From: an uncultured Verrucomicrobiae bacterium
GTDB taxonomy: Bacteria > Verrucomicrobiota > Verrucomicrobiia > Palsa-1439
Length of the DNA: 64,000 nt
Assembly (NCBI GenBank): GCA_963812605.1
Contig: CAWEWF010000014.1
Span: forward strand, 576,001-640,000
Direction of reading: 5' to 3'
The translations under genes and the position numbers were made by a program. The notes beneath the pieces are model-generated. The model ran no database searches, had not been told where the DNA came from, and saw only the letters and a program-made list of their open reading frames with translations. How positions within the stretch are numbered: the stretch's first letter is position 1; the number at the start of each line of letters is the position of its first letter. Positions 1-64,000 of this stretch are shown one piece after another.

Positions 1-742
1 GATTCAGCATCTCATTGATCACGGATTGATCAAGGGCGGCAGCCTTGAGAACGCAGTGTTGATCCGCAATGAGAGCATCCTCGCGACCGAGCCGTTGCGG
101 TTCCGCGATGAATTCGTGCGACACAAGATTCTCGACGTGCTCGGCGATATCGTATTGCTCGGACGCCCGCTGGCGGCGCATATCATCACCATTCGGCCGG
201 GACATTCCTGCAATGCGGCCCTGACCAAGGCGCTGGCGAAGGTGATGGAGAAAGAGCAGCCCGCGCCGGTTTCGTTCGCGCCGCCCATGACGGCGGACAT
301 GCCGATGGAACAAGCGATGGACATCGTGCAACTGCTGAACGTGCTGCCGCATCGCTATCCGTTCTTGCTGGTTGACCGTATCATCAAGATCGAGGGCGAA
401 GAGAAAATCATCGGACTCAAGAACGTGACGATGAATGAGCCGTTCTTTCAGGGACATTTCCCCGGTTATCCGATCATGCCCGGTGTTTTGCAGTTGGAAG
501 CGATGGCGCAGGTCGCGGGCGTGTTGATGCTGCGCTCCGGCGAGAATGCCGGCAAGGTCGCGTACTTCATGAGCGCCAACAACGTGAAATGGCGCAAGCC
601 CGTTCGCCCCGGCGATCAACTCATCATCGAAATCGAAATGGGCCGCGCCCGCGGCAAGATCGCCAAAGCCAAAGGCGTCTGCAAAGTGGCCGGCGAAGTG
701 GTCAGCGAAGCGGAAGTGATGTTTAGCGTGGTGGACGGGTAG
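1..742 (+). CDS. lpxC-fabZ: Bifunctional LpxC/FabZ (UDP-3-O-acyl-GlcNAc deacetylase + 3-hydroxyacyl-ACP dehydratase), 5' end outside window
   Basis: LpxC C-terminal motifs (IKGGSLENA, EFVRHKILDVLGD, GH) followed in frame by FabZ motifs LPHRYPFLLVD and FFQGHFPGYPIMPGVLQLEAMAQ. Confidence 0.95.
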   Translation, partial: IQHLIDHGLIKGGSLENAVLIRNESILATEPLRFRDEFVRHKILDVLGDIVLLGRPLAAHIITIRPGHSCNAALTKALAKVMEKEQPAPVSFAPPMTADMPMEQAMDIVQLLNVLPHRYPFLLVDRIIKIEGEEKIIGLKNVTMNEPFFQGHFPGYPIMPGVLQLEAMAQVAGVLMLRSGENAGKVAYFMSANNVKWRKPVRPGDQLIIEIEMGRARGKIAKAKGVCKVAGEVVSEAEVMFSVVDG

Positions 743-869
743 AAGCACGAAGGACACGAAGACGGCGATTGAATCATCAAGGGTGGGGATCTGTAAGTGG
801 TAAGGCGCTGAGCGGGAGGCAACAGGATTGCCCTTGTCGCGTGTCTTCGCGCCTTGTAATGTTTGCATC

Positions 870-1265
870 ATGAGACTTCCGCTCTACTTGTGCCTGGCCG
901 CGATTCTCACGGTGGCCGGTGCAGCCGCGCGCGCAGAGCGCATGGACGGCACGAAGTGGAAGGTCAAAGTCACGCCTGACGAGGAATCCGCCAAGAAGGG
1001 AGCGAAAGGATTCGACGACGAATTCATCTTCGCCGAGGGCCGCTTCACCTCCACCACAATGCTCGCCCGCGGATTCAAAGCGGGTCCGTACCGGTACGAG
1101 ACCGAAGATGCCGACGTCGAATGGGCGGCCGACAAGCAAAATGACACGACAGACCTGGCTGGCTGGGGCGGCCGCGTCGACGGCAAGACCGCGAGTGGCA
1201 ATTTCCACTGGCAGAAAAGGGACGGCACATCACTTTTCTTCAAGTTTACCGGCACAAAGGAGTGA
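870..1265 (+). CDS. Small secreted hypothetical protein
   Basis: Signal peptide MRLPLYLCLAAILTVAGAAARA; beta-rich mature part; promoter-like TTGTCG-17-TAATGT ends 7 nt before the ATG. Confidence 0.7.
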   Translation: MRLPLYLCLAAILTVAGAAARAERMDGTKWKVKVTPDEESAKKGAKGFDDEFIFAEGRFTSTTMLARGFKAGPYRYETEDADVEWAADKQNDTTDLAGWGGRVDGKTASGNFHWQKRDGTSLFFKFTGTKE

Positions 1266-1395
1266 CAGAACTCGTTGTCGTTGCGATGTCTGGAAATTGG
1301 AAGCCCTTCGAGACCGCAGCGCCGACATTTTGCAGCTTTCCTTTCGAGACCGGGTCAAGTATCCTTCCCTTCAGGTCGCAGATCGAATTACGAAT

Positions 1396-2983
1396 ATGCC
1401 AACGCGCTTGAATCCCCGCTGGTTCGTTGCTTTCATCGGTATTGCCTCGCTGGCTCTACCGTCGCGCGCGCCGGCACAAACCGTCATCACCAACACGTTC
1501 GCCGAGGTGTCGCGCATGGCTTCCCTGTGGGAAGTCGATCCGGTACAGATTTCAAGCCTGGCGAACGCGCAATATTCATCGGTTGGTGGCGGCACCAGTA
1601 CATGGCAGTTCATTTTCCCGGCATTCTTGCTCGCTGCCGACGGCGACATCCATGTCAATATGGGGATCGATACCAACGGTACGGGATCGACCAGTGGCAA
1701 CCAGGGCGAATCGCCAATTGTCCCTGAAGTGATCAACGCCACGGCCGCGCAGCTTACGACCATTGATTCGCTTAACGGCTCGCAAACCATCGTGCGAGGG
1801 ATCTTCCGTTGGTATTCCGAACATACCGGCGAACGGAAATACGAAATCCATCCCGCGACCGAACTGCTCAAGTGGAGTGGCAGCGCGTTTGTGTTGACCA
1901 ACGACTACCGGCCAAACATCAAGTTCGACAACGGCAACACTTCGCAGTCCACCCAACACATGATTACCACGTTTGACGGGTCCGACGTGATGACTGCGGC
2001 TGTTATGGTCGCGGACAGCACCAAGATTGTGTTTACCTACCCGAGCCCGAGGTTCAACTACTGCATTTACGACGGCGTCACCCTGTCCGCGCTGACGAAC
2101 GATTTCGTCAGCCAGTATTTCCTGTTGAAGCCAAACCTGGTGCCGACCGCGGTCATCCGCTGCCGGATCGTCACCAATACCATCGCGGCGGCCGTCGCGG
2201 CCGGGTTGGTGTCCAACCAGACTGTCACGGTCAACGCCCTGACCCGTTGCGACCTGCTCGGGGTCTCGAACAAGATCGCTTCGCTGACGGCGGGCCACAC
2301 CAATGTTTTTGCGTGGCCGGTCGAATTCATCACGTTGAACATTACCAATCTGGGGTGGCCGCCGCCGGTGGCAATTTTTAGCGGCAGTCCCACGAACGGC
2401 ACCGAGCCACTGGCGGTGACCTTCACGGACGCATCGACCGGGAGTATCACGAATCGATCTGGGATTTTGGCGATGGCCGCACCACCAACGTCACGACGAC
2501 CACCGTGCTCCACACGTACGCCGCCGGGACGAACACCGTGAAACTGGTGGTCACCGCCCCGGTGGCGTCAACACCAATACCAAGCCGAATTACATCACGG
2601 TGTTGACGGCGTTCCAGGCCTGGCAGGTTCAGTACTTTGGCAGCACAACCAACCCGGCAGCGGCCAATGCCGATCCGGATGGCGACGGAATGTCCAACCT
2701 GCAGGAGTTCCTCGCCGGTACTGATCCCACCAATGGCGCCTCGGCGTTCCGCATCACCAGCGTGGTGCGCGCTGGCAGCGATCTTCTGGTCGCGTGGATG
2801 ACGGGCTCGGCGGACTAACGCGTTGCAATCCACGGCCGGGACGGGCGCTGGCAGTTACAACACGAATGGCTTCGCCGACATCTTCACCGTCACGAATACC
2901 ACCGCGCAGTCACCAACTACCTCGATCCCAACGCCGCCACCAATTTCCCCTCGCTCTTCTACCGTGTCCGCCTCGTGCCCTGA
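1396..2983 (+). CDS. Secreted protein with PKD domain and C-terminal WQxQYFG/GMSNxxxFLAG...YRVRLVP domain; frameshifted several times
   Basis: Signal peptide at 1396; PKD-like FSGSPTNGTEPLAVTFTDASTGSITN; continues in other frames (2600-2818 WQVQYFGSTTNP..DPDGDGMSNLQEFLAGTDP; 2823 onward) to YRVRLVP-TGA at 2983. Confidence 0.7.
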
Positions 2984-3027
2984 GTGTGGTCTGACCGCAC
3001 CTCCGGGAAGTGTATGGATTCCAAGGT

Positions 3028-3129
3028 AGCCGCGCACGGGGTAAGATTGCCAAGGCCAAAGGCGTCTGCAAGGTGGCCGGTGAAGTGGTCAGCGAGGCGG
3101 AAGTGATGTTTAGTGTGGTGGATAGCTGA
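3028..3129 (+). pseudogene. fabZ': Second copy of the last 34 codons of fabZ (direct repeat of 641-742)
   Basis: Encodes SRARGKIAKAKGVCKVAGEVVSEAEVMFSVVDS*, versus GRARGK...VVDG* at 641-742; no start codon or 5' part. Confidence 0.95.
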
Positions 3130-3353
3130 CGCCGACAGAATTCATGTGGAGGGCGAGTCTCCCGGTGAGTGAGGGGATTCACCACGAAGCCACGAAGAGC
3201 ACGAAGGCGGCGCGGATTGAACCACAGAGTCACAGAGGGCGGAGAATTACTTGTGGTGCGAGTGGCTTGGGTGGCAGATCTGTAAATAGTAAAGCGCTGA
3301 CCTTGGCCACGGGTGATTGACTGTAGCCATCTGCAAGAACATAATTGAAGACC

Positions 3354-4031
3354 ATGATAGCGATCAGAAAACTGACGCTTGTAATTTTCCTGATCACAGT
3401 TCTGTTAGGTCTCTGCGTATGGATTTTGGTGCTTGTCCGTGGCCATTCTCTATCGACTCCGTCTGGACAATTGACTATCGAATCGCAGAAACAATTGGAG
3501 TTGGAGGCCGCACGGGAAGCCCAAGCCACAAACGACTGGCTTCCTGTGGTTGTCTCTCGGGGGGACATACCTGCCCGCACTAAAATCACCAAAGATATGT
3601 TGTCATTGATTCCATATCCCAAGGGTTTGATCGCCGATGGTGCACTCCTAGACTACAAGCCGGCTGAGGGTCATTTCAACTTGTTGCCACTCAAAGCCAA
3701 GGACCAAGTCCGCGTGTCCGATCTCCATACCGAAGAGCCGCCTTTGATCCCATGCGACGTTCCCGAAGGTATGCGAACCTACGTCATTAACGATAATGAG
3801 ATCCAAGTGGTGAGGGTTATCATAAAACCCTGTGACCGCGTGGATATTCTAGCAACATATTCCGAACCCGCTAGTCATCAAGAAACCACCCAGACAATCC
3901 TGCAAAATGTCCTAGTACTTATGCAGGGCACGAGTTCAGTGACAGTAGCGGTCAAGCCGGAAGAGGTGGAATTGCTTACGGCAGCAAATCGTGCTGGCAC
4001 CCCCTTGCGCGTGAAACTTCGCGCTCCCTAA
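3354..4031 (+). CDS. cpaB: Flp pilus assembly CpaB-like protein (SAF + RcpC-like domain), orphan
   Basis: N-terminal TM, VVVSRGDIPARTKIT (SAF), VPEGMR, IKPCDRVDILATY, TILQNVLVL, VTVAV; promoter TTGACT-17-CATAAT at 3317-3345. Confidence 0.8.
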   Translation: MIAIRKLTLVIFLITVLLGLCVWILVLVRGHSLSTPSGQLTIESQKQLELEAAREAQATNDWLPVVVSRGDIPARTKITKDMLSLIPYPKGLIADGALLDYKPAEGHFNLLPLKAKDQVRVSDLHTEEPPLIPCDVPEGMRTYVINDNEIQVVRVIIKPCDRVDILATYSEPASHQETTQTILQNVLVLMQGTSSVTVAVKPEEVELLTAANRAGTPLRVKLRAP

Positions 4032-4260
4032 ATCGATGGAGGTTTCGACGTGGTTGAGAGTCGAGGCAGGCACCTACCCCATTAACTGGTGCGAGGCAGA
4101 AACATCCTCGGTATCGTCAGCCAAAGAATTGAAGTGAATCGTCGATCACCATATGCGTTCACGCCGGGATCTGGTCTCGCAGACTGCCGTAGGCGATGGT
4201 ACGGGCCATCTCCTTGGCATACATGTCGTGCGGGAACCAGAGTTCAATGCGGTCAGCTTC

Positions 4261-4905
4261 GACAGCAGAGATTTGCCGATACACGACGATCGGCCTCTTC
4301 GAGTTCCGCTTCCCTCAGGATGACAGACTAAGAGTCGAGCACCCGTCCCGAGTCCCCGCCGCGTGGGGCACGCGGCCTACAGCTACAAGGGAATATGCCC
4401 GCTGTATCGTTAATCGATAATTTTGCTGGACGGGGTGATTCCGGGCGGGTATAGTCGGGAAAACGGATGAACATACGGAGTTCAGAATCCAGAAGGCAGG
4501 AGCAGAAGCGGGCGGCAAAGCTCCAGCGAAGGGCGATATTTTAATAAACGGCGCGGCGCGATACCTAAACGACAGGCATCGCACCCTACAAAACCGACGG
4601 CGAGCAGGCGGGAGGGCAAAGCTGCGACGAGTCGCAGCACTCCAGAGGGGGGAGCACGAATCGGGAATACGGAAGGATACAGGCGGGGCGCCTGTTCAAC
4701 GCGAAGACGGAAGGACACGGGCGGGACGCCCGCGCCACTACCAGCGAGGGAAGGAAGTCGTAAAAACATGTGTTTCTGCGAAACGAACCCGATTTGTCCG
4801 CCTGAGAAAACAGCATTTATCCATCGGTGGTACAATGGGTTACGCGATGAAAAGTGAGGGAGTCCAATCGGGTTCGTTTGGGAAAGCCGATTCATTTTTG
4901 AGGGC
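4261..4905 (+). repeat. Composite non-coding repeat element, copy 1 (conserved end modules, REP-filled middle)
   Basis: 4261-4472 matches the reverse complement of about 15100-15306; 4770-4880 matches the reverse complement of about 14825-14936. Confidence 0.85.
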
Positions 4906-5004
4906 GGCAACCGGGACGGTCGCCCTACCTCGGCAGCAAAACCCTTGGATTGACCTGATGAATGGGTTGTTGTACAAATGCGGCGGGGAGTGGGGCATCT
5001 GCCC

Positions 5005-5784
5005 ATGACTTCGTTCAAAGTTCATCCTACTGCGATTGTCGATTCCGCCGCTCAGATCAGCGCGGGCTGCGAGATTGGGCCGTATTGTGTCGTGGGGGCG
5101 AACGTGAAACTGGGAGAGGGATGCCGGCTGTATTCGCATGTGGTGATGGACGGGTTGACGACGATTGGGGCGCGGTGCGAGTTTTTTCCGTTTGCGAGCA
5201 TCGGATTAAAGACGCAGGACTTGAAATATTCTGGGGGCAAATGTTACCTGGAAATCGGGTCGGACAACGTCTTTCGCGAGCATGTGACGGTACATACGGC
5301 GACGGGCGACGGCCTTTATACGCGGATCGGGTCGCATAACAATTTTCTGTCATATTCGCACGTGGCCCACGACTGCATCGTTGGTAACCACGTGATTTTC
5401 AGCAATAACGGGACTCTGGCGGGACATGTTGTGGTGGAAGACTTTGCGATTGTTGGCGGGCTGGCTGCGATCCATCAGTTTTGTCGGATTGGGACCATGT
5501 CGATCATCGGCGGCTGCGCGAAAGTGGTACAGGATGTGCCTCCGTACATGATGGCTGATGGTAACCCTGCGGAGACGCGGGGGGTCAACAAGGTCGGCAT
5601 GGAGCGCAATGGGGTGTCGGAGGAGGCCCAGCGGGGGCTGCGGGAGGCCTTTAAGATATTGTGTCGAGCGGGGTTGACAGTGAGCAATGCATTGGATAAG
5701 ATACAGTCAGAACTTCCGCCCAGCCACGAGCTGGAACATTTCATCGACTTCTGTCGCAAGTCTGAACGCGGAATAGCCCGATAG
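5005..5784 (+). CDS. lpxA: Acyl-ACP:UDP-GlcNAc O-acyltransferase
   Basis: VHPTAIVD, hexapeptide repeats, QDLKY, HVAHDC, HQFCRIG, QDVPPY, RGI C-terminus. Confidence 0.97.
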   Translation: MTSFKVHPTAIVDSAAQISAGCEIGPYCVVGANVKLGEGCRLYSHVVMDGLTTIGARCEFFPFASIGLKTQDLKYSGGKCYLEIGSDNVFREHVTVHTATGDGLYTRIGSHNNFLSYSHVAHDCIVGNHVIFSNNGTLAGHVVVEDFAIVGGLAAIHQFCRIGTMSIIGGCAKVVQDVPPYMMADGNPAETRGVNKVGMERNGVSEEAQRGLREAFKILCRAGLTVSNALDKIQSELPPSHELEHFIDFCRKSERGIAR

Positions 5785-5805
5785 GCGATAAAGCTACACC
5801 CATTC

Positions 5806-6873
5806 ATGGCGAAGTTGAGTCGTAAGCCGATTCACGATTTGGAGCGCATTATCGAGTTCGATCTGGTGCGCGCGACGGAGGCTGCTGCGTTGAATGCCTC
5901 CCAGTGGATGGGGAAGGGCGACAAGAATGCGGCGGACCAGGCGGCTTGCGATGCGATACGGGGGATGTTTGACCTGATCCCGTGTTGCGGTGAAGTCGTA
6001 ATCGGTGAGGGCATCAAAGATGATGCACCGGGGATTTTTCTCGGCGAACACCTCGGGACGTGGCAACCCGGAGTCGTGCCGTTGGACATTGCGGTGGATC
6101 CCGTGGACGGCACCACGAACATTTCGAAGGGGTTGCCGAACGTGATTTCGGTGCTGGCGGCGGGCAGCGCGTACGACGGGTTGGGCAAGGCGCTGCGGAA
6201 TTTGCCGAGCTTCTATTCGGAGAAGCTGGCGTACGGGCCGCGGGTGCGAAATTACATGCTCAAGTCGGGAGTCGAGCAGGTGAAGCTGGGAGCGCCGATC
6301 GAGGAGAATGTGCTCCTGGTGGCGAAGATTCTGGGTACGCCCGTGCATGAGTTGACCATTACGATGCTGGACCGGCCACGGCACGAGGAGTTGGTCAAGC
6401 GCATCCGCAAGGTCGGGGCACGATTGCGAATGATTGGCGACGGGGACGTGGCCGGCGCCATTGCCCCGAGCCTGTCCGATAGCGGCACGGATTTGTACGT
6501 GGGCGTCGGGGGTTCGCCGGAAGCGGTCCTGGCGGCGACGGCGTTACGGTGCCTCGGCGGTGACATCCAGGTGAGAATGTGGCCACGCGACGAAGCCGAG
6601 CGAAAGCAGTTGATCCAGGAAGGATCGGAAGAGGAACTGAACAAAGTGTATTACGCGGAAGACCTAGCGCGAGGGGACGGCATCATGTTCTGCGCCACGG
6701 GTATCAGTGACAGCCCGTTGCTGCCGGGCGTGCGCTTCATCGGCCACACCGCCGTCACCCATTCGATCCTGATGCGCGCCAATACGCGCACGGTACGCCA
6801 CATCAAAGCGGTCCACGACCTGACAAAGAAAACCATACGCCTGCGTTCCACGCGGGCAGAGCAACCACTGTGA
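5806..6873 (+). CDS. glpX: Class II fructose-1,6-bisphosphatase
   Basis: VRATEAAA, VVIGEG, DIAVDPVDGT, LDRPRH, GDGDV, GGSPE. Confidence 0.95.
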   Translation: MAKLSRKPIHDLERIIEFDLVRATEAAALNASQWMGKGDKNAADQAACDAIRGMFDLIPCCGEVVIGEGIKDDAPGIFLGEHLGTWQPGVVPLDIAVDPVDGTTNISKGLPNVISVLAAGSAYDGLGKALRNLPSFYSEKLAYGPRVRNYMLKSGVEQVKLGAPIEENVLLVAKILGTPVHELTITMLDRPRHEELVKRIRKVGARLRMIGDGDVAGAIAPSLSDSGTDLYVGVGGSPEAVLAATALRCLGGDIQVRMWPRDEAERKQLIQEGSEEELNKVYYAEDLARGDGIMFCATGISDSPLLPGVRFIGHTAVTHSILMRANTRTVRHIKAVHDLTKKTIRLRSTRAEQPL

Positions 6874-8030
6874 ACGAAACAGAACAGCCGCAAACGCAAC
6901 CACAGCCGCCACCGCAACAATCCACCGAGGGCCAGGTCCGGGGCGTCCTCGAAGTCGGCGAGAAAGGGTTCGGATTCCTCCGCAACCCGGCCCGCAACTT
7001 CCAGATCAGCCCGAACGACATCTATGTGTCGCCGGACATCATTCGCAAATTCAAATTGCGACCGGGTCTTGAAATCGACGGGCGCGCCGTGCCGCCCAAA
7101 AAAGGCAGCCCGCAACTCGCCGAGATTTTCAAGATCAACAGCCAGCCGCCGGAGAAGTGGGCCAACCTGAAGAAATTTGACGACCTCACCAGCGTCAACC
7201 CGAACGAACGGTTCAACCTGGAAACGGTCGGGGACCGTTATACCACCCGCATCTTCGATCTCATCGCGCCGCTTGGCAAGGGCACGCGCGGCCTGATCGT
7301 CGCCGCGCCGCGCACCGGCAAGACGACATTGCTGCACCATATCGCCGATGCGGTGATCACCAATCATCCCGACGTTCACACGATGGTGCTGCTGGTGGAC
7401 GAGCGTCCGGAGGAAACCACCGATTTCCGCCGCTCGGTGAAGGGCGGCGAAGTCATCGCCTCGACCAACGACCAGACCATTGAAGAGCACGTTCGCACGG
7501 CCAAGATGGCCATTGAACGCGCCAAGCGGCTGGTCGAATTCGGCCGGGACGTCTTCATCGTGCTCGACTCGATCACGCGCCTGGCTCGCGCGTTTAACAA
7601 TTACATCGGTTCCACCGGCCGCACGATGACCGGCGGTCTCGATGCCCGCGCGATGGAACAGCCGCGCCGCATCTTCGCCTCGGCCCGCAAAGCGGAGGAG
7701 GGCGGCTCGCTCACGATCATCGCCACCGCGTTGATCGAAACCGGCTCGCGGATGGATGAATTGATTTTCCAGGAGTTCAAGGGCACGGGTAATTCGGAGT
7801 TGGTGCTTGACCGGAAGATCGCCGAGCAACGCTACTGGCCCGCGGTGGACATCAACGCTTCGGGAACGCGTCGCGAGGAATTGCTTCTGCCGCCGAAGGA
7901 CCTGGAGGCGATCACGCGTCTGCGCCGCGCTTTGAGTGGCGCGCCGCCCGTCGAGGCCCTGCAGAAACTTCTTACCGGTCTCGCGAAGTTCAAGACGAAC
8001 AAGGAATTCCTCAAGGCGATGGCGTCGTGA
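6870..8030 (+). CDS. rho: Transcription termination factor Rho (short form)
   Basis: GFGFLR, DIYVS, APLGKG..GKTTLL, LVDERPEE, LDSITRLARA, EFKGTGNSEL, SGTRREELL. Confidence 0.96.
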   Translation: MNETEQPQTQPQPPPQQSTEGQVRGVLEVGEKGFGFLRNPARNFQISPNDIYVSPDIIRKFKLRPGLEIDGRAVPPKKGSPQLAEIFKINSQPPEKWANLKKFDDLTSVNPNERFNLETVGDRYTTRIFDLIAPLGKGTRGLIVAAPRTGKTTLLHHIADAVITNHPDVHTMVLLVDERPEETTDFRRSVKGGEVIASTNDQTIEEHVRTAKMAIERAKRLVEFGRDVFIVLDSITRLARAFNNYIGSTGRTMTGGLDARAMEQPRRIFASARKAEEGGSLTIIATALIETGSRMDELIFQEFKGTGNSELVLDRKIAEQRYWPAVDINASGTRREELLLPPKDLEAITRLRRALSGAPPVEALQKLLTGLAKFKTNKEFLKAMAS

Positions 8031-8067
8031 TTGTCACAACGGGAGCTCTGAGCCAGAAGTTAAGACC

Positions 8068-8827
8068 GTGGGTCGTGTCCGAGATTACAGCGAGATAGTG
8101 CAGCGACTGCGCGCTCTGCCGCGTCGCTGAATGGCGTGTCCAACAAGCCGGAGAAATCTGGGGATACCCGTTCTTTTGTTTGCGACGGAGGGTTGCCAAG
8201 CATGCCCCAACGGTTCTCCTCACCGCCGGAATTCACGGCGAAGAACCGGGGGGCGTCGCCGGCGCTTTGCGTTGGTTGGAGAGTGGCGAATGGGCGCGGT
8301 GGGACGTGAACTGGTTCGTATTACCATGCATAAATCCCTACGGTTGGGAGCGCAACCAGCGCAGCAACGCACAGCGCTACGACATCAACCGCCAATTCCG
8401 CAACGCCACGGACAGTCCCGAAGTGAGATTGATCAAACGGCTGGTGAAAGGCAATTGCTTCTTGTTCTCGCTCGATTTACACGAAGACGTGGATGCCCCC
8501 GGATACTATCTTTACGAATTGCGCCAAGGACCGCCTTTTATCGGCGAACGCATTGTGAAGGCCGTCAGCCGGGTGATTCCCATCAATCGCGACAAGGTGA
8601 TCGATGGCAACCAGGCAACGGGATTTGGGCTGATTCGTCGGGACTCGAGTGTCGGGATGTTGAAGCGCCGGCGCCGTTGGCCGATGGCATATCACCTGTT
8701 TCTCAATTACACGGGCCACATTCTTGGCAGCGAAACCCCTGTGCATTTTCCCTTGGAACAACGGGCCACGGCCCATCATATAGCCCTGCGAACTGCGCTC
8801 CAAGCTATCGTGGAGAGACGTCGATGA
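8068..8827 (+). CDS. M14 family zinc carboxypeptidase / deacylase, frameshift near 8125
   Basis: AGIHGEE, PCINPYG, RSNAQRYDINRQF, LDLHED, ETP; N-terminus VGRVRDYSEIVQRLRAL lies in another frame. Confidence 0.8.
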
Positions 8828-8877
8828 CACGGCATTTTCCTTGTTCGGGTCCCGGTCAGCATGCTAGCCTTCTTCTT

Positions 8878-9864
8878 GTGCGTCGGTCCATGATTTTCAT
8901 CTTGTTCGCTGCGATGGTTGCGCCACGGATGGCTCAAGCTCAGATCTCGGTGCAAATCACAATGGAGCGAGACGCGCTGATGCTCTTCGAGTCGATTCCC
9001 GTGGTGGCGAACGTGCACAACTTTTCCGGCCGCGCCATCGAGCTCGCGGATGACAACCAAACGTCCTGGCTCAATTTCCTGGTCAGCGACGAGGCCGGCG
9101 CGACGATTTCACCGATCGGCAAACAGCTGACTTTCGATCCCGTGAAGATTGCGCCCGGACACAGCGTGAACGTGACGGTGAATCTGTTGCCGCACTACGA
9201 TCTTCGGCAACATGGCACCTTTATCGTACGCGCGGTGGTCGATGGCGGTGGCGTGCATGCGCTTTCAACACCGGTCAGGTTCACCATCACCAGCGGCCGC
9301 GAGGTCTGGAAACAAACCGTTGGCCTGCCGGTTGCCGCCGGCGAAACCAATGAAGATTACCGGACCTATGCGCTTCTCTCACGCCGCGCCGAGCACAGTG
9401 AAACACTGTACGCAAGCGTGCAGGATGACGCGCATGAATTGGTCTACGGTACGATTCCGCTCGGTGAAACCATCTCGACGGGCGACCCGACGGCGATGAT
9501 TGACAGCGCCGGCCACCTTCACGTGTTGTTTCGCAGTGGCCCGCGCTCGCACAGCTATGCCGAGGTCGATCCTGACGCGAAGGTAGTGAAGCGAGCCATA
9601 TATTCCGATATGCTTTCCGCGCCGCAACTCGTTGCCGAAGCCGATGGCGCGGTGGTCGTGCAAGGCGGTGAGCAAACGTATCCCCGTGTCGAGCGAGTGA
9701 TGACGGATCAGGAACTCAAACCGCCGCCCCCGCCAGCCCCGGAGAAACCGCCGAAGAAAAAATGGTGGTGGCCGTTCGGTTCCAACAGAACTTCCACGAA
9801 TGCCAGCGCGAATTCCGCGATGTCCACCAACCGTCCTCCGAACAACACTTGGACGGGTAGCTAG
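8878..9864 (+). CDS. Secreted/periplasmic hypothetical protein with Pro-rich KKKWWWPFG tail (start uncertain)
   Basis: Signal-peptide-like segment ending AQA; beta-rich body; only the 3' part of ORF 8131-9864 looks coding. Confidence 0.7.
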   Translation: MRRSMIFILFAAMVAPRMAQAQISVQITMERDALMLFESIPVVANVHNFSGRAIELADDNQTSWLNFLVSDEAGATISPIGKQLTFDPVKIAPGHSVNVTVNLLPHYDLRQHGTFIVRAVVDGGGVHALSTPVRFTITSGREVWKQTVGLPVAAGETNEDYRTYALLSRRAEHSETLYASVQDDAHELVYGTIPLGETISTGDPTAMIDSAGHLHVLFRSGPRSHSYAEVDPDAKVVKRAIYSDMLSAPQLVAEADGAVVVQGGEQTYPRVERVMTDQELKPPPPPAPEKPPKKKWWWPFGSNRTSTNASANSAMSTNRPPNNTWTGS

Positions 9865-9889
9865 AACGGTCGACAGACTGCGCCGGTTC

Positions 9890-10339
9890 TCACGCCGCTG
9901 CCCGCGCCTGTGGGCAAACCTCCAGCGCTTGAATGGCGTGTTCATCATTCGTGGTCTTGAAAACCGCGACAAACTGGTCGCCACCCGCCGAGGAAGCGTA
10001 CGAGTAGAGAATCTCGATCCCGGCCATGCCCAGATGCATGCCGATCCGGGCCGCCGCGCCAACTTCGTCCGAGGCGCCGACGAGCACGACAGAATTGGCC
10101 TTACAGGAAAAACCCGCCGATTGCAGGGCCTCTTTGGCGGCTAGCGCGTTGTCGGTAATCAGCAGAACGATGAGATCGTCACCGTCAGAGTACGTGCAGT
10201 AAGCGAGTACATTGACGCCGTGATTGGCGACGGCAGCCAATACGCCTCCTAACGCGGCAGGTTTGTTGCCCACGCGCACCGCAAGCTCCACCTCTTTCCT
10301 CGCCTTTGCCACAGCACCTCCAAATGACTCAAACATCAT
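9890..10339 (-). CDS. Tandem ACT-domain protein
   Basis: NKPAALGGVLAAVANHGVNV and DEVGAAARIGMHLGMAGIEILYSY ACT repeats. Confidence 0.85.
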   Translation of the reverse strand: MMFESFGGAVAKARKEVELAVRVGNKPAALGGVLAAVANHGVNVLAYCTYSDGDDLIVLLITDNALAAKEALQSAGFSCKANSVVLVGASDEVGAAARIGMHLGMAGIEILYSYASSAGGDQFVAVFKTTNDEHAIQALEVCPQARAAA

Positions 10340-10416
10340 ACACGCGTCCGGAAGAAGTGCAAATGAAATTATCTGGGCCGCAAGCGCTTACAGGTGGTAA
10401 CCATGAAAGCTTTCAT

Positions 10417-13232
10417 TTAACTGGGTTCTGCGCCTGTGGTCGTATAAGCCTCGACCGGCAAGCAGGTGCACACGACATGGCGATCACCGTAAACATTATC
10501 TACACGACCGACGGAGGGCCAAAACTTGTGCTCGCGTGTCCACGGCGCGGGGAAAGCCGCCTGCTCACGGCTGTACGGATGTTGCCATTTCTCGGCAACC
10601 ACCACTTGCGCCATATGCGGCGCGTTTTTCAGCGGATTATCGGCGCGATCCATCGAACCGGACTCAATGGCTTTGATCTCGGCATGGATCGCGATCATGG
10701 CATCGCAAAACCGGTCGAGTTCGGCTTTGGACTCGCTTTCGGTTGGCTCGATCATGAGCGTACCGGGCACCGGCCACGACATCGTTGGGGCATGAAATCC
10801 ATAATCAATCAGCCGCTTCGCGATGTCCTCGACTTCCACGTTCGCGGTGGCCTTGAATTGACGGCAATCAACGATGCACTCGTGCGCGACAAGATTGCCG
10901 TGCCCTTTGTAAAGCGTCGAGAAATGCGGTTCGAGCCGCTTCGCAATGTAGTTGGCGTTCAGGATCGCCACTTTCGTCGCGTCGGTGAGCCCTTCGCCGC
11001 CCATGAGCGCGATATACATCCACGGAATGGTAAGAATGCTGGCGCTGCCCCATGGCGCCGCGGATACCGGGCCGATACCTTGCGGGCCGCCGACCTCGCC
11101 CAGCGGATGCTTCGGCAAGTACGGAGCCAGGTGTCCCGCGACACCGATCGGCCCCATGCCTGGACCGCCGCCGCCGTGAGGGATACAAAAGGTCTTGTGC
11201 AGATTAAGATGACAGACATCGGCGCCCATGTCCCCGGGACGGCATAACCCAACCTGTGCGTTCATGTTTGCGCCGTCCATGTAGACCTGCCCGCCGTTGT
11301 CGTGAACGATGCGGCAGACCTCCTGGATGGTTTCTTCGAACACGCCGTGGGTGGAGGGATACGTCGCCATGAGCGCGCCAAGATTATCGCGGTGCGCCTC
11401 GTGCCTTGGCGCGTAGATCCGCAACGTCAATGTTGCCTTCTGCATCGCACGCGACAGCGACGACCTGGAAGCCCGCCATCACCGCGCTCGCCGGGTTCGT
11501 GCCATGTGCGGAGAGGGGAATCAGGCAAATATTGCGGTGGCCCTGGCCGCGTTGCTTCTGATACTCGCGGATGACCAGCAGCCCGGCGTACTCGCCCTGC
11601 GAACCAGCATTCGGTTGCAATGAAACAGCCGCGAAACCAGTGATCTCCGCCAACCAGGTTTCCAGTTGTCGGAATAACGTCTGATACCCCTCGGTCTGTT
11701 CGCGGGGCGCAAATGGATGCAATCTGCCGACCTCCGGCCATGTCAACGGAATCATCTCGGCTGTCGCGTTTAATTTCATCGTGCACGAACCGAGCGGAAT
11801 CATCGAGGTCGTGAGCGAGAGGTCCTTCGCCTCGAGCCGCTTCATGTACCGGAGCATCTCGTGCTCCGTGTGATACCGCTGGAAGACTTGATGCGTGAGA
11901 AACGACGTTGTGCGCGCGAATGCGCCAAGCTCTTGGTTCAAAAGGCCGGCCTCGATGTTACGCTCTGCAAGACGGTTCAAATCATCCGCTCGTTGTTGTT
12001 TCATCGAACGACACACCCCACGAACCGTCAGGAGTGCTCGCGCGCATTCAGGCCCTGCGGCTTTGGCGCTCGGCGAAAACGGCAGTGTATCGAAAAATGG
12101 CCCCTTCGGCAGTTCGCCCTGCACTGGTCGCGCAAAGGCTGCGGCCAGCGTATGGATCCGCCGGGCAATCCGCTTCAGTCCCTCCGGTCCATGATAAACC
12201 GCGTACATCGAAGCCATGACGGCGAGGAGCACCTGGGCCGTGCAGATGTTGCTGGTGGCCTTCTCGCGGCGGATGTGTTGCTCGCGCGTCTGGAGCGCTA
12301 GACGCAGGGCAGGATTTCCATGTGCATCTTTCGAGACGCCGACGAGTCGGCCGGGCATGTGGCGTTTGTACGCGTCCCGCGTGGCGAAGAATGCGGCGTG
12401 CGGACCGCCGTAGCCCATCGGCACCCCAAAGCGTTGCGCGCTGCCCACGGCAATGTCCGCGCCAAATTCTCCCGGCGGCTTCAAAAGCGTGAGGGCAAGT
12501 AGGTCAGTCGCGACGACCGCCAGCGCCTTGTGCCCATGCGCCTGTCTGAATAAACGGCTGGTAATCAAGAATCCTGCCATCGGTCGCGGGATATTGCAGC
12601 AGCACCCCGAAGACCTTTTCGTCGAGCGAGAATCCCGCGTAGTCCCCAACGACAACTTCGATTCCAATTGGCAGGGCGCGTGTTTGCACTACCGCGATGG
12701 TTTGCGGGTGGCAGGTATCGGAGACAAAGAAAATGTTTCGATCTTCACGACCTTGCAAGCCGTAGCACATGGTCATCGCCTCGGCAGCCGCCGTCGCTTC
12801 ATCGAGCAAGGAGGCATTGGCCACTTCCATCCCCGTAAGGTCGCTGACCATGGTCTGGAAATTGAGCAGCGCTTCGAGCCGGCCCTGTGAAATCTCGGCC
12901 TGATAGGGGGTGTACGCCGTGTACCAGCCAGGATTTTCCAGGATGTTGCGCTGGATCACGGGCGGCGTGATGCAATCATAATAGCCCATGCCGATGTACG
13001 AGCGGCACACCTTGTTCTGCGACATGATGGCCTTTAGTTCGGCGAGCAACTCCGACTCGCTACGGGCTGCGGGAAGCGAGAGCGGTTTCTCGCGGCGAAT
13101 TTGCTGGGGCACCGCCGCGTCGATCATCGCATCGAGATCTGGGAATCCCACGACGCGGAGCATTTCCCGAACGTCTTCAGGGCTCGGGCCAATATGCCGA
13201 TCCGCAAACTGATCAGGGTGTCCCGTGTTCAT
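10417..13232 (-). CDS. gcvP: Glycine dehydrogenase (P protein), single-chain type, broken by several frameshifts
   Basis: Consecutive ORFs 12504-13232, 11384-12667 and 10417-11445 carry [66 protein letters not shown]. Confidence 0.93.
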
Positions 13233-13609
13233 GCGCCAATATGGTGGGCGTAGTCGTCAGTACTGAGTAAGTCGTTAAGCTCGCTGGGATCGCTCATCTT
13301 GATTTTGAACATCCAACCCTTGTCGTACGGGTCTTGATTGAGCAATTCAGGCGTGCTGCTGAGTTCTTCATTTACGGCAACGATGTCCCCCGACAGGGGC
13401 GCATAGATATCGCTGGCGGCCTTCACACTCTCCACGACAGCACATTCTTTGCCCGCCTCAACGGGCGAGCCGACCGCCGGCGTCTCGACGTACACCACAT
13501 CCGTTAACTCATGCTGCGCATGATCGGTGATGCCGACCACTGCGACATCGCCCTCGACTCGCACCCATTCGTGAGTTTTCGCGTATTTCAGATTTTTCGG
13601 AACGTTCAT
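13229..13609 (-). CDS. gcvH: Glycine cleavage H protein
   Basis: [13 protein letters not shown], lipoyl motif [13 protein letters not shown]. Confidence 0.97.
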
Positions 13610-14697
13610 GGGCCTTTCTTCAGGATTGGTTTCTTCTGGATCATCGCTGCGAACTTCTTCCCGCGAATTTCAATCTCAATCGGGGCGCCCACCGATGCGG
13701 CAGCGGTTTCCACGTAGCCCATGCCGATGCCGCAACCCAGGGTGGGCGATTGCGTGCCGCTGGTGATTTCACCGATCTTCCGGCCATTGGCCAGAATGGC
13801 GTAGTGCGGTCGCGGCGGTGGCGATTTCTCGGTCATCGTAAACGCGACGAGTTTGCGATCCACCCCTTCGGCCTTTTGTTCCATGAGGACGTCACTTCCG
13901 ATGAACGCGTCTTTCTCGAACGCGACAAACTTCCCGAGGCCTGCTTCCAGGGGCGTGGTCTTTTCGGTAAGATCGTTACCGTAAAGCGGATAACACATCT
14001 CCAGCCGCAGCGTGTCGCGGGCGCCAAGCCCACACGGCTGGATACCAAATGGTTCGCCCTCGGCCAATAGGATCCGCCATAAGTGCGGTGCGTCAGTCGC
14101 TTCGCAGAAAAGCTCAAAGCCATCCTCACCGGTGTAACCGGTCCGGGCCACCCAGCATTCCTTGCCGAAAACCTGCCGTCGTTGCACATGGAAATGTGGA
14201 AGCGTATCCGAAAAGTCGAAGAACTTGCTGGCAGCTGGACCTTGGAGCGCCAACGCTGCAAACCGATCGCTCAGGTTGGAGATCACCGCCGACACCGTCG
14301 CCTCCGCGTTCATCCACACGAAATCGCCTTCGATATTGCCAGCGTTCACGATGACAAGAAAGACGCTTGGCTCAAGGCGATACACGATCAAGTCATCCAC
14401 GATCCCGCCCTCGTGGTTGCACATCAAGGTGTATTGGGCCTGTCCGACGGCGAGTTTGCTCACGTCGTTGGTCAACAAATGGTTGAGCCCCCGTTCCGCA
14501 TTCGGCCCCGCGACCAGGAATTCGCCCATGTGCGAGATGTCGAAGAGGCCGACCCGCTCCCGCACCGCCGCGTGTTCCGCGAGAATGCTCGAGTATTGCA
14601 CAGGCATTTCCCAGCCGCCGAACGGCACCATTTTCGCGCCCCACTCAAGGTGCGAGGCGTACAAAGGCGTGCGTTTGAGCGTTTCAGCACTATGCAT
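13606..14697 (-). CDS. gcvT: Glycine cleavage T protein (aminomethyltransferase)
   Basis: [41 protein letters not shown]. Confidence 0.97.
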
Positions 14698-14705
14698 GGC
14701 GCGTT

Positions 14706-14734
14706 ACGTTAATGGCGGGGTGAGTGGGTGTCAA
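14706..14734 (-). promoter_or_regulatory. Sigma70-like promoter of gcvT
   Basis: TTGACA-17 nt-TAACGT on the minus strand, ending 8 nt before the ATG. Confidence 0.6.
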
Positions 14735-14799
14735 TTTAGGAATACGCAGCATGAATCTGCGCCCCAAACCACGCAACTTCCGCCCTTCAACCCCTTCAA

Positions 14800-15306
14800 A
14801 AGGCCCTCCCGGTGGGTTCGTTCTGGAAAACGAACCCACCGTTTTCCGTCGCCATTTTATTATGCAACTCATTGTGGCCATGTTGGATAACTGCTGTTTT
14901 CCAAGATAAAATCGGTGGGTTCGTTTCGCAGAAACGTATAGGGGGGGTCTTCTTCCTTGCCGTGAGGGCGACATTCTGTCGCGATTCCTCGTCGTATTCT
15001 TTCGCCTCTCCCCTTGGGGGAGAGGGTTAGGGTGAGGGGTGTTCGCAACCTCGCGAAGTGGGCTTGAGAGCCTTCCTCGAATCCTTCTCTGGGTTCAACG
15101 TTCATCTGTTTCCCCGACTATACCCATCCGGAATCACCGAGTCCAGCAGAATTATCAATTACCGATAATCCCTCGGCGTGCTTCCCCAGTAGTTGTAGGC
15201 CGCGTGCCCCCACGCGGCGGGGATTCAGGGTGCTCCTCAGCCCGTCATCCGGAGCGAAGCGAAACTCGAAGAGGCCGATTGTCGTGTATCGGCAAATCTC
15301 TGTTGT
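14800..15306 (-). repeat. Composite non-coding repeat element, copy 2 (inverted relative to 4261-4905)
   Basis: Same two conserved modules; the middle carries a CCCCTCACCCTAACCCTCTCCCC-type palindrome instead of the REPs in copy 1. Confidence 0.85.
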
Positions 15307-15415
15307 TAAAGTCGTCTCCGTTAGGTTGGGGCTGTAGGCCTTGCCACTATCACTAAATCCGTGCACCCATGTTGTTGCGTCGTCCCACTGATTCTTCAGG
15401 GAAACAGCCTCTTTA

Positions 15416-15444
15416 CGTAGGTTCGAGTCCTGCCTGCCGACTCC
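15416..15444 (+). other. tRNA-like 3' remnant (T-arm plus acceptor-like strand), not a full tRNA
   Basis: GTAGG-TTCGAGT-CCTGC T-arm followed by CTGCCGACTCC; no recognisable 5' half. Confidence 0.4.
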
Positions 15445-15525
15445 TTTTTGTGCTTTCCTTGCCGCGCTAGTAGAGGTCTAATCACAAATTGGTGAAGGTG
15501 AAGCGGGGACAATCCCAGGGAAGAG

Positions 15526-16032
15526 GTGAAATATATGAAATTCGCTACATTGATGGTTCTCAGTTTCCTTGTGTGTTCGCAACAAGCGGTGTGGTCTCAG
15601 CAACACGCCCAAGCTGCCAGCAATAATGACGCGCTGCTGGCAAAGTGTACGAAGCTTCTTACTTACGGCGAACAGCAGGAGCTTTACAAGCCTAGCAAGC
15701 TGGACGCGGTAGTTACCTTAGGGCTTTTGGGCGACGAGCGCGCAGTGCCCATTCTAATCGATCATCTTCAGAATGAAGAGGACAGGAATCTACGATTCCA
15801 TATCGCACAAGCACCGGGGTGGATTGGCAGCACGAATGCAGTGCCAGCGTTGGAGGACGCCTTGCACGACAAGTACCCGATGCTGCGAGTGGAGGCGGCG
15901 ACCGCTTTGAAAGACATTACCGGCAAAGATTACCAATACGACAAGGCGGGGTTGCCTGATATGGAGACTATGAAATTATTCCCTCATTCATCAACGAATG
16001 CCTCCGATAAGTCGATTGGGAGCAAACCCTAA
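15526..16032 (+). CDS. Secreted HEAT/PBS-repeat protein
   Basis: Signal peptide; AVVTLGLLGDERAVPILIDHL, AVPALEDALHD..LRVEAATALKDITG. Confidence 0.8.
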   Translation: MKYMKFATLMVLSFLVCSQQAVWSQQHAQAASNNDALLAKCTKLLTYGEQQELYKPSKLDAVVTLGLLGDERAVPILIDHLQNEEDRNLRFHIAQAPGWIGSTNAVPALEDALHDKYPMLRVEAATALKDITGKDYQYDKAGLPDMETMKLFPHSSTNASDKSIGSKP

Positions 16033-16128
16033 CCTCCAGCCGACCGCAACCCGCAAGGCACGCAAACCGTCCAAAGCGGGGACTCCTTTTTGCTTTCCTC
16101 GCGGTCTGGCTAGGGGTCTAATGCTGCG

Positions 16129-16344
16129 GTGATGAGTAGCTTCGCTAGAACGGTGGACTCGAAAGCATCATCAGCCTCTAATCGCGGCATCCTGAGGACG
16201 TTGGTTCTTAGCTTGTTTGTGCTAGCCTTCGTAGGTTGTTCCACCCCGTATCGTGATGATACATCAACGGAATATTGGAACCAGCAAGCGGCACAGACTT
16301 TTGGTTTACCCCAGCTCCATACTCAGCACACCTGGTCGCCTTAA
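16129..16344 (+). CDS. Small putative lipoprotein
   Basis: Hydrophobic stretch with lipobox-like FVGC; flanked by the same motifs as the HEAT gene. Confidence 0.5.
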   Translation: MMSSFARTVDSKASSASNRGILRTLVLSLFVLAFVGCSTPYRDDTSTEYWNQQAAQTFGLPQLHTQHTWSP

Positions 16345-16524
16345 GTCCAAACAACTATCTCAAGAGCTTAAACCGCAAGGTTCGTAAATCGTCCAAACCG
16401 GGGAGCCAATTTCCTTCCAAACAGCGTCTGCGAGCCTCTCCATTCGGTCGGGGGGTTCAGTCGTGAATGAGAGAGCTGTCCACAGGGAGGAGCAGTGGGA
16501 ACTGGCATTCTTGTCTGTGTCTAG

Positions 16525-16556
16525 AAAAGGCGAGCCCCGCAAGAATGCGGGGCTCG
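16525..16556 (-). terminator. Intrinsic terminator of the PEP-CTERM gene
   Basis: Hairpin CGAGCCCCGCA-ttct-TGCGGGGCTCG followed by CCTTTT on the minus strand. Confidence 0.7.
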
Positions 16557-16582
16557 AGAGCGAACAACCGACTGATTTGGCC

Positions 16583-17392
16583 TCAGGATTTGCGCCGGCG
16601 CAAAATCAACATGCCCGCCAAGCCTCCCCCGACCATCAGGATCGTGGAGGGTTCAGGCACCGCGCTCAGGCTCATATTGTTGTAGAAATCATTCTGGGAG
16701 GTGCCATTGCCGGCGTTGAAGTTGAACAGCCGCACCTGCGCGATAGAGGCTCCCGCGTCACCTTCCAACGAGATATTGTTGGTGCTGTAGCTAGAGGCGT
16801 TGCCATTCAATCCTGTGACCGACACATTCATCGTGTCCGCGCTCGTGAGGGTGAACGTCAAATGCAAGCCGGTATCCGTGAAGCCGATGCCGGTATCCGC
16901 GCCGCTGGTTGTTTGCAGCGTGTAATCCGATTGGCCGCCGACGAAAAAGAATTCGACGCGATTATTGCCGTTGGCTTCCTGCAACCCGAGCCCGACCGTG
17001 CCGCCGTTTTGGAGGAAGCCATTCTCAAAGTCGATCGAGAACGATTGGCCAAGTTGGAGTACGGACGAGAACGGGCGGACGGCAGAGGCGGTCTGACTGT
17101 TATTGCCGTACAAGCCCCAGGCTGCGCCGTTGCCTGAGTTGATCCCGGCGTGGCCGCCGGCGCCATTGGCGGTGGAATCGTTCAAGGTCTCGCCGCTCTG
17201 GGCGACGGTGCCGCTGTTGTTGAAGGACCATGGACCGTAGCCCGTGCCGCCATTACTGCCGTTTGTCCACGTGCTGCTGGCAATAGTGCCGTAATTGCCT
17301 GCATTGTCGGTGCTTTGTCCCCGTGCAGAGATCGCAAACAACACCGCTGCCGTGAATAAAGCGGGGAATAGGATGCTTGAGAACCTTTTCAT
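16583..17392 (-). CDS. PEP-CTERM sorting-domain surface protein
   Basis: Signal peptide; G/S/N/T-rich body; C-terminal VPEPST-TM-RRRKS. Confidence 0.95.
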   Translation of the reverse strand: MKRFSSILFPALFTAAVLFAISARGQSTDNAGNYGTIASSTWTNGSNGGTGYGPWSFNNSGTVAQSGETLNDSTANGAGGHAGINSGNGAAWGLYGNNSQTASAVRPFSSVLQLGQSFSIDFENGFLQNGGTVGLGLQEANGNNRVEFFFVGGQSDYTLQTTSGADTGIGFTDTGLHLTFTLTSADTMNVSVTGLNGNASSYSTNNISLEGDAGASIAQVRLFNFNAGNGTSQNDFYNNMSLSAVPEPSTILMVGGGLAGMLILRRRKS

Positions 17393-17709
17393 GCCCGTAC
17401 TCCTTTACTCGCCGTGTTTCTCTTCTCGCCCTGACTTGTTAAACCGTTTTCGCTCACCACCGAATCACCCACCCATGTATCGACAGTGGGTTTATCCGTA
17501 AATTCTAGGGATCGAATAGCACAAAAATGCCCGCAATGTCAATACCTATTTGGCAGTCGGAGGTCTTTCGTGGGTGGCACTAGCCCGTAGATCCCAAGGT
17601 GTTGGGTTGTGTTCCGCTGGTCAGGTTCTAGCGGATTTTGGCCCCGGCCAGCCTCATCCCAAACAATTTTGGTTGAGTCTCCCGAAGCAACTTACTACCG
17701 TGGCGAAAT

Positions 17710-18096
17710 ATGAGCGACCCGATTCCAGTGGAGGCCGTGGTTGTCGAGAAGACATACGTGGGCAAGGTTTGCTTTCCCGCAGCCGTGCCGGAACGCTTTG
17801 TGGATCACTTGCGTTTTCCAGAGGATTTATACGAGCACGTGGAAAAAATGGGCTTGAACCAACGGACTGTAAAATTCCTGCTGGGCGCGCTCAATGGCCG
17901 CTGGTCGCTCACCGCTTCCGCCGACCTGCAAGACATCGCGATCAAGACAGCCATGCAGTACGCGGAAATGGATACGATCGTTCAAGACCTCATTGAGAAG
18001 AACTATGCGCGCCTGGATAAGCGCATCGACCTCTATCGCTTCTGGGTGGTCCTGCTTCACGTAAAAGGCGTCTACTTCGAACAGGCCGAGGACTAG
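17710..18096 (+). CDS. Hypothetical protein (possibly winged-helix-like)
   Basis: 128-aa ORF with normal codon usage; no family recognised with confidence. Confidence 0.65.
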   Translation: MSDPIPVEAVVVEKTYVGKVCFPAAVPERFVDHLRFPEDLYEHVEKMGLNQRTVKFLLGALNGRWSLTASADLQDIAIKTAMQYAEMDTIVQDLIEKNYARLDKRIDLYRFWVVLLHVKGVYFEQAED

Positions 18097-18116
18097 AAAC
18101 GGCGTCATAAATCTCC

Positions 18117-18178
18117 GGTGGCACAGGCGTCCCTGCCTGTGTCGATGGATTTTGACAGGCACGGAGGCCTGTCCCACC
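18117..18178. repeat. Inverted REP doublet
   Basis: GGTGGCACAGGCGTCCCTGCCTGTG followed by an inverted variant (reverse complement GGTGGGACAGGCCTCCGTGCCTGT). Confidence 0.8.
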
Positions 18179-18252
18179 ATTTATGAGATAGCCCCGAGGC
18201 TCGCACGGCGTTTGCCTTCCGCGACGGTTGCTGGTATCCTCAGGTTGTTGTC

Positions 18253-19473
18253 ATGACCGAGCCATTTCATACGCAGGCCGTCCGCTTCAATTCGATAGCG
18301 GAGTGCCTCGAAGATATCCGCCAGGGACGCATGATCATCGTCACCGACGACGAAGACCGTGAGAATGAGGGCGACCTCATCATGGCCGCCGAAAAAGTCA
18401 CGCCGGAAGCTGTCAATTTCATGACGAAACACGGGCGCGGTCTGATCTGCGTGCCCACGACCGAGTCGCGTCTCAAGGCGCTCGGCATTGGCCGCATGGT
18501 CGCCGAAAACCGCGAGAGCTTCAAAACCGATTTCATGGTCAGCGTCGACGCGCGCGATGGCATCACCACGGGCATCAGCGCCCATGATCGCGCGCGCAGT
18601 ATTCGTGTCCTCGCTGATCCGAACGCCGCTCCCAAAGATCTGGTGTCCCCGGGTCACATCTTTCCGCTCCAGGCCCGCGAAGGCGGCGTCCTTCGTCGCG
18701 CTGGTCACACCGAGGCGTCTGTCGATCTGGTGAAGATGGCGGGACTCTTTCCCGTCGCCGTTCTTTGCGAGATCCTGAATGAAGACGGCACCATGGCGCG
18801 CCTGACCGACCTGATGAAGTTCCGTGAACAATTTGGGTTGAAAACCTGCACCATTCGCGATCTCATCGAGTATCGCCGCGTGCGCGAGAAACTCGTCGCG
18901 AAAGAGCAGGAGGTCTTGCTGCCGACAGCCTATGGCGAATTCAAACTGCATCTCTATCGCTCGCTGGTGGATGGCCAGCATCATGCCGCGCTGGTGATGG
19001 GTGACGTGCGCGGCAAAGAGAATGTTCTGGTGCGCGTCCACAGCGAATGCCTGACGGGCGATGTATTTGGCTCGTTGCGGTGCGACTGCGGCCCGCAACT
19101 GCATGACGCCCTGAAACGCATCGCCGAAGAGGGTGAAGGCGTTCTGGTTTACATGCGGCAGGAGGGGCGGGGCATCGGCTTCGCCAATAAAATCCACGCT
19201 TACGCGCTCCAGGAGAAAGGGCTCGATACCGTCGAGGCCAATGAAAAACTCGGGTTCAAGCCCGACTTGCGTGAGTACGGCCTCGGCGCGCAGATCCTGG
19301 TCGATCTCGGCCTGCACAGCATTCGCCTGCTGACCAACAATCCGAAAAAAGTCGTGGGGTTGGAAGGCTTCAACCTCCAGATTGTCGAACAAGTGCCGAT
19401 TCGCTCCGAGCCGACGCCGCACAACAGCAAATACCTAGAAACCAAGAAGACGAAAATGGGCCACGTCCTGTAA
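18253..19473 (+). CDS. ribBA: Bifunctional DHBP synthase / GTP cyclohydrolase II
   Basis: DDEDRENEGD, GITTGISAHDR, RAGHTEA, VRVHSECLTGD, RCDCG, QEGRGIG. Confidence 0.97.
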   Translation: MTEPFHTQAVRFNSIAECLEDIRQGRMIIVTDDEDRENEGDLIMAAEKVTPEAVNFMTKHGRGLICVPTTESRLKALGIGRMVAENRESFKTDFMVSVDARDGITTGISAHDRARSIRVLADPNAAPKDLVSPGHIFPLQAREGGVLRRAGHTEASVDLVKMAGLFPVAVLCEILNEDGTMARLTDLMKFREQFGLKTCTIRDLIEYRRVREKLVAKEQEVLLPTAYGEFKLHLYRSLVDGQHHAALVMGDVRGKENVLVRVHSECLTGDVFGSLRCDCGPQLHDALKRIAEEGEGVLVYMRQEGRGIGFANKIHAYALQEKGLDTVEANEKLGFKPDLREYGLGAQILVDLGLHSIRLLTNNPKKVVGLEGFNLQIVEQVPIRSEPTPHNSKYLETKKTKMGHVL

Positions 19474-19475
19474 CC

Positions 19476-19946
19476 ATGCTGCGTGGAAAGAAAATCGAAA
19501 GACGCCTGTCTGCCGCTGGTCTGCGATTCGGCATCGCGGCTGCGCGGTACAACACCGGCCTGGCTGATGCATTGCTCGCGAATTGCGTCGACACCCTGGC
19601 GAAAGCCGGTGCGGACACGCGCGACATCAAGGTTCTGCGTGTCCCCGGCACCTTCGAAGTTACTGTGGCTGCCGCGAGGCTCGCCAGGAACGACAAATGT
19701 GATTGTGTGATTGGTCTTGGCGTCTTGGTGGAAGGCGAAACGCGTCACGCCCGGCACATCGGCAGCGCGGTGGCCCACGGCCTCACGGACGTCGCGATTC
19801 GCACCGGCGTGCCGATGGTCTTCGGGATCGTTGCCGCGAACAATCTCCGGCAGGCGCGTGTGCGTTGCCTCGGCAAGAAACACAACCGCGGTCGGGAAGC
19901 GGCCCTGACCGCCATTGAAATGGCACGGCTATGGAAAAACCTGTAA
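19476..19946 (+). CDS. ribH: Lumazine synthase
   Basis: VPGTFE, GLGVLVEGETRH, NRGREAALTAIEMA. Confidence 0.93.
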   Translation: MLRGKKIERRLSAAGLRFGIAAARYNTGLADALLANCVDTLAKAGADTRDIKVLRVPGTFEVTVAAARLARNDKCDCVIGLGVLVEGETRHARHIGSAVAHGLTDVAIRTGVPMVFGIVAANNLRQARVRCLGKKHNRGREAALTAIEMARLWKNL

Positions 19947-20389
19947 AGCCGCCGGGAAAACGCCGCATCGCCCGCGAGCTGGCCGTTCAATTCCTCTATC
20001 AATTTGATATCAGTGGCGGATCGTTGGAGGAAGCGTTGCCGTTGTTCTGGCAGACGCAGTCGGAAGTCGCCGAAGACGGGCGCAAATTCGCCGAGGAACT
20101 CATTCACGGCGTGGTCGAGCGTCGCGCGGCTATCGACGAACGCATCGCCAAATACACGGATAATTGGGATTTGCCGCGCATCGCCGCCGTCGACCGCAAC
20201 ATCCTGAGACTGGCCATGTACGAGATGCTGTTTCGAGACGATATCCCGCCCGTGGTCAGCATCAATGAAGCGGTCGACATTGCCAAGAAATTTTCCACGC
20301 GCGAATCGGGCGCGTTCGTCAACGGGATTCTCGACCGCCTGAAGGCCGATCTGACCCGACCCTCGCGCACGGCCGCGTCTGCGCAATGA
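19931..20389 (+). CDS. nusB: Transcription antitermination factor NusB
   Basis: RRIARELAVQFLYQ, VDRNILRLAMYE, INEAVDIAKKF, FVNGILD. Confidence 0.96.
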   Translation: MEKPVKPPGKRRIARELAVQFLYQFDISGGSLEEALPLFWQTQSEVAEDGRKFAEELIHGVVERRAAIDERIAKYTDNWDLPRIAAVDRNILRLAMYEMLFRDDIPPVVSINEAVDIAKKFSTRESGAFVNGILDRLKADLTRPSRTAASAQ

Positions 20390-21237
20390 GTTCGGCGGCG
20401 AATCCGGAGCGTTTCGCGGATTTGCACCTGCACACGCGCTATTCCGACGGGACGTTTACGCCACGCGAACTCGTCGAGAACGCCGGCAAACTTGGCTTCG
20501 CCGCGATTGCCGTTACCGACCACGATACACTCGACGCCGTTCCCGAGGCGCTCGCGGCCGGCCAGAAGTTGGGCATCGAAGTCATCCCCGGGGTCGAAAT
20601 CACCAGCCGCATCGATACGCAGGAACTGCACATGCTCGCGTACCTGTTCGGCGATTCGTGGCACGATGAGAATCTGCGCGCGGTCCTGAATCATGCCACG
20701 CGCATACGCAAGGAACGTGTCGAGCAGTTCGTGGCGAAGTTGAACGAATTGGGCGTCGCGCTGACTGTCGAAGACGTGTACGCGTGTTCTACGTGCGGCA
20801 CGGTCGGTCGCCCTCACGTGGCCCTGGCGTTGGTTAAACGCGGCTTCGTCTCCAGCGTGGAGGAAGCCTTCAACCGTTTTCTGAAACGCGGCAAGCCCGC
20901 ATACGTGGAGCGCTATCGTATGGAAGCCGCCGAAACCATCGGCCATATCAAGCGCGCGGGCGGCGTGGCCGTGATCGCCCACCCGGGTTTGAACTATCTC
21001 GACAAACGCCTTCACGAAATGGTCGATCAGGGGATGAGTGGCATCGAAGTGTGGCATTCGCGCCATACGCCCGCGCAGATTGCGCATTACGAAAAAATGG
21101 CGGCAACGCTCGGCGTTTGCGCCACCGGCGGCAGCGACTGCCATGGCCTCGGGCGCGATGGCATGCTACTGGGCAGAATCAAATTGCCTTACGAACGTGT
21201 CGAGGCGTTGAAAGCCCGCGCGCCAGTAAAACCGTGA
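20386..21237 (+). CDS. PHP-domain phosphoesterase (TrpH/YciV-like)
   Basis: DLHLHTRYSDG, TDHDT, GRPH, IAHPG, GGSDCHG. Confidence 0.92.
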   Translation: MSSAANPERFADLHLHTRYSDGTFTPRELVENAGKLGFAAIAVTDHDTLDAVPEALAAGQKLGIEVIPGVEITSRIDTQELHMLAYLFGDSWHDENLRAVLNHATRIRKERVEQFVAKLNELGVALTVEDVYACSTCGTVGRPHVALALVKRGFVSSVEEAFNRFLKRGKPAYVERYRMEAAETIGHIKRAGGVAVIAHPGLNYLDKRLHEMVDQGMSGIEVWHSRHTPAQIAHYEKMAATLGVCATGGSDCHGLGRDGMLLGRIKLPYERVEALKARAPVKP

Positions 21238-22172
21238 TAGGTCTCTTCCAAAAATTTCGCGATGGACTGCGCAAGACGCAGCAAAAGCTTGCCGGCGAGA
21301 TCACGCGCATCGTTACCCGCGCGCCGAAACTCGATGCCGATTCCCTCGAAGAGCTGGAAACCGTCCTGATCTCGACGGACATCGGTGTCAGCACTGCCGC
21401 CAGGATTATCGAACAAACCAAGGAAGCCGCGAAGCAATCGGGCGAAGTCGATGTCTTTGCCATCGCTCGCCAGGAAATCGAACGCGAACTTTCAATTCCA
21501 TCCGTTGGTGGCACAGGCGTCCCTGCCTGTGTCTTGGCCAAAGCACCGCACCCGCCGACGGTCATCCTCGTGGCCGGCGTGAATGGCACCGGCAAAACCA
21601 CCTCGACCGCGAAACTGGCTCACTGGCTGAAAGGGCAGGGGAATACAGTGCTGCTGGCCGCCTGCGACACGTTCCGAGCGGCAGCGATCGAACAGTTGAA
21701 GATTTGGGGGCAACGCGTCGGTTGTGACGTGGTTGCGGGACAATACGGCGCCGACTCCGCGGCGATCGCGTACGACGCGCTGGAAGCCGCCATCAATCGC
21801 CACGTCGATTACCTGATCATCGACACCGCCGGGCGCTTACATACGAAGAAGAATCTCATGGAAGAGATGAAGAAGATGCGCCGTTCCTTGCAAAAAAAGC
21901 TGCCCGCCGCGCCGCATGAGACCCTGCTCGTGCTCGATTCCACCACAGGTTCCAACGCCTTGAATCAAGCCCGCGAATTCAACGAGGTGCTTGGTGTTAC
22001 GGGGCTTGTCGTGACCAAGCTCGATGGGACCGCCAAAGGCGGCATCGTCGTCGCCATCGCCCGCGAACTCAAAATCCCCGTGAAGTTCATCGGCCTCGGT
22101 GAGCAAGTGGACGATTTGCAACCGTTCGACCCAAAGCAGTACTCCCAGGCTCTATTCTCGGGCGCAGACTAG
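21234..22172 (+). CDS. ftsY: SRP receptor FtsY (NG only)
   Basis: GVNGTGKTT, DTFRAAA, DTAGRLH, TKLDGTAKGG; GTG overlaps the upstream stop. Confidence 0.96.
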   Translation: MIGLFQKFRDGLRKTQQKLAGEITRIVTRAPKLDADSLEELETVLISTDIGVSTAARIIEQTKEAAKQSGEVDVFAIARQEIERELSIPSVGGTGVPACVLAKAPHPPTVILVAGVNGTGKTTSTAKLAHWLKGQGNTVLLAACDTFRAAAIEQLKIWGQRVGCDVVAGQYGADSAAIAYDALEAAINRHVDYLIIDTAGRLHTKKNLMEEMKKMRRSLQKKLPAAPHETLLVLDSTTGSNALNQAREFNEVLGVTGLVVTKLDGTAKGGIVVAIARELKIPVKFIGLGEQVDDLQPFDPKQYSQALFSGAD

Positions 22173-22274
22173 GAAGCCGTTGATTGCTTCCTGTTGGCTT
22201 TCGGCTTGTGAACACCCTCAAGCACCTTATTATGGTGGCGGCGTCAAAGAATAACCGCCGACGGGAGGAGCGCT

Positions 22275-22790
22275 ATGCAACGACCAACGTCTGTGACCGT
22301 GTTTGGAGTCTTGAACATTATCTTCGGGTCGCTCGGGATTTTGTGTACGCCCTTGTCTATGGTGACCCTGTTTTCTCCTGGAGCATCCCAGAATCCGGTT
22401 CTTAAAATAATGCAGGATAATCCCGTGTTCCGCATCTGGATGATCACCGCGGCTATATTGGGGGTGATCGCGGCCATTGTGTTGCTCGCCGCCGGTATTG
22501 GGTTGCTTCGCCTCAGACCCTGGGCGCGAACGCTATCGATCGGATACGGAGTTTATGCGATCGTGGCAGGCTTGATTGGCATGGTCTTCAATGTCATCTA
22601 TGTGATCCTGCCCTTGCTGTCACAACCGGGACATCAGGCTCCCTTCGCCGCTGGGGCCATCGGAGGCGTAATCGGTGGATGCGTGGGACTCGCCTATCCC
22701 GTGTTGCTAATTATATTCATGACACGGCCACACATACGGTTGGCGTTTGCGAATGCAGATACGGTTACGCCGCTGCCTCCCGCTCAATGA
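22275..22790 (+). CDS. Four-TM membrane protein
   Basis: RPTSVTVFGVLNII, four hydrophobic helices, RBS GGAGG. Confidence 0.8.
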   Translation: MQRPTSVTVFGVLNIIFGSLGILCTPLSMVTLFSPGASQNPVLKIMQDNPVFRIWMITAAILGVIAAIVLLAAGIGLLRLRPWARTLSIGYGVYAIVAGLIGMVFNVIYVILPLLSQPGHQAPFAAGAIGGVIGGCVGLAYPVLLIIFMTRPHIRLAFANADTVTPLPPAQ

Positions 22791-23905
22791 AACCCGGAAC
22801 GATACGCTTCTCACTGCAAGACGAACGATTGATGCAGCGGGCGCTGGCGCTGGCGCGGCGAGGACTGGGAAAAACGAGCCCGAACCCCGTTGTTGGCGCG
22901 GTCCTGGTTCGCAAAGGGCGTGTTCTTGCGGAAGGCTGGCACAAGCGCTCGGGCGGGCCGCATGCGGAAATATTTGCGTTGCGCGGTGTGAAGGCGCGGG
23001 GCGCGACGTTGTATGTGACAATGGAGCCCTGTTCCACGTGGGGAAAGACGCCGCCTTGCACGGAGGCGATCATCGCGGCGGGCGTAAAGCGCGTGGTTGT
23101 CGCGGCGCTCGATCCAAACCCGAAGCACAATGGACGGGGGTTGAAGATTCTCCGTCGAGCGGGGATTCGTATCGAGTCGGGATTGCTCGCTCAAGAAGCC
23201 GTTGCGATGAATGAAGCGTTCAACAAATGGATCACCACAGGAATGCCATTCGTGATCGCCAAGGCAGCGATGAGCCTCGATGGGAAGATTGCCACGCGAA
23301 CGGGTGATTCGAAGTGGATTACCAGCGAGATGGCGCGCCGGGAGTCGCACAAGCTCCGATCTTATGTTGACGCAATCATGGTCGGCGCGAACACGGTAAT
23401 CCGCGACGATCCGCAACTGACGCTGCGACACGGGGTGCGCGGACGACAGCCCCTGCGGGTGGTTGTGGATGCCCGGGGTCGAACGCCGATGAAGGCGAAG
23501 CTCTTCACGGACGCGCATCGTAAAGGCACTATTGTCCTGACAACGAATCTCTCATCCGCTCGTTGGCGTCGATGCCTAGTACTACTAGGTATCGATATTG
23601 TTGTCGTGAACCACAAGAAAGGCCGCGTGGATTTGCCGGCGACGCTAAAGAAACTGGGAAAGCGAAACGTGACGAGCTTGCTGGTGGAAGGTGGCGGAGA
23701 GTTGCTGGGTTCATTCTTCGATGCGCAGTTGGTGGACAAAGTCGCGCTGTTCTACGCACCGATGGTCATAGGTGGACGTGACGCGATCAGCGCGGTTGGA
23801 GGTGATGGAGCAGTTAGTGTGAAACAGTCAGTGCGGTTGGAAAACTGCAAATGGCGACGGATCGGCAAGAATGAAATGCTCGTGGAAGCGAGAATCAAGC
23901 GATGA
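22787..23905 (+). CDS. ribD: Riboflavin deaminase/reductase
   Basis: TSPNPVVGAV, HAE, MEPC..PPC, MSLDGKIAT, LLVEGG. Confidence 0.96.
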   Translation: MKPGTIRFSLQDERLMQRALALARRGLGKTSPNPVVGAVLVRKGRVLAEGWHKRSGGPHAEIFALRGVKARGATLYVTMEPCSTWGKTPPCTEAIIAAGVKRVVVAALDPNPKHNGRGLKILRRAGIRIESGLLAQEAVAMNEAFNKWITTGMPFVIAKAAMSLDGKIATRTGDSKWITSEMARRESHKLRSYVDAIMVGANTVIRDDPQLTLRHGVRGRQPLRVVVDARGRTPMKAKLFTDAHRKGTIVLTTNLSSARWRRCLVLLGIDIVVVNHKKGRVDLPATLKKLGKRNVTSLLVEGGGELLGSFFDAQLVDKVALFYAPMVIGGRDAISAVGGDGAVSVKQSVRLENCKWRRIGKNEMLVEARIKR

Positions 23906-24837
23906 TCCTGATCGTCGGCTTGTCTCCTGCCTGGCAACGGACGTTGGTGTTTGACGAGATCGTCCCCGGCAAGGTCAACCGCGCCGCGCGCGTCAGCGAG
24001 ACCGCGGCCGGCAAAGGGGTAAATGTCGCTCGTGTCGCGTCGATTCTCGGCGCGGACGTGAAACTTTTGACCGTTGCCGGCGGTAAGCGTGGACAGTTGC
24101 TAAAGGCGCAGTTGAAACGGCAACGATTGAACGCGCGCGTCGTGCCCGTGAATGCGGAAACGCGGATTTGCCAGACCCTGCTCTCTCAAGATAGGACGAC
24201 AGAGTTGGTGGAAGAAGCGGGAGCGCTTACTGCCGTGGAAGTCCGGGAAGTGTTGCGCGGATTTGCCCTGGACGTACGTGAGGCTGACCTGGTGGTCCTG
24301 ACAGGAACGGTGCCGAAAGGTTGCGGTGATGATTTCTATGCACGTCTGGTTGACGAGTCCGCGCGTCGCGGGGTGCGGGTACTAATCGACGCGCAGAAAG
24401 CCCAACTGCGGAACGCGCTCAAACGGCGGCCCTTTCTCGTCCGGATAAATCGCGATGAATTGACGGCGGCCACCGGTATTGATTGCGCAGGACGAAAAGG
24501 CGATTTACCTGCGCTGGGCAAATTAATGAGACATGGCCCGCGCTGGGCGGTGATCAGCGATGGTCCCGGGAGGATTTACGCGAGCGAGACGCCCGGGAGT
24601 CGGGTATCGGCCTTCACACCACCGCGAGTGGAAACAAAGAACCCGATTGGCTCCGGTGATGCGATGCTGGCCGGTATTGCGGTCGCATTGGTGCGCGGTC
24701 AGCCGATACTGGATGCCGTGCGTTTTGGCGCGGCCTGCGGCGCTGCCAATGCGATGACTGCCGAGCCCGGTTTCGTGCGAAGGCGGGATGTGCGAAGACT
24801 TTGCTCGACACTCAACAGACGCATCCCTATCGTCTAG
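23902..24837 (+). CDS. PfkB/1-phosphofructokinase-family hexose kinase
   Basis: GKGVNVA, ETR, NPIGSGDAMLAG. Confidence 0.88.
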   Translation: MILIVGLSPAWQRTLVFDEIVPGKVNRAARVSETAAGKGVNVARVASILGADVKLLTVAGGKRGQLLKAQLKRQRLNARVVPVNAETRICQTLLSQDRTTELVEEAGALTAVEVREVLRGFALDVREADLVVLTGTVPKGCGDDFYARLVDESARRGVRVLIDAQKAQLRNALKRRPFLVRINRDELTAATGIDCAGRKGDLPALGKLMRHGPRWAVISDGPGRIYASETPGSRVSAFTPPRVETKNPIGSGDAMLAGIAVALVRGQPILDAVRFGAACGAANAMTAEPGFVRRRDVRRLCSTLNRRIPIV

Positions 24838-24840
24838 GGT

Positions 24841-25447
24841 ATGTTCACGGGAATCGTTGAAGAGGCCGGCCGAGTTATTCGCATTCGCTCCGGCAAACGC
24901 TCGACGGAATTGACGGTGCGCGCCCCTAAGATTGGCCAATTATTGCGTATGGGAAACAGCCTGGCCGTCAACGGAGCGTGTCTGACCGTGGTCGCCAAGC
25001 GCCGAGGCGCGCTCAGGTTCGACGTGCTCAACGAAACTCTTCAGCGGACAAATCTCGCATTCGTGCGCGAAGGTTCCCTGGTGAATCTCGAACGCCCACT
25101 TCGCGCGGACGCGCGGCTCGATGGTCACTTTGTGCTTGGACACGTCGACGCGCGTGGAAAAGTCCGCCGCTTCGAACGCGAGGGCGGGGACTACGTGCTG
25201 GACATCGAAGCGCCGCCGTCGGTCATGCGGTACGTCGTTGAGAAAGGCTCCATCGCCATCGATGGAATCAGCCTGACGGTCGCCACTGTCCGGCGCACTT
25301 GGTTTCGCGTCTGGATTATTCCGCACACGCGCAAGACCACGAATTTACAGGCTCGCCGCACCGGAGATCCTGTCAATCTGGAAGCGGATATTCTGGGCAA
25401 GTATGTTGCAGCAATTGATGAGGAGATCGCCGCGGGCGCGACGTTGA
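24841..25447 (+). CDS. ribE: Riboflavin synthase (probable indel near 25410; true stop likely TGA at 25445-25447)
   Basis: MFTGIVEE start, VNGACLTV, GHFVLGHVD, IDGISLTV, VNLEADILGKYV. Confidence 0.92.
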
Positions 25448-25472
25448 CACTCCGCGCGCGGCCCTTTACACT
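25444..25472 (+). promoter_or_regulatory. Sigma70-like promoter of the zinc-ribbon gene
   Basis: TTGACA-17 nt-TACACT, 19 nt upstream of ATG 25492. Confidence 0.6.
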
Positions 25473-25491
25473 AATGATAGGAAAAGATTTC

Positions 25492-26199
25492 ATGCTGCCA
25501 GTCCTCGAAAAACTGTTGGTACTCCAGGATCGCGACCGTCGCATCGCCCAGCTCAAGGCGGAGCGTACCCGCATCCCCGAGCAGGTCGCGGCCACGGAGC
25601 AAAGCCTCAAAGCCGAGTCCGCGCGCCTCGATTCCTTGCGCGACCAGGCCAAACATATCGAAGCCGATCGCAAAAAGTTGGAAATCGACGTTGAAGCCAG
25701 GCGCGGGCAGATCGCAAAATACCGTACCCAACTCTCGCTGATCAAATCGAACACCGAGTACCAGGCGTTACTCAAGGAGATTGCCAAGGCCGAGCAGGAA
25801 ATCGACGTGATCGAGACGCATGAGTTGGAAGTAATGGAGAAGGGCGATCAACTCCAGCCGGCCGTCAAGCAGGAGCAGGCCGTGCTGAAAGAAATCGCCG
25901 CGAAGGCCGAAGCGGAACGCGCCGACTTGCAGAAACGCATCGCGATGGTGGAACAGGAATTGGCGCGGCTGCAAGCCGAGCGCCAGAACCTCGTGCAGGA
26001 AGCCGACCCGGAGGCGCTCTACCGTTACGAACGACTCATGCACAGCAAGAGCGACTTCGCGATTGTTCCCATCCGCAATGGCAATTGCGGTGGTTGCCAC
26101 CTGAATATCCCGCCGCAACTCGTCCACAATGCGAAGAACGGTACCACGTTGACCAGTTGCGATTACTGCGGGCGTATCTTATATTGGCAACCGGAGTGA
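25492..26199 (+). CDS. Coiled-coil C4 zinc-ribbon protein (CT398/DUF164-like)
   Basis: LLVLQDRD, long coiled coil, CGGCH...CDYCGRIL; lies just upstream of rnpB. Confidence 0.9.
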   Translation: MLPVLEKLLVLQDRDRRIAQLKAERTRIPEQVAATEQSLKAESARLDSLRDQAKHIEADRKKLEIDVEARRGQIAKYRTQLSLIKSNTEYQALLKEIAKAEQEIDVIETHELEVMEKGDQLQPAVKQEQAVLKEIAAKAEAERADLQKRIAMVEQELARLQAERQNLVQEADPEALYRYERLMHSKSDFAIVPIRNGNCGGCHLNIPPQLVHNAKNGTTLTSCDYCGRILYWQPE

Positions 26200-26258
26200 C
26201 GGGGCCCGGCATTGTCGATGCAATCTGCCGGCATTTGTTATTTGATTTACATCAGTTT

Positions 26259-26624
<366 letters not shown>

Positions 26625-26633
26625 TGAACGGAC

Positions 26634-26663
26634 GGCGGGGGTGACGATTGCGTCACCTCCGCC
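26634..26663 (+). terminator. Hairpin downstream of rnpB
   Basis: GGCGGGGGTGACG-attg-CGTCACCTCCGCC; weak U tract. Confidence 0.5.
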
Positions 26664-26677
26664 ACCAATTTCTGTAG

Positions 26678-27178
26678 ATGCGTTACCCACTTTTTCTTGA
26701 TCTCACCAATCAATCCGCTGTCGTCATTGGCGCGGGCAGTGTCGCCGCGCGTAAAATTCGGACGTTGCTCCGAACCGGGGCAAGGGTGACGATCGTCAGC
26801 CCGCAAGCCACCGTCTCCTTGTGCCGGCTCGCGCAAACGAAACGCGTGCGCTGGGTGCGACGGCGCTACCGCCGCGGTGATCTTCACGGTGCGCGTTTGG
26901 TCATTGCCGCCACGAATGACTCCGCCGTAAATGAAATCGTCTGCGCGGAAGCGAAACGCCGCGATCTGCTGGTGAACTGCATCACATCACCGGCCGTGGG
27001 CAATTTCTTCGTACCGTCGCTGGTGCGCCGTGGCGGAATTTCGCTCGCAATTTCCACGGATGGGGCCAGTCCCGCCTTCGCCAAACGCCTGCGCCGCGAT
27101 CTTGAACACTTTCTCGGTGACGAGTATCCTCAGCTCCTGAAAACGATGAGCGCGGCCCGCCGCGCAAAGAAGAAATAA
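26678..27178 (+). CDS. Precorrin-2 dehydrogenase / sirohydrochlorin ferrochelatase (CysG N-terminal-like)
   Basis: YPLFLDL, VIGAGSVAARK, VIAATND, AISTDGASPAF. Confidence 0.9.
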   Translation: MRYPLFLDLTNQSAVVIGAGSVAARKIRTLLRTGARVTIVSPQATVSLCRLAQTKRVRWVRRRYRRGDLHGARLVIAATNDSAVNEIVCAEAKRRDLLVNCITSPAVGNFFVPSLVRRGGISLAISTDGASPAFAKRLRRDLEHFLGDEYPQLLKTMSAARRAKKK

Positions 27179-27978
27179 TGCTGACCGACCGAACATTTCT
27201 CTGGCTCGCGCAGGCATTCTACGCCGTCAGTTGCGTTCTCACACTGCGCCGACTGCGCGCCGGCGGCAGCGGCGCAACGCTGCAACGCATAAATTATGCG
27301 GCGATGGCGGCGGGCTTCGCCTTGCACACCATTTTCCTCTACCTGCGGGGCCAACAGGTCGGGCGTTGCCCACTGACGAACCTCTTTGAAACGCAGGCAT
27401 TCATCGCGTGGGCCGCGGTATTGTTTTTCCTGCTCATCGGCCCATCGTACCGTGTCTCGTTCCTCGGTGCGTTTACCGCGCCCCTGGTGTTGCTGATTTG
27501 TCTGGCAGCATTAATTCTGCCCATTGATATTGTGCAGCCGCAACCGGCGACCCGCAGCGCGTGGATTGAGTTTCATGCGGCCATCGCCATTCTTGCGTCG
27601 GGCGCGTTCGCGTTGGCATTTGTCACCGGCGGGATGTACCTGCGCCAGGAGCGGCAACTGAAGCGGCGCCGGCTCTCGTCGTCCTTTCTGCTTTTGCCGT
27701 CCATTGAACAACTTGACTTGATCAATATCCGCCTCTTGATCATGGGCTTTGTGATGCTGACAGCGGGGATGATCGGCGGCCTTATTTCGTATCACATCGT
27801 CGGACATTGGACGACCCCGAAAATCATTTGGGCGGTATCGGTCTGGATCCTGTACGGCGCGCTTGTGGCGGCGCGCGGATTGTGGACGCTTCGCGGACGA
27901 AAAGTTGCGTTGGCATCGATGGCCTCGTTCGTGTTCATGCTCGCCGGCTTTTGGGGAGTGAGTCTCCTCGGACCATGA
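27178..27978 (+). CDS. Cytochrome c assembly CcsA/HemX-like membrane protein
   Basis: About 8 TM helices, conserved His, LPSIEQLD, W-rich motif; directly upstream of hemA. Confidence 0.85.
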   Translation: MLTDRTFLWLAQAFYAVSCVLTLRRLRAGGSGATLQRINYAAMAAGFALHTIFLYLRGQQVGRCPLTNLFETQAFIAWAAVLFFLLIGPSYRVSFLGAFTAPLVLLICLAALILPIDIVQPQPATRSAWIEFHAAIAILASGAFALAFVTGGMYLRQERQLKRRRLSSSFLLLPSIEQLDLINIRLLIMGFVMLTAGMIGGLISYHIVGHWTTPKIIWAVSVWILYGALVAARGLWTLRGRKVALASMASFVFMLAGFWGVSLLGP

Positions 27979-29069
27979 ACCTGATCGTCATCGGCTTGAA
28001 TCATCGCAGCGCGCCTGTGGAGGTGCGCGAGCGTCTGGCCTTTGCTGAAAACAAGCTCGGCGAGGCAACGCGCGCACTGCTCGACACCGCGCCATTGCAT
28101 GAGGCGGCAATTCTCTCCACGTGCAACCGTGTCGAGATTTACGGCCTGGCCAATAGTGCCGCCGAGGCCGCGCTGGCGGCGCGTCGCTTCCTTCACGAAC
28201 ACCACAAACTCGCCGATTCGGTCGACGCATACCTCTACGAGCGCCACGACCGTGAATGCATCCAGCATCTGCTCGAAGTTGCCTGCGGGCTCGACTCGAT
28301 GGTGCTGGGAGAGACGGAGATTCTCGGCCAGGTCAAAGACGCCTATCACGCCGCGCAACAGGCGGGTGCGACCGGCGTCGTCCTCAATCGTCTTTTTCAG
28401 AAAGCCTTCTCCGCGGCCAAGCACATTCGTTCCAGCACCGCCATCACGCGCGGTTCCACCTCCGTCGGCACCGTCGCCGTCGATCTTGCGGAGAAAATCT
28501 TCGGCAAGCTGGGCAAATGCACGGTGATGGTCATCGGCACGGGCGAAATGAGCGGGGCGACCGCGCGCGCCTTGCAGAGCCGGGGCGCGGGCACGATCCT
28601 GGTTTGCAGTCGCACGCCTGAACGCGCGGAAACATTGGCCGCGCAACTGCAAGGCCGCGCCATCTCCTACGACCAGTGGCCGACCGAATTTTCCGCGGTC
28701 GATATTGTCATCAGTTCAACGGCGGCACCGCATCCGATCGTCACGAGGGAGAAGCTGATCCCGCTGATGAAAACACGGCGCCAGCGCCCGCTGTTCCTCA
28801 TCGACATCGCCGTGCCGCGCGATATCGAGCGGGCCTGCGGCGAATTGGAGAGCGTATACCTGTATGACATTGACGACCTCCAGCAAATTGCCCGGGAAAA
28901 CATGACCGCCCGCGAACGGGAGATCGCCGCCTGCCAGGTCCTGATCGCCCAGCACCTCCAGCGCTTCGCCGTTTGGTTGGAAGGCAATCGCGCCGCGCTG
29001 GAAGAGCGCTACCGCAACCGTGCGACCCCCGCTCGTTTTTCAAAGTCGGCTCCTACCCACGCGTCATGA
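27975..29069 (+). CDS. hemA: Glutamyl-tRNA reductase
   Basis: GLNHRSAPVEVRE, STCNRVE, GLDSMVLGETEILGQVK, DIAVPRDI. Confidence 0.96.
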   Translation: MNLIVIGLNHRSAPVEVRERLAFAENKLGEATRALLDTAPLHEAAILSTCNRVEIYGLANSAAEAALAARRFLHEHHKLADSVDAYLYERHDRECIQHLLEVACGLDSMVLGETEILGQVKDAYHAAQQAGATGVVLNRLFQKAFSAAKHIRSSTAITRGSTSVGTVAVDLAEKIFGKLGKCTVMVIGTGEMSGATARALQSRGAGTILVCSRTPERAETLAAQLQGRAISYDQWPTEFSAVDIVISSTAAPHPIVTREKLIPLMKTRRQRPLFLIDIAVPRDIERACGELESVYLYDIDDLQQIARENMTAREREIAACQVLIAQHLQRFAVWLEGNRAALEERYRNRATPARFSKSAPTHAS

Positions 29070-29969
29070 AGCCATTGATTATTGGCACGCGGGGCAGTCC
29101 GCTCGCTCTCGCGCAGGTGGAAATCATCCGCAGTCTGCTGCAAAACGCCAGTCCATCACTTCCTGTCGAAACGAAGACCATCAGCACCAGCGGTGATAAT
29201 TTTACAAACCTCTCCCTCACCGCCGGCGGCGGCAAGGGATTGTTCACGAAAGAGATTGAAGACCAGCTTCTCCGTAGCGAGATCCACATCGCGGTGCACA
29301 GCCTGAAGGATTTGCCCACAATTCTGCCAGAGGGCCTGATGATTGGCGCCATTCCAATGCGCGAAGACGCGCACGACGTGTTTATCTCGAGGAACTTCGG
29401 ATCAATCGAAGAGTTGCCGAACGGAGCCCGTGTAGCAACAAGCAGCATCCGCCGGCGTGCACAATTATTGGCCAAGCGGCCCGATCTGCAGGTCGAGGAA
29501 ATCCGCGGCAATGTGGAAACGCGATTGCGCAAGCTTGAGGAGAACAGTTCGCTGGATGCGCTCATTCTCGCGGCGGCCGGACTACGTCGGCTTGGGCTCT
29601 GGAAAACCTATGGCAGGCTCCATTGGCAACAAATCGATTTCGAGTGGATGATTCCAGCTGTGGGGCAGGGGGCCATCGCCTGTGAAGTTCGGGAGTCCGA
29701 CACATTGACGCGCGAGATCATGGCCCGCATCAACGATGCTGACGCGTCCGCCTGTACAACTGCTGAACGCGTCTTCCTCCAGGCGCTGGGTGGCGGCTGT
29801 CAGGTACCCTATGCAGCCTATGCGACGGTGGAAGGCGAACGCTTGCGAATGCTGGGCGCGACATTCGAGTCCATGACGGAAAGAACGTTCATCGAGCGGA
29901 GGTCATCGGATCGAAGAGTGATCCGCGTGAGGTCGGCGAGCGGGCGGCCAGAGACAGGTTCTCGGATGA
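29066..29969 (+). CDS. hemC: Hydroxymethylbilane synthase (indels near the 3' end)
   Basis: GTRGSPLALAQ, GKGLFTKE, VHSLKDLP, IRGNVETRL, LGGGCQVP; the alternative frame gives a HemC-like tail DGKNVHRAEV..GERAAR. Confidence 0.92.
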
Positions 29970-31492
29970 AAACCAAAGGCAAAGTCTATCTGGTAGGCGC
30001 CGGGCCAGGCGACGTTGGGTTGATCACCGTGCGTGGCGTGGAATGCATCCGGGCGGCCGACGTGATTCTGTACGATAATCTTGTCAATACTTCGCTGCTT
30101 CGCGATGCGCGCGCGGATGCGGAATTGATTTTTGTCGGGAAGACGGCCAGGAAACACACCCTGACGCAGGATGAAATCAACGCGCTGCTTGTCGAGAAGG
30201 CCCGTGAAGGCAAAGTCGTCACACGCTTGAAAGGTGGCGATCCATTTGTTTTTGGTCGCGGCGGAGAAGAAGCCGAAGAACTACAAAAGGCCGGGCTCGA
30301 ATTTGAAATCGTGCCGGGCATCAGTTCCTCGATCGCCGCGCCGGCTTATGCGGGCATTCCCGTGACCCATCGGGGCGTGGCGACGGCATTCATGGTGATC
30401 ACGGGGCACGAGGATCCGACCAAGGAAGAAGCCGACGTGGATTGGGCAACCGTGGCGAAGTTTTTCGGAACACGCGTGATCTTGATGGGTGTGGAGCGGA
30501 TCGGAACGATTGCCGATGAATTAATGCGACACGGTGCGCCATCGGAAACACCCGTCGCGATGGTGCGCTGGGGCACCACCGGGAAACAACAGACGATCCA
30601 GGGTACGCTGGCGACCATCGCCAGCGTCGCCACGAAGGCCGATTTCAAACCGCCGGCAGTCACCGTTATCGGTGAGGTGGCGCGGTTGCGCGAAAAACTG
30701 AATTGGTTTGAGCGGCGACCGCTCTTTGGCAAGCGGATCGTCGTGACACGCAGCCGCGAGCAGGCCAGTGAGTTGGTGCGCCAGCTTACCGACCTCGGCG
30801 CTGACGTGCTGGAGATTCCGACGATTCGCATCCAGCCGCCAAAGAAAGTCGCGCCATTGCGCGAAGCAATCGCCGGCATCGGCGTCTATGATTGGCTGGT
30901 CTTTACGAGCCCCAACGGCGTGGACGCCTTCTTCCACGCGTTCTTCGCGCGCTACAAGGACATTCGCGGGATCGGCGCTGTGAAAATCGCGACTATCGGC
31001 GCGGTGACGGCCCAGAAAGTCGGCGAATTGCATCTCGAAGTGGACCTGCAACCCGAAGAGTTTACTACCGAAGCGCTGCTGGCGGAGTTCAAGAAGTCGG
31101 TGAGTTGCGAGAACCTGAAAATGCTTCTGCCGCGGGCCGATTTGGCCGACCAGCGGCTGGCGCGTGGCCTAGAAGATTTGGGCGCGATTGTCGATGATCT
31201 GGATGCGTACCAGACCGTGCCCGATACGGAAGACCGCAACGGCCACCGGGCTCGGCTCCTCAGCGAAGGGGCTGATCTGGTGACATTCACGAGTTCATCG
31301 ACAGTGATTAATTTTTGCAATCTCCTGGATGTGCCCGGGTTATGTGCAAAATTTCCGCAACTGCGGTTTGCCAGCATTGGGCCACAAACGTCGCAGGCGG
31401 CGCGCGACAAAGGATTGGAGATCGCCGTGGAAGCAAAAGTGCATACGATCCCCGGTCTGGTGGACGCGATCATGGCGTTCATGGTGAAATAA
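29966..31492 (+). CDS. cobA-hemD: Uroporphyrinogen-III C-methyltransferase / uroporphyrinogen-III synthase fusion
   Basis: VYLVGAGPGD, RLKGGDPFVFGRGGEE, GIPVTHR, then RPLFGKRIVVTR, FTSPNGV, FTSSSTV. Confidence 0.95.
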   Translation: MKTKGKVYLVGAGPGDVGLITVRGVECIRAADVILYDNLVNTSLLRDARADAELIFVGKTARKHTLTQDEINALLVEKAREGKVVTRLKGGDPFVFGRGGEEAEELQKAGLEFEIVPGISSSIAAPAYAGIPVTHRGVATAFMVITGHEDPTKEEADVDWATVAKFFGTRVILMGVERIGTIADELMRHGAPSETPVAMVRWGTTGKQQTIQGTLATIASVATKADFKPPAVTVIGEVARLREKLNWFERRPLFGKRIVVTRSREQASELVRQLTDLGADVLEIPTIRIQPPKKVAPLREAIAGIGVYDWLVFTSPNGVDAFFHAFFARYKDIRGIGAVKIATIGAVTAQKVGELHLEVDLQPEEFTTEALLAEFKKSVSCENLKMLLPRADLADQRLARGLEDLGAIVDDLDAYQTVPDTEDRNGHRARLLSEGADLVTFTSSSTVINFCNLLDVPGLCAKFPQLRFASIGPQTSQAARDKGLEIAVEAKVHTIPGLVDAIMAFMVK

Positions 31493-31719
31493 TGCTCGGC
31501 GCGATACCAATTATCGCCGACAACCGGATCCGCGTCGCGATGGAGCAGGGTGAATTTGACCACCTTGAAGGCGCAGGCCAACCGGTCCACGATCTCGATA
31601 GCCATTACGATCCCGACTGGTGGCTCAAGCGGAAATTGCAACGCGAGGAATTGACAGCCGATGACATGGCGGTGACACGGGAAAAGTTGAACCAGGTGCG
31701 GTCACAAAGGAATTCATGA
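31492..31719 (+). CDS. Small DUF1992 (DnaJ-C28 conserved domain)-like protein
   Basis: IADNRIRVAMEQGEFDHLEGAGQP, WWLKRKL; ATG overlaps the upstream TAA. Confidence 0.8.
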   Translation: MLGAIPIIADNRIRVAMEQGEFDHLEGAGQPVHDLDSHYDPDWWLKRKLQREELTADDMAVTREKLNQVRSQRNS

Positions 31720-32063
31720 CCAAGGAAGAACATTACGACGACGGAATGGCGGAGTTCGCGATGGCAGAGTACGAGAAGGCCATCGCGTGTTATCGAAAGG
31801 CCGTGGAACTTGCCCCGGATTATTTCGACGCGTGGCATGCGCTCGGGATGGCCTACCTGCGCGCCAGCAAAATCCCCGAGGCCATCGAAGCCGGCAAGCG
31901 CGCGATCAAGATCAATCCAAACGACATGCTCGCGCACACCAGCCTCTCGATGTACTACATGAAGGCCGGCGACAAAGCCGCCGCCGAAAAAGAAAAAGGC
32001 CTGGCGACTGTGCTTTCATGGGGTGGAAAAATCGATCAACTGAAAGAACCGCCGAAACCCTAG
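31716..32063 (+). CDS. TPR protein
   Basis: YEKAIACYRKAVELAPDY, AWHALGMAY, AIKINPND. Confidence 0.88.
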   Translation: MTKEEHYDDGMAEFAMAEYEKAIACYRKAVELAPDYFDAWHALGMAYLRASKIPEAIEAGKRAIKINPNDMLAHTSLSMYYMKAGDKAAAEKEKGLATVLSWGGKIDQLKEPPKP

Positions 32064-32069
32064 TGGCGC

Positions 32070-33131
32070 TTACTGGAACATGTATGACGGGAGGAAATAC
32101 AGCTTCCCCGACTGCACCTTGAACTGATTCGGCGTCAATTGAATCTGAAGCTTCGTCTTGTCGTTCTTGCCCCATAACCGAAGCAGGTTGCGTATCGAAA
32201 ATGGTTCCGCGTAGCGAATGACCCGCGCCTTCTTGATCTTCGCCAAATCCTCGGCCTGATCGATGGCATCTTCAAAATAACCCACGCCATCCACAAAACC
32301 GGCCGCCAGCGCCTGCTTGCCCGAAAGAATCCGCCCGTCCGCCAACCCGTTCTTCAGGTCCTCCACTTTCATCTTCCGTTCCTCGGCCACAATGCCGACG
32401 AATTTATCGTACACTTCCATGATCAACCCCTGCACCAGCGCCTTCTCGTCTTCCGTGGGTTCGCGCGCCGGATTCATGATGTCTTTATACTTGCCCGACT
32501 TGAAGGTATAAAACTTGATCCCGATCTTGTCCGCCAGGTCGCCGTACGTAAAGCTTTCCATGATCACCCCGATGCTGCCCGTGATGCTCAACTCGTTGGC
32601 CATGATGTAGTCCGCGCCGACCGCGATGTAATACGCGCCCGAGGCCCCCACCGTGTCGATGCTCGCCACGATCGGCATGTCGGGCTTCTTATCGCGCGCC
32701 GCCACGACTGCCTGGTAGATCTCGTCCGACGCAACCACTTCGCCGCCCGGTGAATTGATCCGCAGGATCACCGCCTTCACATGCTTGTCATCGACGGCTT
32801 GCTGAAGCTGGTCTTCGATGTCCGTCACCATTCCGCCCTCGGTGGTGTCGCCGTCCTCCGACGAACTGATCACCCCCGTCACGTAGATCACCGCTATCTT
32901 GTCCTTCGCGTCTTCATCGCCATCCACAAACTGCTCCTCGTAACGGTTGCGTTGGTTCACGGCGAAGCTGGTCCCGTGGCTTTTGCCAAACAAGAAACCA
33001 AACAACGCCAGGTTGGCCAGGACACTCAGGAAAAGAAAGAAAGTGATAAAGAGGGCGTAGATGATCCAGCCTGTCCGCCGACGCGGCGGCGCTGGGCTCT
33101 GGCTGACCGGATAAAGTGGGGGTGCATCCAC
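32070..33131 (-). CDS. sppA: Signal peptide peptidase SppA (S49), short form
   Basis: N-terminal [36 protein letters not shown]. Confidence 0.93.
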
Positions 33132-33228
33132 AAACAGTACATTGCACAACGAATTCAACCGCCGCAAGTGCAAAAGCGCGCCGTTTTTGACTTGGTCGCC
33201 GCGCGAAAGTGGCGTAGCTTATCGCGCC

Positions 33229-33801
33229 ATGTTGCTGGTCATCGACAACTACGACAGCTTCACCTACAACCTCGTGCAATACCTCGGCGAGTTGGGGGTG
33301 GAAATGAAAATCTTCCGCAATGACGAGATCACCATCGAACAGGTCCGCGCCATGAAACCGGCCAGAATTCTCATTTCCCCCGGCCCATGCTCCCCGCGCG
33401 AATCGGGTCTCTCGAACGACATCATCAAGACCTTCGGCCCGACCATCCCCACCTTCGGCGTCTGCCTCGGCCACCAATGCATGGGCCACGTCTTCGGCGG
33501 TGAAGTCGTCCGCGCCGAGCGCCTCATGCACGGCAAAACCTCGCCCATCTACCACAACGGCCGTGACCTCTTCGCCGGCCTGCCCAACCCTTTCACCGCC
33601 ACGCGCTATCATTCCCTCCTCATCAAGCGCGACACCATCCCCGACACCTTGGAGATCACCGCCGAAACCAAACCCGAAGGCGAAATCATGGGCATCCGCC
33701 ACAAAACACACCCCATCTGGGGCGTCCAATTCCACCCCGAATCCATCCTCACCCAGGAAGGAAAGAAGATCCTCTCCAATTTCCTCAAACTCACCGCCTG
33801 A
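33229..33801 (+). CDS. trpG: Anthranilate/aminodeoxychorismate synthase component II
   Basis: [35 protein letters not shown]. Confidence 0.94.
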
Positions 33802-33807
33802 GCCCTT

Positions 33808-34064
33808 AGTAGGTCGGGCGTCTCGCCCGCCATCTTCCGAGGTAGGGACGGCTGTCCCAGCCGTCCGCATCATCCTGTAGTCACAGGCCTCAGCCTGTGT
33901 TGTAGTCACGCCGCTCTGTCGGCGTGCTTTGTAATCTGTCATGTTTTTTGTAGGGCAGGGGCTGCGCCTGCCGTCGTTTCCTCGTTTTGCTGAAGCGGCG
34001 GTCTATGACCGCCGTCCTCCTGTGTAAGATTTCTTGTACAGCCTCGGCGACGGCCAATCGCCGA
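33808..34064 (+). repeat. Array of about 7 different GTAG-headed REP-like hairpins
   Basis: Units starting near 33808, 33841, 33876, 33901, 33949, 33991 and 34044; each is a short GC-rich hairpin, five of them preceded by GTAG. Confidence 0.85.
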
Positions 34065-34179
34065 CATCCCCGCAACGAGTTGACACCGGTAGCGTTTATG
34101 CAACAGTGAAATGCAAGATGGTTCGTTCGTCAACCGAAGGAAACGTCATTTCAAGTCAAAGGGCGCAGCGATGTTCACT

Positions 34180-34318
34180 ATGCGAATGTCTATTCTGTTC
34201 CTGCTCCTGTCTTCCGCGCTTCTGCTAACCGGTTGCGCGACCCCGGATACCGGATGAAAAAGATGTCTTCTGGAGCGGATGGGTTCAGCCAACTTCCAAG
34301 CCGTTAGCCCCCCCATAA
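34180..34318 (+). CDS. Tiny lipoprotein, apparently frameshifted near 34250
   Basis: MRMSILFLLLSSALLLTGC lipobox; stop at 34257, but another frame continues PDEKDVFWSGWVQPTSKPLAPP*. Confidence 0.5.
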
Positions 34319-34410
34319 GACAAGGCAAATTCCTCCGCTCTTGTTAGCCCGGCGGCCTCGCCAAGGCAGAAGCCTTGGCGACGGCGCATTTCGCTGCTAA
34401 GATGTGTTCT

Positions 34411-35256
34411 ATGAGACGAAGCACAATTTGGACGGTTGCGGTGATCGCGGGCATCGGCCTTTTCGCCATCGTGGCCGGGCCGGTGATCGTTCACGGTGTC
34501 TTCCGGTATTACATGGTTCAGAAAATTCTGGGCCTCTTTCCGGACGAGCGGCAGCGCCTCGCCGTCTTGCCCCAAAAAAGGGCGCTCACGGCCCCTCCCT
34601 CCCTCCAACTCGTAAATCTCGGCTATGCCACGTTCGACATCGGAACGACCGGCTCAATCTATATTGCCGCCGTCGATGACGGCGCGGCGGTGGCCGTGAC
34701 CAATGACGATCTTGGAATTGAATTTATGCCTCCCTACTTGCCCGAAGGGCTAACGGATTCTTCGATATCGTCCGATATGATCGAAGCGGACGCGAAAGCT
34801 GGCTCTTCCCTCGCTCGCTATGTTGAAGTGGCGCGAACCAATGTCGTCGCCGCCGAGATCGAATTGGAAGACGCGCGTCTTCTTCCCATTTCGCAGATCG
34901 CCTTGATGTCGAGCGAGGATTTCCGTCTCTATGCCGTCAAACTCGTCCGCAAAGCCGGACTCTTTTGGGGGAGCAATGAGATCTGGTGGTTCATCACCCC
35001 GCGCGTCGAGGGAATCGTCCGCGTCGGGGAGGACCCCCATGATCGTCAGCGCGCCCAGGTGATCCTCACTTCGCTGGATGGAACACGGAACCTCGCGATA
35101 CAGGCCATTTTGCCCCACGACTCCTCCAAGGACATCATGGTGGCGCTCGACCCAATCCTCGCTTCATTCCAGTTCACCATCGACAAGGTCAATGACCGTA
35201 ACCAAATCAGGCGGCTCATCCTGCAGGCGGGTATCTCCATGCGACTGGTCAACTAG
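34411..35256 (+). CDS. Membrane-anchored hypothetical protein
   Basis: N-terminal TM; promoter TTGGCG-17-TAAGAT ends 7 nt before the ATG. Confidence 0.7.
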   Translation: MRRSTIWTVAVIAGIGLFAIVAGPVIVHGVFRYYMVQKILGLFPDERQRLAVLPQKRALTAPPSLQLVNLGYATFDIGTTGSIYIAAVDDGAAVAVTNDDLGIEFMPPYLPEGLTDSSISSDMIEADAKAGSSLARYVEVARTNVVAAEIELEDARLLPISQIALMSSEDFRLYAVKLVRKAGLFWGSNEIWWFITPRVEGIVRVGEDPHDRQRAQVILTSLDGTRNLAIQAILPHDSSKDIMVALDPILASFQFTIDKVNDRNQIRRLILQAGISMRLVN

Positions 35257-35328
35257 TCGCGCAGATCCGAAGCTCACGGACGCTGTGCGGCACTTGCCGA
35301 TCGCGCTGCAAATCGCTAGGATACTCCC

Positions 35329-36798
35329 GTGGCGCGTTCGGAAGTCGGCAATCCATCGACATACTGGCTGACGCGGCTCTGCTTTCAACGGATGCTCGCC
35401 GCGATCTACCTGATCGCATTCCTCATCGCCGCAAATCAATATATCCCCCTGCTTGGCGAACACGGCCTGCTGCCCGTGCGCTTGTTCCTGCGGCACGCGA
35501 CGTTTTGGGACGCGCCAAGTCTCTTCTGGCTGAACTGCTCCGACCGCCTCATCACGGCGGCGATCTGGTTCGGCATCGGACTGTCTGTCTCCGCCCTCAC
35601 CGGCCTTTCGGAGCGATGGAACACGCTGCTTTCCGCGACAATCTGGGCATTGCTGTGGCTGCTGTACCTCTCACTGGTCAATGTCGGCCAGGTCTTCTAC
35701 GGCTTTGGCTGGGAGGACATCCTGCTCGAGAGCGGTTTCCTCGCGATCTTTCTCGGCTCCTCGAACACGAAACCCCCGCGAATCGTATTGTATCTCCTGT
35801 TGTGGGTCTTGTTCCGCATCATCTTCGGCGCGGGCATGATTAAACTCCGCGGCGACTCCTGCTGGCGCGACCTCACCTGCCTCTACTACCACTACGAGAC
35901 GCAACCCTTGCCCAATCCCCTGAGCTGGTACCTGCATCATCTACCGCATTGGTGGCTCAAGACCTGTGTGCTCTTCACCCATTTCGTCGAACTCATCGTC
36001 CCCTGGTTTCTCTTTGCGCCGTGGCGAAAAGTTCGCGCCCTCGCCGGCGTGTTGCTGGTGTACTTCCAGTTGACGCTGATCGTGAGCGGCAATCTATCCT
36101 GGCTCAACTACATCACCATCGCGCTCTGCATCCCGTGCTTCGACGACGCGCTCCTCGCCCGCATTGTCCGCCTTCGGCACATCGAACCAAGTGACTCGTC
36201 CCTTGCGCATCCCGTCGCCGTCTGGCTGTTGCTCGCGTTGGTGTTGCTATTGAGCGTTCAGCCCGCCATCAACCTATTCTCTCCCCACCAGGTGATGAAC
36301 GCCAGCTTCGAGCCGTTCCACCTGGTCAATACTTACGGCGCGTTTGGCAGCATCACGCGCGACCGTTACGAAATCATCATCGAAGGCACCGACACCGCTA
36401 CTCCCACCGACCTCACCTCGTGGCGCGAATACGAGTTCAAGGGCAAACCCGGCAACCCGCGGCGTCGCCCGTGCTTCGTCTCGCCCTACCACTGGAAACT
36501 CGACTGGCAAATGTGGTTCGCTGCGATGTCAGACTATCGCGACCATCCCTGGATCCTGAACCTCGTCGCCAAACTTCTGGCAAACGACTCGCGCACGCTG
36601 GGCCTGCTCGCCAACAATCCGTTCCCCGGCACGCCGCCGAAGTTCGTCCGCGCCGAGTTGTACCTTTACCATTTCACCGACTCCCGCACCGACGGCGCAT
36701 GGTGGAAACGCGAGCCCGTCGCCGCCTATCTCCCCCCACTCTCGCTCGACACCCCAAGCTTCCAGCGGATTCTCCAAGAGCAAGGTTGGTTGGAATGA
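35329..36798 (+). CDS. Lipase maturation factor (LMF1) family membrane protein
   Basis: YLSLVNVGQVFYGFGWE, YHYETQPLPNP, GNLSWLN, NTYGAFG, EYEFKGKPG, PYHWKLDWQMWFAA. Confidence 0.93.
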   Translation: MARSEVGNPSTYWLTRLCFQRMLAAIYLIAFLIAANQYIPLLGEHGLLPVRLFLRHATFWDAPSLFWLNCSDRLITAAIWFGIGLSVSALTGLSERWNTLLSATIWALLWLLYLSLVNVGQVFYGFGWEDILLESGFLAIFLGSSNTKPPRIVLYLLLWVLFRIIFGAGMIKLRGDSCWRDLTCLYYHYETQPLPNPLSWYLHHLPHWWLKTCVLFTHFVELIVPWFLFAPWRKVRALAGVLLVYFQLTLIVSGNLSWLNYITIALCIPCFDDALLARIVRLRHIEPSDSSLAHPVAVWLLLALVLLLSVQPAINLFSPHQVMNASFEPFHLVNTYGAFGSITRDRYEIIIEGTDTATPTDLTSWREYEFKGKPGNPRRRPCFVSPYHWKLDWQMWFAAMSDYRDHPWILNLVAKLLANDSRTLGLLANNPFPGTPPKFVRAELYLYHFTDSRTDGAWWKREPVAAYLPPLSLDTPSFQRILQEQGWLE

Positions 36799-37042
36799 AA
36801 AAGTGTCGTATCTCGCAACTGAAAAAGGCTGGACAAAGCCGCCTGGCTCTGCTGTACTAACGGCGGTCTTTTGGGAAGCGCAGAAGCGAGTTTCGGGGTC
36901 GTTCCTGAGGTTGGTGACTTATGTCTCTTAAATCTCTCGGGTCAAACCCGCCGGCGTTTCGGCAGCATTGCGATGCTGCCTCTGTTTCCACCCTGCCATC
37001 ACGGATTCGCGTTTTTGGTTTCCGCTATGGTCAGAAACAGGT

Positions 37043-37627
37043 ATGAGAATAAAGCCACTACACGCGGTCTGCTTCTTGGCGGCTACACTTTTTACCACCG
37101 ACTTGGGCGCAACCGATGCAACGTTGCCCGATGAAACCGGACTGCGAATCGGACAACACGCGCCACCGTTCACACTCAACGACCAAAACGGAAAAGAAGT
37201 CTCGCTCGATGCGCTCCTCAAGAACGGCCCGGTCGCGCTGGTGTTCTTCCGCTCCGCCGACTGGTGCCTCGCTTGCGAATTCCAGTGGGTCAAACTCCAG
37301 GCGCACGTGAAGGAGATCGAAGCCTCAGGCGGGCAACTGGTCGGCATCAGCTATGATTCGGCCAAGACACTGAAATGCTTTGCCGACAAGCAGGCGATTG
37401 CGATCCCGATCTTGTCGGATACCGGCAGCAAAACCATTGATGCCTACCACGTGCGCGACACGGATCCCGCGCGGGCTCGCAATGGCGTCGCGCGCCACGT
37501 CATCTTTATCGTTGATCAGAAGGGCGTTGTTCGCTCCAAGCGGTTCGGGGTGATCTACGACGAACAATCCGGGGTGGATGCCCTGGTCAAAGCGTTGAAA
37601 GACGCGCAGAACGTGAATGGGGGGTAA
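37043..37627 (+). CDS. Secreted AhpC/TSA-type peroxiredoxin-like protein
   Basis: Signal peptide, APPFTLNDQNG, FFRSADWCLAC (CxxC), GISYD. Confidence 0.85.
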   Translation: MRIKPLHAVCFLAATLFTTDLGATDATLPDETGLRIGQHAPPFTLNDQNGKEVSLDALLKNGPVALVFFRSADWCLACEFQWVKLQAHVKEIEASGGQLVGISYDSAKTLKCFADKQAIAIPILSDTGSKTIDAYHVRDTDPARARNGVARHVIFIVDQKGVVRSKRFGVIYDEQSGVDALVKALKDAQNVNGG

Positions 37628-37631
37628 CACC

Positions 37632-40600
37632 ATGAAGGCGCGCATACAGTGTGTAGTGGTAGCGGTCGCAATTCTCTTCACCGGCCTCTTCGCTTCGACG
37701 GCTCATGCGGCTATGAACGTTGTCACGAATATCAGCTCCGACCCCACGATCTTTGAATGTTATCTGACTGCCACCAACCTGCCGGTAACCATCGTCACCA
37801 CCAACGGTTCCGCCCTCGTCACCAACATTGTCCAGGCGATGGTCTACAGGGACGAAAAACAACCGAGTTGGCCGCAGGGAGCCGGCATCCCGGTCCCGGT
37901 GATGAACCTGACGCCCGGGCAGATGGTCATTTGCCATTTCAAAAACACCTTGTCCGTGACCGAAGGTGCCAGCATCCACTGGCACGGCATCGAGCTGGAT
38001 AACGACAGCGATGGCACGAGCGTCACACAGGATAGCGTCAAGCAAGGTCAAACCTACACGTACCAATTCATTGCGCCCCGACCCGGTATCTTCTGGTTCC
38101 ACTCGCATATGGAACCCGGCAATACGACTTTCGCCGGGATGTATGGCGTCATTATTATCCCCAACGACGTTGAGGGCACCCTCATCTCCAACGGTTATCT
38201 CCCCTCGAATTCTGTCACCTACACCCTGGCCATGAGCGACATCGAATACGCCACCAACAACGCCTTCGCCCCAGGTTCCCCGATGGGCACTGTCGGCCGA
38301 CAGGGGATCAACGGCGGCTCCAACGTGTTCGAAACCATTAATCAGTGGGTCGAAGACTGCCATGACGCCGGAGGTGGTGGCGGTGCGAAAGCCCTCTGCC
38401 AGACAGCGTCGAAGCCCGGTGCTGTCGTGCTGGTGAACGGCGAACATCCTCTGGCCATAGCGGGAGGCCAAACGCCAATGTTTACCGTCCCGGCGAACAA
38501 AAAGATCCGGTTGCGGCTCCTGAACGAGGCCCTTGTCCGGCATTTCCATCTGAAGTTGCTGGATGCCAGCGGCAACCAAATCGACATGGTCCGCATTGGC
38601 GGACAGGGTGGCCTGCTGGATTACGCGCGCCTGGAGGGAGGCACCAACGAAGACTGGGATACGCAATATGCGGAGGGCGAAATTGTTATCGGCTCGGGAG
38701 ATCGTGCCAACGTCCTCACCTATGCATCCGGCACCAACGGAGCCATCCTGCGGCTCGTTGGCAACCCTCTGCCCGATCCTCCTTTCTCTCTTGACGCGGC
38801 CACACTGGGTAGCAGCGCCAACATCCCCAGCAACTATCCGGTCGCATTCTTCAAGATCAGTGGGACGGCAAGTGATCCGGAGCCCGAGGATGGCGATCCG
38901 ATACTGGCCGCTGCCGGTGAATTCGTCGAGGAACTTGGCCCCGCCACCAATTCGCTCATCGATCCAGCTTCCTTGGGGCCCAATTTCCCGGGCACCACGA
39001 ACCCCGTCATTAGCCTGACCCAGGCGAACGTGCAGCCCTCGATTGACAACATCCAGCCCGTCAAGCTCGACGGGAACATGGGCAACGGAGATTTCACGTC
39101 GATACCGCATACCAACAGCACGCGCTACGCGCACGTGGGCGACCTGCTCCAGCTCTCCGTCAGCAACGAGACAACCCCGGCTCATCCGTTCCACCTCCAC
39201 GGGTTCTCGCTCCAACCGATAATGATCGTCGACAACAGCACTTCGAACACGCTCTACACCTACGATTACAATGAATTCGTCGACACAATCAACGTCTATG
39301 GCGGGCAAACCCTTGTCTTCCGCGTTCGCTTGGATGATCGCCCGAAGTTCTGTGACGAATCTCCGCTCTGGCCAAATCCAAACGCAGGTCCGACCCTCCT
39401 GCCCTGTAACGATTCGACCTGCGGCGGGGCCGTCGGGAGATGGTTATTCCACTGCCACATCTTCCCCCACGCCGGTGAAGGCATGATCGGCGAGTTGACC
39501 GTCCTGCAGAATGCGACGGAAACCAATGTCTTCAAATTCGTCAAGCACCCCGACCTCTCGTACTCGGGCGTGGACGTGTTGGCCACCTATGGCACCGGCT
39601 CGCCAGTCATCGCGGACAATTTCCTGTGCACCAGCAACGGCCTCATCACCGGTATCAGCGTCTGGGGTTCATGGCTTGACGACGTGGTGGGCAGCAATGT
39701 CACCTTCCAGTTGACTTTGTCGAACGACGGAGGCAATCAACCCGGCACGCAATTGTGGCAGGAATTCTTCACACCGGGCACGTACAGCAACACCTTCGTG
39801 ACGTCCGTCTCCCCCGACGAGACGTTCTTCGATCCGAGTCAGCCGGCCGTCTTCGCCACCGACACTCAGGTGTACCGGTACGACTTCCCCATCCCGGACT
39901 GCGACGCCTTTTATCAGGATTCTGGCACCATCTATTGGCTCAGCGTGACGGCATTTACCACCAACGGGTTTTTCGGGTGGAAGACCTGCATTACCAACGA
40001 CTACTTTAACACCGACGCGACGTGGAACAGCACGACCAATTTCCCGGACTGGAGCCCCCTGTCTTATCCGTCCTCCAATCCATACTCCGGGCTTAGCATG
40101 GACCAATCCTTTGAGATCGCCACCGCGGTGTCCACGAATTGTCCGCCGCCCGTGGCCAGCTTCTACGCTTTTCCAACCTCTGGTACCGAACCGCTGACGG
40201 TGACCTTCAACGATACTTCGACGGGCAATGTCACGAATTGGTTTTGGGATTTCGGCGATGGCAACACTGCCAACATCACTACCAATACAATAATGCACAC
40301 GTACGCTGCGGGGAATTATTCGGTGACCCTGACGGTTATCAGCCGCTGTGGCACCAACACAATCACCCAAACGAATGCCATCAACGTCGGGAGTTGTATA
40401 CCCACGGCAAGCTTCTACGGTAGTCCGACCACTGGTACGGAACCTCTGTTGGTGAACTTCTTCAGCACCTCCTCGGGCTCGATTACCAACTGGTTCTGGA
40501 ATTTCGGAGACGGCACTACCACCAACACCTCATCCCCCAGCGTAAGCCACACGTATGCCGCCGGCACTAACACCGTGACCCTGATCGTCTCCGGCCCCTG

Positions 40601-41330
40601 CGGCGACGCCACGAACACCCTGACAAATTACATTATCGTCATAAGCTGCATCCCCCAGGCGAACTTCTACGCCAGTCCAACCAGTGGCCTGGCACCGCTG
40701 TTGGTGTACTTCTACGACACCTCGACCGGCACGATCACCAACTGGTTCTGGAATTTCGGTGACGGCACTACCACCAACGTCATGACCAGCTACGTGTATT
40801 ACACCTATACCAACGCCGGCACCTACTCAGTCACGCTGGTGGCCAGCGGCCCCTGCGGTACCAGCACGACCAACGCGCCGAACTACATCACGGTGCTGAC
40901 GACGGTGCAAAACTGGCAGATCCAATACTTCGGCTCCACCAATAACCCGAATGGCGCACCCGGACTTGACTTGTTCGGAACCGGTATGAGCAATTCCAAC
41001 AAGTTCCTGGCGGGATTCAGTCCCACCGACCCGTCGGCGTACCTGCACATCATCGCCATCGTGAAGACGAATAATAACGTCCAGGTGATCTACCTCGGGG
41101 CCAACGGCGACTACACCTGGTATCCGGGCGTCGCGTCGCGCACCAACGTGCTGGAGTTCACCAGAGGCACGGTCAATGGCAGCTACTCATCGAACAACTT
41201 CACGAGCACCGGCCAGACGAACATTCTCAGCGGCGGCGACGGCCTCGGGATCGTGACCAACATGATCGATGTTGGCGGCGCGACCAACAAACCGTCGCGG
41301 TACTACCGGGTCCGCGTGCTGGTGCCATGA
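37632..41330 (+). CDS. Large secreted multicopper oxidase with three PKD domains and a C-terminal YRVRVLVP domain
   Basis: All four Cu motifs (IHWHG, WFHSH, HPFHLHG, HCHIFPHAGEGM); three NWFWD/NFGDG PKD repeats. Confidence 0.93.
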   Translation: MKARIQCVVVAVAILFTGLFASTAHAAMNVVTNISSDPTIFECYLTATNLPVTIVTTNGSALVTNIVQAMVYRDEKQPSWPQGAGIPVPVMNLTPGQMVICHFKNTLSVTEGASIHWHGIELDNDSDGTSVTQDSVKQGQTYTYQFIAPRPGIFWFHSHMEPGNTTFAGMYGVIIIPNDVEGTLISNGYLPSNSVTYTLAMSDIEYATNNAFAPGSPMGTVGRQGINGGSNVFETINQWVEDCHDAGGGGGAKALCQTASKPGAVVLVNGEHPLAIAGGQTPMFTVPANKKIRLRLLNEALVRHFHLKLLDASGNQIDMVRIGGQGGLLDYARLEGGTNEDWDTQYAEGEIVIGSGDRANVLTYASGTNGAILRLVGNPLPDPPFSLDAATLGSSANIPSNYPVAFFKISGTASDPEPEDGDPILAAAGEFVEELGPATNSLIDPASLGPNFPGTTNPVISLTQANVQPSIDNIQPVKLDGNMGNGDFTSIPHTNSTRYAHVGDLLQLSVSNETTPAHPFHLHGFSLQPIMIVDNSTSNTLYTYDYNEFVDTINVYGGQTLVFRVRLDDRPKFCDESPLWPNPNAGPTLLPCNDSTCGGAVGRWLFHCHIFPHAGEGMIGELTVLQNATETNVFKFVKHPDLSYSGVDVLATYGTGSPVIADNFLCTSNGLITGISVWGSWLDDVVGSNVTFQLTLSNDGGNQPGTQLWQEFFTPGTYSNTFVTSVSPDETFFDPSQPAVFATDTQVYRYDFPIPDCDAFYQDSGTIYWLSVTAFTTNGFFGWKTCITNDYFNTDATWNSTTNFPDWSPLSYPSSNPYSGLSMDQSFEIATAVSTNCPPPVASFYAFPTSGTEPLTVTFNDTSTGNVTNWFWDFGDGNTANITTNTIMHTYAAGNYSVTLTVISRCGTNTITQTNAINVGSCIPTASFYGSPTTGTEPLLVNFFSTSSGSITNWFWNFGDGTTTNTSSPSVSHTYAAGTNTVTLIVSGPCGDATNTLTNYIIVISCIPQANFYASPTSGLAPLLVYFYDTSTGTITNWFWNFGDGTTTNVMTSYVYYTYTNAGTYSVTLVASGPCGTSTTNAPNYITVLTTVQNWQIQYFGSTNNPNGAPGLDLFGTGMSNSNKFLAGFSPTDPSAYLHIIAIVKTNNNVQVIYLGANGDYTWYPGVASRTNVLEFTRGTVNGSYSSNNFTSTGQTNILSGGDGLGIVTNMIDVGGATNKPSRYYRVRVLVP

Positions 41331-41436
41331 ACATGATTTGGAGGCGTGCGGCTATCGGAAGGGCCACGCTTTACAATTTACGCGTCAGTCCGTGAACAAG
41401 CTCAGAGTTCGCAAAAATACGTTTGTACAATCTGTG

Positions 41437-42738
41437 TTAACCGAGGTCCGTCCAACTCACCAGGTCCGCCAAATTCGCCCGGCCGTCATGGTGCCAGGAC
41501 AAGGGCGGGCGTTGCATCTGGCCGATGGGGCAGACGCGATGGATGCCCATCCGGGCGAGGTCGCCCGCAAATCCCGCCGCCCGCTCGTTCATCGGCGCGA
41601 CGCCCACCGTCGAGACATTGGCGGCGATCTTCTGGATGGCATCGAGGACACGCTTATAGCCGTCCGTGGGTTTGACGAAAATGACGCGGTTGAGGCAGGA
41701 GGGGATGAAGGACGGGCTGTCATCGTAGATCACTGTCCAGTCATTGCCAGTGGAACTGCTCCAAACGATGAACCGTTTGTCCGAGGCAGCACGAAATTCA
41801 TAACCTGAGCGGAATTTGGCGACTTGCGCTGCTTCTTCGGTGGAAAGTTGCCCGCGCGGGACGCGCGCTTGATACACAGCCATCGCCTCGGCCAGCGCCG
41901 CGGCAAACTTTCGCGGACCAAGCTGCCCGCGTTCTTCCACATAATACACATGCGGCGAGAGGCAACCCAACTGGTCGTACACCGATGCGTCAAACGCCGC
42001 CGCTTGCGCCAATTGCGGCAGGTTCTCCTCGGTCATCGCTTCCTTCCCGACCACCGCGAAGCTGAGCTTGTGGCCGTAACCGAGAAACCGCGCCTGCGCC
42101 GGCGCGAGTTGTCGCAACGCGGAAATCGTATGGTCGTCGCCGTACGCGATCACCCCGTCGGCATCTTCCAGCGCCGTCTGCGTCAGCGCCAACTCGCCGC
42201 GCGACCAATCGGTCGATGCCGCGCAATCGGCCAGTTCCGCGTCCACCTCGCGCACCGACTCGATGAAAAGGGAAGGGAACACCGGGTCGCGCGGCGAGAC
42301 TTTCACCAGGTTGGCTGTGCGCAGCAGTAGGCCGCAGCAGATGCTGACGATCCCCGGCATCGGGACGTTGCCCGCCAAAAAATGCACCAGCAAACGCGGC
42401 GCCATCGCCCGCGATTGCACCCGCCCGCGCAGGCAGAACTCGTCGAGCACGCGGCGGTTCCCCAATTCGCGGTCCAGCAGTTCGCCGAGCGACTCGTAGT
42501 GGATTGCCCCAAAGGTGAGATCGATGGCTTCCTGCACCATCGCTTCGGAAAATCCCATGTGTCGCGGGCCGTATTCGACGGCCTGCCGTCGCCACCGGCT
42601 CTTGGGGTCGAGCCAGTTCTTCGCCGTCTGCGTCAAAACGGCGATGACCGCGTCCGTGGTGCGATGCTGCTGCACCCGCTCGCGCGCTTCACCGGTCCGG
42701 CTGACCGCCTCCCGAATCGATTCAACAGTTGCGCTCAT
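41437..42738 (-). CDS. LuxC-like acyl-thioester/acyl-CoA reductase
   Basis: HFLAGNVP, AYGDD, GYGHKLSF, YDQLGCLSPH (catalytic Cys), RVCPIGQMQ..WHHDG. Confidence 0.88.
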   Translation of the reverse strand: MSATVESIREAVSRTGEARERVQQHRTTDAVIAVLTQTAKNWLDPKSRWRRQAVEYGPRHMGFSEAMVQEAIDLTFGAIHYESLGELLDRELGNRRVLDEFCLRGRVQSRAMAPRLLVHFLAGNVPMPGIVSICCGLLLRTANLVKVSPRDPVFPSLFIESVREVDAELADCAASTDWSRGELALTQTALEDADGVIAYGDDHTISALRQLAPAQARFLGYGHKLSFAVVGKEAMTEENLPQLAQAAAFDASVYDQLGCLSPHVYYVEERGQLGPRKFAAALAEAMAVYQARVPRGQLSTEEAAQVAKFRSGYEFRAASDKRFIVWSSSTGNDWTVIYDDSPSFIPSCLNRVIFVKPTDGYKRVLDAIQKIAANVSTVGVAPMNERAAGFAGDLARMGIHRVCPIGQMQRPPLSWHHDGRANLADLVSWTDLG

Positions 42739-42760
42739 TCGAATTTGTTTTGTTTCGCTT

Positions 42761-42865
42761 TGTAGGGCAAGCGCTCCGCTTGCCGCCGTTTCGATTCCTC
42801 TTGTAGGGCACGCAACCCGCGTGCCTTCTGCATATCAACGGCAACCGACGCGGTTGCCCTACAAC
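42761..42865. repeat. GTAG REP cluster between the luxE-like and luxC-like genes
   Basis: TGTAGGGCAAGCGCTCCGCTTGCC, TGTAGGGCACGCAACCCGCGTGCC and an inverted unit whose GTAG contains the luxE-like stop codon. Confidence 0.85.
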
Positions 42866-44061
42866 ATTCCCAAGCTCTCCGCATTCAACGAGCACCCGCG
42901 CACTTCCGCGCCCGCCGCTCGCCCCAATACTTCAAATTCCGCCAGGCCCACGTCGCTCATCCGGGCAATCCCCAAATCCTCCGTCTGCACACACAGCATA
43001 CTCCACAGGTTCGCCAGGTCAAAGATTCGAATGAGGCCGCGTTCATGATCAGCAGCCTCCCTGCCAGTGTTCGGGTCTATGACCAACACGCGCGCCCATG
43101 GCGGAACCGCCTTGCCGTCCGTCCGCTTGCCAACCCGCAGCGTCGCATCATAAAACTGCGTGCTCAATTCCGTCATGCCGTATTCATTGACGATGTGCGA
43201 CGTCGGTATCCCCAGAACACGCTCGAAGTGCCCGTAAAGCTCCGCCTTCGACAATTCGCGAGATCGTCCCTTGAACCCGCCCGTTTCCATGGCGCGACTG
43301 CCTTCTGCCATCTCGAATTTCAAATTCCGCCGTTCCAGATGATCAAGCAAATGGACAAAAGCAAACGCCGTCCCCAATAGGAACACAGGCTGGTGCGCCC
43401 ATTGCGCCTCACACAAGTCGTGCACCAGTTTCTCTAGAAGCAACTGACCGCCCTCAACATAATAAGCGCTGTCATCGCCGCCAAACTCTTCCATCACCAC
43501 GCCCATCATGTGCGACGACGACGAATGCGGCGCCTCCTCCGGTGACGGCATCAGTATCATCATCGGCAAAGTCATTGTAGGGCAAGCGCTCCGCTTGCCG
43601 CTAACCGTAGTGGGGTGGGCGTCTCGCCCGCCATCATCTCCTGTTGAACAGGCATCCCGCCTGTTTCCCTCCTCCTGCCCACCTAGCAAATGCGCCGCGA
43701 AGTTTGGCTTGATCGCCGCATGGTAAAGTTCGAGCGTGGCCAAAAAATGTTTCCCCGACTGCTCGCGCGTCGTCCCACTCGTATGAAACTCCGCCACGGC
43801 CTGCTCAACCAGGAAACACGTCAGCGCAAAATCCTTGAACGCACCCGTCGGCGTCGCCGGGATCTCCTTCCAGTACGTCACCGACTGCGGTGTCTGCTTC
43901 CGACGGTCGCAATAAGCCCGATACACCGCGCACCGCTCATACTGAAACGCAAAAACCTCCCGCGCCAACCGATCAAACTCCTCATCCGTGGTCGGCTGTC
44001 CAACCCCGCGAGAGATCAGCGCGAGCACCCGTTGTTGGAGGTCTGAAGCAACTTTATCCAT
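42859..44061 (-). CDS. LuxE-like acyl-protein synthetase (ANL adenylating enzyme) with an in-frame REP insertion
   Basis: FHTSGTT, METGGFKGR, NEYGMTELSTQFY, QTEDLG, LGRAAGAEVRGCS (C-terminal Cys). Confidence 0.88.
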   Translation of the reverse strand: MDKVASDLQQRVLALISRGVGQPTTDEEFDRLAREVFAFQYERCAVYRAYCDRRKQTPQSVTYWKEIPATPTGAFKDFALTCFLVEQAVAEFHTSGTTREQSGKHFLATLELYHAAIKPNFAAHLLGGQEEGNRRDACSTGDDGGRDAHPTTVSGKRSACPTMTLPMMILMPSPEEAPHSSSSHMMGVVMEEFGGDDSAYYVEGGQLLLEKLVHDLCEAQWAHQPVFLLGTAFAFVHLLDHLERRNLKFEMAEGSRAMETGGFKGRSRELSKAELYGHFERVLGIPTSHIVNEYGMTELSTQFYDATLRVGKRTDGKAVPPWARVLVIDPNTGREAADHERGLIRIFDLANLWSMLCVQTEDLGIARMSDVGLAEFEVLGRAAGAEVRGCSLNAESLGML

Positions 44062-45292
44062 GGGAAACGAAATCACCCAGTGCAGCCACGCAATAATCCA
44101 ATTGCCGTTTCGTGATCACCAGCGGGGGCGTGAGGCCAACGACTTCATTGCGGCTGCCTTCGGGCAGGGCGAGAACGCCACGCTGCAAAAACTTCTCAAC
44201 GACGGGAACCGCGTTGTCCACCTCGAGTCCGAGCATCAATCCCTGGCCACGCACCTTGCCGGTGCGGGCCAACCGCGTTGCGAGCCATTTCCCCAGTTCA
44301 CGACTGCGGGCTGCCAACTTGAGCCGCTTCATCTCTGCAATTGACGCCAAGGCCGCCGCGCAACCGAGCGGATTACCAAGAAATGTGCTGGTATGAATGG
44401 CCTCGCCTTGCGATTCCGGCCAGCTATCCATGACTTTCGCGCGACCGATGCACGCCGAAATCGGAAAGCCGCCCGCCATCGCCTTTCCCACACAAACGAT
44501 GTCTGGTACCACCCCCGAATGTTCGCAAGCGAACCAACGTCCCGTCCGACAAAACCCCGTGTAGATCTCGTCGAGAATTAATAGCAACCCATGTTCATCG
44601 CAAAACCGCCGCAACTTCGGGAGAAAATCATCCGGCGGAACAACAATCCCACCGCGTCCCTGGATCGGCTCGGCGATCACTGCGCCGAAATCTTGAATAT
44701 TCGCCACATCCGGCAAACGGCCAAACGGAACATGCGCGGTGAAGTGGCCCAGCTGCCCCGTGAAATGTGAACGGAAGTCCGCGCGCCACGTCGTGTCGAG
44801 CGCACCGTAGGTGAGTCCGTGATACGCGCCGTCGAACGCAATGACGCCGGGCCGGCGGGTGTGGATCACTGCTGTTTTGAGCGCGATTTCCACCGCCTCC
44901 GCGCCGGAATTCGCGAAGACAACGCGCGCTTCCGATTTGTCCCACCTCCCAAACGTCAGCGCCACCAATTCCCGCGCCAGCTTCAATTTTAATTCGTTCG
45001 GATGCACGTCGCCCATCGCATGCAACAGCTTTCCCGCTTGCGCCTGGATGGCCGCTACCACGCGCGGGTTGGCATGACCGACACTTGCCACGCCAAACGC
45101 CGCCGTCAGATCGAGATAGCGGTTGCCATCGACATCCCACACATTGGCGCCCGCCGCGCGCTCCCAAAAGATCGGCCAGTGGTCGGACACGAAAGTAATG
45201 TTGCGGGATTCATACTGACGGAGTTGGTTGGCGAGGGCGCGGGACTTCAAGCCAGGGACGCGGGTCTTGAGAAGTGGCAGCAGATCTTTCAC
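44054..45292 (-). CDS. Class III PLP aminotransferase
   Basis: WDVDGNRYLD, NSGAEAVE, AYHG, EPIQGRGG, DEIYTGFCRTG, VGKAMAGG, HTSTFLGNP. Confidence 0.93.
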   Translation of the reverse strand: MKDLLPLLKTRVPGLKSRALANQLRQYESRNITFVSDHWPIFWERAAGANVWDVDGNRYLDLTAAFGVASVGHANPRVVAAIQAQAGKLLHAMGDVHPNELKLKLARELVALTFGRWDKSEARVVFANSGAEAVEIALKTAVIHTRRPGVIAFDGAYHGLTYGALDTTWRADFRSHFTGQLGHFTAHVPFGRLPDVANIQDFGAVIAEPIQGRGGIVVPPDDFLPKLRRFCDEHGLLLILDEIYTGFCRTGRWFACEHSGVVPDIVCVGKAMAGGFPISACIGRAKVMDSWPESQGEAIHTSTFLGNPLGCAAALASIAEMKRLKLAARSRELGKWLATRLARTGKVRGQGLMLGLEVDNAVPVVEKFLQRGVLALPEGSRNEVVGLTPPLVITKRQLDYCVAALGDFVSHG

Positions 45293-45307
45293 AACAACGG
45301 CTTCATC

Positions 45308-45550
45308 CTAGCCGTGTCGGACGAACTTGTGAAACGTCTTGCCGGCTTCCTGGTCGACAAGCAGCACAAGCTGATTGGCTTTCATGGCTTCGACCAGTTC
45401 ATCAACGCTCAGGTTCTCGTAATCGACCTTGTCGCCATCGAAGAGAACGGCGAGATCACCGTCGGTATTGCGACGGCGCGCGGCCTGGCCGCTGCGTTCA
45501 CCGATCCAACCACGAATTTGCGCGGACTTGATGATGATGCGTAGGGACAT
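45308..45550 (-). CDS. Small hypothetical protein
   Basis: 80-aa ORF packed between queE and the aminotransferase; IRGWIGERSGQAARR..FHKFV. Confidence 0.7.
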   Translation of the reverse strand: MSLRIIIKSAQIRGWIGERSGQAARRRNTDGDLAVLFDGDKVDYENLSVDELVEAMKANQLVLLVDQEAGKTFHKFVRHG

Positions 45551-45555
45551 GGTGC

Positions 45556-46203
45556 TTACACTCCTCGGGTTTCCGGCCCCCAAATCTGTTTGTGCCACTG
45601 GGTCTGCATGCGGACGGGCAGTCTATCCGCCAGAATCCATTCGGCAAGCGTTTTGAGCGTCAGCTCGCCCCAAACGGGCGAAAATAAAACGGTACAGACG
45701 TTTGCCAACTGATACTCGCCCATCATCTGCTTCGCCCAATCGTAATCCTGGCGGTCGGCAAGAACGAACTTCACCTCATCCTTTTTGTCGAGATGTCGAA
45801 TGTTGTCGTAGAGGTTCTTCCCGACCTCGCCGCTGCCGGGGCATTTCAAGTCCATGATCTTCACCACGCGCGGGTCAACGCGCGACACATCCACCGAACC
45901 GCTCGTCTCCAGCAACACCCTTTTGCCCAGATCACAAAGCCGCGCCATCAAGGGGAAAACGTTTGGCTGCAACAAAGGCTCGCCACCCGTGATCTCAACC
46001 AGCGGGCAGTTGTATTCCAGCACTTTCACGATCACGTCACCGAGTTTCATCGGCGCGCCCTCGTGGAACGAATACGTTGTATCACACCACGTGCAGCGCA
46101 GATTGCACGCGGTCAGCCGTACAAACACGCACGGCAACCCCGCAAACGAGGACTCGCCCTGGATGCTGTGAAAAATCTCGTTGATGACAAGCGTATCGGC
46201 CAC
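45556..46203 (-). CDS. queE: 7-carboxy-7-deazaguanine synthase (radical SAM)
   Basis: EIFHSIQGE, FVRLTACNLRCTWCDT (CX3CX2C), ITGGEPLLQ, LETSG, QWHKQIW. Confidence 0.92.
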   Translation of the reverse strand: MADTLVINEIFHSIQGESSFAGLPCVFVRLTACNLRCTWCDTTYSFHEGAPMKLGDVIVKVLEYNCPLVEITGGEPLLQPNVFPLMARLCDLGKRVLLETSGSVDVSRVDPRVVKIMDLKCPGSGEVGKNLYDNIRHLDKKDEVKFVLADRQDYDWAKQMMGEYQLANVCTVLFSPVWGELTLKTLAEWILADRLPVRMQTQWHKQIWGPETRGV

Positions 46204-46209
46204 GGCAAG

Positions 46210-46238
46210 AGATTAACAAACCCCCGCTGCCGCGTCAA
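46210..46238 (-). promoter_or_regulatory. Sigma70-like promoter of the queE operon
   Basis: TTGACG-17 nt-TAATCT, ending 6 nt before GTG 46203. Confidence 0.55.
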
Positions 46239-46261
46239 TTTGCGGCACCAACCAAAGCTAT

Positions 46262-47263
46262 TTATTCCGCTCCGACCTTGGCCGGCTGCCCTGTTCGCGC
46301 CGATTCATAGATCGCCTCCATTAACAGGGCCTGCCGCAAACCCCAAATAGCAGGCGCCGGATCTTCCGCTTTCCCGAGCACGCAATCGATGAACCACCGC
46401 TGCAACGTCGGCACCGTGGGCACCGCGGGGTACCGTATCAACTTCCCATCCGCGCCCCATTGTTGAAGTCGTCCGCCATGAACGCCCGTCAGAAACTCGC
46501 CGCCCGTGGTCGATATCCGCACTCCTTCCTCCCAACCAACGACCGAGTCACCATTGATCAGGGCTGTCCCGAGCGCACCGTTCTCGTAGCGAATGCTTAC
46601 GCTGCCGGTGATATCGACCGGCGCGCCGCGATTATCCGTCCAGGCGAACACTTCGCGTGGCCGAAGATCCGTCAGGTAAAGCAGCGCATTGAACACGTGC
46701 GCACCACTGTCGTACGCCTGCCCGCCGCCCGCCGCTTCCGGATCCTGTCGCCACGTTCCTTTCGTCGCCCGCTTCCACGCTTGCGCCACGAATGCATCCG
46801 CGGCGATCACTTCTCCAATCGCGCCGCTCTTGAGCAGAGCATGGATGTATTGAAACTCCGGTGAAAACGTCCCCGGAAACGCGACGCTCAACACGCGTTT
46901 GGCTTTCGCCGCGTGCTTGATGAGTTGGCGAGCATGCTCGACGTTCACCACCATCGGCTTTTCCACGAATACGTGACAGCCGACATCCAAGGCGGCGCTG
47001 ACCTGTTCGAAGTGCTGGTTGTGCGGCGTGACGATGAGCACGGCGTCCAATTCCACCTCGGCCAGCATATTTTTATAATCAGCAAAGGTTGGCGGCTTCT
47101 TCTTAATGGGATCGAAGACTTCCCGCTGGTAGCGATCGAGATTGTCTTTGTGCGTGTCGCAAAGCGCGACAACTTCCGCTTCCGGCACCTGGGTCGTATA
47201 GACCCGTCCATGATACCGGCTCATGCTGCCGCAGCCAATGATCCCCAACCGTACTTTATTCAT
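46262..47263 (-). CDS. Gfo/Idh/MocA oxidoreductase
   Basis: GIIGCG, HVFVEKPM, GGGQAYDSGAH. Confidence 0.92.
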   Translation of the reverse strand: MNKVRLGIIGCGSMSRYHGRVYTTQVPEAEVVALCDTHKDNLDRYQREVFDPIKKKPPTFADYKNMLAEVELDAVLIVTPHNQHFEQVSAALDVGCHVFVEKPMVVNVEHARQLIKHAAKAKRVLSVAFPGTFSPEFQYIHALLKSGAIGEVIAADAFVAQAWKRATKGTWRQDPEAAGGGQAYDSGAHVFNALLYLTDLRPREVFAWTDNRGAPVDITGSVSIRYENGALGTALINGDSVVGWEEGVRISTTGGEFLTGVHGGRLQQWGADGKLIRYPAVPTVPTLQRWFIDCVLGKAEDPAPAIWGLRQALLMEAIYESARTGQPAKVGAE

Positions 47264-47323
47264 AGTGCCAAAAGCCTAGCAAATGGGCTTGCCCCCGGCA
47301 AACTATCTGGCAACGATACGGAT

Positions 47324-48280
47324 GTGACGAAATTGACGCCAGAACAGTTCGCCCTGGTCGCGCGTGAAGTCGAGCTCATGATTGGGGAAGGGGAGCGCGA
47401 CGAAGTATGGCGCGTGCTCAAAATGTTCGCGGACGGGCACTTTCAACACACGTTGCAGGATTTTCCCCCAACAATTCAGTCCGAGTTTCGCAACCTGGGC
47501 CCATCTCGGCGGAAAGATTACAACATCCTTGCCGCCGCCATTCGCGCCCTGGAGAAGGACGTGTTTGATGTTCGCGGAATCGGCCGGTTGAACTTCGAGA
47601 GGAGGGAATACGAACTCTTGAAAATCGTCAGCCGTCCGGCGCCTTCGCCGTATGCCGTGCAGGTGCCGATCTGTCTTGTCGCCGGCGTGCATGGCGATGA
47701 AGCGGATGGCATTCTCGCCGCGCTGGAGTTGGCGCGCCGCTTTGCGCGGAGCCCGCAGCTCATCTCCAACTATTCGCTGACGATCTATCCCTGCGTTAAC
47801 CCTGTCGGTTACGAACGCATGACGCGGGAAAACGGCGCTGGCAAAGACTTGAACCGTGAATTCTTTCGCAATAGCACAGAAGAAGAAGTGATCGTCATGG
47901 AGCGCGAGTTACGGGCGCACGAGTTCATCGGATTCATCAGCGGGCACAGCGACTACGAGTCGTTTGGCGTTTATGCCTATGCCACCGGCGCGGTCCTGAG
48001 TGAACGGTTGGCGAAACCCGCGCTCTTTCAGGCCAGCATCATCATCCCGATCAATACCGACGCCGTGATCGACGGCCATCCCGCGCAGAACGGAATTATC
48101 AACCAGAAGTTTCCCGGCTCGCTTGGCCCGCTGTCGAAAGGTGCAAGCGAACCGTTCGATATCACTGTCGAAACCCCGAATCTTTTCGCACTCAGCAAGC
48201 GCATCCAAGCCCAGGCAATCGCTTTCGAAACCATTCTCCACGAATACCGCGCTGTGGCGGCTGAAGCCGTAAACTTGTAA
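47324..48280 (+). CDS. M14 family carboxypeptidase/deacylase with an extra N-terminal segment
   Basis: AGVHGDE, PCVNPVG, RENGAGKDLNREF, HSD, ETP. Confidence 0.85.
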   Translation: MTKLTPEQFALVAREVELMIGEGERDEVWRVLKMFADGHFQHTLQDFPPTIQSEFRNLGPSRRKDYNILAAAIRALEKDVFDVRGIGRLNFERREYELLKIVSRPAPSPYAVQVPICLVAGVHGDEADGILAALELARRFARSPQLISNYSLTIYPCVNPVGYERMTRENGAGKDLNREFFRNSTEEEVIVMERELRAHEFIGFISGHSDYESFGVYAYATGAVLSERLAKPALFQASIIIPINTDAVIDGHPAQNGIINQKFPGSLGPLSKGASEPFDITVETPNLFALSKRIQAQAIAFETILHEYRAVAAEAVNL

Positions 48281-48315
48281 GCGGGGCCGATCTGGACTAC
48301 AAAGGACGCTTGCAA

Positions 48316-49005
48316 ATGAAGAAATCAACTGCGCTGGTGCTATGCACTGCCCTCGCCACCGTAGCGGCCCAGGCTCAGCCGCCGAAGTCCGATCGCGACT
48401 TCGACGGGCTCAAGGGCAAAGTCCATCAGGTGAGCCATGGCAATCTCATGCCGTCCATGCAGGATAAATTACACTCCGGCGAATCGGAGACCTACGACGA
48501 GCAGGGCAATCTGGTAGCGACCGTCGTCGTGGGCGCCGATGCCTACCTCCGTCACGCCTACGCGCACTTCGATGTCCAAACCGTGTTTGAGTATTGGGGC
48601 GAGAAGCCATCCCCTCCCGGCAGCGAGGAGGATTACTCCAGGCTGTCTGCCAAATTTATCTACAAGTACGACGGCAATGGCAACCGCATCGAGAAATCCG
48701 ACTTCAACAACAAAGGCTCGCTAACGGCGACGCATAAGTATCTGTACGACCCCAAGGGCCGGCGCATCTCCGAGTCTACGGAAGTCGGCAAGGAAGTGCG
48801 TGAATTGGTGAAATTCACCTATGATGCCGCAGGCAACATCATCGGTCGGGTCAATGGCACGCAAACCACCGCTTATCGGTATGCCCAATTTGATTCCGCG
48901 GGAAACTGGACCAAGCGGATCGTCATCGGTCTGGGGATCAAAGAAGGGGAAACCCAACCCGCGCTAGTGGAATCCCTCGAAGAACGGTCGATCACCTATT
49001 ACTGA
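48316..49005 (+). CDS. Secreted YD-repeat-containing protein
   Basis: Signal peptide, GLKGKV, YDEQGN, YDGNGN, YDPKGR, YDAAGN, FDSAGNW, ITYY end. Confidence 0.8.
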   Translation: MKKSTALVLCTALATVAAQAQPPKSDRDFDGLKGKVHQVSHGNLMPSMQDKLHSGESETYDEQGNLVATVVVGADAYLRHAYAHFDVQTVFEYWGEKPSPPGSEEDYSRLSAKFIYKYDGNGNRIEKSDFNNKGSLTATHKYLYDPKGRRISESTEVGKEVRELVKFTYDAAGNIIGRVNGTQTTAYRYAQFDSAGNWTKRIVIGLGIKEGETQPALVESLEERSITYY

Positions 49006-49042
49006 CCGCGCCATGGCCTCGGACACGTGCATTGCAGTTCAC

Positions 49043-49071
49043 TTGACATGCGACGTCTGGACGTCTAACAT
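49043..49071 (+). promoter_or_regulatory. MTase promoter with a palindromic GACGTC-TG-GACGTC spacer
   Basis: TTGACA-17 nt-TAACAT, ending 7 nt before ATG 49079. Confidence 0.65.
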
Positions 49072-49078
49072 GCATGCC

Positions 49079-50236
49079 ATGAGCGAGACCGAAACAAGGT
49101 ATGCACCGGGGCGGGTCCGCGATGCCATTCTTCAAGTATTATCACTTAGCTCAAAACCTCTTTCGATCAAACAGATCCAAGAACGCGTGTCTCAGGTCAT
49201 TGGGCCGACGCCTACGTCGTCCGTCCGTTCCTATCTCCGTCTGAATACTCCGAAGAGTTTCGTGAGACAGGATTGGGGCGTTTATAGCGTGCGCCGCGGA
49301 GGAACACTTGGAGTTCAACGAAGTCTGTCGCACAAAGAAGCCTGGCAACCCCCTTTGCACATCGGAAGCGCTCAACTAGTTCACGCCGACTGTTTTGATT
49401 GGCTGGAGCAACAAGCGGATAAAAGTTTTCAAGCTGTCCTCACAGATCCCCCCTATGGACTGCATGAATACACCGCCGAGCAGCAATCAAAACTTCGGAG
49501 TGGGAAAGGAGGGGTCTGGCGAATTCCGCCATCGTTTGATGGTCACATGAGATCTCCGTTGCCCCGTTTCACGACTCTGACAGCGCAACAGCTTGAAGAA
49601 TTGCGGAGCTTTTTCTTTGTATGGACACGCCTGCTACTGCCGAAACTGGTGCCGGGCGCGCATGTCGTTGTCGCCTCCAATCCGCTTCTGTCCTACATCG
49701 TGGCTGGAGCATTGGCGGATGCGGGCCTTGAACGCCGCGGTGAGATTATCAGACTGGTCATGACCATGCGCGGTGGGGACCGCCCCAAAGCTGCGCATGA
49801 GGAGTTTCGTGATGTGAGCGTGATGCCGCGTTCCATGTGGGAACCGTGGCTGGTATACCGAAAACCGCTGGAAGGCCGGGCCCAGGACAACTTGAGGAAA
49901 TGGAAAACAGGCGGACTTCGGCGTCCGGCTTCTGATAAGCCGTTCGGCGATGTCATTCCTTCATCGCCGACGCGAAAGAATGAGCGCTTGCTGGCCCCTC
50001 ATCCCAGCCTCAAGCCACAGGCATTCCTCCGTCAAATTGTCCGTGCACTCCTGCCTTTGGGAGAGGGGACCGTGTTGGATCCCTTTGCGGGCGCGGGATC
50101 CACCTTGGCAGCGGCCGAGGCGATTGGCTACGCCAGTATTGGGATTGAAAAGGACAGGCACTATTTCGACATCGCGGGCCGAGCCATACCGAAGCTCGCG
50201 CGGTTTCATCCTAACGGAAGTCTTTCGAGCCGGTAG
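49079..50236 (+). CDS. Beta-class N4-C/N6-A DNA methyltransferase with an N-terminal wHTH-like domain
   Basis: TDPPY precedes HPSLKP and LDPFAGAGST; N-terminal VRDAILQVL..LSIKQIQERV..SSVRSYL. Confidence 0.92.
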   Translation: MSETETRYAPGRVRDAILQVLSLSSKPLSIKQIQERVSQVIGPTPTSSVRSYLRLNTPKSFVRQDWGVYSVRRGGTLGVQRSLSHKEAWQPPLHIGSAQLVHADCFDWLEQQADKSFQAVLTDPPYGLHEYTAEQQSKLRSGKGGVWRIPPSFDGHMRSPLPRFTTLTAQQLEELRSFFFVWTRLLLPKLVPGAHVVVASNPLLSYIVAGALADAGLERRGEIIRLVMTMRGGDRPKAAHEEFRDVSVMPRSMWEPWLVYRKPLEGRAQDNLRKWKTGGLRRPASDKPFGDVIPSSPTRKNERLLAPHPSLKPQAFLRQIVRALLPLGEGTVLDPFAGAGSTLAAAEAIGYASIGIEKDRHYFDIAGRAIPKLARFHPNGSLSSR

Positions 50237-50835
50237 ATCCAGTTTTCCCGGAGCTTCTTGATGCCTTCGCGATGCAGTGTGGCAGTCCGCGTGCCCAATT
50301 CCCCTCGCGCATTCTTCCGAAAATCCTTGATCGTAACCTTACCCAAATAAATCTCGGTAAATGTCATGGGGTGGCGATCACGGGCTGGTTCTGTTTCCGA
50401 GTCGGTATCGTAAACAAAAACACACATCCATTGCTCTCGGGCGCCATGGGTATCAACCGCGCCCCCGGATTTTCGCGTCGTCTTGATCTCAATGCCGTCG
50501 GCGCCAGCCTTGACTGCATTGCCGGCATAGACTCCTTGCACAATGAGGTCGGGATGGCCATTGAAGTACTCATTCTCGACCAGTACGCGAGAATGCTTCG
50601 CCAGGCTCGCGGTGAGCATGTCTGATAGCACACCGGACATGATTGCGGGGCGCAACATATCGTCCAGTCGCTGCAGTCCTTTCCTGGCCAGATGCGCGTT
50701 TACGTCATAAAAGAAGTCATAAACATCCTGCACAGCCATTTGAAAATCATGCAACCTCAGTTCGTAGGGGAGCTTTGCCGCTGGGTTGAACTTTGCCTCG
50801 TCCACAACGTTATGAATAGTGGGCATGATCGCCAT
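50206..50835 (-). CDS. Putative PD-(D/E)xK restriction endonuclease, convergent with the MTase
   Basis: GHPDL...GIEIKT motif; 3' ends overlap by 31 bp. Confidence 0.7.
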   Translation of the reverse strand: MAIMPTIHNVVDEAKFNPAAKLPYELRLHDFQMAVQDVYDFFYDVNAHLARKGLQRLDDMLRPAIMSGVLSDMLTASLAKHSRVLVENEYFNGHPDLIVQGVYAGNAVKAGADGIEIKTTRKSGGAVDTHGAREQWMCVFVYDTDSETEPARDRHPMTFTEIYLGKVTIKDFRKNARGELGTRTATLHREGIKKLRENWIYRLERLPLG

Positions 50836-51049
50836 TCATAGCCTTCCGCGAGACGGAATTTCAAGTATTCCTTCGCCCCAGGTAATGTCCAGAGGCGTCG
50901 TCGAGACGGCCGGCCAAGTGGGTCGGCAAAAAATTCCCGTAAATAACGGTTGATTCTTGGGGCGGAGAACTGAATATTAGCGGGGTTGACCCTAATCGTT
51001 GCTTCAGCGGACGATTCGAAAAAGGAGGCTGTGTGAATCGAGGTACAGT

Positions 51050-52690
51050 ATGAAGGCGCTAAAATTCTGTTTTGGGGTGCTGCTTTTTGGGACACTCATT
51101 GCGGTCGTTCAGTTGGCCGACCCGCCCCAGGATACTCCCGCCGCAAAATTCCAACGACTACCGGACATCAGCTTGGTGAACACCGCGCAAGCCGAATGGG
51201 CCGCCGGACGAAGCGGAGTCGCGTTGCTGTTGCTCGATTACGTCATCGAGAATGATCTGCCGGACAAAAAGCAGGCCACTGAGCTTCGCCAAAAAGTCTT
51301 TACGCAATTAGCGGCGGAAAATACGCCGGTGAGCCGGCTCAAGGCCACCGGCTGGGCGGCAACGCTGGTGGGCGGAAACTCATTCGAGAGCCTGGCTGGC
51401 AGCACTGTAGCCGACGCTGTTTTGTATGGGGACATCGCCCAGGTCGCCCGCGATGGCGGGTTCGAGGGTTACCAAGATGCCTTTACCGGTTCGCTCAATA
51501 ACATCCTCGGCATGGCAAATGTATTTCCACCCGCCGCCGGCACGATCACGCTGGTCAAAGCCGCGCGCCGCACGGGCGCCATCAATGAGGCGCTTACACA
51601 ACAATTGAGCTCGCTCGTGGAACTCATGCAGGCCGACCCGAAATCGGCGCTGGCGGTGGAAAAATTCAAAGATAATTTCATGCCAATGTTCGAATTGGCC
51701 AGGCACTGTCGCACGTGGGGAGAATTCGAAACGATTCTGCGGCAGGCCGACAGCGCCGACCAGGTGAAGGTGCTGACCAAAATGGCTTCCGGCGCCCCGG
51801 CCGCCTCGAAACGGCTGGCCCAGGTCCTGGCGGTTGCCGCTCGTAACGGCCGGCAGACCGCGTCCGCCTGTATCGATCTGATCATGCGCCAGGGACCCAG
51901 GGGGTTGGATACGTTGTACGCCGCCATCGGCAAAGGAGCGGCGGGACTACAGTTCGTAGCGGCGCACCCCGAATTGACGCCTCGTAGTTTGGGCCCGGTG
52001 GGGAAAGCGCATCCATCGATGTTGGATTCAATGCAGGAAAAATACCAGTCGCTCCGTTACCAGTACGGGTCGATTGTGCCATTCTTGAAATATCTCTTGA
52101 TCGCGATTCTCTGTGGTCTGCTGGTTCTCATGGTCGTGCCCGGTCAATATCTGGAGAAGCTGATTGCCAGGCCGGGGAGTACGCTCGCCGCGCCCAGCCC
52201 AATTCATTTCTTGCTCTCAGCCTTGGCCGTGGGAGTGGTCGTGGCCGTGCTGGCGTATTTGCTGTCGCTCGCAGTGCGTCCTGCCGTGGAGCAAGCGGCG
52301 GTCGCGGCGGTCGCCGGTGACACGAGCGCACCCGCTGTCGGCGAAAGAACTGACAGTGCCTTCCTGTCGGGAACAGTAGTACTGATCTCCCTGGCGATTC
52401 ACGTAATCGTCTGGTTCTTTGTGAGAGGCAAGATCCGGCAGGTCGAAGACGACGAGCGGGCGACGCCCTTGCTGCGCTTGAAGCGCCTGGACAACCTCGA
52501 TGTCTTCCTGGATCTACCGTTGTTTACCGGACTGGCGTTGACAGTCTTCGCCTTCATCCTGATTACGCTGGATGCAGGTATGAGCCGGCATTTCGCCTAC
52601 ACCTCCACCGTGGTCGGCATCCTCTCGGCGGTGTCGCTGCGGATCTGGTATCAGTATCCGCTGAAGGAGCGTCTCATCCAAATGGAGTAG
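51050..52690 (+). CDS. Membrane protein: large N-terminal helical domain + five TMs ending in a MotA/TolQ/ExbB-like helix pair
   Basis: LDLPLFTGLALTVFAF and FAYTSTVVGILSAV resemble the PxxGLxGTV and ALxTTAxGL motifs. Confidence 0.65.
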   Translation: MKALKFCFGVLLFGTLIAVVQLADPPQDTPAAKFQRLPDISLVNTAQAEWAAGRSGVALLLLDYVIENDLPDKKQATELRQKVFTQLAAENTPVSRLKATGWAATLVGGNSFESLAGSTVADAVLYGDIAQVARDGGFEGYQDAFTGSLNNILGMANVFPPAAGTITLVKAARRTGAINEALTQQLSSLVELMQADPKSALAVEKFKDNFMPMFELARHCRTWGEFETILRQADSADQVKVLTKMASGAPAASKRLAQVLAVAARNGRQTASACIDLIMRQGPRGLDTLYAAIGKGAAGLQFVAAHPELTPRSLGPVGKAHPSMLDSMQEKYQSLRYQYGSIVPFLKYLLIAILCGLLVLMVVPGQYLEKLIARPGSTLAAPSPIHFLLSALAVGVVVAVLAYLLSLAVRPAVEQAAVAAVAGDTSAPAVGERTDSAFLSGTVVLISLAIHVIVWFFVRGKIRQVEDDERATPLLRLKRLDNLDVFLDLPLFTGLALTVFAFILITLDAGMSRHFAYTSTVVGILSAVSLRIWYQYPLKERLIQME

Positions 52691-52703
52691 CGGACGGAAT
52701 ATC

Positions 52704-54413
52704 ATGAAGACGTCCATCCTGATCGTCATGCTGGATTTTCTGGTGTGCTCCCTGTTGCTCTTCGTGATCGGCACAGGCGGCAAGCAGACGCAGTTCGCCA
52801 CTTCCGCCCCGCCCGCGGTCCATGAAGAGTTTTCAGCCGCCGCGATGCAGGCGCAGCAGGAAGAATGGAACCGTGACTACGAGCAGCAAGGGCTCCTGGC
52901 CCAACTCAACACAACCACCACGGAAAACGAACAACTTCGCGGTCGCCTGAGTGAGACCAGCGCCACCCTCGCCGCCCGGGAAGCCAACCTCAAGGCGCTG
53001 GCAGAAGAGAAAGCACGCGTCGAACAGGCACAGACACAAACCGAGCAGGCGCTGACCACAGTGGCGAGCCAACTCGCCCGCGCCACTGCCGAGCAAACCA
53101 AACTCCAGCAGGAAGGCAATGTGGCCAAGGAGAGTCTCGCCAAGGTCCAGACGGAATTGGCCGGTTTGCAGACCCAGCAGGCCACGCTCCAAACGGAAAA
53201 AACACAACTTGAGCAGCACGCCCAACAGTTGGGCCAGACGGTGGCCAGCCAGCAGGCAACCATTTCCACGTTGAGCGAAGAAGTCCGCGCCTCACAAACC
53301 CGGGTCGAAGCGCAGATGGGCGACGTCGTCAAAGAGCAGCAGGAAATGAGTTCGACATTGGGACGACTGGACGAGTTCGCGCGCACGCTGCCCGCGACCA
53401 TCCAAACGAATGTCACCGGCGTTCACGACGAACAGCAGGCGATGCAACAAAACGTTGCGGCGCTGGCGGAGGACGTCAAGAGCCTGCAAGAGGGCCTCAA
53501 TGCGGATGAGAAGGCGCGCCTCATGCAGGCCGTTTCCGATGTCGCCAAAGGGCAACAGGAACTCCAGTCGCGTCTGGATACACTGATCAAGGCCGGGCAG
53601 AACGATCAGATCGGGCAAAGCCTGAATACGATTGAGTCCGGTCAGGAAGCGTTGCGCCAGCAGACGGCCAAGCTGGGCGATCAAATCGAGTCCATCAAGG
53701 CCCGCGGCCCGGGCCCATTCAAGGCCGTCAAAGGCGCGCGGCTGGAATTATTGGTCGCAATTGGCAAGCGCGATTCTGCGGAGTCTCCGACCTCCCGTTT
53801 CAAATCGGCGGCTTACCCGCCGGTCGTCAATGTGGGCGGACGCTCGTTCATCGTCGCTAACGATCAGACGTTCGGATTTCGCTGGTGGGCCCTGAGCGAT
53901 ATTGGTGAAATCACCCAACTAAAATATACCGTCGATAAAGCCGGTGACACGCCGTGGACCGGCACGCTATCGGCCCCCGCCTGCGCGTTGCGCGCTGATC
54001 CGCACGTGGTGGCTGCCGAACTAAGCGGCGCGGTACCCGGCTTGAGCACCATGGAATTGGCGGGTCCCGAGGCAGTCCTGCAAACCGATCAGCGCAAGCT
54101 ACAAGTCTTCAAGAGCACCGCCACGGGACTGAGCTTTGAAGTCGATACCTCTCCTGACCTGGCCGATCCGCGTTATCTGGTGGTCAAACGTCCGCTCCGC
54201 GGCGTTGCTTCCTGGTTCGAGAACCCCGCCTACCGCGCCGATACCGGCGACTACGTGGTGACCAGCGATGGGAAGCTGGTCGGCATTATGGTCGGACGGG
54301 AAAGGTGCTTCATCCTCACCAAGGACAATCTGCTGAATTGCGCCGCAACTGTTCCCCTGGCTGACGCGCGTCTCTTCCAGCCCGCCGTGGAGACCTTCCG
54401 CAAGCTCAAGTAG
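52704..54413 (+). CDS. Single-TM protein with intramembrane Asp, long coiled coil and degenerate trypsin-like C-terminal domain
   Basis: ILIVMLDFLVCSLLLF; about 290-aa Q/E/A-rich heptad region; ADTGDYVVTSDGKLVGIM. Confidence 0.65.
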   Translation: MKTSILIVMLDFLVCSLLLFVIGTGGKQTQFATSAPPAVHEEFSAAAMQAQQEEWNRDYEQQGLLAQLNTTTTENEQLRGRLSETSATLAAREANLKALAEEKARVEQAQTQTEQALTTVASQLARATAEQTKLQQEGNVAKESLAKVQTELAGLQTQQATLQTEKTQLEQHAQQLGQTVASQQATISTLSEEVRASQTRVEAQMGDVVKEQQEMSSTLGRLDEFARTLPATIQTNVTGVHDEQQAMQQNVAALAEDVKSLQEGLNADEKARLMQAVSDVAKGQQELQSRLDTLIKAGQNDQIGQSLNTIESGQEALRQQTAKLGDQIESIKARGPGPFKAVKGARLELLVAIGKRDSAESPTSRFKSAAYPPVVNVGGRSFIVANDQTFGFRWWALSDIGEITQLKYTVDKAGDTPWTGTLSAPACALRADPHVVAAELSGAVPGLSTMELAGPEAVLQTDQRKLQVFKSTATGLSFEVDTSPDLADPRYLVVKRPLRGVASWFENPAYRADTGDYVVTSDGKLVGIMVGRERCFILTKDNLLNCAATVPLADARLFQPAVETFRKLK

Positions 54414-54423
54414 CCGGCTACTT

Positions 54424-55416
54424 TTACTTTTTCGCTTGGATGGTTTTCGGGGCAGGGGACGGCGTCGATTTGGCGAATTTCTCTTCGAAGAAACTCATGA
54501 TGCTCAGGCGATGCGCGGGAAGCGCGAGGATTGACGTGTAATGTCCGAGTAAAACGAAGTCCGCGCGCGGTTTGCCCAGGGCGTGCCAGAGCTTGATCTG
54601 ATATCGGGTCGGGACGGAGTGGTCAAAACGCGCGATCAGCATCAGGACATCATCGCGCGCCACGTAGGGCGCCAACTTGACCGGGTCGGTGCGGATGACA
54701 TCCTCCAGGTCTTTATAGACCTGCTTGCTGGTCAAATCATGGCCACGACGAATGCAATCCCAGTCTCGGCGGAGACCGAATTCGCCCGAGGATCGCATTA
54801 CGCCCGCCAGCGGACCGCCGGCAAGGTCGATGACATGAACCTTCACGCGCGGCTCGACGGCGGCCAGCGCCGCATCGATAATCGCGCCATAGCTGATTCC
54901 GAAGCTGGCGATACGGCCTGCGTCCACGCCTGGTTGTTCGAGCAGCCAATCCAGGGCTTGGCGATGGCGGATCACGGCGGCGTGGAGGGTATCTTCCACC
55001 TGCGAGAGCGGGCCGTCAGGATCGAATTTGGAATGGGCGCGCTTGACGATAGCCGCATGATAGCCGCTGCTGGCGAAGACCCTCGCGCAATCATCCACGA
55101 CGATGGTGTCACTGCCGCGGATGGGAGAAATCAAGATGAGGGGGCGCGGCTCCAGCAGTTTTGGGGAGTACCAGATGATTTCAATGGGCTGAGCGGCGCC
55201 GGGTGGCAACAGGGTGACTTCCTGTACGGAATAATCTGCATGCCGTTCCGTGGTGCGGATGCCCACCGTTGGCTCGATAGCCGGATAACGATAATACTGC
55301 TCGATATCCAAGGGCAGCGGCAACGCCGTCCGTGGGGATCCGGAAGTCTGATAGGACGCGCAACCCGTCCCCGCAGCCAGCACGGCCAGCGCTGCAATCG
55401 TACTCGTTCTCTTCAT
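54424..55416 (-). CDS. Alpha/beta-hydrolase lipoprotein
   Basis: Lipobox GTGC, nucleophile elbow GISYG, FDHSVP, GHY. Confidence 0.85.
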   Translation of the reverse strand: MKRTSTIAALAVLAAGTGCASYQTSGSPRTALPLPLDIEQYYRYPAIEPTVGIRTTERHADYSVQEVTLLPPGAAQPIEIIWYSPKLLEPRPLILISPIRGSDTIVVDDCARVFASSGYHAAIVKRAHSKFDPDGPLSQVEDTLHAAVIRHRQALDWLLEQPGVDAGRIASFGISYGAIIDAALAAVEPRVKVHVIDLAGGPLAGVMRSSGEFGLRRDWDCIRRGHDLTSKQVYKDLEDVIRTDPVKLAPYVARDDVLMLIARFDHSVPTRYQIKLWHALGKPRADFVLLGHYTSILALPAHRLSIMSFFEEKFAKSTPSPAPKTIQAKK

Positions 55417-55496
55417 CCCGGATGCTGTAATCTAGCACAGGTTGGGCCAATTCACCGTGGTGCGCTCGTCTCTGCAAGTCGGTGGTAGACACCGCC

Positions 55497-55525
55497 TTGA
55501 CAAGGTTCGGCAATCCTGCTACGTA
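55497..55525 (+). promoter_or_regulatory. nuo operon promoter
   Basis: TTGACA-17 nt-TACGTA upstream of nuoA. Confidence 0.55.
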
Positions 55526-55582
55526 GATTGTGAAATTTGGAACAAGCGTTGGAGGGTTGGAAGCATTTTGACCGGTTACGTG

Positions 55583-55951
55583 ATGGATTCATACACAAAC
55601 CAATACCTGTTTATCATCGTGTTTTTCGCGGTCGCCGTGGGTTTTCCGCTGGCCCCGCTCATTATCGCGCGCCTGGTCGCGCCGCGCCGTCCCACGCCGT
55701 CAAAAAATGAGATCTATGAGTGCGGTTTGGTCTCCAAGGGCGATGCGTGGGTGCAGTTCCGGGTCGGTTACTACATCTACGCGCTAATGTATGTCATTTT
55801 TGCGGTCGAAACAGTGTTCCTGTACCCGTGGGCCGTCGCGTTTGGCGGGCTGAGCTTCGGAGCGTTCCTTGCCATGATGATTTTCGTATTGTTGCTCGTG
55901 GAAGGGCTCGTCTACGCGTGGGCCAAGGGCGCCCTGGATTGGAAGTCGTAG
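55583..55951 (+). CDS. nuoA: NADH-quinone oxidoreductase subunit A
   Basis: YECG, YYIYALMYVIFAVETVFLYPWA, KGALDW. Confidence 0.95.
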   Translation: MDSYTNQYLFIIVFFAVAVGFPLAPLIIARLVAPRRPTPSKNEIYECGLVSKGDAWVQFRVGYYIYALMYVIFAVETVFLYPWAVAFGGLSFGAFLAMMIFVLLLVEGLVYAWAKGALDWKS

Positions 55952-55960
55952 GATTTTGCC

Positions 55961-56606
55961 ATGGCAATTGACGAAGGACTAAAAAGCGAGCTTCAGAAAC
56001 AGGGGATTTTCGTTCTCCCGTTCGAACAGCTTTATAATTGGGGCCGCAAATCCTCGATTTGGCCGCTGCAATTTGGCCTGGCGTGTTGCGCCATCGAGAT
56101 GATCGCCAGCGCCGCTTCGCGATATGATTTGGCCAGGTTCGGCGCCGAAGTTTTCCGCGCGACGCCGCGGCAGGCCGACTTGATGATCGTCGCGGGCACG
56201 GTCACCAAAAAAATGGCGCCGCAGGTTGTCCGCCTCTACAACCAGATGCCGGAACCGAAATACTGCATCGCCATGGGCGCGTGCGCGATCTCCGGCGGAC
56301 CGTTCAAAGACGGCTACAACGTCTTGAAGGGGATCGACCGGTATATTCCCGTGGACGTGCACATTCCCGGTCTGTCCACCACGCCCGGAGGCGTTGATCC
56401 ACGCGATCATGACCTTGCAGCGCAAGATCGCGGACCAGCATCTTGAGAAGGACCAGCGACCACGGTGGTACGACAAGCACGCCGCCGCCGAGTACCCGAT
56501 CCCGGCATTCGGCGAACATGATTTGCAACCGCCGGCCAATCGCGAAGTCTGGCAACCGCCGCGCGATTACCGCGACGTGACGTTGGAGGACGTGAAGAAG
56601 GGCTAA
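55961..56606 (+). CDS. nuoB: NADH-quinone oxidoreductase subunit B (1-bp frameshift near 56371)
   Basis: [19 protein letters not shown]; removing one base restores [10 protein letters not shown]. Confidence 0.94.
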
Positions 56607-57203
56607 ATGGAAGCGATCGAAAAAATCAAAGAGATCGCCACGCAAGCCGTGCCAGCCGCGAAGATGGAAATCATTAACTCCACACCGGCGGCTCAGCAAC
56701 CCGCGTTGCTCGTGGATCGCGAGCACATTTACGCGGTGGCGAAATTTCTCAAAGAAGACCCACGCTTTCAAATGGATTTCTGTTCGTGCGTCACCGCCGT
56801 CGATTACCCAACCAAGGCCGACAAGCCCGGCGAGATTGAGGTCGTCTATCATTTGTACTCGGTCGCGCAGAAGCAGGGGCCCATCGTGCTCAAGGTGCGC
56901 GCGCCGCGCGAACTTGGCCAATGCCGCGTGCCGTCCCTGACGCCATTGTGGCGCGCGTGCGAATTCCAGGAACGCGAGGCCTACGATCTGTATGGTGTGA
57001 AGTTCGACGGACATCCTGATCTGCGGCGCATTCTGATGTGGGACGAGTTCACGGATTTCCCGATGCGCAAGGATTACGTGCCCCCGGCCGATTACGAGTG
57101 GGAACCGACCCCGCACGATGACACGCTGCAACGGGCCGTTCAAGAGGGCGGAATCATGCCGCCAACCGCGGTGGAAGAACTGGAGAGGGCGAAGAAGAAA
57201 TGA
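56607..57203 (+). CDS. nuoC: NADH-quinone oxidoreductase subunit C
   Basis: [34 protein letters not shown]. Confidence 0.95.
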
Positions 57204-58366
57204 TCCAGCCGCTCACAGATGAGAAGCCGTACACGTTGACGCCGGGTTCCGACGGCGTGATCGAGACCCAGACGCTGGAAGTCTCCATCGGGCCGCAACA
57301 CCCGAGCACGCACGGCGTGTTCCGCATGGACTGCGTGCTGGACGGCGAAGCGGTTGTCGCGCTCAAGCCCGTCATGGGCTACCTGCATCGCAATCACGAA
57401 CAACTGGCCGAGCGCATGGCGTGGCTGGGATCGATGCCGTACACCGACCGGCTCGATTATTTCAATTCCATGACCAACAACTGGGCGTACGCGCTGGCCG
57501 TCGAGAAGCTCGCGGGCATCAAGGTCCCCGACCGCGCCGAATATATCCGCGTGATCATGTCCGAACTGACGCGCCTGCTGAATCACTCGTGTGTGATCGG
57601 CTTCATGTTGCAGGACCTCGGCGCCTGGGGCACGCCCTTGCTCTATGCCTTCCGCGAACGCGAGCGGATCCTCGATCTATTCGAAGCCGTCAGCGGCTCG
57701 CGCATGATGTGCAATTACATGCGGTTCGGCGGCGTGCGCGTGAACATGACCGATGAAAACCTGGCGACGGCAAAGGATATTGCCACCCGTTTCCCCAGAT
57801 TCTTGGATGAGTTTGAGAAATTACTCACGAACAATGAGGTACTGCTCGCCCGCACGCAGCGCGTCGGCACTCTGCCGAAGGAATTGGCGATCAACGCCGG
57901 CATCAGCGGCCCGATGGCCCGTGCCAGCGGCGTGGAGTACGATGTTCGCAAGGTGGACAAATACGGCGTGTACGGACGCCTTGATTTTCGCGTGCCGCTG
58001 GGTGAAATCGGCGACGTGTACGACCGTTACTACATTCGCGTGCTGGAGATGCGCGAGAGCATCAAGATTTTGCAGCAGGCGCTACGCGATATTCCACAAG
58101 GCCCGCACATCGCGCCCGAGGTAAAGTTGCGCAATTTCAAGATCCCGCCCGGCGATGGTTACGGCCGGATCGAGGGACCGAAGGGCGAGCTGGGGTTTTA
58201 TCTCGTTTCGGACGAAGGCGGCAAACAGCCGTACCGCTACCATGTGCGCCCGCCGAGCTTCGTCAACCTGACGGTTCTTGAAGACATGTGCATCGGTCAC
58301 AAGGTGGCTGACGTCGTGGTCATTCTGGGCAGTGTGGATATCGTGTTGGGGGAGGTGGATCGCTAA
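57200..58366 (+). CDS. nuoD: NADH-quinone oxidoreductase subunit D
   Basis: [32 protein letters not shown]. Confidence 0.96.
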
Positions 58367-59430
58367 TGGGCTTTATTGGCAAAGGTTTGTTCGAAGGCAT
58401 GGTCGTGACCGCCCGCAACTTCGTGGGTAGTTATTTCGACAAGGAACGCCTCGTGACCGTCCAGTATCCCGAGGAGCGCGTCCAGGTTCCCGAAAATTCG
58501 CGCACGTTTCCCTTCCTCGTGTTCGACGCGGACAAAGATCCCATCGGCACGATGCGTTGCGTGGCCTGCAAGATTTGCGAAGTGGAATGTCCGCCGCAGT
58601 GCATTTACATCGTCATGGACCGCGACGAGAAGGGCAAACCGCTGCAGCGCCCGAAGGTGTTCGACATCGACATCAGCGTTTGCATGCAGTGCCAGATTTG
58701 CGTGGAGGTCTGCCCGTTCGACGCGATCAAGATGGACAACAATTACGAGAAGTCGCAGTACGGGCGCTTCAATGAACTCGTCGAGCATTTGCCCCAGTTG
58801 CTGCTGTCCAACGAATACTATAACAAGATCAAGCCGACGGAGGCTTCCGCCGTCGATGCGAAGCTGAAAATTGAGGCGGAAAAGAAAGCCAAGAAAGCTG
58901 CGCCGGCCGGGGCGAAACCCGCGGCGCCAGCGCCCAAGCCGGCCGCTCCCGCAGCGCCGAAGCCCGTGTCAGCGCCTGCACCGATGGCGAGAGTCGCGAT
59001 TCCAGATGACGCACCGTTTACGCCCGAACAACGCCAATGGCTCAGCGGATATCTCGCCGCCGTCGGAGGTTCTGGTGGCGCGGGCGTCGCTCCCGCAGCC
59101 GCAGTTCCAACCGCCGAAGCGGCGGTAGCGGAAGCCGCGCCAGTGACCGAGGCTGCACCCGCCGCCGAAGCGCCAGCGGGTGGCTGGCCGTGGCACGACC
59201 CGGGACTCGGGATGCAGCAGCGGCTCGATTTGGCAAAGGACACGCCCATTGCCGACAAGCTGATGGCCGCCATGGCACAGACCGATTGCCATGCCTGCGG
59301 TTACGACTGTCGTGGCTATGCGGATGCGATTGCCACGGGTGCGGAGACCGATTTGTCACTCTGCCTGCCAGGAGAAGCGGAAACTGCCAACATGCTCAAG
59401 AAGCTGATGCAGGAGGCAGGAAAGTTGTAA
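58366..59430 (+). CDS. nuoI: NuoI fused through an Ala/Pro linker to an additional Fe-S domain
   Basis: TVQYPE, CVACKICEVECP, CMQCQICVEVCP; C-terminal APFTPEQRQWLSG..PWHDP..AAMAQTDCHACGYDC..YADAI..LCLPG. Confidence 0.9.
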   Translation: MGFIGKGLFEGMVVTARNFVGSYFDKERLVTVQYPEERVQVPENSRTFPFLVFDADKDPIGTMRCVACKICEVECPPQCIYIVMDRDEKGKPLQRPKVFDIDISVCMQCQICVEVCPFDAIKMDNNYEKSQYGRFNELVEHLPQLLLSNEYYNKIKPTEASAVDAKLKIEAEKKAKKAAPAGAKPAAPAPKPAAPAAPKPVSAPAPMARVAIPDDAPFTPEQRQWLSGYLAAVGGSGGAGVAPAAAVPTAEAAVAEAAPVTEAAPAAEAPAGGWPWHDPGLGMQQRLDLAKDTPIADKLMAAMAQTDCHACGYDCRGYADAIATGAETDLSLCLPGEAETANMLKKLMQEAGKL

Positions 59431-59469
59431 GGGGCGGCATCGCAGTTCGGCGGTCGTGGGGAAGCAAGT

Positions 59470-59498
59470 TTGACAGGGGATGGGGGTTTTCCTATAAG
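59470..59498 (+). promoter_or_regulatory. Internal promoter upstream of nuoH
   Basis: TTGACA-17 nt-TATAAG in the 100-bp nuoI-nuoH gap. Confidence 0.6.
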
Positions 59499-59530
59499 AA
59501 GCGCGCCCGATTCGGGCTGACTGACGAAGC

Positions 59531-60760
59531 ATGGACCAGGTTTACAAAGTCGCGCCACAATTATTGAAGTTTCTGTCGTACCTGCTGGGGTGGTTGCCCT
59601 GGATCGGGAAGCCCGTTGCCGGTTTCCTGTCCAACCCGCCGGAATGGTTCCTCCTGGCGGTGGCGATTGCGGTTCCCATCCTCTTTGTCGTTGCCGTGTT
59701 CCCCGGTATTTTTGCCTACACTACGCTCGTTGAACGCAAGGCGCTCGGTCGCATCCAGAACCGCATCGGCCCGAATCGCGTTGGCCGTTGGGGCCTCCTC
59801 CAGCCGATCGCGGACGGCGTAAAATTGCTGACCAAGGAAGACATTGTTCCGCGGAGCGCCGACAAGTTCGTCCATTTCTTGGCGCCAGTCGCCGCAGTGA
59901 TCCCATCGGTACTACTTTTCTCGGTGGTGCCCATCGGTGTGGGATTGGTCCCGGTGAATCTCAACATTGGCCTCCTGTTTGCCTTCGCCATCAGTACCGC
60001 GAGCGTGCTGGCGCTATTCATGGGCGGCTGGGCGTCACGCAACAAGTTTTCATTGCTCGGCGCGATGCGCGCGGTGGCCCAGGTCATTTCCTATGAAGTT
60101 CCGATGGTGCTGGCAGCAGTAGCAGTGGTGATGGCCACCGGCTCACTCTCGACCCTGGCCATCGCGAGGGCGCAGAGCGGCGGGATCGTCAATGTCTCGC
60201 ACTGGTTCGTTTTCCGTCCGTGGGGATTTGTCGGATTTGTGCTCTTCACGATTGGCGCGATGGCGGAGTCGGCGCGCACGCCCTTTGACATTCCCGAGGC
60301 GGAATCCGAAATCATCGCTGGCTATCACACCGAGTACAGCGGCTTCAAGTTCGCGCTCTTCCAACTCGGCGAGTATCTCGCGTCGATTGCCATGGCGGGC
60401 ATCACCGTCACCATGTTCCTCGGCGGCTACAACGGTCCCGGCAGCGGCCCCGGTTTCCTGGGCGGCCTGATTTCCATCTTTTGGTTCTTTTCCAAGCTGG
60501 GTTGCATGATCGTGTTGACCATTTGGATCCGCGGCACCTGGCCGCGGGTGCGGGTCGACCAGTTGATGAGCTTTGCGTGGAAGGTGCTGCTGCCCATGTC
60601 GATCGTTAACATCATCGCCGTCGCAATGTGGCATTACATAACCATACGGCCCGTCGCCTGGATCGTGACCACGTTGTGGCTTGTCCTTTGGTTCATCACG
60701 CTCTCCAAGCTCGCGGCCACCGAGAACGTCGAAAAACGGGAATACCGGTACGCCTCCTGA
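59531..60760 (+). CDS. nuoH: NADH-quinone oxidoreductase subunit H
   Basis: ERKALGRIQNRIGPNRVG, LQPIADGVKL, AQVISYE, RTPFDIPEAESE, TEYSG. Confidence 0.96.
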   Translation: MDQVYKVAPQLLKFLSYLLGWLPWIGKPVAGFLSNPPEWFLLAVAIAVPILFVVAVFPGIFAYTTLVERKALGRIQNRIGPNRVGRWGLLQPIADGVKLLTKEDIVPRSADKFVHFLAPVAAVIPSVLLFSVVPIGVGLVPVNLNIGLLFAFAISTASVLALFMGGWASRNKFSLLGAMRAVAQVISYEVPMVLAAVAVVMATGSLSTLAIARAQSGGIVNVSHWFVFRPWGFVGFVLFTIGAMAESARTPFDIPEAESEIIAGYHTEYSGFKFALFQLGEYLASIAMAGITVTMFLGGYNGPGSGPGFLGGLISIFWFFSKLGCMIVLTIWIRGTWPRVRVDQLMSFAWKVLLPMSIVNIIAVAMWHYITIRPVAWIVTTLWLVLWFITLSKLAATENVEKREYRYAS

Positions 60761-60765
60761 TTGCC

Positions 60766-61284
60766 ATGGAAATCGCCTTCTGGATTCTTTCCGCAATCAC
60801 CGTCATGGGCGCAATCCTGGCCATCTCCTTGCGCAACGTCATGCACTGCTTGCTATCGCTTATCCTTTTCTTCTTCGGCATTGCCGGTCATTACTTCCTG
60901 TTGCACGCGGAATTCCTGGGAGGAATTCAGATCCTCATCTACATCGGCGCGGTCGCGGTGCTGATCGCGCTGGCCACCATGCTCACCCGGCACATTACGG
61001 GCGAAGAAGGGCCGCGCGAAGTGCTCGGCGGCAAATGGTGGGCGGGCATGGGGACCGCGGCCATTATTGCCGGCCTGTTGTGGGCGATTATTCGCAGGGA
61101 CGAGTTGGCTCAATTGCTGCCGACCGCAGCCGCCAACATATCGTATGCGGCGATGGTGGGAGACCTTGGCCGGGCGCTGGTTGTGGACTGGGTCGTGCCG
61201 TTTGAGGCGCTGGCCGTGCTGCTGACGGCGGCGCTCATTGGCGCAGTGGTCATCGCCATCGAAGAGGTCATCCGCAAACGATGA
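60766..61284 (+). CDS. nuoJ: NADH-quinone oxidoreductase subunit J
   Basis: AEFLGGIQILIYIGAVAVL, PFE..AVLL..ALIGA. Confidence 0.94.
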   Translation: MEIAFWILSAITVMGAILAISLRNVMHCLLSLILFFFGIAGHYFLLHAEFLGGIQILIYIGAVAVLIALATMLTRHITGEEGPREVLGGKWWAGMGTAAIIAGLLWAIIRRDELAQLLPTAAANISYAAMVGDLGRALVVDWVVPFEALAVLLTAALIGAVVIAIEEVIRKR

Positions 61285-61592
61285 ACGTCTCCTTGGAACA
61301 TTACCTGATGCTCTCGGCGTTCCTGTTCGCCATCGGCCTGTGCGGCGCACTCGCGCGCAAGAATGCCATCATCGTCTTGATGGGCATCGAGATCATGTTC
61401 AACGCGGGCATCCTGAATTTTGTCGCGTTCTGGCATTATAAGTACTTCGCGTCGCTGACGGCGCAGGTATTCGCCATCTTCGCGATTTCCATCGCCGCCG
61501 CCGAATCGGCGGTGGGCCTGGCCCTGGTGATTGCAGTCTACAGGCACTACCGATCGGTGGACCTCGATGAGATGAGGAGTTTAAAGGGCTAG
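61281..61592 (+). CDS. nuoK: NADH-quinone oxidoreductase subunit K
   Basis: LMGIEIMFN, IAAAESAVGLAL, LKG. Confidence 0.96.
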   Translation: MNVSLEHYLMLSAFLFAIGLCGALARKNAIIVLMGIEIMFNAGILNFVAFWHYKYFASLTAQVFAIFAISIAAAESAVGLALVIAVYRHYRSVDLDEMRSLKG

Positions 61593-63665
61593 ATGAGCGA
61601 AGCCCGGTACATTGACGAGTTGGCCAGGCAACAATGGTTGATTCCGTTTTTCCCGCTGGTGGCCGCGGCCATCCAGTCGCTCCTGAAGCGCCCGCAACGA
61701 AAGCTCTCCGCAACATTGACCATTGGCGCGATGGGCTTGTCCTGCATTTTTGCGCTGCGCGCCTTTTTCGCCACACTCGGGGGCGGCGAGCATCCGGAAG
61801 TCCAGCCGGGGATCTGGAATTTCACCTGGTTCAAATTCGGCACCACCAGCCTCGATCTGGGGCTTATCCTTGATCCGCTGACGGCGGGCATGGCAGTCAT
61901 GGTGACATTCGTCGGCTTCTGGATTTTCGTCAACGCCACGGGTTACATGGACCATGACGAGAATTTTACCCGGTTTTTCTGTTTCCTGTCGCTCTTCGCC
62001 GCTTCCATGTTGGGTCTGGTCATATCCAATAATCTGTTGCTCCTGTTCATGTGTTGGGAACTGGTCGGCTTGTGCAGTTACCTCCTCATCGGCTTTTGGT
62101 ATTTCAAGCCGGCGGCAGCGGCAGCCATGAAGAAAGCGTTTATCACCACCCGCATCGGCGACGTTGGATTCTTCCTCGGCATACTGATGCTGTACTGGAA
62201 GACGGGCACATTGAATTTGTACGCGACGGACGGCACGGGAGCGTTGCAGCAGGCCGGCAGCCTGGCCCACCTGGCAGGCTGGTGGGGGTTGTCCGCGGCG
62301 AGCACCATCGCCTTTCTGCTCTTCATCGGCGCGATGGGCAAGAGCGCGCAATTCCCGTTGCATGTGTGGTTGCCGGACGCGATGGAAGGCCCGACGCCCG
62401 TGAGTGCTTTGATTCACGCCGCAACCATGGTTGCTGCCGGCGTGTTCATGGTGGGCCGCATGTACCCCTTGTTCACGGCGGAGCCGGGCGCCTGGGTGAT
62501 GGATTTTGTGATGTGGATCGGCTGTTTTACGGCGGTCTTCTCAGCGACGATTGCGGTGGCGCAGAATGACATCAAACGCGTACTGGCCTATTCCACCTGT
62601 TCGCAGCTCGGCTTCATGATGATGGCCCTGGGCGCCGGCAATCTTGTGGCCGGACAATTTCATCTACTAACCCACGCGTTCTTCAAGGCGTTATTGTTCC
62701 TGGGTTCCGGTTGCGTGATTATCGGCACGAACCATGAGCAGGACATGCGTAAAATGGGCGGATTGCGCAAGTATATGCCGATCACCTTCGTCTGTTACGT
62801 CATCGGCACGCTGGCACTGGCGGGCTTTCCACTGACAGCGGGTTTTTTCAGCAAGGACGAAATCCTGCTGGCTACATTTCATCGCAACCGGTTCGCCTGG
62901 GGCCTGGCGACGTTTGCCGCATTCCTGACGGCGTTCTATATGACGCGGCAGATTTTCATGGTGTTCTTCGGTCGCTGGCGTGGGGGCCGGCCCGAGGAAC
63001 ATCCCCACAGTAAGCACGCTGAAGCCCACGGGCGAGTCGATGATCCTCATGGGCACAGCCATTCTGACGAACCCCGTGAAGTTCCCTGGAATATGTGGCT
63101 GCCGATCGCGGTCCTGAGCGTCTTCGCGTTGTTTATGGGCTTCGGCCACGGTTTCTTTCAGCATTACATCGCCCCGGAAGAAGCTGCGCCGGAACACAGC
63201 GACATGGTGCTCTGGCTCTCGATCGGCGTCGGGCTGCTGGGTATTTTCCTCGGTTGGGTGGTCTACGGGCGCAAAACGATGGAACACGCCACCGACCCTG
63301 ATCCATTGGCGGTGACCCTGGGAGGACTGTTCACATTCCTAAACCGCAAGTGGTACATCGACGAATTTTATGAAATGACCGTTTTTCCGTTCACAGCCGC
63401 GTGTGCCATGTTTTGTCGCCTGTTCGACAAACTCGTGGTCGATGGCTTTTTACACGCGATCGTCTTTATTGCGACGGCGATCTCTTTGATCTTTAGCGGG
63501 GTGGGGGACGGATTTTTCATCAACGGCGGCTTTGACGCCAGTTGCGAAAGCGTGCGCCTGGGCGGGAAGGTCCTCGCGAAGTTGCAGAGCGGACGCGTAC
63601 AGAATTATTTCCGTGTCTTGAGTCTCGGGGCGGCAATCTTGTTGCTGGTTTACTTCTTCACATGA
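61593..63665 (+). CDS. nuoL: NADH-quinone oxidoreductase subunit L
   Basis: WELVGLCSYLLIGFW, GKSAQFPLHVWLPDAMEGPTPVSALIHAATMV, HAFFKALLFL. Confidence 0.97.
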   Translation: MSEARYIDELARQQWLIPFFPLVAAAIQSLLKRPQRKLSATLTIGAMGLSCIFALRAFFATLGGGEHPEVQPGIWNFTWFKFGTTSLDLGLILDPLTAGMAVMVTFVGFWIFVNATGYMDHDENFTRFFCFLSLFAASMLGLVISNNLLLLFMCWELVGLCSYLLIGFWYFKPAAAAAMKKAFITTRIGDVGFFLGILMLYWKTGTLNLYATDGTGALQQAGSLAHLAGWWGLSAASTIAFLLFIGAMGKSAQFPLHVWLPDAMEGPTPVSALIHAATMVAAGVFMVGRMYPLFTAEPGAWVMDFVMWIGCFTAVFSATIAVAQNDIKRVLAYSTCSQLGFMMMALGAGNLVAGQFHLLTHAFFKALLFLGSGCVIIGTNHEQDMRKMGGLRKYMPITFVCYVIGTLALAGFPLTAGFFSKDEILLATFHRNRFAWGLATFAAFLTAFYMTRQIFMVFFGRWRGGRPEEHPHSKHAEAHGRVDDPHGHSHSDEPREVPWNMWLPIAVLSVFALFMGFGHGFFQHYIAPEEAAPEHSDMVLWLSIGVGLLGIFLGWVVYGRKTMEHATDPDPLAVTLGGLFTFLNRKWYIDEFYEMTVFPFTAACAMFCRLFDKLVVDGFLHAIVFIATAISLIFSGVGDGFFINGGFDASCESVRLGGKVLAKLQSGRVQNYFRVLSLGAAILLLVYFFT

Positions 63666-64000
63666 GCCCCCACACGACACTGCCCATCTTGTCGCTCATC
63701 ACGTTTGCCCCGCTGGTTGGCGCGGCGCTGGTGCTGTTGCTCCCGAAAGACAGCAAGGGCGCAATCAAAATGGTAGCGCTGTTCGCCACCCTCGTCTCGC
63801 TCTTGCTGACGCACATCGTCTGGCACCATTTCGATCCGAACGCCGGGCTGATGTTCGAGGAGCGGTCGGCGTGGATTCCGGCCATGAACATCGATTATCA
63901 CCTCGCCGTGGACGGCCTCAGTATCACGATGGTTTTGTTGACGGCGATCATCATGCCGCTGGCGCTGCTGGCGTCGTGGAAACAGGAGCGCAATGTGAAG
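63662..64000 (+). CDS. nuoM: NADH-quinone oxidoreductase subunit M, 5' part (runs off the window)
   Basis: ATG overlaps the nuoL stop; WIPAMNIDYHLAVDGLS motif. Confidence 0.88.
   Translation, partial: MSPHTTLPILSLITFAPLVGAALVLLLPKDSKGAIKMVALFATLVSLLLTHIVWHHFDPNAGLMFEERSAWIPAMNIDYHLAVDGLSITMVLLTAIIMPLALLASWKQERNVK

What the first reader, a model, noticed from the sequence alone, without database searches (positions are those of the whole stretch)
41437..46238. queE co-transcribed with a class III aminotransferase, LuxE-like synthetase and LuxC-like reductase: candidate QueC/QueF-independent route from CDG to preQ1
Seen in sequence: five minus-strand genes behind one promoter-like element (46210-46238), tightly packed: queE, 5 nt, an 80-aa ORF, 15 nt, aminotransferase, 8-nt overlap, luxE-like, 120 nt of REPs, luxC-like. 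No luxA/B/D and no queC/queF occur in the window. Established: QueE makes 7-carboxy-7-deazaguanine (CDG), which is normally converted to the nitrile preQ0 by QueC and to the aminomethyl preQ1 by QueF. LuxE adenylates a carboxylate and forms a Cys thioester; LuxC reduces the thioester to an aldehyde with NADPH; class III aminotransferases convert aldehydes to primary amines. Inference: these three enzymes perform exactly the chemistry R-COOH to R-CHO to R-CH2NH2, i.e. CDG to 7-formyl-7-deazaguanine to preQ1. This would be an alternative queuosine-precursor pathway. An alternative reading is fatty or aryl amine synthesis with queE linked by chance.
Basis: partly seen in the sequence, partly recalled or inferred. 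Interest (0 to 1): 0.9.

Follow-up and report, generated by a model that had tools for sequence, protein, structure and literature searches.

The report
Nitrile-free route from CDG to preQ1
A LuxE-like ligase, a LuxC-like reductase and an aminotransferase, linked to queE and queD, most likely replace QueC and QueF in making the queuosine precursor preQ1 in many bacteria.

Summary
The gene cluster is real and spaced as described. The claimed promoter is weak and co-transcription is not shown.

The window's genome is a Verrucomicrobiia MAG, 90% complete. It has folE, queD, a single queE (the one in this cluster), tgt, queA and queG. It has no queF and no queC above cut-off. The only gap in its queuosine pathway is CDG to preQ1.

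- **Verrucomicrobiae sample (151 genomes):** 85 have the LuxE-like gene without QueF, 56 have QueF without it, none has both, and 10 have neither. QueE is found in 83 of 85, 55 of 56 and 1 of 10 of these groups.
- **Myxococcota sample (121 genomes):** the same four counts are 95, 20, 1 and 5.
- **Gene linkage (80 loci, several phyla):** LuxC-like lies beside LuxE-like in 74, the aminotransferase upstream in 52, queD downstream in 16, and queE nearby in 11.
- **Aminotransferase:** the queE-linked and LuxE-linked copies form one clade.
- **Catalytic residues:** both thioester cysteines and the PLP lysine are conserved.

Ten literature searches found no description of this route. It is inferred from genomics and has not been tested biochemically.

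The parts
45556..46203 (-). queE, 7-carboxy-7-deazaguanine (CDG) synthase. It is the only queE in the genome.
   Evidence: TIGR04349 scores 306.1 bits against a cut-off of 300. The CNLRCTWC radical-SAM motif is read from the DNA. The next-best genome hit scores 31.6 bits.
45308..45550 (-). 80-aa ORF of unknown function. It is a lineage-specific accessory.
   Evidence: No Pfam or NCBIfam family matches it. The protein atlas gives no hit at 0.9 or above. tblastn finds it in 9 of 80 loci, all Verrucomicrobia-labelled close relatives at 58-87% identity.
44054..45292 (-). Class-III (omega) aminotransferase. Proposed step: 7-formyl-7-deazaguanine to preQ1.
   Evidence: PF00202 scores 340 bits. None of the 25 NCBIfam models shown is above its cut-off. 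The closest solved structures are GabT, acetylornithine/acetyl-lysine and putrescine aminotransferases. Lys270 and Asp241 are kept in at least 97% of 52 sequences. It forms one clade with the queE-linked and LuxE-linked aminotransferases, apart from 7 paralogs in the same genome.
42859..44076 (-). LuxE-like adenylating acyl-protein synthetase (likely start ATG 44061). Proposed step: CDG + ATP to CDG thioester on Cys395.
   Evidence: PF04443 scores 61.5 bits. The only PDB match is LuxE 7xc6_E, whose C-terminal KGCSL aligns to RGCSL here. SGT, ETGGxKG and Cys395 are kept in at least 97% of 80 sequences.
42739..42858 (-). 120-nt spacer of three REP-like hairpins. It is an insertion specific to this genome.
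   Evidence: The sequence is. The motif GCCCTACAA occurs 139 times against about 33 expected. In relatives LuxE-like and LuxC-like lie a few bases apart (locus L033).
41437..42738 (-). LuxC-like acyl-thioester reductase. Proposed step: thioester + NADPH to 7-formyl-7-deazaguanine.
   Evidence: PF05893 scores 286 bits. The only PDB match is LuxC 7xc6_A, whose YDQQACFS aligns to YDQLGCLS here. Cys259 is kept in at least 97% of 68 sequences. It lies next to LuxE-like in 74 of 80 loci.
46204..46261 (-).
   Evidence: It reads TTGACG-17-TAATCT, 8 of 12 matches (sequence). The promoter scan does not list it. No Rfam match at E<=1 in 41000-47600.

Best explanation
The LuxE-like, LuxC-like and class-III aminotransferase genes encode a three-step route that replaces QueC and QueF. 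It avoids the nitrile intermediate preQ0.

1. QueD and QueE make 7-carboxy-7-deazaguanine (CDG).
2. The LuxE-like enzyme adenylates the CDG carboxylate and loads it as a thioester on its C-terminal cysteine (Cys395).
3. The LuxC-like enzyme takes the acyl group on its own cysteine (Cys259) and reduces it with NAD(P)H to 7-formyl-7-deazaguanine.
4. The aminotransferase converts the aldehyde to the aminomethyl base preQ1.
5. Tgt inserts preQ1 into tRNA, and QueA and QueG finish queuosine.

Shown here: gene content, conserved catalytic residues, gene linkage and phyletic pattern.

Inferred: the substrate (CDG), the aldehyde intermediate, the product, the cofactors and the amino donor.
For: **1. 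The pathway gap in the window's genome.**
- Present: FolE, QueD (122 bits), one QueE, Tgt (514 bits), QueA (395 bits) and QueG (383 bits).
- Not found above cut-off: QueC (best hit 46.9 bits against 150.3) and QueF (the only hit is FolE).

**2. Complementary distribution in 151 Verrucomicrobiae.**
- LuxE-like without QueF: 85. QueF without LuxE-like: 56. Both: 0. Neither: 10.
- Families f10, f13, f29 and f43, and genus g69, each contain genomes of both kinds.

**3. Link to the rest of the pathway.**
- QueE at E<=1e-10 is found in 83 of 85 LuxE-like genomes and in 55 of 56 QueF genomes.
- It is found in only 1 of the 10 genomes with neither; that one genome is 52% complete.
- Tgt is found in 83 of the 85 LuxE-like genomes.

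**4. Second phylum, 121 Myxococcota (cross-tallied by my reading of the lists).**
- LuxE-like without QueF: 95. QueF only: 20. Both: 1. Neither: 5.
- Tgt is found in 120 of 121.
- Five genomes carrying five different taxon labels have only FolE-like QueF hits.

**5. Gene linkage in 80 loci from several phyla.**
- LuxC-like beside LuxE-like: 74.
- Aminotransferase upstream: 52, plus 2 hits that are paralogs.
- queD directly after LuxC-like: 16.
- queE nearby: 11.
- queE and the aminotransferase are neighbours, away from LuxE/LuxC, in G019, G023 and G024 (3 of 5 genomes examined).
- By my reading of the coordinates, queE lies within 10 kb of LuxE-like in 24 of 85 genomes, from 5 families.

**6. 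One aminotransferase clade.** The queE-linked and LuxE-linked copies form one clade of 55 rows (SH-aLRT 99, quick tree), apart from 7 paralogs of the same genome.

**7. Mechanism.** Both proteins match only the solved LuxC-LuxE complex 7xc6, with both thioester cysteines aligned and conserved. The aminotransferase's closest solved relatives interconvert terminal aldehydes and primary amines.
Against: - There is no biochemical or genetic test, and no expression data (one search listed no RNA run).
- Most genomes are MAGs. The window's own is 90% complete, and related genomes are not independent samples.
- The window's family (15 of 17 sampled, besides this genome) keeps a divergent full-length QueC-like gene (52-95 bits, below the cut-off), whose role is unexplained.
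- G020 has LuxE-like together with a QueC above the cut-off, though that QueC sits in a defence-island-like context.
- G240 has both LuxE-like and a weak QueF (63.7 bits).
- In Myxococcota the trio is not next to any queuosine gene in the loci examined.
- Many Myxococcota QueE hits are weak or divergent.
- G184 and G208 have QueE but neither downstream system.
- In G026 and G027 no aminotransferase lies next to queE or LuxE-like.
- Lower-scoring LuxE-like hits in Myxococcota may include paralogs.
- No preQ1 riboswitch was found.
Confidence: 0.72

Rival explanations
1. The trio does work in 7-deazaguanine metabolism, but not as CDG to preQ1. It might act on another carboxylate of the pathway (for example the QueD product), on a nucleotide-bound or tRNA-bound form, or make a different 7-substituted base that Tgt inserts.
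For: The linkage to queD and queE and the complementarity with QueF show involvement in the pathway, not the exact substrate. An MFS transporter lies between LuxE-like and LuxC-like in 4 of the 6 split loci examined. One MFS protein is reported to carry preQ1 (PMC11130926, passages read), which hints at traffic of free bases.
Against: QueA and QueG are present in the window's genome, and QueA needs the aminomethyl group of preQ1 (established knowledge, recalled). The same QueE type also occurs with QueC/QueF in 5 genomes (G040, G079, G095, G146, G162), so this QueE most likely makes ordinary CDG. CDG is the only free carboxylate downstream of QueE.
Confidence: 0.12
2. preQ1 or preQ0 comes from elsewhere: salvage, or a divergent QueC/QueF that the models miss, such as the QueC-like gene of this family. 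On this reading the trio is not needed for queuosine.
For: A full-length QueC-like protein with an SGGLDS loop and a C-terminal cysteine cluster is kept in 15 of 17 sampled genomes of the window's family besides this one. The genomes are incomplete MAGs.
Against: Outside that family, none of the other 67 LuxE-like genomes of the class sample has a QueC hit at E<=1e-12, apart from G020 and G069. No QueF-like hit beyond FolE was found in any LuxE-like genome of the class sample. Salvage would not explain why QueD and QueE are retained, nor why QueE is missing in 9 of the 10 genomes with neither system. In the window's genome the QueC-like gene is read in three frames.
Confidence: 0.08
3. The trio makes an unrelated fatty or aryl amine, and its link to queE is chance.
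For: LuxC and LuxE of luminous bacteria reduce fatty acids. In Myxococcota the trio is not next to queuosine genes.
Against: Chance does not explain the near-complete exclusion with QueF in two phyla. It does not explain the recurring queE-aminotransferase and LuxC-queD neighbourhoods in different arrangements, or the single aminotransferase clade. LuxD was not found. The scores are far below the LuxC and LuxE equivalog cut-offs (129.7 against 750, and 67 against 550).
Confidence: 0.06

Closest known systems
LuxC-LuxE fatty acid reductase of bacterial bioluminescence (solved complex 7xc6)
   Same: It is the only solved relative of both proteins. The two genes are adjacent. The adenylation motifs, the C-terminal acyl-cysteine of LuxE and the catalytic cysteine of LuxC are conserved. 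The proposed chemistry is the same: carboxylate to acyl-AMP to thioester to aldehyde.
   Different: The scores are far below the LuxC and LuxE equivalog cut-offs. Pfam matches only the C-terminal half of the LuxE-like protein. No LuxD was found. The partners here are an aminotransferase, queE and queD rather than luxA, luxB and luxD. The proposed substrate is a deazapurine carboxylate, not a fatty acid.
Canonical preQ1 branch, QueC (CDG to preQ0) plus QueF (preQ0 to preQ1)
   Same: It has the same start and end compounds, and the same place in the pathway between QueE and Tgt. The phyletic pattern is complementary.
   Different: The protein families are unrelated. No nitrile or amide intermediate is involved. 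The nitrogen would come from an amino donor by transamination rather than from ammonia. By recalled stoichiometry, the new route would cost one ATP and one NAD(P)H, against two ATP and two NADPH.
Carboxylate to semialdehyde to amine modules with a class-III aminotransferase (ArgB/ArgC/ArgD, LysZ/LysY/LysJ, PigE of prodigiosin synthesis)
   Same: The chemistry follows the same logic. The aminotransferase scores 304.7 bits on argD (TIGR00707), 249.3 on LysJ and 256.1 on PigE. The functions of these families are recalled, not tested here.
   Different: All those scores are below the curated cut-offs. In the Arg and Lys pathways the carboxylate is activated by phosphorylation, not by adenylation and a thioester. 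The substrate here is a heteroaromatic acid.
Carboxylic acid reductase plus omega-transaminase cascades used in biocatalysis
   Same: ATP-dependent and NADPH-dependent reduction of an aromatic acid to an aldehyde, followed by transamination (recalled).
   Different: Carboxylic acid reductase is a single multidomain enzyme with a phosphopantetheine arm. Here two separate proteins use cysteine thioesters.

Membership tests
LuxE (acyl-protein synthetase, PF04443 / NF052244) | Score over the family thresholds | tested here: inconclusive
   Pfam PF04443 scores 61.5 bits against 24.9, so that threshold is met, but only over residues 214-398. The NCBIfam LuxE equivalog scores 67 bits against 550, so that threshold is not met. 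It belongs to the superfamily but is not a LuxE ortholog.
LuxE (acyl-protein synthetase, PF04443 / NF052244) | Adenylation motifs and a C-terminal cysteine that carries the acyl group | tested here: met
   SGTT, ETGGxKG and EYGMxEL are invariant in alignment A1. Cys395 aligns to the KGCSL cysteine of 7xc6_E and is kept in at least 97% of 80 sequences. That this cysteine is the acylation site in LuxE is recalled.
LuxE (acyl-protein synthetase, PF04443 / NF052244) | Works on fatty acids supplied by LuxD, within a lux operon | tested here: not met
   No LuxD (PF02273) was found in the genome. The neighbours are queE, queD and an aminotransferase. luxA and luxB were not searched. Substrate preference cannot be tested with these tools.
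LuxC (acyl-thioester reductase, PF05893 / NF052251) | Score over the family thresholds, and the catalytic cysteine | tested here: inconclusive
   Pfam scores 286 bits against 21, so that threshold is met. The equivalog scores 129.7 bits against 750, so that threshold is not met. Cys259 aligns to the ACFS cysteine of 7xc6_A and is kept in at least 97% of 68 sequences.
Class-III aminotransferase (PF00202) | Family score, the PLP lysine and the PLP-binding aspartate | tested here: met
   PF00202 scores 340 bits. Lys270 and Asp241 are kept in at least 97% of 52 sequences. The lysine aligns to the GabT lysine.
A named aminotransferase equivalog (ArgD, GabT, LysJ, putrescine aminotransferase, BioA, PigE ...) | Score over a curated equivalog cut-off | tested here: not met
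   None of the 25 best NCBIfam models shown reaches its cut-off; the best is 329.2 bits against 552. There are 7 other class-III paralogs in the genome. The gene belongs to a separate clade.
QueE (CDG synthase) | Score over the equivalog cut-off, and the radical-SAM cysteine motif | tested here: met
   TIGR04349 scores 306.1 bits against 300. CNLRCTWC is read. It is the only copy in the genome.
Canonical queuosine de novo pathway | QueC and QueF present | tested here: not met
   The best QueC hit scores 46.9 bits against 150.3. The only QueF hit, 22.9 bits, is FolE. The genome is 90% complete, so absence is not proven.
Canonical queuosine de novo pathway | FolE, QueD, QueE, Tgt, QueA, and QueG or QueH present | tested here: met
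   QueH was not found.

The most novel reading that the evidence does not exclude
A third, previously unrecognised way to make preQ1 exists. It is a nitrile-free route (CDG to thioester to 7-formyl-7-deazaguanine to preQ1) run by a LuxE/LuxC-type reductase pair and a dedicated aminotransferase.

It would be the commoner route in the sampled Verrucomicrobiae (85 of 151) and Myxococcota (up to 96 of 121). It also occurs in MAGs labelled Planctomycetota, Spirochaetota, Gemmatimonadetes, Thermodesulfobacteriota and others. At least 584 stretches in the one-genome-per-species collection encode a relative.

These organisms would make no preQ0 at all.
Probability: 0.7. Interest if true: 0.9.

Novelty: new variant of a known kind. 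Interest (0 to 1): 0.88.

Why it matters
Queuosine synthesis is described as needing QueD, QueE, QueC and QueF to reach preQ1 (PMC11130926, passages read).

- **Pathway annotation.** If this route is real, a large share of environmental bacteria use different enzymes for the last two steps. Genome-based reconstructions now score such organisms as having a broken pathway or as salvagers.
- **New enzyme activity.** It would give LuxC/LuxE-type reductases a first role in nucleobase metabolism. It would also add a heteroaromatic acid to amine cascade of possible use in biocatalysis.
- **Intermediates and ecology.** It would name 7-formyl-7-deazaguanine as a natural intermediate. It would also mean these organisms neither make nor leak preQ0, which bears on precursor exchange and on preQ0-dependent DNA modification.
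- **Testability.** The idea can be tested directly with three genes and an existing E. coli assay.

Tried and rejected
- **Riboswitch.** No Rfam match at E<=1 in 41000-47600. The only family found in the window is RNase P.
- **Expression.** No RNA holder was listed.
- **Small ORF.** No family matches it. The atlas gives no hit at 0.9 or above.
- **Fusions.** QueE fused to QueC is common. Four singleton proteins join QueE to a class-III aminotransferase. P0065 has junk between the parts, and P0064 has an internal Met where the aminotransferase starts. I read these as neighbouring genes merged by frame errors or gene calling, not as true fusions.
- **Other queuosine neighbours.** tblastn with this genome's Tgt, QueA and FolE found none of them in the 80 loci.
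- **QueE test in Myxococcota.** It was not clean. 114 of 121 genomes have a hit at E<=1e-10, but many hits are weak N-terminal matches. One such ORF hits four QueE models below their cut-offs.
- **QueC exceptions.** G020's QueC lies beside DUF6884, SIR2-like/AAA and Vsr genes. I rejected it as a housekeeping queC but could not prove that.
- **Not run.** I planned a Pfam tally of trio neighbours in Myxococcota (ORF list) and did not run it. I ran no structure or complex prediction, because the LuxC-LuxE pair would pass merely by its likeness to 7xc6.
- **Literature.** Ten searches found no paper linking LuxC/LuxE, acyl-protein synthetase or carboxylic acid reductase with preQ1 or deazaguanine synthesis. 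7-formyl-7-deazaguanine appears only as a hydrolysis by-product of QueF mutants (PMC13740343, passages). Subscription journals and supplements were not searchable, so prior description cannot be excluded.

Full report
**Observation.** On the minus strand of the window lie five genes in a row.
- queE runs 46203-45556.
- An 80-aa ORF runs 45550-45308.
- A class-III aminotransferase runs 45292-44054.
- A LuxE-like gene runs 44076 or 44061 to 42859.
- A LuxC-like gene runs 42738-41437.

The 8-nt overlap holds if LuxE-like starts at ATG 44061, where its relatives start. The 120-nt spacer is three short hairpins with a GCCCTACAA tail, a motif found 139 times in the genome against about 33 expected. 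Relatives lack this spacer.

The promoter-like element matches the consensus at only 8 of 12 positions and is not listed by the scan. No Rfam element lies in the region, and no RNA run was listed. Co-transcription therefore rests on spacing alone.

The upstream GFO/IDH/MocA oxidoreductase (46262-47263) was matched in 8 of 80 loci, all but two among the closest relatives. I do not count it as part of the system.

**The window's genome.** Titles of near relatives show a Verrucomicrobiia MAG from peat or bog samples. It has 4.17 Mb in 15 contigs and is 90% complete.
- It encodes FolE, QueD and a single QueE, the one in this cluster.
- It also encodes Tgt, QueA and QueG.
- QueH and LuxD were not found.
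- No QueC reaches the cut-off; the best hit scores 46.9 bits against 150.3.
- The only QueF hit is FolE.

The single gap in an otherwise complete queuosine pathway is the stretch from CDG to preQ1.

**Phyletic pattern, Verrucomicrobiae.** I searched an even sample of 151 genomes of the class.
- A profile of the LuxE-like protein (alignment A1) hits 85 genomes.
- QueF hits 56.
- QueC above the cut-off hits 57: the same 56 plus G020.
- Tgt hits 146.
- No genome has both LuxE-like and QueF, and 10 have neither.

Families f10, f13, f29 and f43, and genus g69, each contain genomes of both kinds. So the pattern is not one old split.

QueE at E<=1e-10 is found in 83 of 85 LuxE-like genomes and in 55 of 56 QueF genomes. 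It is found in only 1 of the 10 genomes with neither, and that genome is 52% complete. A CDG-making enzyme is thus kept wherever either downstream system is present, and is missing where neither is. The Fisher p-value overstates the case, because related genomes are not independent.

**Phyletic pattern, Myxococcota.** In 121 genomes of the phylum of locus L067, LuxE-like hits 96 and QueF hits 21. One genome (G240, weak QueF of 63.7 bits) has both, 20 have QueF only and 5 have neither. I cross-tallied these counts by reading the lists. Tgt is present in 120 of 121.

QueE is less clear here. 114 of 121 genomes have a hit, but many hits are weak and look like a divergent QueE type. G184 and G208 have QueE but neither system.

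Five genomes labelled Myxococcota, Planctomycetia, Spirochaetales, Gemmatimonadetes and Gammaproteobacteria gave only FolE-like QueF hits.

**Gene linkage.** The best 80 loci were kept. In those 80:
- LuxC-like lies beside LuxE-like in 74.
- The aminotransferase lies just upstream in 52; two further hits are distant paralogs.
- queD lies just after LuxC-like in 16.
- queE is nearby in 11.

The arrangements differ between lineages:
- queE, small ORF, aminotransferase, LuxE-like, LuxC-like in the window's genus.
- queE, aminotransferase, a gap, LuxE-like, LuxC-like, queD in L105.
- LuxE-like, an MFS gene, LuxC-like, queD, queE in L106.
- Aminotransferase, LuxE-like, LuxC-like in Myxococcota, Planctomycetia and others.

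In G019, G023 and G024, queE and the aminotransferase are neighbours far from the LuxE/LuxC pair; this is 3 of 5 genomes examined. A quick maximum-likelihood tree puts all queE-linked and LuxE-linked aminotransferases (55 rows) on one branch with SH-aLRT 99. The genome's 7 other class-III paralogs fall outside it. The five genes are therefore tied together by overlapping neighbourhoods across lineages.

**Mechanism.** Both proteins match a single solved entry, the LuxC-LuxE fatty acid reductase complex 7xc6.
- The C-terminal cysteine of LuxE (KGCSL) aligns to Cys395 (RGCSL). That cysteine is the recalled acylation site.
- The cysteine of LuxC (ACFS) aligns to Cys259 (GCLS).
- Both cysteines, and the adenylation motifs, are kept in at least 97% of 80 and 68 sequences respectively.
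- The aminotransferase keeps its PLP lysine and aspartate.
- Its closest solved relatives are GabT, acetylornithine/acetyl-lysine aminotransferase and putrescine aminotransferase. All of these interconvert terminal aldehydes and primary amines.

The scores are far below the LuxC, LuxE and every shown aminotransferase equivalog cut-off. These are new subfamilies, not orthologs of the named enzymes. The chemistry R-COOH to R-CHO to R-CH2NH2 applied to CDG gives preQ1. The substrate and product are inferred, not shown.

**Exceptions and open points.**
- The window's family keeps a divergent, full-length QueC-like gene, in 15 of 17 sampled genomes besides this one (52-95 bits). It lies next to a beta-carbonic anhydrase and a UbiD-family decarboxylase. 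In the window's genome this gene is read in three frames. That may be long-read error, because a relative shows similar breaks in LuxC-like.
- G020 has LuxE-like and a QueC above the cut-off but no QueF. That QueC lies among DUF6884, SIR2-like/AAA and Vsr genes, which looks like a defence island.
- An MFS transporter or a YkuD-domain gene lies between LuxE-like and LuxC-like in some loci.
- The 80-aa ORF has no known relative.

**Prior knowledge.** Ten full-text searches found no paper describing this route. [quoted passage not shown] A 2026 review mentions 7-formyl-7-deazaguanine only as a hydrolysis product of QueF mutants (PMC13740343, passages).

**Verdict.** The conserved catalytic residues agree with it. 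I put about 0.72 on the CDG to preQ1 route as stated, and most of the rest on variants within deazaguanine metabolism. It is a new variant of known enzyme kinds that would fill a step in queuosine biosynthesis, and it is directly testable.

Noticed in passing
G000:C13:36940-37595 (outside the window); L116:5619-6281 in relative G009: A divergent QueC-like gene: 220 aa, an SGGLDS loop, a C-terminal cysteine cluster, 52-95 bits, below the QueC cut-off. It is kept in 15 of 17 sampled genomes of the family besides this one, next to a beta-carbonic anhydrase and a UbiD-family decarboxylase. In the window's genome it is read in three frames.
   Followed up: partly
L118:6304-6942 (G020): The one genome in the class sample with both LuxE-like and a QueC above the cut-off. 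Its QueC lies beside DUF6884, a SIR2-like/AAA protein and a Vsr endonuclease, which looks like a defence-island context.
   Followed up: partly
L057:11753-13030, L101:6564-7871, L106:11183-12451, L113:2692-3903; L057:11109-11819, L073:7066-7836, L079:11780-13054: In some Verrucomicrobia-type loci an MFS transporter, a YkuD-domain protein or both lie between LuxE-like and LuxC-like, often followed by queD. The MFS protein may carry a queuosine precursor.
   Followed up: no
class sample: Genomes with LuxE-like carry a TIGR04349-like QueE (E about 1e-65 to 1e-93). Most QueC/QueF genomes carry another QueE type (E about 1e-17 to 1e-34). There are five exceptions: G040, G079, G095, G146 and G162.
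   Followed up: no
window 43570-43680 (LuxE-like residues about 133-168): The window's LuxE-like protein has a glycine-rich and charged insertion of about 36 aa that most relatives lack. G003 has a similar one.
   Followed up: no
window 26259-26628 (+): Bacterial RNase P RNA class A, 229 bits.
   Followed up: no
window 37617-41330 (+): A 1237-aa protein that joins multicopper oxidase domains to DUF7901 and three PKD domains.
   Followed up: no
window 42739-42858 and genome-wide: Small REP-like hairpins ending in GCCCTACAA occur 139 times in the genome against about 33 expected. Three of them form the LuxE/LuxC spacer.
   Followed up: partly
window 48310-50236 (+): A short RHS/YD-repeat ORF is followed by an N6/N4 DNA methylase.
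   Followed up: no
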